Shown here one piece after another: positions 1-64,000 of a stretch of 64,000 bases of DNA. Every line of letters starts with the position of its first letter. Position 1 is the first letter of the stretch. The notes under the pieces were generated by a model. That model ran no database searches and had not been told where the DNA came from. It saw only the letters and a program-made list of their open reading frames with translations. Position numbers and translations under genes: made by a program. Origin of the DNA: Parasitella parasitica NRRL 2501 (Eukaryota > Fungi > Mucoromycota); assembly GCA_025201805.1 (NCBI GenBank), contig MU619309.1:1-64000 (forward strand), read 5' to 3'.

Positions 1-301
1 AATCCATTGATCATTTTATCGTCGATGATTCATCGATTAAATATATTATCAATAATCAAAACAGACTCATTTGTCAATCTATTGATGCTTTTGTCATCGA
101 TGATCGATTGATCAAGTGTATTATCAATAATCGAAATTGACTCGTTTATCATTGCATTGACGATTTAATCAATAACAATCAATTGATTAACTAAATTATC
201 AATGATCATCAATGACAATATTATCATTTCATTGATAATAATAGTATTTTATCAACACTGATTAGCACTGTTGACAATTCAGTCAATATTTTTCGCCATG
301 G
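1..301. repeat. Degenerate ~75-bp tandem repeat rich in ATCGAT/ATTGAT/TTATCAAT, possibly a transposon subterminal array
   Basis: Units at 1 (aatccattga...tattatcaataatcaaa) and 76 (aatctattga...tattatcaataatcgaa) align with period 75; a weaker third copy starts near 151; the array ends abruptly at ttttcgccatgg (~290-301). Confidence 0.6.
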
Positions 302-1525
302 TGTTCACTTTGAGGGCACATGGCTCTTCGCCTATCTCTTTACATTGATGTATTAAAAAATGAATATAAGCTTCAATTATATCATCTCTGTTTTCTGTCA
401 AGAATTCAACCAGTGAATCTGCTTTTAAGGCTTTAAAAGCTAAAATTGTGGTTAATTAATTTTGATTAAACAATATAGAATATGGTTGTTTTTACACGTT
501 TTTACTACATCCACCATTGAATTTTAATCGTATTCATTTTATCACACCCCAAAATATAGACAATTAGCATGTCTGTACTTACATTACAGCGATAATAGTC
601 TACCAATATATCGACAACAACTAAGATTGAATTCGCGTTTATAATTTGGATTGGCTGATTTTTATATGCTTTTGTTGTTGCATCAGTAAGTAGTAGTAGT
701 AGTAGTAGTAGTATTGAGTTTGATATAAGAAGAAGAGAACAAAAGAGAAACGTAAAAAGAAAAAAAAATTTTTTTTTCACTGTTTATATTGAGCAACAGA
801 ACATGTGCGGTATCGGGCAAACTTTGCACGACCGATTATGAGCAAATATAAGACATTTATAATAAACTATGAAAAATAAAACTGGTTTTGCAGATAACTT
901 TAGATAGAGACATTGCCCAGTGGAACCCAAGTTATGCTCAAATAGCAATGATCATGCCTGATCTTATGGCGCATAAGACAGTGTTTATTTTGCTGTTTAT
1001 CGAAGCGTATGATCGATTATATGCAATATTCTGATATGTAAATTTGTGATATCATTTGATAACTTTATAGATATCAATAAAAACATGAATACCAACGTTG
1101 TTGCCGGATAGAGGTGAGTCAACGCTAAGTTTTCCAAAGTGAGGTAATAAAATGACGATAAATGGTATCATTTGATTTCAATTCTCATTGTGATTATGCT
1201 AGAACTTTAATATAAACTTATTATCGAAAAGGCTTCAAAGCAAAAATCACAGCTTAAACCGTTTGATACTGTAAATCAGAACTGCAGTAAATTTGAAAGA
1301 TTTGTTATTATTCATAATACATCTCTCGATGTATTATATACACATTCATATTACACTAGGGTTCTACTGTCTAACTGCATAATGTAAATCATGACTACCC
1401 ATGATTTACTGTAAACCCTGGTGTTGTGCCAGGTCTTGAAAATGAGCACAGCAGGTGATTGTATGTGATATAAAAATATAAGAATGTAATTAAAGACTTA
1501 GTTTACCAGATACAAAACTATTGAT

Positions 1526-1535
1526 NNNNNNNNNN
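1526..1535. other. Assembly gap (10 N)
   Basis: Run of n characters. Confidence 1.
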
Positions 1536-3960
1536 TATTTACTAGATAGAATAATCGATGCCATTTAACCTTAGATCCGATTAGGAACGGTTGCCATGAC
1601 AACTGAGTTGAAATAGTGGTAACCATGGTATTCTATGGGTACAACACCTGGGACTGATCTGAGATCCTGATGTGAGACCTTGCCATGTTATTGATATAAC
1701 ATTTATTATCCAGGAACATCTCATGTTGAGTTATAAATACGGAACCATGATCTGGATTGTCTTCTGGATTGAGTTTACTTGACTTTGACTTCCGGTTAGG
1801 AAATTGACAAATCACCGTCTGATCTGCCATAATGTAGGTTAGGAGATCATGATAGTGTACTTCAATAAAAGATTGGAGATTGTCCAGTAATGTGTTGTTA
1901 TACTTGTCGAAACAGGAGAATAAAGTCTTTGTTTCAAATCAGGAAGGTTATCTGTAACACAGATCTGTATGATTGACAAACAATAAACTGTCAGATCGAA
2001 AATCAATAACCTTGTAGTATAATAATACATCGTACCCTGTTAAGGATATGATGTTGCTTGCAAATTATTCTTATCGATTAGTATCGACTAGTATTTTAAA
2101 TAAATCACCAAAAATTTATGTAGTTACAAAAAGTATAAATAGCAGATGCAAAGTTGAATCTTCAATAAAGTAATCTCAAGTTTTCGTATCTCGTTAATTC
2201 AACGTTTTATATTATACTTTTCTTATTTCGATCTTGCTGATCTCAACACCGTCAACTCACAACACCTAATGTGCTCAATTTTCAAGATCTAGCGCAACAA
2301 GGATGAGCCCGGTCTTTCTTCAATAGTATAATATGATTCAGAGATCAAAGCCAAGGCGTTAATAGATAAATATACCCCAACTGTTTTTGTTTTTTTTGAA
2401 GCCTTAGGAATAGTTCGAGTTGGTTGCTGACAAGCGCCAAATCCCACCGACTGGTTTTACACATTATTAGTGGGCTGAGTTGTTTCATCTTGAGGAGTAT
2501 GGGAAACCAAGACAGGAGTTACCAGTGTTACTTTGTAAGTTTTGTTCAATCTCATCTTCCGCAATACTTGTGCTATGAGCTTCCATTGCCAGAACATGTA
2601 TGCATATCGTTCCTGCTCCAGTCTTGCTGAAACACATGGTTACTTCTGTGCAAGATGGTCGTGCTGCAAGCTCCAATACCGTTGTAGCTGATGATTAGAA
2701 GATTGCCCCAAAGGCACCGATTGTCTAACGTCTTCTCCATCGAAGCTTCAGCAGATTGAAAAAGGCTCTCGGAATCGAAGCCTCGTATGTTGGTTGTACT
2801 GATCTGCTGAGACTGTCTGCTTCGGTGCTTTTCATTCCTGCTACATGATGGTAACGAACATTCAATTTGTGTTGATTGCATAGGTTTGGGATCTGCACTG
2901 CTAAGTCCCTCCGACTTGGTCACATACTTCAATGCTGTCATGTTGTCCGTATGTAGGTTGATTTCTGTAGTGCTTGAGCCTATTACGTAGAAGAGCAATG
3001 CATATTATATTGCTGTTGCTTCTCTGACATTAATCAAAGATTGCTTTTCTCTTCCTGTCTAATATCCAGCTTTGTTAATTACCGGCCTGTATCTGATGCA
3101 TCCGCGTAAATTGGTAAAGCTGTCTTGAATAACGGAAAGTAATGTATTGGTAATCTATCCTTCTGAAGCAAGTTGTATTTCCACTTTATGTGGATTGAGT
3201 TCTATTTGGGATTGTTGATTTCTGTTGTAACCCAGCCTTCACATGTTGCATTTAGGAACTTCTTTTTTGTATTTCTGGATAGCCTTTGGTAAACCGTCTA
3301 TCTTGGCGTAATGTTCCCTTCTTTCGTCGTTATCGGGAGGGAGAGGAATTCCTTCTGCTCGAACCTCTGCCTCCTGCACTTAGCTTCCGGTGAAAGTTTA
3401 TTGTTCATCTTGAGTATTATCTTTTTGATCACGAATGTACGGCTTAGGCAACAGGGATTGTGCTGAGCACTTTTGAGTTGTTTTTCATGCTTTTTTTCTC
3501 ATTATAAAGCAAGTAAGGATCGAGAAAAGTGACGTTGAGATATTCCTAGTCGCAGGAAGGGCTAAAAACCATTGAAGCTGGGCGATGAATGTCAACGACT
3601 AGATAAGTTTAGTATAATATGTTACTTCAGTGCTGATATGTGTAACGACATACTGGTTTTTTTTTTTACGTTCACTCGTTTAACGTCCACTTGGTCACTC
3701 GAACTACTTTTGGTGAATAGTAGGATCCATCCCAAAACTGACCTTTTTGAAGCACCACTAACTAGGGCCATAGCTCTTTATATAATTATTGTTTTGTTGT
3801 CAGCAGCCACCTCAGAAAGCATGATTTAGAATAGGGTTTCTCTTCGATGTCTTTCCTAAATTGCTCCGCTGGACTGAGCCCTGTGGTTTATTTCAACGAT
3901 TTTGACATTTGCTGTCGGATATATCTCAAAACGTGACATATAACACGACTTGAAGTTATC
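1536..3960 (-). mobile_element. Degenerate DIRS-type (tyrosine recombinase) retrotransposon remnant
   Basis: Minus-strand fragments IYADASDTG (~3090-3112), SLINVREATAI and TDNMTALKYVTK match DIRS RNase H motifs; YMFWQWKLIAQVLRK...TLVTP resembles the DIRS methyltransferase-like domain; many stops and frameshifts; boundaries approximate. Confidence 0.7.
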
Positions 3961-4433
3961 CGCAACAAATTGAAAATAAAATACACTACCAAATTCTCCA
4001 TTAGATTTCTTGGAAAATAAGAGAAATCAGTGAAAGTATTTTCAAAATACCATAGAAAATTGACATATTTTTGAATGTTAATATGACAAAAAGCTATCTG
4101 GAGCTATTTGGGTCTTTTATCTACTGCAAGGGATCCAAAGTGAATTGCCCTTGATGCTTCAAAATTCCAAAAATGTAAGACAAGTGTATGGCAAGTCTAC
4201 CAGATTTTCGCCTCAGAAAATGTATGGAAAGCTCGAGTACCGTTGATTATCCCGTGGTTGATGGCCGTTCTCGATCCAGCACATTTATATTATTAAGACG
4301 TCAAACATTTTGTATACATACTTATACACCCAAAACGTAAAACGACGCTTTGCTTTAAACGAATCCCCCATAATACAATATTAGAGATATAAAAAACCCC
4401 CACAAATCCACATTTTATCTATAATCCATCATT

Positions 4434-5294
4434 TTAATCTCTACCTAATTGAGTAGCCAATTCCTTGCTACGATTCGTGGCAGCAAACACAGCATCTCTC
4501 AGTATATTTTCAATTTTAGCCTCTTGCATTGACTTGATAGCAGCCTCAGTTGTGCCGTTGGGAGATGTTACTTTTTTGCGCAATGTCGTCAAGTCATCCT
4601 CTGATTCCTGGGCCATACGAGCAGCGCCCAAGCAAGTTTGCAGGGTCAAAGCCTTAGCATCCTCACGAGACAAGCCAGCTGCGACACCAGCATTTGCTAT
4701 AGCTTCCATCATCAAAAAGAAATAAGCAGGACCACTGCCGCTGACACCCGTAACCGTGTCAATCATCGACTCAGAATCTAACCAAGACAGAACCTTGCAG
4801 ACCGAACCAAACAGATGTTCTGTCAATTCTTTTTGTTTCGGTGTAACAGCAGATGTAGCAAATAAGCCTGTAGCGCCTTCACCAATCAAGGCAGGCGTGT
4901 TGGGCATAATTCTGATTAAACGAGGCTCATAGTCGTTGGCACCCAACCACCTCAGAATGTCGGTAGTTTGGATACCTGCAGCAATGGAAATGAGCAATGC
5001 GGAGGGGTTTTTGTGTAATGTGGGAGCCAGGCCGGTGACTACAGTGCGCAACACTTGCGGTTTGACAGCAAAAATAACAATGTCTGCGCCTTGGACAACT
5101 TGATCATTGGAAGCACTGTTGAAGACACCAGGATACTTACCGCTCATGTAGTTGCGACGCTCATCCAGTAGCTCTGAAAAGCGTAGGCTTGATTTGGGAT
5201 GGCCATTGCTGTAGAGACCGCCCAAGACAGCTTCTGCCATGTTGCCAGCACCGATGAAGGCGATCACGGGAACATCTTCTGAAGTAGAGACCAT
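4434..5294 (-). CDS. PRO3: Pyrroline-5-carboxylate reductase (intronless)
   Basis: FIGAGNMAEA Rossmann motif, AVKPQ, RIMPNTP, SGSGPAY, VTSPNGTT; likely start MVSTSED at 5294, since the upstream extension runs through a (GA)n repeat. Confidence 0.96.
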   Translation of the reverse strand: MVSTSEDVPVIAFIGAGNMAEAVLGGLYSNGHPKSSLRFSELLDERRNYMSGKYPGVFNSASNDQVVQGADIVIFAVKPQVLRTVVTGLAPTLHKNPSALLISIAAGIQTTDILRWLGANDYEPRLIRIMPNTPALIGEGATGLFATSAVTPKQKELTEHLFGSVCKVLSWLDSESMIDTVTGVSGSGPAYFFLMMEAIANAGVAAGLSREDAKALTLQTCLGAARMAQESEDDLTTLRKKVTSPNGTTEAAIKSMQEAKIENILRDAVFAATNRSKELATQLGRD

Positions 5295-5863
5295 TGTGAT
5301 AATTGAAACAAGGAGAGAGAGAGAGAGAGAGAGCGAGAGAGGGGGGAGGGGAAAGGTGGAGGAAGAAAAAAGTAAGAGTGAAACTTTTTTAAATGTACAA
5401 TGAAGGGGATCAGTCAAACAGCTGCGGACTATTGGCTAGTCATGATGAGTCGTATCTTTTTGAAATTCCCAATATATCAGCAGCAACTGTGCCTCCACGC
5501 TACTTTTTATGGTTTTTTTACACGACAAGGTGTTAATTGGTTCATTTCGCCATGCTTAAAGGGGAAGCGTCGGCCAATGTCTAAAAACCGCATGCATATG
5601 TTATGAACAAGACAATGACATGATGCTATAAATGAGCGATGGTTTACCACTTTCTTTATTAAATTATGGCTGCTGCATCAGCTCCATTTGAACCTCCTTT
5701 TCCATGTTGCACTAATATTAAATATTTATTTCGGACTTGAGTAAACAACTGTTCTCTTTCCCTCTCTCTCTTCTCTCTTTTTTCTTCTTCTTTCTCATCA
5801 CAAAACCACCATACCCCTTCCCTTCCTTTTCCATTTTTTTTTTCAAGCAAGCGATACAAGAAA

Positions 5864-6461
5864 ATGGGCGCTAGTTTATCAAAGGCTTTAGCCAAGATGT
5901 TTGGCAGCAAAGAAATGCGTATTTTGATGTTGGGATTAGACGCTGCAGGAAAGACCAGTAGGTGTAATAGGATCATGTTTTGTTTCAGCGTCTCACGTAA
6001 AAAAATTTACAGCTATTCTGTACAAGCTGAAGCTAAACCAATCAGTCACCACTATCCCTACTGTTGGTTTCAATGTTGAATCAGTAACGTATAAAAATGT
6101 CAAATTTAACGTTTGGGATGTCGGAGGACAAGACAAGATTCGTAATTTGTGGAGGCATTATTATACGGGAACTCAGGGATTGATTTTCGTCATCGACTCT
6201 CAAGACAGAGACCGTATTGATGAAGCACAGCAAGAATTGCACCGTATTCTATCAGATCGAGAAATGAAAGACTGTCTCTTGCTGGTGTTTGCCAACAAGC
6301 AAGATCTGCCTGGTGCCATGTCACCACAAGAAGTTACAGAGAAGTTGGGCTTAGATAAGATGAAGGAAAGACCATGGTATGTTTATCCTTCTTGTGCTAC
6401 AACAGGCGAAGGTTTATTTCAAGGACTGAATTGGTTGAGTCAAAATGTAAAATCAAAGTAA
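5864..6461 (+). CDS. ARF6: ADP-ribosylation factor 6-like small GTPase (intron 5958-6012)
   Basis: Myristoylation start [20 protein letters not shown], the Arf6-typical [21 protein letters not shown]. Confidence 0.93.
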
Positions 6462-6583
6462 AGCGCTCCCTTCTCTTTTACCTTGACCCCCCCTTTCTGA
6501 TCTCCTTAATACTATACTATTATACTTATTATTCCAATTTTACTATCTACTATTACTATATCACAATCAAATTATATAAAGGC

Positions 6584-6585
<2 letters not shown>

Positions 6586-6673
<88 letters not shown>
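6586..6673. repeat. poly(T) homopolymer, 88 nt
   Basis: Counted in the sequence; lies between the convergent ARF6 and kinase 3' ends. Confidence 0.9.
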
Positions 6674-6680
6674 CTTATTT

Positions 6681-7958
6681 TTATTTAGTCAAATGATGTG
6701 CATGTTTCTCGAATGATTCATAGCACACATGAACGGACTGTATCCAGTTGGATGCTACACATTGATCAATCGTCCAGCGTGTAGCAGGGTTCGGATCAAA
6801 CATGCCATACAGGCACTCTTTTTCATCTTGATTGCATTTAGATAACGGTAGCCAGCCATTTTTAGGAGAAGTTGTGTAAATGACATATTGGGGATCTTCT
6901 TTACATGCTTTAAAAAACGGTATTTGTCGGTAAATCAAGCAATGCCAAGTTACTGCACAGCTCCAAACATCCAGTGCTCTGCCATCATATTCCTCATGAT
7001 TAAACATCTCGGGCGGCCAGTAGGGCTCAGAGCCACAATGGCCCTGTGATAAACGAGGCTCCACATCAAAGCAAGATTGCACGACGTCGGCAACTCCAAA
7101 ATCAGCAATTTTAAGAATACCGTCTGCTGTCATGACGAGATTTTCAGGCTTAATGTCACGATGCGCCACACCGCTCTGATGGATGTGCTGCACGCCTAGC
7201 AGCAACTGCTTAAACAGACAATCAATCTCTGCATCTGTAAGATCAAACTGCTGCAGGATGGAGAAAACGTCACCGCCAGCGCACTAACAAAAACATTCTC
7301 TGTGTTAAGTAAGCTATGCACGTGCATGTAAAGAAGATCTTACATATTCCATCACAGTGCACCATCGCCCCTTCTTGTCTTTAAGCAGATCAAATACTTG
7401 AATCACATGTAGGTGGCCCAAGGTCTTTGATATACAAAATTCGCTAGTCATTCGCTTGTCATAGCACTTTCGGCTTTCTTGGCCATCTCGTTTACGAAAT
7501 GTTTTGATTGCAACCACTTGTTTATCATCTATTAAGAGTCGAAGCTTGGCTGTTGCTCCACGGCCAATTATCTTTCCTTTGCGGTGATTCTCGTATTTGT
7601 CTTGCAAACAAGATGGCTGTGCACGTTCTGACGTAGGTGTCGCACATGCAGATGAAGGCGAAGGGGGAAGGTATAGACTGCTGTTGCTATTGCTGATGGT
7701 AGGAGTCGTCAGTATATTGGAGCTAATGATGGGCGTTTCATCTGGTAATGACAAGAAATTGGACTCGAGCGTGCCCGGTCTGGGGGAAGGAGGTGATGAT
7801 CGTAAGGATAAACTTGATAGTTTTCGAGTGAGCAATGCAAATGGCTTATGCGAATTGGATGTCAGTGAAGGTGATGGAGATGGAAGCTTATCGTAGTCAT
7901 CGTTATCAACGGTTGGTGGTGCTGGTGATAACAAGATGACTGGCTGTACGTTTGACAT
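6681..7958 (-). CDS. Ser/Thr protein kinase of the Hal4/Npr1/Hrk1 group (intron 7284-7343)
   Basis: GRGATA, VAIK, TSEFCIS (family signature), HRDIKPEN, DFG, GSEPY; Ser/Pro-rich N-terminus; start MSNVQP at 7958. Confidence 0.9.
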
Positions 7959-8256
7959 TGCGAGAGAAAAAAGAGAGAGAGAAAAGGAAGAGAAAGAGAT
8001 AAGAAAAAGAAGAAGGAGAGGGAGACAATGTATGGCAAATTCTCTGCTACATTTATATAAACCATGTTGTTTGTATTTACAGCCTTTCTGTCGCTCGCTT
8101 GCTTGGTCTGCCTCCCTTATACGAATGGAAACTCCTGTTTTCTTCATTTATTTCCCTTAAACCTAACCGTTTTTATATATATAATATATATAGTAGCATG
8201 CATTTTATGCAAGCTGATAAGAGATTTATTTTTGTGTGTGTGTATACATTCGGCTT

Positions 8257-8757
8257 TTATGGTGCAGATGATGATGATTCCTCCAGATTTGGCATACGAA
8301 GCACCTTTTTATCTTCATTTTTCGCATGTTGAGTTATCATTTGCAATACCTTGGAGCCCTGCCATTTTTGTGGAATAGGCTTCTTGTTTGTAGACCAGTA
8401 AAAGATATCCCAATCCGGTTCATCTAGCAATTTGTCGTATTCTTCCAACTGTTCATGGGTGAATTGAGGCAACCAAACCTTGGCAAATGTCGATAATAGG
8501 AGGTCAGTTTCCAAAATACCTCGCTTGCGGCTTTGGTAGGTCAATCTACGTCGTTTATTTTCTGTTTCTTCGTTTGGGCGAGGAATGGGTGGCAGGTTGG
8601 GATATGAACTGTCCAAAGCCGCTTCGGAAGAGTGACGAATAGCCAAGTCGGGAAAAGGATCTTCACTCTTCTTGTTAGATAAAGGATGTAATGTACTGAC
8701 GGAACGAAACACTGGGCGTACTACTAGCTGTACTCTTCTTGCTCTGGAAAGTAACAT
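8257..8757 (-). CDS. SDH5: Succinate dehydrogenase assembly factor 2 (Sdh5/SDHAF2)
   Basis: RRRLTYQSRKRGILETDLLLSTFA...YDKLLDEPDWDIFYW; Arg-rich presequence MLLSRARR. Confidence 0.95.
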   Translation of the reverse strand: MLLSRARRVQLVVRPVFRSVSTLHPLSNKKSEDPFPDLAIRHSSEAALDSSYPNLPPIPRPNEETENKRRRLTYQSRKRGILETDLLLSTFAKVWLPQFTHEQLEEYDKLLDEPDWDIFYWSTNKKPIPQKWQGSKVLQMITQHAKNEDKKVLRMPNLEESSSSAP

Positions 8758-9083
8758 CGTGGCTTTGATGAAAAATAACAAAACAAAAATATATGTGAAA
8801 AAAAAAACAACTCTACCAGGTTACTTGGCAGACAGACAGGGCCTGCTTTTGTTTGTACGAGACATTTAACCAATAAGGTAAATCGTTCACCTAAATGATC
8901 AACTAATGGTTGCATTCATTAGAAATGTTTAGTAAATATAAATTACTTTAATAACTCTTGCATGGATGTAATTAATCTACTTTTTTACTTTAGTCATCAC
9001 TTTAGAAACTAAAAATAAAAATGCGATTGAAATTTACTTTCTTTATATTTGCATGTTGAATGCTTTGATTGTTACATATTGGA

Positions 9084-10600
9084 TCACAGTAACAGCTGCT
9101 TTTGCACAACTTGGAGGACCGGTTTCATAGCCGTAATCTGACGTTGTTGTTGTTGTTGTCGTATGAGGATGCTCGTGCTTGGATGTTGTCGTAGTTTGCG
9201 GAATCTTGGTTGTCTTATGAGAATGCTAGTTGTGGTACTACAATCGCTGGATGGTATCTCAGAAGCAGTGGTTGGGATAGCAGTTGATGATGTTGTGGCA
9301 GCTTCTGTTGTAGATGCAATAAGAAAATTGCTTGAAGTAGTAGGGACCTCAGAATCAGACGTGGTGTGATGTCGATGACCAGTGCTTACTGTAGTAGATT
9401 CATTCATTATAGTGTGATAACCACTAGGTTTGGGATTCGACGCCATCCCAGGAGTAGTCTTTTCCAACTATTAATCCTGCAAATGCGCATCCACAATATG
9501 TGCTGTCAAATGAATGTTATCCGACATATAAATTTTATATATAAAGAGTTTACCTTCAGGGGCCAAGGTGAAGCTGCCAAAATTACTGCCAGTGGCACAC
9601 TCAACAGAAATGTCTTCGGAGCTATAAGACCAGATGAATCAGCAGGATAAAAATAAAAGATTGTCAAACATGGATTTAAGCCCATAGTAGGGTTGTTCCC
9701 CTTGATTTTAAAAGTAGAGCCAACTTTAACAGGCATCTAATGGTAATTGCTAGTATATTAGCCATGTTTTTATACTTAGGTAGTCTGTAAACTTACATTG
9801 AAGACAAGAGTTCCGTCAGAGGGCCATGACACTCCTTGAGGCCCATTCCAGTTGCCAATAATTTCAAGAATAGCTAAAGGGTCAGACATTTTACCAGAAT
9901 GAAGAGTATAGCTACCATCTTCACAAGTATTAAAGATGACAAAATTGAAACGGTCAATTTCATCAATAGTTGTAAGCTTTCTATTAGCATCCAGGAGCAA
10001 AGCAGGCTTCACGGAAGCGAATATTTGCGATGCAGAGATGGCATTTGACTCTGCTTGATCAATTTCAAAGAGACCTGTACTTTTTTTGTTTACACGACGA
10101 GCTTTATCTGTTTCTTGAAGACCAGTAGTGTCGTGGTTCGCACTTTTTACGCGAATATCACTGGCATTAATGGGTCCACCAACGACAAGGCGATAGCTTG
10201 AGATATCGTTAGGATCAGAACAATTCGGACTACCGTTTGCGTTGACAAAGTAACCGCTTGCTTTGAAATCACCTTTTACAGCCAAAGAAGCAAGGATGTC
10301 TTTTCCATTATCGCTTTCAAAATCATCAAAAAAAAAGACACCAGCAAAATAAATCAATTGTATATGTACTTGGTAAGAAAGCTTGCCTTTAGATAATTGA
10401 TACAGAGCACTTACCATAAGTGAGGAAGTATCATCAGAAGAACAGACATAAGATTAGCATCCACCTCGTTTATTCAATGTAGAATTAGATCTTTTATTAA
10501 ACTTGCTGCTGTCTGCAGCAGGTCTACTCGAAGGAGGAGCCTCAATAGCTGACAGAAAGGCAGCAGATATTATCAAGGTAAGCCTGGTAGATTTGACCTT
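9084..10600 (-). pseudogene. Pseudogene of a secreted choice-of-anchor-A-like protein with a Ser/Thr-rich tail
   Basis: Signal-peptide-like exon opens with AAG where ATG is expected (KVKSTRLTLIISAAFLSAIEA) and has an in-frame TAA at 10454-10456; internal SLAVKGDF...SYRLVVGG and TIFYFYP resemble choice-of-anchor A motifs; T/S-rich C-terminus at 9084-9467. Confidence 0.55.
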
Positions 10601-11306
10601 TTTTTTTTAAAAAAAAAAAGCTCTTGAGAATGAATCAGAGAATAATTCTCGAGCTGTTTATTTATTATTTACTGAGTTGATTCTGTTTCCACTTCAACTC
10701 GTACTTCCGTTTCGAAATTTGGAAGGGAAGTTATCACTTTTCTTTAATACGCTAAAAAAAAATATTGAATAGGTTTTGAAGTGATGTTCCTTTGTTGAGT
10801 GTATCATATTGCTCAAACATGAACTCTTTTATATGCAAAATCTGATAAATAATAATAGTATATAGTGACTAAACAAATGTATCGTTGACAATAATATTAA
10901 TTTGTTTCGCAAGATAAGTGTACCGTTATTATCTTTTGAGTAAAAGTTTTTTATTTTATACCAAAAACTTACACGACTTGGAAATCTAAGCCGAATAAGT
11001 TGTGTTCATTTGATAAACATCTATTTATATCTCCTGCAGCTAGATAATGGGTGTTATCAGATAATTTTGGAGATGCTATAGTATTATTTTCATTTCTTAA
11101 AGAGATCCAACTTGCATTGTTATTTTTTTTTTTTTTTTTTTTTTTTCGAAATGCTTTTAATTTGACCAATAACTGTGTAAGTAGGAAAGAAAGAAAACTG
11201 TCTTAAAGCTTATACTCTTATCAGCTGTAGGTAGCATCATGATGAATTATTTTTTTCAATATATATTACTCTGCTAGAAGTAGCCTTTATTTACAGATTA
11301 GAAATC

Positions 11307-11564
11307 CTAATTATTAGTTCTGAAATTAACCAAGTAGATGGAAAGCATGAGGAACAAGAGTGCTAAACCAACATTCATGGTAGATGTCGAAGCTCCATTA
11401 ACGACAGCATTGACAGCTTGGTTGATAATATCTTTAGCACATTGAGCATCAGTACATTGCGAAGCCTTTTGGCAGAACTTGGTACATGTCTCAACAGTTA
11501 GACCAGTTCCTGAGGAAGAGCAAGATTTAATGCAGTTTTGGACAGCGTCTTGAAGAGAACTCAT
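11307..11564 (-). CDS. Small Cys-rich protein with hydrophobic C-terminus (85 aa)
   Basis: ATG in A-rich context, six Cys in CxxxC/CxxxxC pairs, C-terminal hydrophobic stretch, upstream TATAAATA on the minus strand (~11691-11698). Confidence 0.6.
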   Translation of the reverse strand: MSSLQDAVQNCIKSCSSSGTGLTVETCTKFCQKASQCTDAQCAKDIINQAVNAVVNGASTSTMNVGLALLFLMLSIYLVNFRTNN

Positions 11565-12634
11565 TTTTCTATAATAAAAAGAGTGAGTGTGTTGGAATGT
11601 TTTGTAGATTTGGATTCATTGTGTACATTTAATTATTTTTTTATTGTTTGAAGCAGGATGAATTCTCTATTTTACATTGATCTGGTATGTTATTTATACG
11701 AAAACGACATGGTACGAGCGTTGCAGTGGCTGAAATTGCTGTGCGAGCCCCATCATGTGTTTTTCTTCCTTATTCAAAAAGTTAATTAAAAGCTAGTAAC
11801 CAATGAACCGCAGCTGCGTAACTGGCGTAAAATATATTGCGCAAGTTGTTTAGCAAGATACTATTTCAAATGCGCATTGGACACATAGTTGAACCAGCAA
11901 ACACAACCATGGTCACTGACCTTGGTTTGCTGTGAAATTATATTGTAGCTGCAGTGCCATTGCAACAAGTTGGAAAGATTCTTGCTGAGCACTATAATGT
12001 TGCACAGTTTTGCATTGCACGGTATCATTTATGAAAAGGGATTGTTGGTATGGGCAAAAGCATGAATGCCAACATTTATGTGCATATATTAGCGAGCCGT
12101 TTACCGTCTATTTTGCATTTATTGCTAGATGGAAAACAGCAAGTTTCTGATGCTATATTTTCTTTTTGATCTAGCATTGTTATTGATCCGTCTGAATACA
12201 CTTGCGACATATCTTATGGTTGTACGTGTAATTGAATGAGCCAGTTTTGTACAACATTTGTCCACTTGGTGGCTTTATATCAGCACTGTTGTTGGTGGGC
12301 ATCAATGCTCATTGTCTTACAAGGACACTTTAACCAACAGGATATAATAATCACAATCAAGAGTTTCACAGTGGCACAAGGTTAAACATTTTGTTATTTT
12401 TTAGTAATAATTTAACCAGAATGTCCTCAATTGCTTTTAAAGGAAAAATGCAGATTTAGTTATAATAGTAATTCAGTAAAAAATGCTTGAGTGCTAACTT
12501 GATTTCGGGAGAATTTCACATAAGGTTTATAATTGATTTTAAAACATAAAATTAAGAGTATCGTAGGGTATAATCAACAAGTAATTGATGCCATATATTC
12601 GTAGGATGAGCTTTCTGTAAGCTTTCTTTGAGTT

Positions 12635-12987
12635 TCAATTGATTTTACTACAACAGCAGATCCGTACAGGTTTGAGCTTGGATTGATTGTTGCACAGTTG
12701 TGATGGCTTCATTATTAGGCAACACGAGTTTTTTTTTTTTTTTTTTTTTTTTTCTGCTAATGCAGTGTTCTGGCTAAGGTCAATTGTAACAGGGCCGCTT
12801 TTTGGAAAGTGTGTATCTTTGATCTGTAAAATACAATGTTCATTAGATTGAAGTGACACATGTGCCGTGAGACATTTACCTGAATGCGTACTTCACCTTT
12901 GATGTGCGCTTCATCAAGCTCTCTTTGATTAATTGGGTCAAATGGAATCAAAAATTCCCCATTTACAATCATCCATGTTATAGGCAT
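12635..12987 (-). CDS. Small spliced hypothetical protein (~98 aa), weakly WWE-domain-like
   Basis: Exon 1 12987-12880 (MPITWMIVNGEFLIPFDPINQRELDEAHIKGEVRIQ), GT-AG intron 12879-12824 with a CTAAT branch site, exon 2 in frame (IKDTHFPKSGPVTIDLSQN...). Confidence 0.55.
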
Positions 12988-13197
12988 TGAAAAAGAGAAT
13001 TTTTTTTAAAAAAAAAAAAAAGTTGCGAGAAGAGAGGGAAGGAAAAGCAAATAAACAATAGACATGCTATGTATATGATCACCACCATTATCATTAAGCA
13101 GCATTCGGTTCGTTGTTGTTTTTTTTTGTTTTTAACAAAATAAAAAATAAAAAAAAACAATAACATTTGGTTCTTTGTGATTAAAAAACAAATTTAA

Positions 13198-16184
13198 TTA
13201 TATATCATCGAATATGTTGTGATTAGGTCTACTAGTATCAATTGCATCGTCGAATCTAGCAAACGGCGAAACATTGCTACTCGCTTGCTGTCGATTTATA
13301 CCTGAAGATGCCGTTAAAAAAGGGTTTGGTGATATTGGCCTGGACGAACTTTCTTTAATAGCAGCGTTGTTGAATGGACGGTGGTTTTCATTAGTTACAG
13401 GTCGTCCAAATACACGGCCTCCATTGTGGTGATAATTGGGTGCAATAGGAGGTGGACTTGGAGATCTAGGGTTTGCAGAGAGGGGAGAAGATGTAGAAGT
13501 GAGGTCTCTGTGTGATGGACGATCTGTTGCAGCATCTTCGGGATTACTCTTTACGGTACCAAAGAGCCCTCCTAATTTATGTTTCATAGTGTCTCCAAAT
13601 GATATCAAGTTTGTTTTTAATTTCATCGAATCTGAAGGCTGGGTTGTGTTTTCGTTTGCTGAAAATGATGATGCAGAGGAGGATGCTGGGCTATCATGAT
13701 ACCGCTCTTGCTGATTAGCACTCCCTGACAAAATTTCTTCTATTCTTCTATCACGTTCATTTCGTAATGTGTCAGGAGCATTGGCTCGGTGGTATTTTTT
13801 GTTGGTATATTCCTATCCCACACACGTAAAATGTCAATATGATAACACGATTACAAACACCCAACTTACTCTGTTTCTTGCGCTTTGAACACTAACTCGA
13901 GCAGTTGGGTTAATTTCACGTTCTCTTAATCTTCGCTCTACAAAGTACAGATGAGTAAGAATAATAAAAATAAAAAAGGCGCGCCATAGTTGAAGCATCT
14001 TACCCTCTTTGACTAGCTTCAATCCTTCATCAACATCAGCATTCAATGATACGCCATTGTATGCTTCAGTATCTTCACTGTCGTCTGCACTATTTTGATA
14101 AGGGCTTTTGATACCGCAAAGCCCAAGACATCTGCCTTGCACATTGAACAGCAGGGAGAGAGATGGAATCAGAATAATGATGGGAAACCAATCAGCAAAA
14201 GCCCCTAAAAACTTGATCAAATCTGCTTTGCCCATAAACTGTGCAAAGCTTTACAGTCAATATTCAAACCGGCCCAAGGACACTGAAATACTTACAGTTG
14301 TAAAAACAGCCTTGCTTACTCCTGGAGCGTCCACTGCCAAATTGATAAAGTTGTAACACAATGGTGCCCTTTTTTTTTTTATTATCCAATCAATCAGAAA
14401 CACTCTGCATTTCACAGCACAATCGACTTACATCATTTTGCACATGTATCCAGTAAACCATAATAGACTGTTCTCGTCTGTGTGATGATTGGGAATAAGC
14501 AGATATAGGTTAAAGAATCTAATTTTGAACAGAGAAGAGTATACACAAAAACACATATACATCAATGTGAAAAATGCCATAATCTTTGTGGAATGAGGAG
14601 CATGTTTCAGGAACTTGCCATTACTTTCTTACCTCTAAAGTAGCATAATTGGAGCCACATGCGTTCAGCACATAATACACAATGGAGATGACGACAGGCT
14701 TCTTCACGTTGAACACTATTTCAGACCAAATGATACACATGCTGATTAGCGAAAACACAATAGCCAGAAACTTGTTGAGATTAGGCGCAATACGAAGCAT
14801 CCACCACCATTCTAACAAACTGGCGTTAGTTTGTGGTATTCATGAGTGATATGCATACATAGAGCATCTTACCAGCCGAGGCTTTAATATCGGTCCATCG
14901 TGTTTTTTTCTGCTTTGATCTCAATGTCGAGGTGAATCGACTACGTATGATAAATGCACAATCCAATACAACACGCAGATAGACTTACCGGTCCCGCTTA
15001 TCCTTGTTGCTAATGATGTCCTGGAGATAAAATACTTGGTTCAACAGATTCTTCCATAAACTGTACAGAGTTAGTTCATCCGTCTTTCCATCTTGTAAAA
15101 TGATTATTAGACAATACGTACGCATTTTTTCTGTCCTTCATTCGAATAGCCAGAATCATGTGTTTCGATATCTTGACTAAATAATCCTCGGTTAAATCTC
15201 TTGGAATTACGATTGAATCGTCTCTCTCGGCAAAAGCTTCATGGAGCACAAATGGAAATCTTTCGTTCATCACGTTGATGCAGTATCTGATTTCTGCGGT
15301 TTCCATCATAGCTCTCTTTGATATAGCGTTCATGGTTTTCGCAAGGTCATTGAATTCAATCTCGCTGTCCATACATTCTTCCTTCAATCGTGCAGCATTG
15401 GCGTAGTGCTGAAACAAATGTCGGTCGTAACTTCCAGAATACCACAGACTTCTAGGCAGAGATACAAGTCCATAGCCCATAAATACAATGACCAAGAATA
15501 AACCCCAGCTGTTGGCTGCGGCCATGACATAGCTCTGGATGCCTTCCCTGTTGTGTTTCATGAGCTATCTGCGATAGAATGCAGAGATATAAACGTCTCA
15601 CCTCGTCGTCAAACCACTGCCGAACACAAGATAGATCAATCCGATTGCACCGACCACAAGATAGATCGAATAGAATCTCAAATTGACTTGAACTGCTGAC
15701 TTTAGCCTCTTTGCAACAGTAAAATCACCCGTGTTTACGTACGCTTGCATCATAGGGATAGTCAGCCAGGTCAAACAAAACGATGTCCAGTAAAGTACCC
15801 GCCAAGCAATAAACAAAAAGTGCTGTGATACATACGCAAATGGAACACGGCCCTTTTTATCGTCATGAATTGTCTATGCAACAGTTTAGTCATCCTTGTG
15901 CAATCCAACACCCTGCAGTGTAGTGAAGAACATACTGATGCCAAATCAAGTGGCAATAGAAATATGATCCAGAATGGAAAAAACCAGCCAACGATACATG
16001 CCACAGTTACATACCAAGGTTGGCTTTTAATATTGCCATATCTTGATAGTGTAAATAGGACAATGGACAGCATCAAACATGTAACTAGTACGAGCGGAAA
16101 CCAGTCGCTGTGGTGTGTCAATGGCGGTTCTGCGCTGCCAGGTGGCGCTGGGTGCGTTGGTATCGGCAACTCTTGCTGATCCAT
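13198..16184 (-). CDS. LMBR1-family membrane protein (LMBRD2-like), multi-exon
   Basis: GWFFPFWIIFLLPLDLAS, WRVLYWTSFCLTW..IPMMQAYVNTGDF, MAAANSWGLFLVIVFMGYGLVSLPR; start MDQQELP. Confidence 0.9.
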
Positions 16185-16606
16185 GGTGTGCTGTTGGCTA
16201 TTATTAGAGCGTAGTTTAGTAGAGAGAGAGAGAGAGAGAGAAAAGAAAAAAGGTAAAAAAAAAAAAAGAGGAAAGAGAGATAGAAAAGAGAAGAACAGCA
16301 CTACCTTTGGGTGTTATATGTACAACATGAGTGGAGAACGAAAAGCTGGTATTGCAGACTTCATGGCTACCTTTTCATGGCAACAAAACGTATGCAGTAC
16401 CACAATCACTTTATAGGCAGTTGATGGATATTCTACAAGTGATTGATATTAATCTGCTACACATGGAAAGTACCAGAAGACACGCAATGATGATTTGGAC
16501 TTCCTATTCTGGGCAATGCACACAAATGAAACCCGTCAAAAGAAACCTACCGTATATAAATGTCGTTTGTTTGCTTCCCCAGAATATACAAATACAAAAA
16601 TTGCAA

Positions 16607-17674
16607 ATGATAGAATCAATGCATGCTCTTGAACTTGTCAAATATGGAATACCGAAAGACGCCTTTCGATATAACGAACAAGCTCCAATTCCAACCATCA
16701 AATCGAAACATCAAGTTCTCATTCGTATCAAAGCCGCCGGTGTAAACCCTGTTGATGTCAAGGCTGCTTCCGGCAACATGAAGATAGTTCTCTTTGCAAT
16801 GAAGCTACCTATCGTTATCGGTGCTGATTTCTCGGGCGTTATTGAGCAAGTCGGTGACGCTGTTAAAGACTTTCAAGTTGGCGATGAGGTGTTTGGATCA
16901 TTACACATGCCGCTTTTCTTGAATGGCACTTATGCTCAGTATACAGTGGTCGACACTACCAAAGCGGCTATTGCAAAGAAACCTGAGCACCTGTCGTTTG
17001 AACAAGCTGCTTCCGCCGGTATCGCGGTCTGCACTGCATATCAAGGAATCGTCAACAACGGCAAGACCTTCAAAAACCCCAAACTCCCTCGTAAAATCTT
17101 GGTTGTAGGAGCATCAGGCGGTGTTGGTTCGTACGGCATCCAGATTGCCAAGGCTATCAACAAAGGGAATACTGTTGTGGGTATCTGCAGCGGCTCTAAT
17201 GCAGAGTTCGTCAAATCTCTTGGTGCTGATCGAATCATTGACTATAAAGACAAGGCTGCTTATGAGTCATTTATCACTGAAGAAAAAAACTCTTTTGATA
17301 TCGTATTCGATTGTGTTGGTGGCGAAGACTACTATACACAACTTGATCCTCTCTTGAAAAAGGATGGCGTCTACTCTACTGCTGTAGGTCCCGTTGAGCA
17401 TTTAGGCTCTGAGTATGTCGGTATCACACAAGCAGCTTCCTTAGTGTGCAAACTTGGCTACAAGAAACTCTTTGCTCGTCATCCTTATTACATTATCCGC
17501 GATCTCCCTTACTCTGAATTTAAAGATAAAATTGCTCCCTTATTTGAGTCAAAGGCTGTTCATGGTACGGTTCACAATGAATCCAACATTGTTCCGCTAA
17601 AAGACGGCATTCGTGCCTTTGAGAAGCTTGCAACTCATCGTACCGTTGGAAAAATAGTATTCCAGATTGACTAG
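16607..17674 (+). CDS. MDR-superfamily NADPH quinone oxidoreductase-like protein (RTN4IP1/YIM1-like)
   Basis: AAGVNPVD, GADFSGV, GASGGVGSYGIQIAK, DIVFDCVGG, GKIV; no zinc ligands visible; likely start at 16607. Confidence 0.9.
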   Translation: MIESMHALELVKYGIPKDAFRYNEQAPIPTIKSKHQVLIRIKAAGVNPVDVKAASGNMKIVLFAMKLPIVIGADFSGVIEQVGDAVKDFQVGDEVFGSLHMPLFLNGTYAQYTVVDTTKAAIAKKPEHLSFEQAASAGIAVCTAYQGIVNNGKTFKNPKLPRKILVVGASGGVGSYGIQIAKAINKGNTVVGICSGSNAEFVKSLGADRIIDYKDKAAYESFITEEKNSFDIVFDCVGGEDYYTQLDPLLKKDGVYSTAVGPVEHLGSEYVGITQAASLVCKLGYKKLFARHPYYIIRDLPYSEFKDKIAPLFESKAVHGTVHNESNIVPLKDGIRAFEKLATHRTVGKIVFQID

Positions 17675-17960
17675 TACTTTATTTTCTCTCAATAAATTTG
17701 CTTCATCGACATCAACTTCTAATTTATCAATACATTGATCTTATGCTTAAATATGATGCAACTCAAGCATCATAATCTCTATGCATCAGTCATTCGCATG
17801 TTTCATTTTTGTTTAAAATGTTCGAAAATCATGATTATGATATGATGTGATTATCAAAGTTTAGCAGAAAGACAAGGATGACCCTCCACTGTAGAAGTTT
17901 ACTAAGTGAATTTATCTCCAAGTTGAATACTATGTTGAATTCGATAGGAATACCCTTAAA

Positions 17961-17962
<2 letters not shown>

Positions 17963-18048
<86 letters not shown>
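17963..18048. repeat. poly(T) homopolymer, 86 nt
   Basis: Counted in the sequence. Confidence 0.9.
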
Positions 18049-18514
18049 CATCTTCTTGCACACGTTTAATATTTCTACTCGACCTCATATTAAAAACTAC
18101 AGCTAGTTCAAAGGTAAGGTTGTGCTTTATTCATAGCTCCTCATCAAACTAAAAAGAAGGCCAAAAGGCATCCAGAATTTCAATATCATGGAAGCTTCAC
18201 TTAAAAATTACAGTACTGTATAAATATCTAAAGACATAGTCTGGAGTATTTACCAGAGCTGTCCTTTGCAATATTATACCAATTACCGCAGGACTAAACT
18301 CGTTAGGCAACTGTTGTTTCTAATGTACCAGAATTGCTATTGACGCTCAATGCCTCTGAAGAAGAGCTCTATATATCGTCTCTCCTACACAATAAATTAA
18401 AGGATGATGCATCCTTCAGATGTGTTGAAAACATGCGCAAGAACAATCCTCATCTTACATCTTCAAACATGTCTGCATCGAACAGTAGCATCATCATGAT
18501 ACAGATAAATCAGT

Positions 18515-19169
18515 TTATTGCGTTTTTTTAGCAAAATTATCTACTTTTATGTAGCGATTAACACGAACGAATGAGTCAACAAGCATAATGAGAGGTAAAA
18601 TGAAATAAGGTGCATAAAACCCAATCAAAGTATGACGTTCAACAGTGGACAAATTCAGTTTCTCGTTTAACAAAACTTCAGCAATGGTGGGCAAAACAGT
18701 GGTGGCAACATGAGCGCCATAAACTGTTTGAATAAGTACTTTTGCTCAACTAAATTAAATTTTCTAAATGCACTTACTGGCCAGAGGAAGACGAATATAT
18801 TTTGAATCTGTATTTCGACATGTTATTATTCCTCCAAAAGTAAAAAAAAAAAAAAAAAACCCATTAACAATTACCTTTAACAAGGCCGATGCATGCCATA
18901 AAAAAAAAGGGCAATTGGACAAATAATTCACACACGATAAAACTCAAAAACCAATACACAGGAGTTGAACTTCCCATGAAAGGATCTTTGTAAGTGTCTG
19001 TATAAAAAGTTAGGGCATCTTTGAGTACTTGGGGAACCCATTGAGGAGGATAAAAGACTTGAAAGTCGATAGCTAACGTAACGGGGATATGGCTGGCAAA
19101 ATAAAGAAAATATACCAGATCCAATGGACGCGAAAATATGCTCTTTGTAATAGCTTGTTGTTCTGACAT
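18515..19169 (-). CDS. EXPERA-domain protein (TMEM97/sigma-2 receptor-like), 3 exons
   Basis: RPLDLVYFLYFASHIPVTLAIDFQ, YKDPFM, WFLSFIVCELFVQLPFF, YGAHVATTVLP, YAPYFILPL. Confidence 0.88.
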
Positions 19170-19521
19170 TTTTGTGAAAATAAACTGCAAAACAAACGCG
19201 ATATGTAAATAGTTCTTCATTCTGATGTTAAATGACATGAGTCACACAAAAAGACAAGCAATGAGATACAGTACATCAGTTTGTGGATAATGTCATGTCA
19301 GTGCCTGTTTTGGTACCTGAAATTTTAAATTTAGTTGCCATGGTTATTAGGTCCAAAGTCAATCTGTCGTCAATTTACTGACTCGAAAAATGTCAAGTCA
19401 AAGCAGCTGTATACATACATGATACAAGATGCTTGCATTCTATTTACAAAAGGAGATTTAAACGCCCTTTTTCCATGAACTTCTTTTCTTTAGCATACAT
19501 ACTTTTCGCTTTGGTGCTAGA

Positions 19522-20308
19522 ATGCCGTTACTAGTTACTTTGGTTCGCCATGGGAATACAGATGCCAATAACGAGCGTTGGTTACAAGGGCATGTTGGTA
19601 ATTTATAGATGAACGACAAAGAAAACATCAGCTGACGAAAATCAACTTATCATAACCAGATACAAATTTGAACGAAAACGGATCAAGCCAGGCAGCATGT
19701 TGTGGCAAGCGCCTCCAAAATGCGTCGTATGATCATGTTTATTGCAGTGATCTGAAACGTTGTAAACAAGTAAAGCGTGCATTTTTATTTACGTAAAAAT
19801 AGCTTCATATCTCCCCTAACAAAATTAACAGACAGCGTCTGCTATTTTAGCTCATCACTCACCAAATATATCTATTGACTTTATTCCTATTTTGCGTGAA
19901 AGAGACTTTGGTAGGCTATCTCGCCAACCACTAAGTTATTTACTTTCCGAATCCCAAAGGCAAGGGTTGAGTATGGACAAATTCATCTCTAATCATGATG
20001 GAGAAAGCGAATTCACATTTCGATCTAGAGTGATTTCAGCATGGGATTTTATAGTAAGGGACGCTCAAGAAAGGCAATATCAGTCGATTCTAGTAGTTAC
20101 ACACGGAGGCCCGCTCAAGCATCTAGCTCGTTATTGGATAGACAATGAATTCCTAGTTGTCAATGAAGAATTGAAAGTGGCGCCTGTTGCTCATGGCAAT
20201 ACAGCTGTAACTCGTATTGATGTCACCGATAAAACTATTTATGAGTTCAATTCGACAAGCCATTTGAAGGACCAAAGCGCAAACCAGCCTCCACCACCGG
20301 CTGTGTAA
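19522..20308 (+). CDS. Histidine phosphatase / phosphoglycerate-mutase family (TIGAR-like), 3 exons
   Basis: LVRHGNT catalytic motif, SDLKRC, RERDFG, VVTHGG, NTAVT. Confidence 0.88.
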
Positions 20309-20973
20309 AAGAAAACAGCCATTTTCTGCAAAGTGCTCATCTTTACCCAAGTCCACCTGTTTGCCCCTTTCTTTGTTTTCTTTGTTTGATAATAAAGCTC
20401 GAGCAACATCGTTTTTTTTTTTATCTTATTTTTAGTTGCAGATATCAGCTTATCGGCACAGCCAATTTAAATTCGATGGATAAACACATGAATGACATTG
20501 TTATTTGTTTTACATACTCTTTTGGCATGTTCAATTGTTTTTTTAGTGCGCCGATAGCAGAGTTTATACAACAGTTAATCACGAGTAACTTCCAATTAAA
20601 GCAAGTTGTTTAAAGCATGCAGACCTTATTACCACGATTATATTCCAAATACGAATCAGGATATATATATAACTTCTTTGGTACAGGGAGGAATGCTCAA
20701 AATATGTCATTTATAGCCTCAAAGGGAGTCTGATTGTCCCGAAAACCAATTATTCTGAATTAGTTGTCAAGGTAATATTCACACAAATCAAATGGAGATG
20801 GCTCAAATGTAAGGGACAAAAGAAGCTCAATGCCCCCCGCTTTTTTTTTAGCGTTTTGTATGCATTATGAAGTATAGAGTGATACAGAAATTTATTTATA
20901 AATATGAAATCAATTAATTACGCTCTCTCTTTTCTCTTCCCTTCTTTACTCTTAAGAAAAAGACACAAACGCA

Positions 20974-22622
20974 ATGACATCAGAAGCAGCAGCAGCAGCT
21001 ACCACCACCGCCACAACTGCGTTTGTAGATACATTTGTCGACCACCCAAAACACCACGATGAAACAGAGATCATGAATAAATTAGCTGCGTTTTCAGACG
21101 ACGATGATACTTGCTCATTTGATTCTGACCAAGATGAGAAATTACTTACACCACCAGTAGCTGGAGAAGCAGAAGATGAATGCCAGAATGAAGACGATGA
21201 AGCAATTGATTGGGGTAATAATTGAAAAATGATAATCATATTGGCTCAGGATGCTAAACATGTTGGCTAGAATTTTGGTCCACAGTGATATCAGATTTTC
21301 CTCAGTTCAACCAACCACAGCTACAGCAATTATCAATTCAGGTGCAGCATGGCATTCCATCCGCTTTACGAGGTACTATTTGGCCAGTGATAGCTAAAAA
21401 GACGGATAATGGGCTTCAAGACGACTATATCCAATTACTAAAACAAGACTCTGTTTACGCAAAAGCTATCACCCGTGATCTGCATCGCACATTTCCTCAA
21501 CATCCCTTTTTCCAATCTCACGTCGGCCAAGAAGCGTTATTTAATGTAGTGAAAGCATATTCAATTTATGATCCTGAAGTTGGATATTGCCAAGGCATCG
21601 CATTTATAGCTGGACCGTTGCTCTTGCATGTAAGTTTATATAATTAAGGGGGTTAATTCGCAATTAATAAACCAACATAGATGCCAGAGGAAGAAGCATT
21701 TTGTATTTTGGTCCAATTAATGCAAAAATATCATTTACGAGGTCATTATACGCCTCAGTTGGATCTGCTACGACAAAGACTATTTCAATTCGATGGCCTG
21801 CTGCTGGACCATTTGCCACACATTCACAGACACTTTAACGAACAGGGAGTGCGCTCCAACATGTACGCTTCTCAATGGTTTTTGACCCTTTTCGCATACA
21901 AATTTCCGCTGGATGTAGTGTATCGCATTTACGACACTCTCTTCACAGAAGGTGTTGATTGCTTATTCCGCATCGGCTTAGCGCTGTTATTCAAGAATCA
22001 ATGCACAATTTTATCGCTGGATTTTGAAGCCTTGGTGACTTATTTGAAAGATGACATGCTGACAGTGTACAAGGATAACATTACTGATCTACTATGCGAG
22101 TCATTTGAGATAAAGATATCACACAAAAAGCTAGATAAGCTAGCCAAAGACTACCAGATTGAGACAGCCAAAGCAGACACAGAGGCAGGCTTGATCCAGT
22201 CTCTAAGGAAGGAGAACCGGCATCTGGCAGAAAAGTCCAGATCTGTTGAAATCGACAATGAGAATTTGAAAAAAGAGCAAGCGCTGGTCGCCCAAGCATT
22301 GATTTCAAAAAAGCTGGAATTAGCGCGAGTGCACGACGAAAATGATGCATTAAAGCAGCAAGCAGCCGAGCTAAGGCGAGTGATTGATATCATACCAACT
22401 CGCATTGAAAATCAGGTGCAAGCTGACATGGAAGCGCTGTGTCTCAAAAACCAGACATTAAATCAAAGAAACGCTCAATTGCAGGACCAGTTGCAAGACA
22501 TGGAAGCTCTGGTCATTGAAATCAAATTGAAATATGCGCAAAGCGAAAGCGAAAGAGAGTTACTAAACCAAAGAGTGACAGACTTGAAGAAATGGATGAA
22601 CAGTGTAATAAATAAGAAATAA
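20974..22622 (+). CDS. TBC-domain Rab GTPase-activating protein with C-terminal coiled coil (EVI5/Gyp5-like), 3 exons
   Basis: GIPSALRGTIW, ITRDLHRTFP (R finger), GYCQG (Q finger), MYASQWFLTLF. Confidence 0.92.
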
Positions 22623-22852
22623 ATAAAAAATGAAAAAAAAAAACTTTATGTTTTCCCTTAAGAGGATTACTTTACAAGACTTACATTTTCCACCGAGTCA
22701 AGTTTTATAACCTATGAAAGATGCGTAAAAAAAAAACTAGATTTCTAAAATTATACCCTTTCCATCTTGTATTTAAACACGAACCATTTCCTTCTTTCCT
22801 TTTCTCTCCTCCTTTTTTTTTCCATCCAACACACACACGCACACCTGCCCCA

Positions 22853-24279
22853 ATGCTCATTACCAAGTTATCTCGTTCCACCCTTGCGTCCATCGTCACT
22901 CGTCCTATGACAAAGCGCTGTTATGCCGCTGCCGCCAATAGTGAGGTATATAAAGCAGCTCCCCCCCCCTGGGAAAATTACTGACTGTATGATTAGCCTG
23001 TTAAAAAGACCGCTTTGTATGATTTCCATGTCAAACACGGCGGCAAGATGGTTCCCTTTGCTGGATACGCTATGCCTGTCCAATACTCCAATATGGGCAT
23101 GTTGGCATCTCACCATCACACACGTGAAAAGGCCTCTATTTTTGATGTCTCTCATATGCTCCAATCTCGGTAAAGTATCATATATAGCTTTTGGCCATCA
23201 AAATGTCACAACATATTAATATGTACTAGTGTCACCGGCAAGGATCGTAAAGCTTTCTTTGAGACTTTGGTTGTTGCTGATCTGCAAAACTTGCCTACTG
23301 GCCAAGGTACATTGTCCGTTTTCACCAACGAACAAGGTGGTATCATTGATGACACCATTGTCATGCAACACGAGGATAGTTTATACGTTGTCTCAAATGC
23401 CGGCTGTGCTGACAAGGATTTAGCTCATATCCGCAAGCATCTCGCTGAATTCCAGAAAAAGGGTGGCGATGTCGACTTTAATGTCATTACTGATCACTCT
23501 TTGATTGCCATCCAAGGCCCCAAGGCTGCTGCTGCTTTGGAAACTTTGGTAGGCCAAAGCTTGAATGATTTTAGCTTTATGCATGGTAGACATATGGAAG
23601 TTGCCGGTGTTCCTTGTCATATTGCTCGCTCTGGTTATACTGGCGAAGATGGTTTTGAGGTAAGGTCAAAAAAGAGGTTTGAATGGACAAGTATTGATTT
23701 GAGTGAATAGCTGTCTGTCCCCACCGAGGAAATCGTAACAATTACTGAAAAATTGATGGCTCATCCCGATGTTGAGATGGCTGGCCTCGGTGCCCGTGAT
23801 TCTCTCCGCCTTGAAGCCGGTCTCTGTCTCTATGGCAACGATTTGGACGAAACCACTACTCCTGTTGAAGCTGGTTTAACTTGGACTATTCGTAAAGTGT
23901 TGGGTCATGAACATATCGAAAATCAAAGCTAACGTGTATGTTTTCTCTAGCTAAATCTCGTCGTGAGACTGGCGGTTTCTTGGGTGCTGAACACATCTTG
24001 CCTCAAATCAAGGGTGGTGTCAGCCGTCGTCGTATTGGTCTTTTTGTCGAAGGTGCACCTGCTCGCGGTGGCGCCGAAATTTTGAACAAGGAAGGCCAGG
24101 TTATCGGTGTCGTCACTTCTGGATGTCCTTCTCCTATTCTCAAGAAGAATATCGCCATAGGTTACGTCAAAAATGGGTCTCACAAGAAGGGCACTGAACT
24201 CGATGTCAAGGTCAGAAACAAGATTCAAAAGGCTGTTGTTACCAAGATGCCTTTTGTTGAATCAAACTACCACAAATAG
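22853..24279 (+). CDS. GCV1: Glycine cleavage system T protein (aminomethyltransferase), multi-exon
   Basis: [59 protein letters not shown]; mitochondrial presequence. Confidence 0.96.
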
Positions 24280-25057
24280 ATATAGCTCTTCATTCCTCGT
24301 ATTGTATTTTATTCCCCCCCCCCCTGTTGACATTTCTTGATAAAATTACTTCAAAATCGACTTTTCATTTATCTGCTTGTATTGATTCAGAAACTCTTAT
24401 TGTGTTACGAACTAAAAATTGGTCATTGATAGACAAAGGTAGTTGCAGCGAAGGAGAAGTGCCAGTTTGAAGAGCAATCACTACCGATCTTTTCCAGTAA
24501 TGAATGAATGAGTACAAGTTTGAGACAGTGTAAAACAAACGATTTCCTTGATCAATTGCTTGCTAAAATTTTCAATTTATTTTGACTGAATAATAAGTTT
24601 ATCAATGGCATGATGAGAATATGATGATTACTGTATTGTCAAAATATATCAATTTAATGTGTAACGATTTCACGTTGTACCAATCCTCCATATACTTCAG
24701 AGTGCTAGCAGTGGTATATTTATGACACACAGCTCGCAATCCTTGAAAAAAAAAAAAAAAAAAAAAAAGCACTTTATTCTGCTTTATTCATTTACTTTTC
24801 AACAAGTTGCTCCTGGCGTTTTTGACATATTGATCTGCATGAATACAAATCAACAATGTGTAACTTGATTTTGATGCATTATCCCTCATCAGGAATGTCG
24901 ATATGCAAAAAGCTCGGGATCTGGAAGCACTGTAGGCGTTTCCTTTACCCGAGATTTTCATCATAAATAGTAGATCTTCGCATTTTTGTTCTTGTTTCAA
25001 TGTATACTTTTTTTTTTAAAAAAAAAAGCCAATATATACCCATAAAACTCGATATAC

Positions 25058-26917
25058 ATGGATAAAAATACTACTCATCTCGCTCTTAAGCTACAAGTTG
25101 AGTCAGCATCCATTGTCGCTCATCATCTTGATGATCAGTCTGTCGATAGTACTTCAGCAACAGATCAGCATGTCAGCACTTTGAGAAAATGGCTCTTGAA
25201 GATCAAAGGCGATATCCATGCCACGGATGATCCTAGACAATACCCTCAGGCAAAAAAGAACCTTATTGTTTTCATTGTTGCACTAAGTGGCCTCTACGGT
25301 CCTATTTCAACTTTGATTTATGTGCCTGGCATGCTACAGATGGCAAAAGACTTGGATGCGTCTATTGAGGCCATCAATGCGACCATGTCTGCCTATATTG
25401 CCTTAGCAGGTCTGAGTGTACGTATATGCATCACTTTTTTTTTTTTTTTTTTTCCACAAGCTGATTTAATCAAGTACCATATATAGCCGCTGTTTTGGTC
25501 AAGTATCAGTGATGCATACGGGAGACGACCAGTTTATATTATTAGTATTTCTATTGGCATAGTAGCCTCGATTCTATGTGCCTCATCTAAAAATATTGCC
25601 ACGTTAATTGTTTTTCGAGCACTTCAAGCAAGTGGAGCAAGCTCAGGACAAACATTGGGCGCAGGGTCAATTGCTGATGTTTTCGATGTTGCAGAGCGCG
25701 GCAAAGCGTTCGGTGTGTTTTTTATAGGGTAATATGCAAGCGGGAGTAGGCTGATTTAAACTGGCTAACGTTATATTTTCAAAAGTCCATTATTGGGTCC
25801 ATCTATAGGACCACTGATAGGTGGTATCCTTTGTGAGTTTCGTGGATGGCAATCTAGCTTTTATTTTGTAGCAGAATTTGGTATGGAAATATTTATTATT
25901 TACTCACTTATTGATAGCTTGTTGACAAATAACTTAGGCGGGTGTATACTAGTCTTGGTTACGTTCTTTCTACCAGAAACAGTTCGAAGGGAAAGACCCG
26001 TTCCGCGCAAAAGCAGTTTAGACATCAAAGCAGTAAATACAAACAGCATACGCTCCACTTTTACTCCTTTGGTGACAATGCTAAGCGATCTAAGCATACT
26101 TGTTATGACACTGTATGGCACTATTCTCTTTGCTTCTCTATTCGTTTTGGTATGAAATTTTTTCATGTAGACAGTATTTACAATGTTTTTAATAATACTT
26201 TTAAAGAACCCTACCATTACTGATACGTTCAAGACACTCTACAACTATAATGCCTGGCAAGTGGGTCTCTCCTATCTCTGTTTGGGTGGAGGCTTGGTAG
26301 TTGGTTCAGTCATCAGTGGCATCTATTCTGACAGAGTTATAAAGGATCTCCGTAAAAAGCTGGGACCAGAAAATGTATATCCAGAGTTGCGTTTGAAGAC
26401 TGCATATCCTTCATTCATTCTGGTCCCTGCCGGCTATTTGATCTATGCTTGGACAACAGAGAAGCACGTAGGTGTGTATGGACCACTTTTTGGTCTGTTT
26501 ATTTGTAGGTTAACACTGTGCCAAGTATGTAAAGCATGTAGACTAATTTGCACACATGTAGATGCAATCGGGCAAATGTTTGCCATGACTTCATCGTCCA
26601 TATATTACGTTGATTCAAAGCCTGGTAGATCAGCTAGTGCTGTAGCTATCAACAATTGCATTAGATCGCTCGCAGCTGCTGTAGTTACTATCTTCTCCAC
26701 TACATGGGTACGTTCTATGGGTCCTGGGAAAGTTTTCACGATTTTGGCTGCCATTAGTATTGTCAATACCACATTTGTTCTTCTAGTGAAACTTTATGGC
26801 CGTAAATGGAGAATGGATTTCGAAAAGAGAATGGAAACCGCGTCCGTCTTGAAGAATAACAGCATCAATGAAGATGACTCGATTATGCCTGATGTTGATG
26901 AGCAGGAGAAAGTATAA
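25058..26917 (+). CDS. MFS drug:H+ antiporter (DHA1; Qdr/Dtr1-like), multi-exon
   Basis: DDPRQYP...KK, SDAYGRRP motif A, GAGSIADVF...ERGKAFG, GPSIGPLIGG, LPET, PELRL. Confidence 0.9.
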
Positions 26918-27033
26918 AAAATAAATTGATTGGTGTTTCACACAGTATCGTGCATCGTTAATTATTAGAGCCCTGAAGTTAGAAACCATTTATAAACCTT
27001 TATATTTTCGATTTATTCTATTACAAGAAAAGG

Positions 27034-28537
27034 ATGATGGTAGCAATGATGATAAATACAGTGAAAGATAGCAAAGATAAAGGCAGTGATGGAGCGACTC
27101 AAGATGACGGTGAGCAATTTCGCGCATGCTCAACTTCTTTGAAACAAGTGCTTAGAGACGACTTGCCAGACGGCATCAGGGTGTTATTCATCAATACAAT
27201 CGGTGCAAACATAGAGCAAGTATCTAATTATACCTCTGAATTCAGCAAGCAGGTCCTCAAAGTTGCTCTATTGTTTGCTGAGCATGCATTTGAATCTAAC
27301 GACGGCAACTTTGAACTTGCCCACGATGGTGGAAACAGCATTGCTTCAAATACTGCCAGAAGGGTATTTAGAAGAAGATATCACTGTACCAAAGCCATTA
27401 GATTCCAGTTTTCTCGAGAATGACGATTTTAATGCTCACTATCAATTGCTGTTTTGGAGTCCCCCTTGGGACAAATACACTCGACATACTATGGTCAAGG
27501 GGGGGGGGTCATAGTAAACGTTTTGGGCCGTTATAAAGCCAACCCACATCGAAATTTGTCCTCACACGTTATCAAGATAGCTCGCCAACAGTACTACACA
27601 AATCTTCGAGTTATATGGTCCGAAAATACTATTGTCAACAAGCTCTTGAACTCCTTGCTGTTGATCCATTTATCTTCCATTCAAGGCCACTCTATCAAGT
27701 TGAAGAAGACTGAAAGAGAACCGGCCAAGCTTCGAAAAACCCACAGAGGCAAACTAAGTTAAGAAAGTGAGGATTAACGGTGGCTACTCGAGGCACAAAG
27801 GAGAGGTTTCAGTCACTGAGGTGAGGGATTCATGAGTATGGAAAACCTTTAGTGGGTGATTTGAAAAATCTAATACCATTTAAGCCCTTTACTGTAGGTA
27901 GCAAAGGATGCTGTAGAAAGGTAGAGAAATGCAAGCTGGATGAAGACATAGATCTAACAACAGCTGTGTTCAGTAGCACGCATAACGGCATTATAAAGAC
28001 TACCAAGACAGTGTTTTTTTTTTATATCGATCGTTTCGCATCTCAATTGAAGCTTTACAAATAGGTTTCAGAACTTGGGTATGTAACTCTATGCCTTTGA
28101 ACACTTGTGTATATAGTAAAAGAAACTGATTCCCTACGTATGTGCCTACTATAGAAGGTACCAAAAAAGGAGACTACGCCGATGGTTCAGATACAGATAA
28201 AGCTGATGTTTTTGAACACTTGGCTCTACCTCACGCTCTCATTGTAGGCTCCAAGCAAATCAATCAATATACGAGCTTGGTTACTTTTACAAACTTGTCA
28301 ACTCGAAAAAAGAAGACTACAGAAGACGGATACAGAGTTTTGGAGATGGAAAAGGATTTTGGAAAAAAATAGTCTTTATCAATGCTCAAGACAACGTGCC
28401 GTGACCAAGTCTCAGCACTTGCAATTAGCCTTGCTGGTCTTGGTTGCCCTTTGTTTGGAGTAACTTTCCCCTGTTTCGACCGAGAACTCATCACTGCCAA
28501 GCGCACACAATTCAACAATTTAGCCCTATCTTTTTAG
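27034..28537 (+). mobile_element. Decayed Fanzor (TnpB-like RNA-guided nuclease) gene
   Basis: Frameshifted segments FRACSTSLKQVLRDDL, QQYYTNLRVIW..NKLL..LLLIHL, RuvC-I-like AVFSSTHNGIIKTT (expected GTDNG) and RuvC-III-like CRDQVSALAISLAGL..LFGVTFPCF; the RuvC-II/Zn region is missing. Confidence 0.7.
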
Positions 28538-28680
28538 TACAGAAAACAGCCACTGGGCTCACCTTTCGATGGAGGCAATACTCTTTGAAGGTAAGTGAAC
28601 AACTACAAAAAGTGGGGATAACTCAATATCTAAATGAGCACTGGATCTTTGATTTTATCCTTTTAATACCATTGGGTAAA
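28538..28680 (+). ncRNA. Candidate Fanzor omegaRNA scaffold / right-end region
   Basis: Directly downstream of the Fanzor stop; stem CTCACCTTT (28558-28566) with GAAGGTAAG (28587-28595) encloses GGAG-GCAATA-CTCT; a second hairpin CTCA...TGAG at ~28622-28638. Confidence 0.35.
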
Positions 28681-28836
28681 TGACATTTCGATTTTATAAA
28701 AATTGTTTACAAAAAGTAACCAAAACTATCTGTTTTTTCTCTGGAATTTAGCTTGCTATACGGATACAGTACAGTGATATATATTGATAGATATTAAGAA
28801 GCAAGTACTTTATTATGGTGAATATATAGTGTAATT

Positions 28837-29522
28837 TTACTTTGTTTCTAAAGCTTTAATTGCTGAAGAAAAAGCGTTGTCAAGTTGCGCCTTGAGAGTA
28901 TTTCCAACAATATTTTCGGCAAGGAATCCTTTATTGACAAGGAGGCATTTTGTCAAAGACGTTGTCAATTCATTAATCTTCTGGATGTCTTTCTTGGCAA
29001 CAGCAGTAGCTAATACAAGGTCGTCGAATGCAAGCTTCTTGGAAACGATAGAAGTCAAGACTTCCACTACTCTGGGTACTAGTCCAGTGACAACACCAAC
29101 GACGCCGGCAACCTCATCTGCGGTGAAGCTATGAATGGAGCAACAATCATCATTAGCTTTGCTCAAAAGCTTTTCAATAAGTTGTTCTTTATCATGAATT
29201 TTCAAGGCACCCAAATAGCCATCGGCATTGCTGAAATTATCGATCTAGTTGTAGTTTAGTTTTCCATTTTCTTTTGCACAAATATAATATAATACTCTAC
29301 TTACATCTGGTTTGGTGGCTTCTAGTTGAGCACCTGCTTTTTCGATACTATTGATACATGTTTTAGCTGGAGATACTTCTCTTTTGTTCAATGCAGCTGC
29401 GTTAACTAAACCACCCGAAAAGACAAAAATTAGGTATTGTTCTATTGATAAAGAAGAATTGTATACAAACCAGTGATGGCTAAAATGAAAGCAAGCAAGA
29501 AGGTAATAATTTGAGAACGCAT
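28837..29522 (-). CDS. hsbA: Secreted hydrophobic surface-binding protein A (HsbA)-like, 3 exons
   Basis: Signal peptide MRSQIITFLLAFILAITVNA, Kex2 site KR, F...DGYLGALKIHDKEQ, helical amphipathic body resembling Mucor HsbA proteins. Confidence 0.75.
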
Positions 29523-30806
29523 TGTTTTATGATTAAGTGTTGATCTTTGAATTTTATTTTGAGGTGTATTTATATTCAATGACAACAATCAAATAAAGTG
29601 ATCAGATGTACGACTGTTGTCAATGTGTGTTCTCGCTTTACATGTCATCTGGTTCGTTTGATGCACAATCCCTTTTGCTTTTTTAGTTTGCTTCTGACCT
29701 GCAATAAAAACCTGTAACTACAGCTATTTCTTTGACATCTCTACTTCTAATTCTGCGCGTTTTTTCAAAATAAGTTTCAGAAGCGAGATTAGTTCCAGCA
29801 CCTTTGAACCTCATAATAGCAATATCGTTTGCTTGCCTATGTAAACAAAAAGACTGACGTACGGAATTCACAAAGACTTATGTCCCCTGAATGCGCTGAT
29901 CATTGAATCCAATGCTTCGGGTTTTAACAAAGCGACCTATGCACCGTAGCTTTGATTATCTGAATACCCCTGATCACCAATACGTCTTTACATGCATATT
30001 TCTTTGAGTGATACTGTAAACTGTGTTGATTTAAAAGTACTAGTAAACAACAATGCATCTAAACCTATCATGTCTACAGTCGTCTTATTGCTGGTATCGA
30101 CTTCAGAGTTTAGTACAGTGTTATAGCAAATACGTTTACAGGCTTGCAATCAAGTTCCTTGTACCAGAACAATTTTTTTTTTCGTTCATTTTCAGAGACA
30201 AATCACGTAGATAAGGAAAACGATATTGGAGTGCAGTGTTTTCTCTGTGTATTGCATGATTTGCAATTTTAGTTTGAGGCAGATCATTTTGTTTGTAAGG
30301 ATTGGAGCCTTTTGTTTATCACATGCACACATAAACAAAACATTTTTGGAGATTGCCGACAAACAAAGTTCGTATCAAAAATATACCTGTATAACATAAT
30401 CAAAATTCAAGCTGTCTTTTCAGGTATCCGATAATACCAAAGATGTTTCATTCAGAAAACGAGCATCTATGTATTCCCTTTACGCAAAGGGCTAAAAAAA
30501 TAACAGCTACACATGCTTTTTGTTATTCAAGCTGCAAAATATGAGTATTCTCTATACATATGCAGTTGCTGCTCACTAGTAGTTTATAGACCCAAAATTT
30601 AATAAAGTTATTTCAAATTGTTTATTGCTAAATATCTCAAGGAAAGTATTAGGTATACCCGATGTGCGTATTAAGCGTTTTAGATCAAGTGATAGATTAT
30701 GCATCGAACCAAATAATGTGAATTACTGGCAGTCTTTCACGCAACATGTTGAATCTGTAACGCAGATCCTAGTTCTTAACTGAGACCTTGAAAATCATAT
30801 AATATA

Positions 30807-32060
30807 CTACGCTTCGCTACGGCCCAAGATATCATTATTTGTCAAATCTTTCATTAATTCTTTGAATTTCAGTCGGAACACTCTTGAGCATAAATCTGGT
30901 CGGTCAGCAGCAGTTTGTCTAAACAAAAGCTCACTTTGTATTTCTGGCCAGTTAGGGTTGCAGGTGAATGATATAAAGTAATCAGGCTTGCCAAGCCGTT
31001 TTACAATACTCATTGAGTCTTGATATAATTGAGCCATATGTCTTGTTCCTTCAATGAAGGAGCTAGGAAGTATTACTTTCAGACCAAGAGAGTTGGTGTC
31101 TGTATCATCATGTGTAATTGCGTCTTGTAAACCACGATAGAGCTCAGAGCGAAGGCTGGATTGATTGTGACGAATAAAATTCAAACGAAACTGTTCAATT
31201 TTGGCGTACATGTCGACAATGTACTGGTGAAACAGTTTTCCAAACAAATGAAGACAATGATCGGAACCTCTATACATTAAACGAAAGCTGTAAAACTGCG
31301 AGGTAGACACCTTTATACCACTCTCTGAAACACAATCCATGGTCCATCCACTTTGCCCAGAAGGAGATAGCAAAACATAACCCATTGCGTCGTACATCTG
31401 ATTCAGCTCGCTAGCTCTTCGAAACCCGCCATCCTGAGGTCTGATCACAATATCTCGATACTTTGGTTGCTCATTGTCCTGCCTTCCACCGCTACCCAGA
31501 ATTAACACGCCTACCTCTGTTGAGGTCGTAGGTGCGTTATATCGTCGAGGATCAGGGGCTCCCTCAGCTCTAAAAACCATCGAAGCATCTTCTACTTGTT
31601 CAGGATATTCTCTTATAGATTGGGCCATTGTCTTCAAGTCTCGCACGATTGGATTGATTCGGTGCATTAAACGTTGTAGCTCCTCCAAAGTCTGAACATC
31701 TATATGGCTGGCTACTAAATTTCTGTTGCTGGTCCCATTGCTGGCATCATAAACATAAATCTGAGCAAATGCAGACAAACTATTCTCAATTGGAAGTAAT
31801 GACCCAATTCTATGGTAAATGCTTCCATGAATTCTGAATGCGAAAGCACCACCACGTGAATTTTGGACACTGCCATTGACGCGAAGCCAAGTGCGTTGTT
31901 ATAAGAGCGCACATTTTTCTTGAACTCTACGCCTCTACGATTGTTGTTTTGGACCACATCAGCAATGACTCGTGGTGTAGCTTCTAAAGGTGGAATAATA
32001 TATCGGCCTAAACTGCAGCTTAATTGGAATCTGGCGGTCGAAATTCCTCCCTCAGTACGC
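30807..32060 (-). mobile_element. Helitron Rep/helicase N-terminal fragment (truncated)
   Basis: FKKNVRSYNNALGFAS, FAQIYVYD, RRYNAPT, QYIVDMYAKIE, ILPSSF, PDYFISFTCNPNWPEI, DRPDLCSRVF; ends before the HUH motif. Confidence 0.92.
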
Positions 32061-32116
32061 TTCTAAATTGATTTTTTTTCGTACTTCTCAAGTCTTTGCG
32101 CCCTGGAACAGACAAG

Positions 32117-32643
32117 ATGTCGAAAGCCATAAATCACGTTTCTAAAATAATCAACATCATTACAAACACTCTGATAAATGTTCAAAATAATTACATAGTA
32201 GGTAATCTCGATTGGAGCGACGGTACACGATCTGATGTAGTCCTTGAAACAAAATCATAATCGTAGAAATACAGATGAAAGAGGCTCATAAAAGACAGTC
32301 TTCAAGCTTTCTAACGATTTGAAGTGTCATTAGCACCAACACTTTATCTGATTGTGTCACTAAAGATGTAGAGGCCAGTAATTTTTCTGCTTGCTGTAAC
32401 TTTCCTTCTACATGATGGGCTTCTAGATGTCTTATTGTGTCTAAACCATGTGCCCAAGAGTGTATTAGAACATTACCTTTGGATCCATTCGTCGCTCTTA
32501 GTTTATTTCTCACCAGCCAAGCTATCACGATAAACGACATACTTTGCCCAGATGATCCAATTATCCAATATTTATACTCATTAGCGTTACAAACACATCA
32601 AACTCGGCTTGGAGACCAACACATTGCTCACACTATAGTATAA
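32117..32643 (+). pseudogene. Fragment of a Mucorales PD-(D/E)XK-like nuclease-fold family gene
   Basis: GNLDWSDGTRSDVVL, then frameshifted IIIVEIQ, later LDPFVALSLFLT...DDPIIQYLY; internal stops. Confidence 0.5.
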
Positions 32644-33004
32644 GTACTCGAGAATCAAGATCACAAGCATACCAAAATACTGGAACTTAATGGTATTTTG
32701 CGCAGAGGATATATATAACTATAATTTGCTCAAAAAATACTTAACTTTACGAAAATAAAATCAGACACAAAAACTAATAACTTTATTGATAAGAAAATGC
32801 CATCTTTTTATACTAGATTATATCTATTGTAACATTATTTATCATTGTGGTTAAACATTGAACTTGGCATGTCATACCAAGTTAACTACGCGTTATATTG
32901 TACATCAATAGCTTATTCCTTGTCATTGAATACAAAGAAATACCAATCTGATAATTGCTTGCCTTTCTGACACACCAATTGACAAACAAGCATCATCCGA
33001 AGTA

Positions 33005-33600
33005 GTGGTCAATGCCATGAAGACTTTAAAATCTCAAAATCACGCAACAAAAAGGAAGTTGAATGTTATCAATGTCGGCTCCTCGTCTATCTCAACAACA
33101 GACACTACAAATATTAAAAATAGTAATTTTACCTCCAGAATCGTCCACTTCATCATACAAGTGAGGCATGCTTCTGCGCACTTGTGCGAGGCTAAATTGC
33201 CAGACTAGTTTGGCCGGATGTTTGAAGTTAATTTGGCCAGTTTCGGGACTAATCTCGTGTTTGCACTATGGGGTCTCAGCTCTCTGGCGGCCGGAAGCAA
33301 AGAGTTTACATTGCCCGTGCACTAGTCCGTAAACCCAAAGTAGTGCTGTTGGATGAAGCCACTTCAGCTCTTGATAGCGATGGTGAGCGCCTTGCACAGG
33401 AAGCACTAGACAGCATTTTGGAGGGAGGAGGAAGAACTACAATCACTGTCGCCCATCGTCTCTCCACTATTCAGAATACTGACTTGGTCTGTGTGGTAAA
33501 AGATCGCTGCGTTATTGAGTAATGCTCTCATCATGATCTTTTGGCTTTGAATGGCATTTACACTGAACTTGTCCGTGAACAATCCTTATCCATGCTGTAA
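33005..33600 (+). pseudogene. C-terminal NBD fragment of an ABCB/MDR transporter
   Basis: [36 protein letters not shown]; in-frame TAA at 33520-33522 before HDLLALNGIYTELVREQSL; no Walker A and no transmembrane domain. Confidence 0.85.
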
Positions 33601-33844
33601 ATTTTAAAGTTTAAAATACGTACAGTTATTGTCTCGCTTTCTGATTAATCAAAAGATACCATAATGAACTTGCATCATTCTGATTTAGACCATGTGCACC
33701 AGATATTCTGAATTCTGTCTGCAAAAAACGTATTATAAGCTTTTATTTGTTTTTAACAGCGCAGATCTATAAACATGAGATGAGAAAGTAGGGGAGCAAG
33801 GGATTTGAAGAAAAGATAATTGATAATTAGATGTGTCAAACAAG

Positions 33845-35757
33845 TTAATCAGAGGCAGAGATCATGTTCTCGGGTCTGACCCACTGTTCAAACTCTTCAG
33901 AGTTCAAGTAGCCAAGAGAAAGAGCAGCTTCCTTCAAAGTGGTGCCTTCTTTGTGAGCTTTCTTGGCACACTTGGCAGCTTTATCATAACCAATATGAGG
34001 GTTAAGAGCAGTAACCAACATCAACGATTCATTCATGATGCTGTTGATCTTCTTTTCATTGGCTTGAATACCGACAACGCAGTTCTTGGTAAAGGAGGTA
34101 GAAGCGTCCGAAACAAGGCGAATAGATTGGATCAAGTTCTTGATCATAACAGGCTTGAAGACATTGAGCTATGTTCCATAAAGATTTAGCCCACAAAGAC
34201 ATGACTCGAATTAGAAGAATAACTTACCTCAAATTGGCCGTTAGAACCAGCAACAGAAACGGCAGTGTTGTTGCCCATTACTTGGGCACAGACCATGGTC
34301 ATGGCCTCGCATTGAGTAGGGTTAACCTTGCCGGGCATAATGGAAGATCCAGGTTCGTTCTCCGGTAAGGAAAGCTCGCCCAGACCACAACGAGGGCCGG
34401 AACCGAGGTAACGAATATCGTTGGCGATCTTCATGAGAGAACAAGCAACGGTATTGATGGCACCGTGAGCCTCAACAACAGCATCATGAGCTGCAAGAGC
34501 TTCAAACTTGTTGGGTGCAGTCTTGAAGGGAAGACCAGTGATATTGGCGACGGCATCGGCAACCTTGACATCGAACCCCTTTCTGGTGTTGAGACCGGTA
34601 CCGACAGCAGTGCCACCCTGAGCAAGGTTATAAAGACGTTCCAAAGTACCTTCAACACGGGCAATACCGTAAGTTAGTTGCTGGGTGTAACCAGAGAATT
34701 CTTGACCAAGGGTCAAGGGGGTAGCATCTTGCAAGTGAGTACGGCCAATCTTGATAATGTGATCGAATTCCTTGGACTTGGCGTCAAGGGCATCGCGCAA
34801 AGTCTTCAAAGCGGGGATGAGACGGTGAGTAATCTCGACAACAGCAGCTACGTGCATGGCGGTAGGGAAGCTAGTTCAGATTAGATGCTGATTAACCGCC
34901 ACTGTTTGTATATCATGACTTACGTATCGTTGGAAGATTGGCTCATATTGACATGATCATTAGGATGGACGGGAGTCTTGGAGCCAAGCTCGCCACCGAG
35001 AAGCTCAATAGCACGGTTGGAAATAACCTGTTCATCCATATTAATTTCGACTCTCACTCACCCACTTTGCCGTCTTTCCAATGCCTTACCTCATTGACAT
35101 TCATGCTAAATGTCCCAATTTAAATCAGTAAACAGGCACAAACTACCAACACACCATCCTAGACTTACTTGGTTTGAGTACCAGAGCCAGTTTGCCAGAC
35201 AACAAGGGGGAAATGATCGATTAAACTGCCATCGATAACCTAGTGGATTCATTTAATAGGTTGCATTTCTGCCCAAAAAAACATCACCTACTTCGTCGGC
35301 AGCCTTTTGAATAGCCTCGCCAACCTTGGGGTCCATGCCATAGGTCATATTGACAGTAGCAGCAGCCTTCTTGAGAACACCGAAAGCTCGAATCAAAGGC
35401 TCGGGCATGCGTTCATTCTTACCGCCGATATCAAAGTTCTGGAGAGATCTGCCATCATGTTGCTGTGAGCTTCATCGAAATGTGAATGTCTGCGTGTGTG
35501 GTTTTACCTTTGTGTCTGAGCACCCCAATACTTGTCAGCAGGGACCTGGAGATCACCAAAGGTATCACGCTCAGCACGGAATTTTTGCTATAAAAAGGTT
35601 GAAAGTTTAGATAACCGAGATAATCAGGTACCACACATCTCGGAAGTGAAATTGATGGCCTACTTACCAAAGCAATGGAAGCGCTGCTGAAAAGGCGGCT
35701 AGAGCGGTTAAGAGCAGAAGCCTGGCTCAAAAACTTGGTCGAAGTAGCACGCAACAT
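33845..35757 (-). CDS. FUM1: Class II fumarate hydratase with mitochondrial presequence, multi-exon
   Basis: [39 protein letters not shown], signature [15 protein letters not shown]. Confidence 0.97.
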
Positions 35758-38263
35758 TCTATAGATGTGAAAAAAGTGAAGGGAGAAAAGAAGAAGAAAA
35801 CAACGGATAATGTTTCTCCGCAAAAGGTTTATGTGATTTATAAGACCAGGGTGCCGTCTTTTTTCATGCTTGGTCCTCTTTACGCTCTTGTCTAACATTA
35901 CAAGATGGCGGTACATGCCTGAAGAGCCACTTCTCCGATTGAAAATGACGTCTAAATCAACTCACCCCACACTTTTTCCATCAAATGAATTGGCAAACAG
36001 ACCTCAGCAAAGCAGCTTGATCTTTTTACCTTTCTCCCCCTAGTAAAAATCTTCACTAAAGGCTCTTTTTACCCCCCTCATTTTCTTCCTAGATCTTCCG
36101 TTCCTGTAATGTAACTGCGTAAGTTACTGTTAATCACGAACACCAATACTGATGTAAATCAGTTATAATGCCAATGGGTTAAAAAAAATCCTTACGCTGA
36201 GCCTTTACATGCGAACATATAAAAAGAACATTTTATCATCTGTGTCCTTTCGACTGTTCAAGCTTCTCAACGAGAATTGGAATTTTTTTTTTGTGATTTA
36301 AGTGCATCTTTATTAATTAATCAATGGGAATTGGAGTACAATTGGGACAGTTGAAGAAAATGGTGATGTTTATTACATGAACGTGGAAAATTAAGGTTGA
36401 GAGCAAATATCAATAATTGCGTCCTCTTGGCTGCATTTACTCTCGATTGGAAACTTATGTATATTTTACTATTTACTTCTAAATAATTCCAAAAAAAAAA
36501 AGAGAGATCGGTTTGCCTGATACTTTTTCCATCAAAATCTTTAAAAAATACTAGCTAATAAATTTCACCTGTCCAAGTAGGTTTGGATACTATTTAATTT
36601 TGCATCTAATGACAGGTATTGCAAATGATTTTTTTTTACCAAAATCTGGAGTAATTTGCCTCTAGGGAGAAATGTGTTTTTTCGACCAAAAAATCTTGTT
36701 TGGCGTAAATATTGCCTAAAATGGTAATTTATGCCTTTTCTATGTAAATTGTTCGTCCATAGAGCAGCGAGAGTTTCTTCCTTTGGAGCCATTGTCAAAC
36801 CAAAGTTGTTGCTTTTTCTTTTTCATATGAACAGGGTCTCATTTCAGGCATGAAATAAAATATAGTAGAATTAATATTTAAACGCAAAGACGTTATTATG
36901 TTGTATCATTATGTATGCCATTTGCAGGTATATATATTCAACAAATTTCCTTAATCGAACTTTTAAATTCATTTTGGTGAGGGTTGACAGTATCCTTGAT
37001 TACTTGAACGCCAAAAGTTAATTTTTTCAAGGCTTTTTTGAATCGGCTACCTTTGAAATGACCAAGTATGTAGCAAGGTGGACCATTGCACTCGACTTAA
37101 TGCTTTAAGATGTCTATAAGTGTATGGTTTGATGTACTCTTGAAGTAAGCCACAAGCTTCATCAACTGAGGCATCAATTCTACTATCGTTCTGGTGGCGA
37201 CACTTTAAAGTTTTTGAAATCACAAAGATGTCTCTTGTCTGGGTTAACGGAGAGTCGGTTTTGCAAGACATGATCTCAACTAATTCACACCATTTAGCAA
37301 AATACTGCATTTTCATTTCCCTTCCAAGTTTCCTTGTAATCCTCAAGAAAAAGTGTAAATCAGACTATCAAACAAACTCGCTTCCAATAGCTAAGCACTC
37401 AGCAGCACATTTTATGGTGCATCCAAGTCAATATAGCTTAATTATTTATTCAAGTATTTCCTTTTACTATCTCTTTAGATGCAATACCTGTAATGAAAGA
37501 GGCGGAATTGCTATACTATGTTCAAAGATCGAATCTCCTTTAAATTTACACATGTATCCAGTGGCATTATATTAACCAGCAATGTTTACCACTTGAATTG
37601 ATTATACAATCAATTTAGCAATATACCGATGCCTACACATATCGGAAGGTGCATACATTGTTTAGATGTAGAAACACCACTTCGCAATACAAAAAGGGCA
37701 TGGCACAGCACACCAAAACAAAACCTTAATCATAAAATTTCTGCATGTAACATTTTACTTGATTTGGAATTACAAAAAAATTTTGCTTTAATAATGCTTT
37801 CAAATGAATGTACTCAATTCAACGTACCGAGTCGAGATAAAACAAGATATAAAAAGAGGGAATACATCTGTAGCCAAGTCAAGAAGAATGTCCATTGATT
37901 GCATGTACATTTGGCAAGCAATAAATAGCTTTTATGGCCACACAAGCACCAGAAATTTTTTATGATACGATCATTGCGGCTTTGAAACTTTTTTCGTTTA
38001 TTACCAAAGACTGAAACCTTCCTGAATCCTCGGCATCATGGAATTTTGTGCATCTTGATGGTGCTATTTGATGATACTGTGACTCTAGGTTAGAAATTTT
38101 TGCGCTTCATTGGCTACATGTCACTTTTAAGGTACTGTTTTGTCGTGTACCTTATCAGTTTTCTGATCTTGTTCAAATCTAGCTTCCCTGCGTGTATTTG
38201 TATAAATAGAATAGAAGAAAAACCAGCTCCACTTGACTTTATAGATTATTCAATTACTCAAAT

Positions 38264-39624
38264 ATGGCTAAACTCATGAATATTTTAATACCTTGTCTGG
38301 CTTTATTATACACAAATCTAGTACATGCTCAGTCTGATGCTGGAGGTAAGATGATTGCATGTCCACATACAAAGCTGGATCTGACAATTTTTTATTTATT
38401 AGCTGATGCTGATGCACCCATTCCAGAAGATGCCTGTGCTTTGATTCCCCTTGAAGACTATAATATGGGACTCAGGGTTGGCTCTATTTTCATTATCTTT
38501 GGTACGAGTGCTTTGGGAACATATCTCCCCATTCTTTTGCATCGGATAAGCTCGTACAAGCCCGGAGACATTCGCGATTGGCTTTTGACAGTAGGAAAAT
38601 TCTGTAAGTTGTTATATTTTGATTATAAGGCTATGCACAACTAACATTTTTTCATAGTCGGTACTGGTGTCATTCTGGCTACTGCCTTTATTCACATGCT
38701 CCCTGATGCCTTTGAGAATTTTGGTAGTCCTTGTCTGACACAAGGTTGGCTTTCATATGGCGCTTTTGCTGGTGTGTTCTGTTTGCTTGCCTCTTTTGCT
38801 CTGCAATTATTGGAAGTTGTGTCTGTTGCTCATGTGAACAAACTTCGCAAGATAAAGCAAGGCAAAGCTGACGCTGAACTTGGTAGCATTCGTCACTACA
38901 ATGAATTTGCCCATGAGAAGATCCCTTCTGACATGTTAAATAATTTGCAAATATCCAAACAGCAGCCTGTCCTTGACGAAGAGAGGGTCGAAACCCACAC
39001 TCACGATCATCATCATGTTGGCGATGATCATGGCCATTCCCATGGCGCTTTCTTCGAAGATGACGAAGCTTACAAGTATATTGGCACTTATATCTTGGAA
39101 CTCGGTATTATCATGCACTCTATTCTTATTGGAATTACACTATCCACAACTGGAAATAGCGAATTCACTACGCTCTTGATTGCTCTTGTATTTCATCAGG
39201 TACTTTATACATTTAGTTAGATTATAAATAATTTTGCCGTGTGCTTAACAACAATTATTGATTTCCTTAGTTTTTTGAGGGTATGGCCCTCGGCACCCGG
39301 TTGAATGAAATGAGCTACAAAACATGGTTTAGACCAGTGCTCATGGGATTGGTCTACATTATCATGACACCTATTGGCATCGCTATTGGAATTGGAATTC
39401 ACGCATCTTTCAATCCTAACTCGTATTCTGCTGTCTTGTCATCGGCCATCCTAGATTCTCTTTCGGCAGGCATTTTATTGTACAATGCCTATGTTTCTCT
39501 TATGAGTATGGAAATTAGTCATAGTGCTGCATTTCATAATGCATCGACTACCAGAAAGGTTTGCAGTTTCATTTCAATGTATATTGGTGCTGGTCTTATG
39601 GCATTGATTGGCGAATGGGCTTAA
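38264..39624 (+). CDS. ZIP-family zinc/iron permease (Zrt1-like), multi-exon
   Basis: FGTGVILATAFIHMLPDA, His-rich loop THTHDHHHVGDDHGHSHG, LELGIIMHSILIG, FHQFFEGMALG. Confidence 0.94.
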
Positions 39625-40546
39625 AAAAAGCTTCAAAAAATCCTTACTGTGTAGTAGCATCCTAATATTAAAATCCTTGTTTCCTTGACCTTGTACCGTA
39701 TTAACATAACAAAAAATACAATTTGTAATATTTACCTTTTTAATCATTTTCCGTATAAAACATTGATAAAATTATGCATTAGCTATTATTTTCAATGGAT
39801 ATTATGTACGCTTTATAAGGTTGGGAACGACGTCCAGCTCCGTAACACGGCCATATGTAGCCACAAAGCCAGCATTTTGAATAGAGAGACAGTGAGCAAA
39901 GTCTTCCAAACCGGAGTACGGTACCCTTGTTTCGTTTGTGGGTGCGTCCTTTTATAAAATGATATGATGACAGTACTTGAGCGTCGAGTTTCTTCCTTTT
40001 GAGTCACTCGCGTGTACATTCAACCCTATAGTGTATTTAAAGAACGGATTGAATATACTTAGTAACAAACAATTGTTGCAGATTATTTGGTATTCGTAGC
40101 CTTTTTGTTGAGTGTATGACAGCAATCGTTTTCATCGTTCTAACATACAAGGAAGCCCAATGAGAATTCATAGTCCAAGCACGATTTAGAGGACAATGAC
40201 GATTGTTTACATAATGACCTTGTCACTGGAAAGAGGGCTATACTATCAAGAATAAACTATATATAAATTTGATTTTCTATTAATAAAATACATGTATTTC
40301 TGGACACAATGTATCCAACAAAAGATGTACACCAGGCACAAAAAGAAATGATAAATAAGCCTTGTGATTTATAGAAAATATTTGTGTATAAATGATGATG
40401 AAGAAATATAATAATAATAATATTAAGATAGGAGAGAATACAAAATCTGAACGAGGTGCTTGACAAAAGGGGTCTTGAAAAATGTGTATAAAATAATAAT
40501 ACAATTATGAAATGTAATAGTGAGAGAGTCTGGCAATGTTGAAATC

Positions 40547-41865
40547 TTAATGTTTAGTGGGATGTTCGAAAACTGCGCTTTTCTGGATATCTGCTAGGCT
40601 CCTCACTCTCGTAAATCGACCAGCATGTTTTACTGAGGTACCATCTTCTTCCAACTGTCTTTGTAATAATGCCTCGCCTAAGCGTCTTCGTTTCAGCTCT
40701 TCTTGTTCATCGTCGCCACTGCCACTGGCAGCAGGGTTCCATTCAGCTGTTGATCTACCAAGCGTGTTTCTAAAGGTATCAGCAAGCAAGACAGCATCAG
40801 TAGAAGATAATTTATTATCATACGGAGTGAATGGCTGCGTGTAGGTCTGTCTTGAAGCAAGCGTGCCCACACTAGAAGCATTCTCTGCTGCACTCATTGG
40901 TACACTATCAGTTGATCGAAAGGCTGTCATTTTGGCTTGGGAGTTGAAAGATGCTGTGTCTTTGTACAACTGTTTTTCGTTGTTATTTCCGCTCTCGTCG
41001 TGTAGCTCATCTCCAGCACCACTGCCTCCACCAACACCTCCTACTCCAGCTGCAGCTGCTGGAAGCAGCTTGTTATTTCGTTTGTTTCGACGAGAAATGA
41101 GCATAGCCCATACGAGAGCGGTGGCACCGCAGATCAATGCGATAACTGCGATGACAATGATAGCGATAGCCCAGCTAGGTAACGCGGAGGAAGATAATGA
41201 ATCACCATTATTATTGTTATTTTTATCGTTACTTTTGCTGTTTGTTGAGTTTCTGGTATTGGCTATGTTTGTGGTGCTGTCACCAGGAGGTGCAAATTCT
41301 ATTTTGGTTGAAAATGAGTTTTGCAGACAAATCTTCTGATAATATTATATACTAACGAGTGATTGTGAAATTAAATGGTCGAGGAAACATGCTAGTTGGA
41401 CTAGCAAGTTCTTGAGCAGAATCAAGTGTTGAGGGCAGATAAAAGCCTAGCATTGTCCAATTTTTAGGTGGCTCTCCTGGTTCCAGTGGAGTGAGAAACC
41501 ATGAATCATCCACGGTTACTTCAATGCCACCAGTTTTCGTACTTAAATTTGTAAAGTTCTTGACATTTGTATATTCGAATTTGAGATAATAGTATAGGTA
41601 AAGGCTGATGGAATCCTAGTAATACATGATGTTAATATTAAGGGGGCGTGGGGGGGGGGGAGGAGAGTTGGGAAGGGGTTGTGGTGTCTTTTTCCTTACA
41701 TAGCCAACATAAAAAGGGTAACTAGCAACAGGGAGTAAGTATACTACTGTATAATGAAAAAAAAAAAAAAATAAGAAATACATACTTGAAATTCCACACA
41801 AAATCATGAGTAGAGCCGTTTGTCCACACATCTGTTGACAGTGGATAGCAAAAAGAATACTGATT
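40547..41865 (-). CDS. Type I single-pass membrane protein (Mid2/Psg1-like ectodomain); 5' end uncertain, possibly extending to ~42135
   Basis: Spliced exons FCYPLSTDVWTNGSTHDFVWNF / YPFYVGY / DSISLYLY...PRPFNFTI, an N/S-rich linker, TM segment LPSWAIAIIVIAVIALICGATALVWAMLI followed by RRNKR. Confidence 0.6.
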
Positions 41866-42460
41866 GCCTTGATCGGAACATGATTTGGCTTGATCAGAGA
41901 GAGCTTTTATTCAAATAAACATCAGAAACATATTCTTGTAGTGTTCATATAATTGGAATTACCACTCTGCATATGTACGCTGTTCAGAATAGAGAAATGA
42001 AAAGAGGAAAGAAAAAGAGGTAGTAGTATTTCGAGTTGTTATATTAGATCAATGTTGTTAAAAATAGAAAATTACACACTCAAAAAAAACAGCAACACGC
42101 ACACGGCACTTTGGATCTGTAAAATGGCTTTCAAGCTGTTGTATATATTTATAGGAAAGAGAAGAGGGAAAAAAGGCGAAAAAGAGCAGAGTCTTGCCTC
42201 GTATCCCAAGAGCAATTTATTTTGGAAACAAGGAGGCATTTGGATAAAGTATAGTATTATAATCAATCTTGTACAACAGATATGAAGGTGTATAAACAGC
42301 GCCTATTTCAGTCTCCACTTTGAACAGGCTCTTCATCAGCTTGAATCCAGCATTTATGATTATCAAATTTGTATTAGAAATATCATTTTCCTCACCCTCA
42401 CAGGCTTTCTTTCTTTTCTTTTCTTTCCTTTTTTTTTTTGCTTTTCTACGGCTAAATAAA

Positions 42461-43996
42461 ATGGAACAGTACTTGTTACAGCAAGGAAGTAAAGTCAAGA
42501 TTGATAATAACATATTTGTTACTTCAAATTACACAACTGCAGGAACAACACTTTTAACGCAAGCGCCATTGGCCTCGGTGCCGTTCCCTTCGGAACGATT
42601 GGACCGATGTAACTACTGCTTGCGAAAAGGGAATCTCCAATGTTGCTCAAAATGTCACTCTGCATATTTTTGCAGCCAGGAATGCTTCTTGAAATCATGG
42701 ATACATTTTCATCGAGGTTTATGCGGCCTGGCCGATTATAGCAAAGACGCCCTGCTAAATGTAGATCAGTGGTTATTGGACCGCACTGCATTAACCTTGG
42801 CTAGTTTTGACACATTACCGACAAAGACAAATGTCCAAATACTGGCACTCAATCAATTGGAAGTTGTAGCAGCAAACGATACTGTGGATCGGCTACTTGT
42901 ACAAAGCGCAAAGGAAAAACTTGGCGCAATTGCACACTACACACTTTCAGAACTATCCATATTATGGCAGCGCGTCCAAATCGCATCATTTCCAATCACA
43001 GACTCTGACATGCAGCTGGACCCTGTCGCCGTGGGCATTTATCCCATCACCAGCCAGTACGTCCGTCATTCATGCCGTCCTAATGCAAGCGTTATTTATG
43101 AACAGGGTCATCAGCTCATAATCGCTCTAGAAGATATACCTCAAAATGCACCCATCACTATCAGCTATGTCGATCTTATCGCTACAAAAAGCCAAAGACA
43201 GGAAGCATTAAAAGCAAGATTTGGCTTTGATTTCCATTGTGATTGTATCCGGTGTCAAGGAGACTATGCAGGACTCGATCGTTTGTTAGAAAGAGATACG
43301 GACATGACAGATGAGCACATCGAGCAAACACTGTTGCAGCAATTAAAAGCTTGGAGTGTGTTGGAGATGGTTAGAGAATACGGGAGCAAAGACGTTGCTA
43401 TGCCATTAGAGAGCCTGGATGCACCACATCTAGCTCATTTCATCTGCAGAATGATTGCACCCGACATTTACGTGCCAGCGTTCAGTAACAAGAGATCAAC
43501 AGCGGCTATGTACTACGATAAATTGTCGCCACTAACGCAGTTAAAATACACTTGCGATGAGGATGCTCGGCGCATTTTACCAGCCATTGAAGCGTTGTTG
43601 GGTATACCGCCAACGCCATTTCTGACTATCCGAGCAGTCAAAATTGCAGAAAAAGTGCTCTCACGATGCATATCAGAATCGAAATGGGTGGAAGCTTCGC
43701 GCTGTACAATATATTTATACATGCTCTATCGATTGGTGTACCCCACACTCTACCCCAAGATGGTCTATCATAGTTTACTCATGGCAAGAGCATGTTGGAA
43801 CTCGTTGGTGCAATTAGAATTGGCTGGGATAGGCAAGAAATTGGAGCGTATTTATGAAAAGGGTGTCCAGTTGTGGATTGAGGCAGCGAAAGCTTCTATT
43901 TCAATGACATTTGGACGAAATTCTTTGCTGTGGAGAGAAGTTGCAGAGATACAATGGCTGTTTGAAAGAGACCAAAAACTGAAGCTAACGTGCTAG
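42461..43996 (+). CDS. SET and MYND domain protein (SMYD-like), intronless
   Basis: MYND finger CNYC...CSKCHSAYFCSQEC...H...C; SET-like RHSCRPN and ITISYVD; post-SET FHCDCIRC. Confidence 0.88.
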   Translation: MEQYLLQQGSKVKIDNNIFVTSNYTTAGTTLLTQAPLASVPFPSERLDRCNYCLRKGNLQCCSKCHSAYFCSQECFLKSWIHFHRGLCGLADYSKDALLNVDQWLLDRTALTLASFDTLPTKTNVQILALNQLEVVAANDTVDRLLVQSAKEKLGAIAHYTLSELSILWQRVQIASFPITDSDMQLDPVAVGIYPITSQYVRHSCRPNASVIYEQGHQLIIALEDIPQNAPITISYVDLIATKSQRQEALKARFGFDFHCDCIRCQGDYAGLDRLLERDTDMTDEHIEQTLLQQLKAWSVLEMVREYGSKDVAMPLESLDAPHLAHFICRMIAPDIYVPAFSNKRSTAAMYYDKLSPLTQLKYTCDEDARRILPAIEALLGIPPTPFLTIRAVKIAEKVLSRCISESKWVEASRCTIYLYMLYRLVYPTLYPKMVYHSLLMARACWNSLVQLELAGIGKKLERIYEKGVQLWIEAAKASISMTFGRNSLLWREVAEIQWLFERDQKLKLTC

Positions 43997-44361
43997 AAAA
44001 AAAAACACCATGGTAACGAGAGGGTTCTGAGAAGTGTTTTCTTGGTGATCGTTGCAAATGAATCCAAGTCGTTTTGCAACCTTGGAATATTTGCTCAAGG
44101 ATTGGTACAACTGACAATATGCGAATTTTAATAAAGAAAAATCCCACGAATATTGTATTCATGTGATGTAACTCTTGTGATATTAACCTTATTTGGGACC
44201 TGAAGAGATAAGATAATAGCGTCTGCACTAGCATGAATGTAATACATACTTTGCGTTTCATGGCGATTACTTGTTTGTTTATAAATGTGCGTGCTTTTTT
44301 CCCCTTCTTCTGTTCGTTTCTTCCCTCTTTTTTTTTTGACTATTATCTGATACAAAAGCAC

Positions 44362-47089
44362 ATGTCCATCTTAAAGGTATTTGCGTCTAGATTCTAACAA
44401 TATGCAGATGTGTTGAAATATCTGTCCGTGTATATAGTACGCTGCGTCTTCCCCTTCAAGACTTCTTTGGCCATCAATCCAGAGGAATACACATTCGGGC
44501 ATCAGGCTGTTCTCCCTTGATTCCCAGCAGCAGCAAACTATGGGCCTAGTTTACGAGAAGATTGATGATAATATCATTACCGTGAAAAAGAGGTATGTCA
44601 CGTATTGTACAAAAGAACAAAGAAAATGCCAACAAAGGCCATAGGTTAAACCGCCCCTTGACGTTATCTGAGAAAATTCTATACGGGCATTTGCATGAAC
44701 CCCACACTCAGGAAATCGTGCGAGGATCTTCTTACCTGAAGCTCTTTCCCGATCGCATTGCTTGCCAAGACGCCACTGCTCAAATGGTTCTCTTACAGCT
44801 CATGGCTACCGACATTTCTCGAGTCCACGTCCCTACCACAATCCACAGTGACCATTTGATCGAAGCACAGCGAGGGGGCAAAGCCGATTTATCTCGAGCC
44901 AAGTATATCAACAAGGAGGTGTACGATTTCTTGGCTAATGCATCTGCCAAGTACGGTATTGGATATTGGAAAGCAGGATCTGGTATAATGCATCAAATTT
45001 TACTCGAGAATTACGCATTTCCTGGCGGACTCATGATAGGCACTGATTCTCACACTTGCAATGCGGGCGGCTTGGGCATGCTGGGCATTGGTGTAGGCGG
45101 CTCTGATGCTGTAGATGTGATGGCTGGCAAAAGCTGGGAGTTGAAATGTCCAAAAGTCATTGGTATCAAGCTAAACGGTCATCTTTCGGGCTGGGCGTCG
45201 CCAAAAGACGTTATTTTGAAGATAGCCGGTATACTTAGTGTGAAAGGTGGTACAGACAGCGTGTTGGAGTATTTTGGAGAAGGCGTCGAGTCGATTTCTT
45301 CCACAGGTATGGCAACTATCTGCAATATGGGTGCTGAGGTAATGATAAAATACGTAATTGGTTGAAAAAAAGCATTTATGTTGTGTATGTTGCCCTATTA
45401 GGTTGGTGCTACATCCTCCGTATTCCCATACAATCAACGTATGAGCGACTTCTTAAAGGCCACGGATAGACAACAGGTTGCTGGTTCAGCAGAAAAGTAT
45501 GCGCGTAACTTGCAAGCAGATGAAGATGCCATGTATGATGACTTGATTGAAATCGACCTTTCAACATTGGAACCTCATGTGAACGGCCCGTTCACCCCCG
45601 ACTTGGCGACGCCTTTGTCTTTGTTCAAAATGCGTGCGAGACAAGAAGGCTGGCCTGAAACACTTAGCGCTTCACTTGTTGGCTCAGATACAAACTCGTC
45701 TTATGAAGACATGAGCAAATCTGCCTCCATTGTGCAGCAAGGTTTGAACAAGGGACTTAAATCAAGAGTACCGTTCTTGGTAACGCCAGGATCTGAGCAA
45801 CTAAGAGCGACTCTGGAGCGTGATGGACAATTGAGTTTATTTGAGCAAGTAGGCGGTACCACCTTAGCTACAGCATGTGGCCCTAGTATCGGTCAATGGG
45901 ATCGCAAACAAACTTTGCAAGGGGAAAAGAATTCAATTATGATTTCTTATAATAGAAATTTTTCTGGAAACAACGATAGTAACCCTAACACTCACGGGTT
46001 TATAGTATCTCCCGAGGTAACTGTTATGGAATGGTTCACATGTGTACGAAGATGACTAAGGAAACTTATGCTTTAGATTGCAACAGCCATGGCATTTGCT
46101 GGAAAAATTACATTTAACCCTATGACAGACTCCATGGTGGGATCAGACGGAATCCCTTTCAAATTTAAGGCACCTACCAGTCCTGATATTCCGCCCAAGG
46201 GCTATGCCGCTTACAGCACTGACATGTACCAAGCTCCTCCAGAAGATGGCTCGGATATCGAAATCAATATCAATCCTCACTCGGACAGACTTCAGATTTT
46301 GCCTCGATTCCCTGCTTGGGACGGAAAAGATTTCGAATCATTACCTATTTTGACCAAAATCAAAGGAAAATGTACCACTGATCACATCTCCATGGCAGGC
46401 AAATGGCTCAGATATCGTGGGCATCTAGAACACATATCCAACAACCTCTTGATTGGGTCTACAAATTCAGAAGGTCAAGTCAATCAGTCTGTCAATGTCT
46501 TTACAAACGAGACAGCTTCTATTCCCGAAACAGCCCGCGATTATAAAGCTAGAGGCGTATCCTGGGTCATCATTGGCGAAGAGAATTATGGTGAGGGTTC
46601 ATCTCGTGAGCATGCTGCTATGGAACCAAGATATTTGAATGGTCTCTCGGTCATTGCAAAGGTAAATAGCAGTTGTTAAAAGACCCTCTGAAAAGATAGA
46701 ACATTGACCGTTCTTACTCTGTATATACGCAGTCTTTTGCTCGTATTCATGAAACCAACCTGAAAAGAAATGGCATTCTGCCACTCACTTTTAGTGTTCC
46801 GGATGATTACGAGAAGATTGACCCTTCTGATAGAGTCAGTATTGTTGGCCTGACTAATATCAAACCAGGAAATCCCTTGACATTGCGATTGCATAAAAGC
46901 ACAAACACTACGATCGATATTCCTTTAACTCATACATTTAACCAAGGTAAAAAAAAAAAAAAAAAAATCAAAAAAATCAACGATCTTCAGGAACTACTTA
47001 ACACTAACATCTTTGATACGTATTATATAGAACAACTTGAATGGTTTAAACAAGGTTCAGCTTTGAATGCGATGACTCTTGATAAATAA
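44362..47089 (+). CDS. Mitochondrial aconitase paralog with non-canonical Fe-S ligand positions, 7 exons
   Basis: [65 protein letters not shown]; introns 44377-44437, 44593-44644, 45339-45401, 46017-46076, 46662-46732 and 46947-47030 give an uninterrupted ORF. Confidence 0.93.
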
Positions 47090-47099
47090 TAAAATTGAT

Positions 47100-48890
47100 G
47101 TATAATAGTCCTTTTAAATCTGAAGATTTCTTGAAAGGAAGCTGGTTGAGCATAAAAAGCTTCATTTGATATCGCGGCGATATTGAGGAGTGTTTCATTT
47201 GTCGCATCCACATGATTAGCTAATCGGCGAAGAGGTTCAAACTACCACATAACGAAAGATCGAAGACAACACTATTGACATAGAGGAGGTGATCAATGAA
47301 CTTCGAAGCACGTATTTGCAGTTGTAAGATGATGGCTTTTTGCTTCTTTAGTTTCCTGACATAACCAAATCATCGATTGTACATTTTGTGTTTTTATTAC
47401 TTGCTCCGCGTAAATTACAGAGTTTTGAGTGTAATCAAGCGGCAGGCGCAATCATCAATTATATAAGATATGAAGGATAAGATACGAAGAATAAAGTATA
47501 AAATGGATAAAGGATAATATAAAATAAAATAAAAATTATAAAAAAAGAAAGTATAGAGAGAGAGCCTATAAAGAAGCATGAACTTGATCTTCGTCGATCA
47601 ACTTGGAGATGTCGAGTCGGATACTGTTCATTACGGCAGCGGTTTCGAAAGCCTTCTGGTTAAAGACAAACCGGTAGTGAGCCCTCCAAATGTTAGCCAG
47701 AGTACAACTGTACATTTTGATTAAGCTGCAAGTTTAAATTTGTCGCTGTAGATCTTTTCGGAACTGGACGAGGCCCTAGCAGCTTCAATATGGCATGGGT
47801 CAACAACCTTGGATACCTTGCATACAATTCTACCGTCAACTTTATAGCTTATAGTATGCGGCTTATTGTCATTGTTTATACGCTTTACTGCAGTGGTGGT
47901 ATCAATTGACCTTTCTTCCCAATTGACATAGAGTTCAGAACTATTTCCAACCAAAAGTTCCAAGTTCCATAGCTTCATTAAAAAATCGGATTCGCTGATT
48001 TTGTTGGTTGGGTTTGTAAAAATGTATGTGCGTTCTCTGTATGCGTTGATGCTAGAAAATAGAACACAAGTCAGAAACTGCTCATATTAAAAAGAAGCTG
48101 TACTTACATATGGCCAAGGGCTTTAAAAATCCACTTATCAGCAGAGTGTACACCTCTTATGCTTTCAATAGCAATGTAGTAAGCTTCTTCTTCTTGTCCG
48201 CTCTTGATTTCCTTTATTATCTTTTCTACTTTCTCTTTGGTGGCATTAGATAGGTTTGGAAGGTGCTTTAATTTTTTTGATCCAAGCTCTTTTTGATTAC
48301 TAAGATCAAGGACACCATTAAGACAGAAGCCACAAAGCGAGTGCTCTTCAGCTGACAACGAGTTATAAACTTCATAGAGCTGTTTGCCATAAGACTTAAA
48401 TATTGATGAAATAGAGCGATCGTAAAAAAAAAAGATAATGCTATCGCCTTCCACAACATTCTAAAAAATACAAGTTGTCAGTAGATTGTTTTCTTGCAAA
48501 TAAATATCATGACCTACTTGATTGGCGAGCGACTGTGAGCTTCTTGATGCCGTTGTACTTTTGGAACTTGAGGCTCTCTTCCTTGTGTATATTTCATACA
48601 ACTTATTTTCATAATCGGCTTGTTATAGAACTGCTTTTTATCTTGGTATAAGATCCAGAATTCATCAACCTCATTTGCATTCATCAACTAGTTGAAATAT
48701 AAAAAATATGAATGTTAGATAATCGTGTTATAGTATTCAAATTAAAATGAAGCTAATATTACAAGAAAATTTTGGTCAACTTGTTCATGAATCAACTTGC
48801 TTACCACTGGATCTATAGCAGCTGGATAGAATGAGGCATTTTGTAAATCTTCTTCAAACTTATTTGCGACTTGTTCCCTTGACATCCTTC
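47100..48890 (-). pseudogene. Pseudogene of a Mucorales restriction-endonuclease-fold (PD-(D/E)XK-like) family protein, interrupted by a LINE
   Basis: SESDFLMKLW...SYKVDGRIVC...IEAARA...KIYSDKFKLAA*SKCTIDDL (the last part resumes beyond the LINE insertion); several stops. Confidence 0.55.
47389..47708 (-). mobile_element. 5'-truncated non-LTR retrotransposon (LINE) insertion with 11-bp target-site duplication
   Basis: ORF2 C-terminus CTLANIWRAHYRFVFNQKAF...HASL* (stop 47566-47568), pyrimidine-rich 3' UTR, AATAAA; flanked by TGTACATTTTG at 47378-47388 and 47709-47719. Confidence 0.85.
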
Positions 48891-48989
48891 CACATAAGTT
48901 GTTGTAGTAATAGCTGTAATCAAACTCAATAATTGCATGGATAAGATATCCTATTGAATTTGAAAAAGAGACTACACCGTCTAACATTG

Positions 48990-49390
48990 TTTAGTATGGA
49001 AGAAAGTCGCACTTTACAGTACATACTCTCTTTTAGGAATTCGGAATGCTCTTCCCTAAGTTTAATAAGCTCTTCCTTTCTTCCTCCTCTCGGCAAATTT
49101 TCTAATTTTCCTCGCTCAACAAAACGCTCAATAACGCCATCTACAGTGCTCTAATTAAGCTTGAACTGCCTTGCTACTTGTGCTTTACTCGAATCATCAT
49201 CGAAGAATTTTTCAATGATGATTTCTTTTAGGTGCTTAGCAATCACTCTATTCTTTCGCTTCTGAATTAGAGATGGGACTATGGTCTTCTTGGTAACTTT
49301 AGAAGAGGGTTTCCTAGTGGCTGTCCTGTTTTGTTGTTGATAGATATTGGAAAATAGAGACAGTACGGTAGTATAAAAAGTTTGATACAT
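48990..49390 (-). mobile_element. Tc1/IS630-like transposase N-terminal HTH remnant
   Basis: KEIIIEKFF...SKAQVARQFKLN*STVDGVIERFVERGKLENLPRGGRK: HTH plus a GRP-like motif, with an in-frame stop; no DDE domain seen. Confidence 0.55.
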
Positions 49391-52300
49391 GTATATTTAA
49401 GGCTTTTCTTGGACTTGTTTAGGTGACTATCTCAAAGTTGATTTTCTTGTTTTGAATGAAAAATTCCTCATATCTATTTTTCTCATGCTGTTGTGCAGAG
49501 ATCTTTATTTAAGCATTTAGGAAAACAGCTGACAGAATGCTGGATGAAATTCATGTTGAAGGACGTCCGAATATAAGGTTAAAAAAAAAAGTGTCAATTT
49601 TTTTGTGTAAAAGAGCCTGGTCAATTTAGTCTAAATCTTTCTCAAAAAAAAAATTGGTCGGAAGCACTATTGAATACAAAAAAAATGAAGAGATCAGCTG
49701 CTGACTTTTCATGTAATCTTTACATAGTGCATGTGTGCGTGAGAGTTATGAAGGCATTTTCCTGACCACTAAAGATATGGGCAGTTTTACACGTTCAGCT
49801 AGTGGCTGATGACAGACAGATACGCTTATAATGATTGAATAAAATCTACAGTGTCCCTAAATAAAGCATTTACACACAAAAATGCATTTACCTTGTACAG
49901 ACTGATATTATTATGATGAATTCGTGCATGGCGCATTATTCCCAGGCCAAAAGAAACAATGGATGCGCTTTAATGAATTCTATAAAGAAAAGACATATGA
50001 TAATGTTTACACAATATGGCTCTCAATCATTCTACCGCGTATTTACAGTGATATAAATGGATACTGGTGATACCTTCCTTTTCGAAAATGCAAAGAACTG
50101 CCTCTCTTTTTTTTTTTTTTTTTACACGTGAATGTCGTTTTAATACAATATTATTACAATATCATTACAGTTTATTACAAAAGATTACGCAAAAAAGTCT
50201 GTTCACTAATTTGTGCATGCATGCCACATGGAATAATCATGTATGTAGTTCACAATTTTATTAAAATACTATATACATGTGCATGTATGCAGCACCACAA
50301 ATGAACCCAAGAAAATGATTAGCTACTGTAGCTTTGACTCATATTATAGCATTATATTTCATAGGCTTTTCCCAGGTTGTTTCATAATGATTTGTTGTAG
50401 ACAGCCTTGTTGGCTTTCTTTTTTGGCAGCATCCCTGCCGCATCCCCTTTCTAAACGGAAAAAGGAAACAAATAAAGCGATTTTTCTGATAAGAAGGCGA
50501 CTATTTCAACAGTATAGGAGAAATCTGGGCCCTTCCATTGCAGATTTCAGGCTACACGAATTAAGATGCATGTTTTCCTTGTGATTTTCTAAAATCAATG
50601 GATAACGAATATTACTATGTATTTATAAATTTATTTGGTGCCTGGTTGCTATGGAGCTGAATTAATTTTAGTTTAGTGTGTACCTGGTTGCCATGCTCGG
50701 AAATTTAAGCGGGGTAAGCAAACCCGATCAAACATGCGATGCAGAACTGCCAAGGCAAATCAATTCAGGCACATATGCGACTTTCTCCCTATATGTAGTA
50801 TATTGAAACATAAACAATATACATGGTACATATTGTAAAACGTTTCTATATGTCTTGATACTAATCAAAGGTCTTTTCATTAGATTATTTATTTGATATG
50901 TAAGCTGGTTTAGATATGTATTGTGCACGGATCTATAATATTTGTAGAAATAAGGCAAATGTAAATGGGGTGAGAATAATTTGCCAATTTGATGTACACA
51001 GTAGTAGACAAACGAAACGTGATCTGTTTAGACGGATCTGTTACAGAGTCAAATATAGGATCGACGGCGAATAATACAGAAATATAAACAAAATATAAAT
51101 AGCCTTTAAACAAGTAAACACAATCAGCTGAATGCAAACGAAAAAGTACAATTCTTGACATACAAATACACATATACAAGCAAATACACGTATACGAACA
51201 AATATAATTATCCCACGGCATTCCTTGATACAATAAAATATAAATTGATGCAAGATGCATATATTGAAACCAAACCAAAGGCTTGTGTTAAGTTCGCGCT
51301 TTTTTTTTATATATAGAAAATGTATATTAAATATCATTTACATCATTTTGCGCATATAACGCATAGTTTTTTGTATACATAGTCCACCCCCCAAATATTT
51401 TTATTAGCTTTTAGCCGAATTGCGTAATAATTATCATCTTCCTACTGCTAAAACTATATTGAATAGTAGATTCTAGATAAGCAATGATGGCCGGTTGAGG
51501 TTATACACAAGAAGAAACTATATCCCGAAACCAATTCACGGTAAATTAAAGCTATCATGGGATGATTGGACTAGAATATAAGGAAAACAGAGATGAATAG
51601 TGTAACAGTCAGAGATGCTGCCCTCACAAGCTGCACGGTTATCATAAAACGAATACGTTTTAAGATAATAGTGGACGTGAACCAATATTCAACAGGATGT
51701 TTCTTCTTTTTTCCCCTTCTTTCGCTAAAATAACCTTCTTATTCTTCGACCATTTCTTCGACAGGGCACATCATGTATGCAATATGCTGTGCAATGGACC
51801 GCAACTCCGCGTACCCCATTTCCCTCCATTTTATCTGTTTGTTCTACTACTTGCAAACACAGGCGGAGTAGTTGAGGTTCTCAAAAATTATATCATTTGG
51901 CACCAGATTCAAAAATCAAAAGATTTTGCTTTTGTATACCCCAATTATAGATTAACTAGAAGAGAAATGATTCGTCATGATAATGAGTAATGCAAAGAGC
52001 GTCTCTAGTCATTATAGTAAAATAAAATTGTAAACAAAAAACGCACGAGCCAAGTTGTAGAATAAAAAGATGTAATGTTGGCAAAGTAACTTTAAAATCA
52101 TACTGTTTGGCTTCTAAAAGATTAAATCATTATCATCTTTTTCAAAACGGCTTATCTCTGATTTCTCATCGCTCAACTAATCAAGTTATCTATTGAGCAC
52201 AAGATTACATAGATTTCTTCTATTCTTTTTTTAAAAACAAATACACTATCGTAATAAAAAGAAGTGTGGCAGAGTTTATAAAATGTAACATGCAATTCTA

Positions 52301-52883
52301 TCACGGGTCGAGGTTTCTAAGAAACTGGCGTACAGAGTTCGAGTTTAAACTGTATAACACAAGGAGTCGGGGCCATTTGTTTTTGCTCCTTATGTCGTAA
52401 GTGATCGATCATAATACGGTTTATTGATTATAAGCAAAATGTTCTGCTGTTTTACGTGCAATGGGTGTCTTTTTTTATATGTATATATTTGCTAGTTTTT
52501 TGTATATTCCAATTACAAGGTAGAATCCCCGTGATCAAGCCTGTGATCTTGTGCTCATTTGTAAGACTTTAAAGTAGAAAAAAAAATGAGAAAAATGAGA
52601 GAGATGTATTAGCTTGGGGGGAGGGATGGGGGAGGACTTGTCCTTCTTTCACACATTGATTTGCTTGTGGAATGTGAAACATCTTTTTTAACTAAAATGT
52701 TATAAGCAGCAGCTTGCTTTCATTCAGAAACAGACACAAGCAGCATCAATTTATAGCAACACAATGAATAACCAAAAAAAAAAAAGAAGAAAAAAGCCAC
52801 TTGTATTTGTATAAATAAAGCGTCTTTCAACATTCCAAATTTTTGCTTTTTCACTTTCTTTCTCTTCTTTTATTTACAAAAAA

Positions 52884-53104
52884 ATGGGGTTCGTTCGTTT
52901 TGGTCAATTCATTAGTAGATGCAATAAAAGTTCAGATCCAACAAGCCCATATGTTTGCTTTGGCCGAGGCAAAAGTTACTGCCTTGTTCACAAGCGATAC
53001 TTTGAAAACAGCTGGTGTCCAGATTGCAGTCGTTCAAGTCGTAAGTTGTATAAAATTATGATCTGAGGATTTTGTTATTGAAAAACACTTTGATAGATCA
53101 TTAA
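52884..53104 (+). CDS. Putative 54-aa Cys/His microprotein (intron 53041-53096)
   Basis: TATAAATA at ~52810, T-rich leader, AAAAAATG start context, GTAAGT...TAG intron; product MGFVRFGQFISRCNKSSDPTSPYVCFGRGKSYCLVHKRYFENSWCPDCSRSSHH. Confidence 0.55.
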
Positions 53105-55538
53105 CTGATGTATGTCCTATATCCATTAAAAAACATGAACCAAAAAAAAAGTATAGCCGCCGCGCCGAAAAAGCTACTCTTCTCCTCTTCATATCGTCTT
53201 TAGTTCCATACTGTAAATGTTTCCTGCCTTATCTCTCCATTTTCAACAACAACAACAACAACCGCAACCGCAACCAAAAAAAAAAAGAAATCTCTTTTTT
53301 ACGAGAAACTATATTCCCTCATCTTTTCTATTACCCTTCTTTTTAAAAAAAATTATGTAATATCTATGTCCCTATTCTTTTTGTCAATCAGTAGAATCAT
53401 TGGCAATAAAAAAACGTAAAAAAATTATATTATTATATACTCTTAACATATCCTTTTTTTTCAAAAAAAAAATGAAATAAATTCAATTACTATTATTATC
53501 ATGATAAGAAGCACGACCATTTCTCTGGGGAGCATTAAGATTGACAAAAAAAATGAAGGAATCTTTGGCGATCTTGCCCACGTTTCAGTTACAAGATTTT
53601 GAGTAGAAATCGTTCTAATAAGTTGTGATCGCATGATTACGCACAAACACCGCACAGGTATTTCATGTGTAACTCCATAATATATTGAGCTGAGGAAAAC
53701 CTGTGTGATTAAAGCAACATTATGATTTATTATCTTGTTTGCGAAATATCAAATAAAATTTTGCGTGCATGACCTTGGTTGTTGTATACAAATGCTGTAC
53801 ATCAAGCTTTTGCTATATACTTTTTCTTGATTGCACCCCTTCATCGTCTTAGATTAAAGAATAAGTTTGTATAAAATAAAGTAATAGTGCCCAACTCTAG
53901 TTTCTATATTGGGAGAATAACTTTATAAGGATTTCTGTATGTCAGTTCAGCAGACCTTATTAATCTATAATTAACTTTTATACGACTGTTTCTATTGAAG
54001 TAAATTCATTTTGTCCTTAGTATGTATTACACTGCAGTGTTATGTGTATCATGTCTGTTATTTGACGCCAAATATGTATTTGCTATTTATTTATAAAGTT
54101 GCATCATATTCGATAGACAAAAAAGGACTTGTAGTAAATTCGTAATAAATCGACTACATAGAGAGTTATTTTGGAGAGATACATAGCATATTAAGTGTAA
54201 CAAAGTCAGCAATATAAATACATTGATAAAAAGGAATGCATTTCATTATACACTTGTATACATTTGCGTTTTTGTACTACAAAATACAAGAAGCTGTACA
54301 TTTTTTGGATCATGTATTATATATAATAAAATAATGGGTATGCATGCATATTATATGTACCTCCTACCAAAACCCCATAAAATCTACTTTGCATATATTT
54401 TTTTACATTCAAAAAAAAGTATGGGCGTCTGCATCATCTATGAATATAGGTTTAAAAGTAGGGTTTCACTTGATTGCTGCAAAAACATCTGAATTAGGTA
54501 TATAACATTTTTGTTTCGTTCCATTGTACGACGCACATCGTAATTGAAACTTAAGAATTCAAAAATACTCAAATCATATACGTTAACTGGATTTAACTAG
54601 ACTAGTAATATACATATACAGCATGTAATCGTCTGGATAATTGGTTGATTTATCATACCAAGGCAATAAAATAAAGTTATGCTTTTCATCTCGTATAAAT
54701 ATAGTTTCAAGTGCTACAATTGCCATTTTTCTTCAAGTTTTTCTCATAAAAAGAAAATACGAATGAACTCTACAGCTCATTTCAATAAGTATGCACGCTT
54801 GAAAAATCTATCATCCTTTCTTTGACAAGTACAAAAATCTTAAAATTGAATCAGTGTAGGGTACGACGGATGTTGAAAATATTCTGTTCTGTCGTTGCCA
54901 TGGAAACAAAATCAGGAACAACCTTGCCCATCTTATGGCTCTATGAATTCAACTGGACAAGCTTTTTTTTAAAAAAAATGAAAAGTAATTGGTCAAGTAA
55001 TTAAAGTAAATACGAGTCCTCAAATATTACTCCTATAGATATACAACATTCGTCAATCTTCAAGCCAGGAGAAAGACATTATTTGCACTGAAATCTATAC
55101 TCTAATATAGGTGGTCTTTCGCAAACACCATTTGCCAAACTTATACAAAAGTATTATCCAGCATGTGCTGCTCTTTTGTGAAAATCCTATGAAAAATAGG
55201 ATGAAAAGAGAATGTTACCAAAGCTTTCTGAGGTTTTATAATTCTTAAATTTTTACAATTCCAGAACGACGTTGAATGCTTCTTTAAAGAACATTTCAGC
55301 ATTTCATTTTTTTTTAACGCTATCGATAAACGGAATTATAGAAACGCCTAGACATAATGGTAAACTTTTAAAATGTATTTAAAGCGTGCAAAAAAGTATC
55401 GTTATGTAAATTGCAGTAAAGCTCATTATCTCCATGCATTTTTTTTTTGAATGATAGAAACAAGCGGGAGAAAGAATCCCCGAGCCTATGTTACATGGAA
55501 GAAATCAAGTGTAAGCCAATTAAAACAAGATGCCTCAT

Positions 55539-55670
55539 TGAGTCACTGCCTGTTCAAGCATTTTGTGGTCGGATCTACGAATTGACAGGTAACCAAGGCG
55601 CCTGAGTCACTAGCAACTACACGCAACTTGGTAAAGATTGACCAATAGTATCAGTAATCTTATTGAGTCA
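55539..55670. promoter_or_regulatory. Three Gcn4/CpcA (AP-1-type) TGAGTCA sites upstream of LEU1
   Basis: Exact TGAGTCA at 55539-55545, 55603-55609 and 55664-55670, within 250 bp of the ATG. Confidence 0.75.
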
Positions 55671-55783
55671 GGATAAATGCAAATCATTACTTTATAATAG
55701 CTTGCTCGCATCCGCAGGCTTTTCTTATTTCTTTAACTTGTTTCTTACATTTTTTAAAAAAAAATATACAACACCCCTTAATA

Positions 55784-58036
55784 ATGTCTCGCACACTCTA
55801 TGATAAAGTCTGGGATGATCATGTCTTTGATGAGCAAGATGATGGCACTTGTTTGATATATATTGACAGACACCTTGTACACGAAGTTACTAGTCCTCAA
55901 GCCTTTGAGGGCCTTCGTAACGCAAATCGTCCTGTGCGCCGTCCTGATTGTACTCTTGCCACTGTAGATCATAACATTCCCACCACAACCAGAAAAGAAT
56001 TTAAAAATATCACCAGTTTTATCAGGGAGACTGATTCAAGAATTCAATGTGAAACTCTTGAGCAAAATGTTGAGGCCTTTGGCCTTACTTATTTCGGTAT
56101 GGAGGATAACCGTCAAGGTATTGTGCATGTTATCGGCCCTGAGCAAGGTTTCACTCTCCCTGGAACCACCGTTGTGTGTGGTGATTCGCATACATCTACA
56201 CATGGTGCGTTTGGTGCTCTCGCTTTTGGTATTGGAACATCCGAGGTAGAGCATGTCCTTGCTACTCAAACTCTTCTTCAAAAGAAATCAAAAAACATGC
56301 GTATCCGTGTTCAAGGTGAGGCTCTTCCAGGCGTCACTTCCAAGGATATCGTTCTCCACATAATTGGTGTTATCGGTACTGCTGGTGGTACCGGCTGTGT
56401 CATTGAGTTCTGCGGTGATGCTATTGCTGCTCTGTCAATGGAATCCAGAATGTCTATTTGTAACATGTCAATTGAAGCTGGTGCTCGTGCTGGTATGGTT
56501 GCTCCTGACGAAATCACTTTTGAATACCTCCGTGGTAAACCTCTCGCCCCCAAAGGTGCTGAATGGGATTCTGCCGTCAATTATTGGAAGTCCCTCAGTT
56601 CTGACCCTGACGCCAAATATGATATTAACGTAGAAATCAATGCTGCTGATATTGCCCCCACTCTTACTTGGGGTACTAGCCCTCAAGATGTTGTGCCCAT
56701 TACTGGCTCTACCCCTGATCCAGCAAAGATTGAAGATCCTGTTCGCCGTTCTGCCGTCCAACGCGCTCTTGATTATATTGGCATTGCTCCCAACACTCCT
56801 ATGGAAGGTGTCAAGGTAGATAAGGTATTTATTGGCAGTTGCACCAATTCTCGTATTGAGGATCTTCGCGCTGCCGCTGCTGTTGTAAAGGGTAAGCGTG
56901 CTGCTGAATGGGTGGATGCTATGGTCGTGCCTGGTTCAGGTTTAGTAAAGCGCCAAGCTGAACGCGAGGGACTGGACAAAATCTTCACCGATGCTGGTTT
57001 TGACTGGAGGGAAGCTGGTTGCTCCATGTGCCTTGGTATGAACCCTGATCAACTGAAGCCTGGAGAACGTTGTGCATCTACATCCAACCGTAATTTTGAG
57101 GGTCGTCAAGGTGCTGGTGGTCGTACTCATCTTGTAAGTCCTGCTATGGCTGCTGCTGCTGGTATCAAGGGCTGCCTTACCGATGTTCGCAACATGGAAA
57201 TCTCTGAAATTCCTGGCACTCCTAAGCAAAGTCCTCGTCAAGAAGTTTCAGCCCAATTTGAGTCTGAAGATCAAGCTGAAGCTAGCTCCAGTGCGAACCC
57301 CACCGCTGCTGCTACTACATCAACCAGTGCTGGTGAATCTACTGGTATGCCCAAGTTTGATACTCTCAAGGGTTATGCTGCTCCTCTTGATATTTCCAAT
57401 GTCGACACCGATATGATTATTCCCAAGCAGTTCCTCAAGACCATCAAACGTACAGGTCTCGGTAGTGCACTCTTCTATGCTCTTCGCTTCGACGCTGCCA
57501 CCAAAGAAGAAAACCCTGACTTTATCCTCAATCAAGAACCTTATCGCCAAGCTCGCATCCTGGTGTGCACTGGGCCCAATTTCGGTTGCGGTAGCTCTCG
57601 TGAGCATGCTCCTTGGGCCTTTAACGACTTTGGTATCCGATGCATCCTTGCACCCAGTTTTGCTGATATTTTCTACAACAATTGCTTCAAGAACGGCATG
57701 CTTCCGATCGTCCTCCCTCAAGAACAATTAGAAGCCATTCACGCTGAAGCAAAGAAGGGAACAGAAGTTGAAGTGGACCTTATCAATCAGGTCGTTCATT
57801 TTGCCGGTAATCAAGTTGATTTTGAAGTAGAGCCTTTCCGTAAACACTGTCTTGTTAATGGCCTGGATGATATTGGATTGACTATGCAAAAGGCTGATAA
57901 GATTGCCGAGTTTGAAGTGAAACGCACTAATTTATGGCCCTGGTTAGATGGAAAGGGTTACAAAGGAAAGGCCACTAAAATCCCTGTCAATAGTGGTGAA
58001 GGCCATCAAAATAAGAAAACCAAGCTCGATTGGTAA
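55784..58036 (+). CDS. LEU1: 3-isopropylmalate dehydratase (fused LeuC-LeuD; leuA in Mucor), intronless
   Basis: [69 protein letters not shown]. Confidence 0.98.
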
Positions 58037-58214
58037 TATATGGAATAAAAAGCTTCTTTTGCTCATTATTATTATTTTTTTTGCAATCTCTTGTCAATCT
58101 CTCTCTTTTTCTTTATATATATATATCCCAACATTTACAACACAAAATATACTACAATTTGTTTTGAATAAACTGCATATTTTATACTCCTGTATAATTG
58201 AATCGATCTCTAAT

Positions 58215-59992
58215 GTCACATTTGAAGAGTGAACGAAGCCAATATATTACCAATGTCTAGCTTCATTCCGTTGGTGCAAATTTGGAAAATATCACAAAGC
58301 TCAAAGACCAGCTTGCTTCCATTAAAACCGTTAATGTTATGGCTGATTTTATTGAAGCTGCCAGTTTATCTGTTTACATCTTTAAAGAAGCAAAAGCACT
58401 CGAGGATTCAGGGAATCATAGGAAACAATCAATATGCCTGTGTTTTGTATCCAAATGATTTTGTCTAACCCGGATATCAAATAGTGGTACCACAGGTGTC
58501 GTATTGACTCAAGCTGCCAGCGTAGCAGCTATCACTGGTATTTCCGCTGTGGATGACAAAGTGACATTTGCTTTGATCGCCAAAGAAGACGTTTACATGT
58601 TCTACCTTCCTTTTGCTCATGTATTTGAGCAAGCTGCTCAAGGTATTGACTTATTCAAGGGCGCAGCTCATTATTAGTTACACGAAAAAACAAAAAACAA
58701 ATGTGCATAATCCACAAACAATTGTACTCATATAACGACATCCGTGTGCACATTAGGGCGACACTCTTAATTTGTTGGACGACATTGCTGAACTGAAACC
58801 CACAGTGTTCTGCTCTGTCCCTAGACTATTCCACCGTATCTACGATAAAGTTTTGGCTGGCGTCAAGGCGAAGGGTGGTGTCTCTGCCAAGCTCTTCAAC
58901 ATGGCCTTCCAAGCAAAGAAGGACAACCTCAGCAAGTCTGTAAACCATTGGCTTTGGGATCGCCTTGTCTTTGGCGGTGTAAGTTTGTTTAGCATTATAT
59001 TTGCTGTCAATGTCTCATACCCTCATTAGATCCGTCAAAAACTAGGTGGCCGTATTCGTTTTATCCTTAGTGGATCTGCACCTGTCGCACCCGACGTGAT
59101 GGATTTCATGCGTATCTGTTTCTCAGCAAAGGTGTTCGAAGGCTATGGACAAACCGAGAATTTCTGTGCTGGCTGTTTGGTAAGTTATGCAGTCAGAGAA
59201 AGGGAAAGAGGGTGTTATTGACAAACAACTAGACTATTTCTGACGACAATACTTCTGGTGTTGTCGGTGTGCCCTTCCCATGTTCCGAAATCAAGCTTGT
59301 TGATGTTCCTGACATGGAGTACCATGCTACAGATAAACCTTACCCTCGTGGTGAGATTTGAATTTGTGGTCACTCACTTATGCGCGAATACTACAAAGCT
59401 CCTGAAAAGACAGCAGAGACAATCGATCAAGATGGGTGGCTGCATACTGGTGATATTGGTTTATTTGATTCTGCAAGCCGTATTGTTATCATTGATCGTT
59501 TGAAGAACATTTTCAAATTGTCTCAGGTTAGTAGACGTTTATTTGTGTTGTCTTCCAGTCATCAGAAACTCACCTATTGTACGTACGTAGGGTGAATATA
59601 TCGCCCCTGAAAAGATTGAGGGTGTCTATCAAAAGCATGATGTTTACGGTGACTCTATGCAAGCTTCTTTAGTCGGCGTTATTGTTCCCGACAAAGATTC
59701 CTTCTCTGCATGGTTGGCTAAAACCCATGCTTCCGTACCCGCTTCTGAAGCACTCGAAAATGAAGAAGTGAAGAAAGATGTCCTCAAGGTTTTGAATGCT
59801 TATGGCAAGCAAAATGACCTCAAGGGCTTTGAACAAATCAGAGACATTCATTTGACCTTTGACGAATTCACTATTGATAATGATCTCTTGACACCCACAT
59901 TCAAATTGAAACGTGAAAGTGCAAAGAAGGTTTATCAATCCCAAATTGAAGCCATGTATGCTACTTTATCTAATGGTAGAGCCTTTAATTAA
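58215..59992 (+). pseudogene. Long-chain fatty acyl-CoA synthetase pseudogene (5'-degraded)
   Basis: SGTTG without the following PKG, YLPFAHVFE, SGSAP, EGYGQTE, in-frame TGA at 59359-59361 (PRGEI*), [41 protein letters not shown]. Confidence 0.85.
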
Positions 59993-61735
59993 TACCTAAA
60001 ACCCTTATACGCACATTTACTACTCTTTTTTTTTTTTTTTTCTTGTCTCTAACTTGTGTATACATTAAATAATTCGATCGTGTTTTTTATTGTAATTAAT
60101 TTTTGCAAGCCTGTTTTTCTAATGGAATGGTTGCATCAGAAACCATATTGCTATGGCACTTGTGCACTGACCAGCGTAAAACACACAGCCGTTTCGAACC
60201 TCCTTCCCCTTCTTCTTCACAAGTTTTAAGGTTTCCATTTAGGCATTCTAAAGATACGAATTGTGCTCCGTAACACAAGAAAAGGGATCATTTTCACATG
60301 TGAAAAGTAACCCGATGGATTTTTTGTTAGATACCAATGCCAACCACTGTGGTTTTATATGGCTACCTAAATAGACATATTGGCATATTACAATTTATAT
60401 ATTTAGGAAAATCAGCGACAAAGTCTCTTGCTATCTCGTAGACGTCTATCTAGGGGTAATTGCACATCACACACATCCAATTTATTTTTACTTGTTGGTA
60501 CCAACTACCAGTGATGTCTAAGGTTGTAGCAGTATCGAATAAAGTCTATAATTCGTGGAAAAGTTTGACATTGTAATTTGGATGGTTATATACAACGTGC
60601 GGATCTTTGATGTGAATTCTGATTTGCAGATCCAAGTACTGACATATCCATACCCACACAGAAGATATTGGCAAGGATTGCTCAATACTTGTGTATAGTA
60701 GATCAACCTAAAATAATTTATTGAGTAATAAAGTATGCAGTCAGAACAAGATATGGACTCAAAAGACCTGCGATGAGCATCCAAACTCTTTATTAATTTC
60801 AATAGCAAGTTTCTAATGAGAAAAGTCATTACGGAAAACGTGATAAAAAACAAAACATTAAAATTATTCACTAAGCTACTCATTGTATCAATCTACTAGT
60901 GTTTTACTATTGCAAGGCGAAGATCCAAAAAATAGAACTAAAACACACACACACACACATACACATATTTCTTGATACGATGAGGCCACAAGGCGACACC
61001 GTTTCTCGAAAAGCTAAGACGCATATACGATTTGCTGGAGTGTCTATTGTAATTAAACCTTTGGTTGGGTTTCTATAGCCACAACTGAACTGCAACATCA
61101 GACGTAGATCCCTTTATAAGTGACATCCATGGGACTTGCAAGAAGGTAATGGAGACACGGGTTATCCTACCAAACACGGCCGCGAATACACCACCATTGT
61201 TAGATGCTTGCAATTCTGCCTAGACAGGATAAAAGACAAACAACAGGTCTAGGAAAACCCAATACAATTGCTGAAGGACAATTATGAGCAGTATGGCGTT
61301 TTGATTTCTCCTACGCTATCCTGTGCCAAAAGATCACAAGACGCCCATCCAGAGCAAAAGCCTCGTCTATAAATACACAATAGTGAATGAGTTCATACCC
61401 GGATAAAACGCCATATTCAATGCAATCATTTACGATATCATAGCAAATGAACTCATTACCAACATAATACATCATGTGCAATTTGAAAGTGAATGATCAA
61501 CATATCACAGGGTACCAATGGTGCGTGTATTAATTAACCAAGATTAGCACGTATTGAACTTTTAAATATATAAAGTGAATGAGCCCAATAAGTGATGTTA
61601 TGTATAAATATACGAGCTTTGAAGCGTTTCTGGAATAATTTTTATTATTATTATTAATTATATCCAACAATGAACCTTTGCACTAGTAAGTCGTAGCAAT
61701 CAAAAGTAGCTTTATTAGAAGAAGACTTATCGAGC

Positions 61736-62467
61736 ATGCTTTATCGTAATCTTTTAGTTAGTTCCGCCAACAATAAAACGAAGCCAGACAGCACCCTTAG
61801 AATACTTGACGCTGTTATAACAGATGAATGTCCTGCTTCTTCCATCCAGTCTTTCAAAAATAACTTTCCAGCATTGGAATCTTTGAATTTGGAGTATAAG
61901 ATAAAAGAAACACAAACAGAATACGAATCTACTCTTTGGTGGAATCAGTTGACAGAAGTTTGCCAGGGTCTTAAAGATTACCAAATCACAATCATTAGCC
62001 CTAACCATGAAGATTACTCGATTCAACTCGAAAACTATGCCGATTTTCTACAAAAAATTGTAGGCACAGTTGTAATAGAATACGAGAGAAAGGCTTCAAT
62101 TCGCTTGGAAATAACTGATAATTGGACATTGGAGGTAGAGCATAATGGTTCAAAGCTTCAGCTTGTCGGATTGGACTTTTTAGGATCCAGCATCTACGCA
62201 GAAGACCTTGTTAAACAAATCTTTGAAAAGGTGTTGAAACCATTTAGTCCCAAGCGCCTCAATATAGTCTATGAAGAGAAGAAACGAGAGTACACGTTTT
62301 TCGACAAGGTTAAAGAATTCTTCATGACAAGAAAAGAGCCACCCATCCTTGCTACAATGAACGACCATATTAGATTTTTTCGCAGGGATTGTTATTTTTC
62401 GAGTGTATCTTCTGAACAAAGTTATAGCAGCACAGATGGCTTTTATAGCCACTGGTCATTTGAATAA
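61736..62467 (+). CDS. Hypothetical protein (243 aa), lineage-specific
   Basis: Long uninterrupted ORF in AT-rich DNA with upstream TATA-like elements; FPALESLNL resembles an LRR segment; no family recognised. Confidence 0.5.
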   Translation: MLYRNLLVSSANNKTKPDSTLRILDAVITDECPASSIQSFKNNFPALESLNLEYKIKETQTEYESTLWWNQLTEVCQGLKDYQITIISPNHEDYSIQLENYADFLQKIVGTVVIEYERKASIRLEITDNWTLEVEHNGSKLQLVGLDFLGSSIYAEDLVKQIFEKVLKPFSPKRLNIVYEEKKREYTFFDKVKEFFMTRKEPPILATMNDHIRFFRRDCYFSSVSSEQSYSSTDGFYSHWSFE

Positions 62468-63154
62468 CCCACTGTTACAATTAGCTCAAGAAAATTGCTA
62501 TGAAGACCCCCTCACAATCCTTTGTATATGTTCTTGTTCAAATTTATAGAGATCTTATAAATATGCCCTAGAAAATAACTATGAATAAACAGCTTTAACT
62601 TTCTTTTTCCCAAACTCAAAATTCTTATCTAAGCTTTGGCTTCGATTTTATCTTTCAAGTTGTTGATACTTTACTTTTAGCTCTATGTCTGCCTTCTTTT
62701 TTTACTCTTATTTTACAAGTTAAAATCTTTTAAAGGGTACTTCTTGCTAGTGTTTATCACTACAAAGAAAACCACCGTATAAGCGATAATAACAGAATTA
62801 ATCTCTTTTATTGAAGAAAGATTCTTCTCTGAGAGTTCTCGAAAGGAACCACTAATGCTCGCGGAATTTTTGAGCGACTAGCGGAAATGAGACAGCATAT
62901 TGCGGAAGTTCATGGTACAAGCCGGATCATTTCAACAATTGATGTTTACTGTTATGCTTGGAACCAGAAGGGGTTTTTTTACTCCAATTGCGGCATTGCC
63001 GAATATCGTAAAGAAGGTAATGTACTACAATCTCTACTACGCCACGAAATGTAGTTTGCTTATGTAACAATTATTTTTGACTCATAGAAAACATTAGCCC
63101 GAATGCAGCAATATAAATAAATAAACGCATCTCTCTTTTTTTCTGTTTTTAACA

Positions 63155-63964
63155 ATGAAAACTGACAATAATAGCAGTAATAGTAAGCAAATTGCCGATC
63201 AAAGCTACGGCATCCTTTCGTTGAGAGATGGAGTGTTCCTGAATGCATTTGGTTCTATGGTATGTTGGCTATATATATTCTACTGTACAATTTTCGCATC
63301 AGTATTAATTGATTGTTCAAGGTTCTTACTCCTCTCATTCCTACTTGTAAGCCAACTCGCCATTTATCGATCCATTAAAAAAAAAAGTATATACTAATAC
63401 AGTATTCGCAGCTACTTCATCAAATGATTACGTATCAAAGTATTTCCACTTTCGTGTTCCCGGTGTGCAATTCCCTGTCGATAGTCTGCTCGTAGTGTCA
63501 CTTGCAATGAACGCCGTTGGGATGTGGGGATGCTACAAGGTAATAGTCATATTGCAGGATCACTGAGCACCTTACTAAAATTTCAGCTCTGATAGAAATC
63601 AAAGAAGCTTATTCGTTACCACAAGTACTACTGTTATTATGAATCAGTATGCACGCCTCTAGTGGTTATACAGTCTTTGTGGTGTTCTTATCGGAATATA
63701 GGTGCCGTTCTTGCAGAGAGCAACACAAGTTGGGAGTCGTTCAGAAAAAGCATGAAAGAAGAGTATGGTAGATATGTCTTTGTCGCATTTGGAGCATTCA
63801 TGGGCACTTGTTTCGCTCAGATGGTAATATAATTCAAATACAAGGGTGATTTGGTTTAATAGAGATCTAAATATCTTTGAATGTGATAGCTATACGCTGC
63901 TTACTTGGCTCGTCAATATGAGAAACATTTGCAGGTAGAAGCACCTGAGGAAGATGAACTTTAA
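63155..63964 (+). CDS. Small multi-pass membrane protein, 5 exons
   Basis: Four GT-AG introns join an in-frame product (MKTDNN...YGILSLRDGVFL / VLTPLIPT / ...LLVVSLAMNAVGMWGCYK / KSKKLIRYH...FVAFGAFMGTCFAQM / LYAAYLARQYEKHL...EL*) with 3-4 hydrophobic segments. Confidence 0.65.
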
Positions 63965-64000
63965 ACCTCGTCTATCAATTAGAATTCACTCATTGATGCA

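What the first reader, a model, noticed from the sequence alone, without database searches (positions are those of the whole stretch)
44362..47089. Intact mitochondrial aconitase paralog that has lost two of three Fe-S cluster cysteines
Seen: the 7-exon ORF has no stops or frameshifts and starts with an Arg/Ser-rich presequence ([31 protein letters not shown]). It reads [11 protein letters not shown] (GAT, 45687-45689) where aconitases have [20 protein letters not shown] (AGT, 45885-45887) for ACGPCIGQW, and NRNFSGNND for NRNFTGRND. Established: these positions are the cluster ligands Cys358 and Cys424 and the substrate-binding Arg452 (pig numbering). Cys421, His101, Asp165, Glu262, Arg580, Ser642 and Arg644 are retained. 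LEU1 in this same window keeps all three Cys (GSCTN, CSMC). Cluster-less aconitases have known moonlighting roles (yeast Aco1 in mtDNA maintenance, apo-IRP1 RNA binding), and Asp or Ser can ligate Fe-S clusters in other proteins. Inference: this is either a dedicated non-catalytic aconitase (nucleoid, RNA-binding or citrate/iron sensor) or an enzyme with unusual Asp/Cys/Ser metal ligation and altered substrate. Cys->Asp needs two base changes, which argues against a sequencing error.
Basis: partly seen in the sequence, partly recalled or inferred. Interest (0 to 1): 0.8.

Follow-up and report, generated by a model that had tools for sequence, protein, structure and literature searches.

The report
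Mucor aconitase lacking iron-sulfur ligands
A group of Mucor moulds keeps an expressed, strongly conserved extra copy of the Krebs-cycle enzyme aconitase that has lost two of the three cysteines holding its catalytic iron-sulfur cluster, so it probably does a different, still untested job in mitochondria.

Summary
Confirmed. The 7-exon, 778-aa gene carries C358D, C424S and R452N (pig numbering). Three DNA runs and one spliced, probably RNA, contig match it with no differences. The genome (probably Parasitella parasitica) also has two canonical ACO1 genes, an Aco2-type gene and a homoaconitase. Syntenic orthologs in M. circinelloides, lusitanicus, velutinosus, fragilis, ambiguus and plumbeus share the three changes, plus A74V, I146M, P169C and N419T. 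dN/dS is 0.04-0.07 at dS up to 1.6, so this is not a decaying pseudogene. It descends from an old intron-rich third ACO1 lineage whose sister members (unnamed Mucor-like contigs, Radiomyces) keep all three cysteines. The acid/base residues and most substrate-binding residues are kept. Best reading (0.42): a cluster-free pseudo-aconitase that still binds citrate-type ligands. Close rival (0.27): an enzyme with a rebuilt single-metal site. A dedicated nucleoid role has no support from the sequence, and its yeast precedent is disputed. Databases annotate these proteins as ordinary aconitases; I found no paper describing them (limited library). No earlier scan note on aconitase in this genome. Function is untested.

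The parts
44362..44376 (+). Exon 1 (start of Arg/Ser-rich, acid-free presequence)
44438..44592 (+). Exon 2 (rest of presequence, N-terminal helix)
44645..45338 (+). Exon 3: Gln72, Asp100/His101, His147, Asp165/Ser166/His167, Glu262 retained
45402..46016 (+). Exon 4: cluster-binding domain
46077..46661 (+). Exon 5: Asp568, Arg580, Ser642, Ser643, Arg644 retained
46733..46946 (+). Exon 6
47031..47089 (+). Exon 7 with stop codon
45687..45689 (+). Asp in place of cluster ligand Cys358; fixed in all derived orthologs
45876..45878 (+). Cys421, the only cluster ligand kept
45885..45887 (+). Ser in place of cluster ligand Cys424; fixed
45969..45971 (+). Asn in place of Arg452; fixed
45870..45872 (+). 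Asn419 to Thr; fixed
45057..45059 (+). Pro169 to Cys (DSHTC); fixed. Archaeal LeuC/HacA with three intact ligands also have Cys here
44988..44990 (+). Ile146 to Met beside His147; fixed
44787..44789 (+). Ala74 to Val; fixed
44847..44849 (+). Cys99 to Ser beside Asp100; Cys in M. velutinosus
42464..43996 (+). Upstream SET/MYND gene: synteny marker, transcribed separately
55787..58036 (+). LEU1 isopropylmalate isomerase with all three Cys: downstream synteny marker

Best explanation
This is a spare, old ACO1 paralog that became a cluster-free pseudo-aconitase on the stem of the M. circinelloides / M. plumbeus / Parasitella clade. Shown: spliced transcript, purifying selection, loss of two of three ligands, fixed changes around the cluster pocket, and retention of the acid/base residues and most tricarboxylate-binding residues. 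Follows from known biochemistry: without Cys358 and Cys424 a normal [4Fe-4S] Lewis acid cannot be held, so normal citrate/isocitrate turnover is lost. Inferred: it is imported into mitochondria; Asp358, Ser424, Thr419, Met146 and Val74 fill and stabilise the empty pocket; and the protein works as an iron-independent citrate/cis-aconitate/isocitrate binder whose ligand-driven cleft closure acts on a partner, as a metabolite sensor or regulator beside the two catalytic ACO1 enzymes. The partner is not identified.
For: The ligand positions are 100% Cys in 119 full-length relatives. Single Cys-to-Ser mutants of yeast Aco1 (C382S, C445S) are described as catalytically inactive (PMC3770056). The genome has two canonical ACO1 genes, an Aco2-type gene with Lys at Arg580, and a homoaconitase-like gene (Lys marker from PMC3556520), so TCA and lysine needs are covered. 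dN/dS is 0.036-0.065, against 0.019-0.036 for the canonical paralogs. Gln72, Ser166, Arg447, Arg580, Ser643 and Arg644 are invariant in all 10 ortholog proteins. The model of an ortholog keeps the mitochondrial aconitase fold (pLDDT 83, TM 0.92-0.93 to pig aconitase). The cluster loop tolerates Thr359Ile in M. ambiguus.
Against: The catalytic base Ser642 and the pairs Asp100/His101, His147/Glu262 and Asp165/His167 are also invariant, which a protein that only binds ligand would not obviously need. This is not significant, though: 1 of 20 non-cluster active-site residues changed against 62 of 398 conserved sites overall (binomial about 0.16, by hand). Cys358 to Asp needs two base changes and puts a classic metal ligand at a metal-binding position, and Cys421 is kept. 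No partner, localisation or phenotype data exist. The model was driven by an alignment of canonical aconitases and gave no coordinates, so pocket geometry was not measured.
Confidence: 0.42

Rival explanations
1. Rebuilt metal site. The cubane is replaced by a single divalent or ferric ion held by Asp358 and Cys421 (with or without Ser424, Met146 or water). This would give an oxidant- or iron-shortage-tolerant hydro-lyase for citrate-like or other hydroxy-acid substrates. Loss of Arg452 would rebalance charge or change the substrate.
For: All acid/base residues are invariant. Asp, Asn and Cys169 each needed two base changes (codons) and were then fixed. The superfamily has re-sited its metal centre before: aconitase X binds [2Fe-2S] or [3Fe-4S] through different cysteines, and a mononuclear Fe(III) site with Glu and two Cys had been proposed (PMC8184944).
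Against: All solved aconitase X centres use three Cys. Cys169 also occurs in archaeal LeuC/HacA that keep the normal three ligands, so it need not be a new ligand. The old ligand positions are spaced for a cubane (own knowledge). No substrate is suggested by gene context.
Confidence: 0.27
2. It still binds a [4Fe-4S] or [3Fe-4S] cluster, through Asp358/Cys421/Ser424 (or Cys169), and is a weak or conditional aconitase.
For: The fold and catalytic residues are intact. Single Asp or Ser ligands exist in other Fe-S proteins (own knowledge).
Against: It would be a cluster with one Cys among three protein ligands, for which I know no precedent. A single Cys-to-Ser change already inactivates yeast Aco1. 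Arg452 is lost as well.
Confidence: 0.12
3. A dedicated nucleic-acid-binding protein (mtDNA nucleoid or mitochondrial RNA), a split-off moonlighting function of ACO1.
For: Yeast Aco1 binds mtDNA and is reported to maintain it independently of catalysis (reviews PMC6124551 and PMC11431987). The presequence is conserved in orthologs.
Against: No gain of basic residues: 66-68 Lys+Arg against 74-80 in canonical paralogs, pI about 5.8. The rescue by cluster-less yeast mutants may be a medium effect (PMC3770056). IRP1-type RNA binding belongs to the AcnA branch, only 21-23% identical.
Confidence: 0.12
4. A metal-free catalyst using the retained Ser642 base and His101 acid for a reaction needing no Lewis acid, such as cis/trans-aconitate isomerisation.
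For: The acid/base residues are kept, the scaffold binds trans-aconitate (1aco), and no PrpF or PrpD family match was found in this genome.
Against: There is no positive evidence. The blank family searches are exon-wise and do not prove absence.
Confidence: 0.05
5. A decaying pseudogene or an assembly error.
For: Long stem branch (0.57-0.62) and a somewhat faster rate than canonical paralogs.
Against: No stops in any ortholog, dN/dS about 0.05 at dS above 1, a spliced transcript and identical DNA in three runs.
Confidence: 0.02

Closest known systems
Mitochondrial aconitase ACO1/ACO2 (TIGR01340; pig 1aco, 7acn)
   Same: Descent, fold, 59% identity to pig and about 64% to fungal ACO1, presequence, acid/base residues and most substrate-binding residues; an ortholog scores 1111 bits against a cut-off of 825.
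   Different: Two of three cluster Cys and Arg452 replaced, with further fixed pocket changes; normal activity is not expected.
Aspergillus AcoB (PMC3556520)
   Same: A constitutively expressed extra fungal aconitase with no detected activity and no deletion phenotype in the conditions tested.
   Different: AcoB is in the Aco2 clade, keeps virtually all active-site residues and has the Arg-to-Lys change. This gene is ACO1-derived, keeps Arg580 and has lost ligands.
Aconitase X (PMC8184944)
   Same: Shows that the aconitase scaffold can move its metal ligands and change substrate.
   Different: 12-14% identity, prokaryotic, still uses three Cys and an Fe-S cluster.
Apo-IRP1/IRP2 and engineered cluster-less yeast Aco1
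   Same: Aconitase-fold proteins with roles that do not need a cluster.
   Different: Those keep the Cys or are laboratory mutants, and IRPs are cytosolic AcnA-type. This is a natural, fixed ligand loss in the mitochondrial branch.

Membership tests
Mitochondrial aconitase subfamily (by descent) | Full-length match to TIGR01340 above cut-off; Pfam Aconitase plus Aconitase_C | tested here: met
   (ortholog P0191, 1111 bits)
Mitochondrial aconitase subfamily (by descent) | Four-domain mitochondrial aconitase fold | tested here: met
   Model of ortholog P0191: pLDDT 83, TM 0.92-0.93; alignment-driven
Catalytic aconitate hydratase EC 4.2.1.3 | Three cluster ligands Cys358, Cys421, Cys424 | tested here: not met
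   Asp, Cys, Ser
Catalytic aconitate hydratase EC 4.2.1.3 | Acid/base residues Ser642, His101, Asp100, His147, Asp165, His167, Glu262 | tested here: met
Catalytic aconitate hydratase EC 4.2.1.3 | Substrate arginines 447, 452, 580, 644 | tested here: not met
   Arg452 is Asn; the other three are kept
Catalytic aconitate hydratase EC 4.2.1.3 | Bound [4Fe-4S] and citrate/isocitrate turnover | not testable with these tools
   needs protein
Catalytic aconitate hydratase EC 4.2.1.3 | Mitochondrial matrix location | tested here: inconclusive
   The first 32 residues have 4-6 Arg/Lys, 0-1 acidic and 8-9 Ser/Thr in six orthologs; no targeting predictor was run
Fungal Aco2/AcoB homocitrate dehydratase clade | Lys at the Arg580 position; placement in the Aco2 clade | tested here: not met
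   Arg kept; the Aco2-type gene is G000:C36
Aconitase X | AcnX sequence family; Cys at the His147 position and Cys-X-Cys motif | tested here: not met
   His147 kept; 12-14% identity, TM 0.34
IRP1/IRP2 RNA-binding aconitases | AcnA-type sequence | tested here: not met
   AcnA models far below cut-off; 21-23% identity

The most novel reading that the evidence does not exclude
A eukaryotic aconitase has replaced its oxidant-sensitive [4Fe-4S] cluster with a single metal held by Asp358 and Cys421 and is still a working hydro-lyase, giving these Mucor species an Fe-S-independent aconitase or a new hydroxy-acid dehydratase.
Probability: 0.25. Interest if true: 0.85.

Novelty: new variant of a known kind. 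Interest (0 to 1): 0.62.

Why it matters
Whether mitochondrial aconitase has a real job apart from catalysis has been argued from engineered yeast mutants, and that evidence is disputed. Here evolution supplies a separated copy that cannot hold a normal cluster, is under strong selection, and has an ortholog in the genetically tractable M. lusitanicus (MUCCIDRAFT_152093). Cys-retaining sister genes bracket the change. If the protein is instead catalytic, it would be an aconitase-fold enzyme working with only one of the normal cysteine ligands. Either way, the public annotation of these proteins as ordinary aconitate hydratase is doubtful, which affects Mucor metabolic models.

Tried and rejected
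Sequencing error and pseudogene: rejected. Recent duplicate of the two canonical ACO1 genes: rejected by tree and intron positions. Aco2/homoaconitase identity: rejected. Cys169 as a proven replacement ligand: not accepted, because canonical archaeal enzymes have it. Single-sequence structure prediction failed (pLDDT 34). The JGI metagenome scans found nothing. Codon-pattern scans of prokaryotic genomes for a non-Cys at 358 found nothing; the Asp pattern works on fetched loci, but there was no positive control inside those collections and one search does not cover codons starting with T. The codon-model omega run failed on a thread setting, so NG86 pairwise values are used. My recollection that Aspergillus AcoC lacks a ligand Cys was not confirmed by the paper and is not used. 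Literature searches found no description of this paralog. The 50%-cluster representative search was not run, because it would merge this protein with ACO1. The species behind the Cys-retaining sister contigs could not be named.

Full report
Observation. The gene runs 44362-47089 on the plus strand in seven exons (44362-44376, 44438-44592, 44645-45338, 45402-46016, 46077-46661, 46733-46946, 47031-47089), with six GT-AG introns of 52-84 nt and 778 codons without an internal stop. Exon 4 aligns without gaps to pig aconitase residues 263-467, which places Asp at Cys358, Ser at Cys424 and Asn at Arg452, with Cys421 kept. Three DNA runs cover the whole stretch with no differences; they may include the source of the assembly. 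One run, guessed to be RNA, holds a 2,399-nt contig with no mismatches that skips five introns as listed joints; its pieces imply the sixth, which lies in a masked A-rich repeat. Its contig depth is 587, against 3,746 for a canonical paralog and 102 for the upstream gene; this is a poor measure of expression and shows presence only. LEU1 in the window keeps its three cysteines.

Genome context. The genome holds two canonical ACO1 genes (C23 and C115; 64% identical to the query, all ligands intact), an Aco2-type gene (C36, Lys at Arg580) and a homoaconitase-like gene (C79). A Parasitella parasitica aconitase record lies on a contig of the same length as C115 (105,605 bp) and is nearly identical to that gene, so the genome is very probably that species. 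This is my inference.

Orthologs. Exon-wise searches and cluster look-ups gave orthologs in M. circinelloides, M. lusitanicus, M. velutinosus, M. fragilis, M. ambiguus and M. plumbeus, annotated as aconitate hydratase or hypothetical protein. In the longer loci they sit between a SET/MYND gene and LEU1, as in the window. All ten full-length proteins have Asp358, Ser424 and Asn452, and also Val74, Met146, Cys169 and Thr419. Ser99 is Cys in M. velutinosus and Thr359 is Ile in M. ambiguus. The three headline positions are invariant in 119 other full-length relatives. A full-length search with the M. ambiguus protein drops from 90% straight to 65% identity, so annotated Rhizopus, Choanephora, Thamnidium, M. 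mucedo and similar genomes returned no member of this clade. That is an absence among the best-scoring candidates, not proof.

Selection. Pairwise NG86 over about 655 codons gives dN 0.057-0.064, dS 1.1-1.6 and dN/dS 0.041-0.052 between the deepest lineages, and 0.036-0.065 for close pairs. The canonical paralogs give 0.019 and 0.036 for the same species pair. Within the clade, 94% of conserved and unchanged sites are invariant, and 68% of conserved-but-changed sites are. Invariance of the new pocket residues is therefore consistent with selection on them, but not far beyond background.

History. Three contigs of unnamed low-GC3 fungi (L013 and L014 with the SET gene upstream, and L023) encode a 75-76% identical sister that keeps all canonical residues at the eight sites. 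It was already diverging: 22 of 271 conserved sites changed, against 2 in the canonical paralog and 42 in the query. Trees join the derived clade (100/100, stem 0.62) to this sister (100/100) and then to a Radiomyces spectabilis paralog with intact cysteines (100/99). That Radiomyces gene shares introns after residues 57, 288, 493, 688 and 759, while the canonical Mucor genes lack the last four. Shared introns could be ancestral and long branches can attract, but both lines say this is an old third ACO1 lineage that lost its ligands later, on the stem leading to Parasitella and the circinelloides/plumbeus group.

How it most likely works. Cys358, Cys421 and Cys424 bind three irons of the cluster that acts as Lewis acid, and Ser642 is the base (PMC8184944). 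Single ligand-to-Ser mutants of yeast Aco1 are inactive (PMC3770056). With two ligands and Arg452 gone, normal aconitase activity is unlikely. The fold is predicted intact and Gln72, Ser166, Arg447, Arg580, Ser643 and Arg644 remain, so a tricarboxylate pocket probably survives. I put 0.42 on a cluster-free binder acting as a sensor or regulator, and 0.27 on a rebuilt single-metal enzyme. The case for the latter is the retained acid/base set and a two-step change to a carboxylate at a metal site. Against it, retention of 19 of 20 active-site residues is not significant against a 16% background, and the new Cys169 occurs in archaeal LeuC/HacA that keep normal ligands. A one-cysteine Fe-S cluster (0.12) lacks a precedent known to me. 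A nucleoid role (0.12) gets no support from charge, and the yeast argument for it is contested. Residue roles not cited to a paper are from my own knowledge of the pig aconitase structures.

One outside datum. In an aerobic/anaerobic RNA-seq study of M. lusitanicus, two other aconitase models (153298 and 186385) fall about tenfold without oxygen, while the ortholog's id 152093 is absent from the differential list (PMC9031258). This hints that it is regulated apart from the TCA enzymes; absence from a list is weak evidence.

Comparison and novelty. By descent it belongs to the mitochondrial aconitase subfamily. It fails the membership test for a catalytic aconitate hydratase and is not Aco2/AcoB, aconitase X or an IRP. 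The nearest functional precedent is Aspergillus AcoB, expressed but inactive, which keeps virtually all active-site residues. I found no paper on this paralog in a library that lacks most subscription journals. Pseudoenzymes and re-sited metal centres are known kinds, so this is a new variant, not a new category. Interest 0.62: real, conserved and directly testable, but limited to one fungal clade and without functional data.

Method notes. The window gene was searched in databases exon by exon, by reference. The joined model was never sent to a search tool; it was used only inside local scripts for alignments, trees and codon counts. The full-length search, family scan and structure prediction used tool-returned orthologs (P0176, P0191), so structural statements refer to the M. 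circinelloides protein. The look-up of earlier scan notes gave nothing on aconitase.

Noticed in passing
window 34189-34875 (-): Exon of a Lyase_1 family gene that reads like class II fumarase, about 10 kb upstream of the aconitase paralog; with LEU1, three hydro-lyase genes lie within 25 kb. Synteny of this gene was not checked.
   Followed up: partly
window 30810-31898 (-): 363-aa open frame with a Helitron_like_N match (E 1.6e-46); probably a Helitron remnant.
   Followed up: partly
L013, L014, L023: Unnamed low-GC3 Mucor-like fungi carry the syntenic ortholog with all three cysteines but an already accelerated rate; no annotated genome with this form was found.
   Followed up: partly
protein cluster of P0191: The 90% cluster mixes the aconitase orthologs with the neighbouring SET/MYND proteins, which suggests a fused gene model somewhere in public data. 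In this genome the two transcripts are separate contigs.
   Followed up: partly
L022:16165-19241: A public model fuses LEU1 with the downstream CMAS methyltransferase (1040 aa), while L021 has them as separate genes; probably an annotation error.
   Followed up: no
G000 whole genome: No match to PrpD (PF03972) or PrpF (PF04303) families; the methylcitrate cycle may be absent, but exon-wise search can miss genes.
   Followed up: partly
L008 and L009 (G000:C23, C115): The two canonical ACO1 genes are nearly intronless past the N-terminus (open frames of 733 and 730 aa), unlike the intron-rich third lineage.
   Followed up: yes
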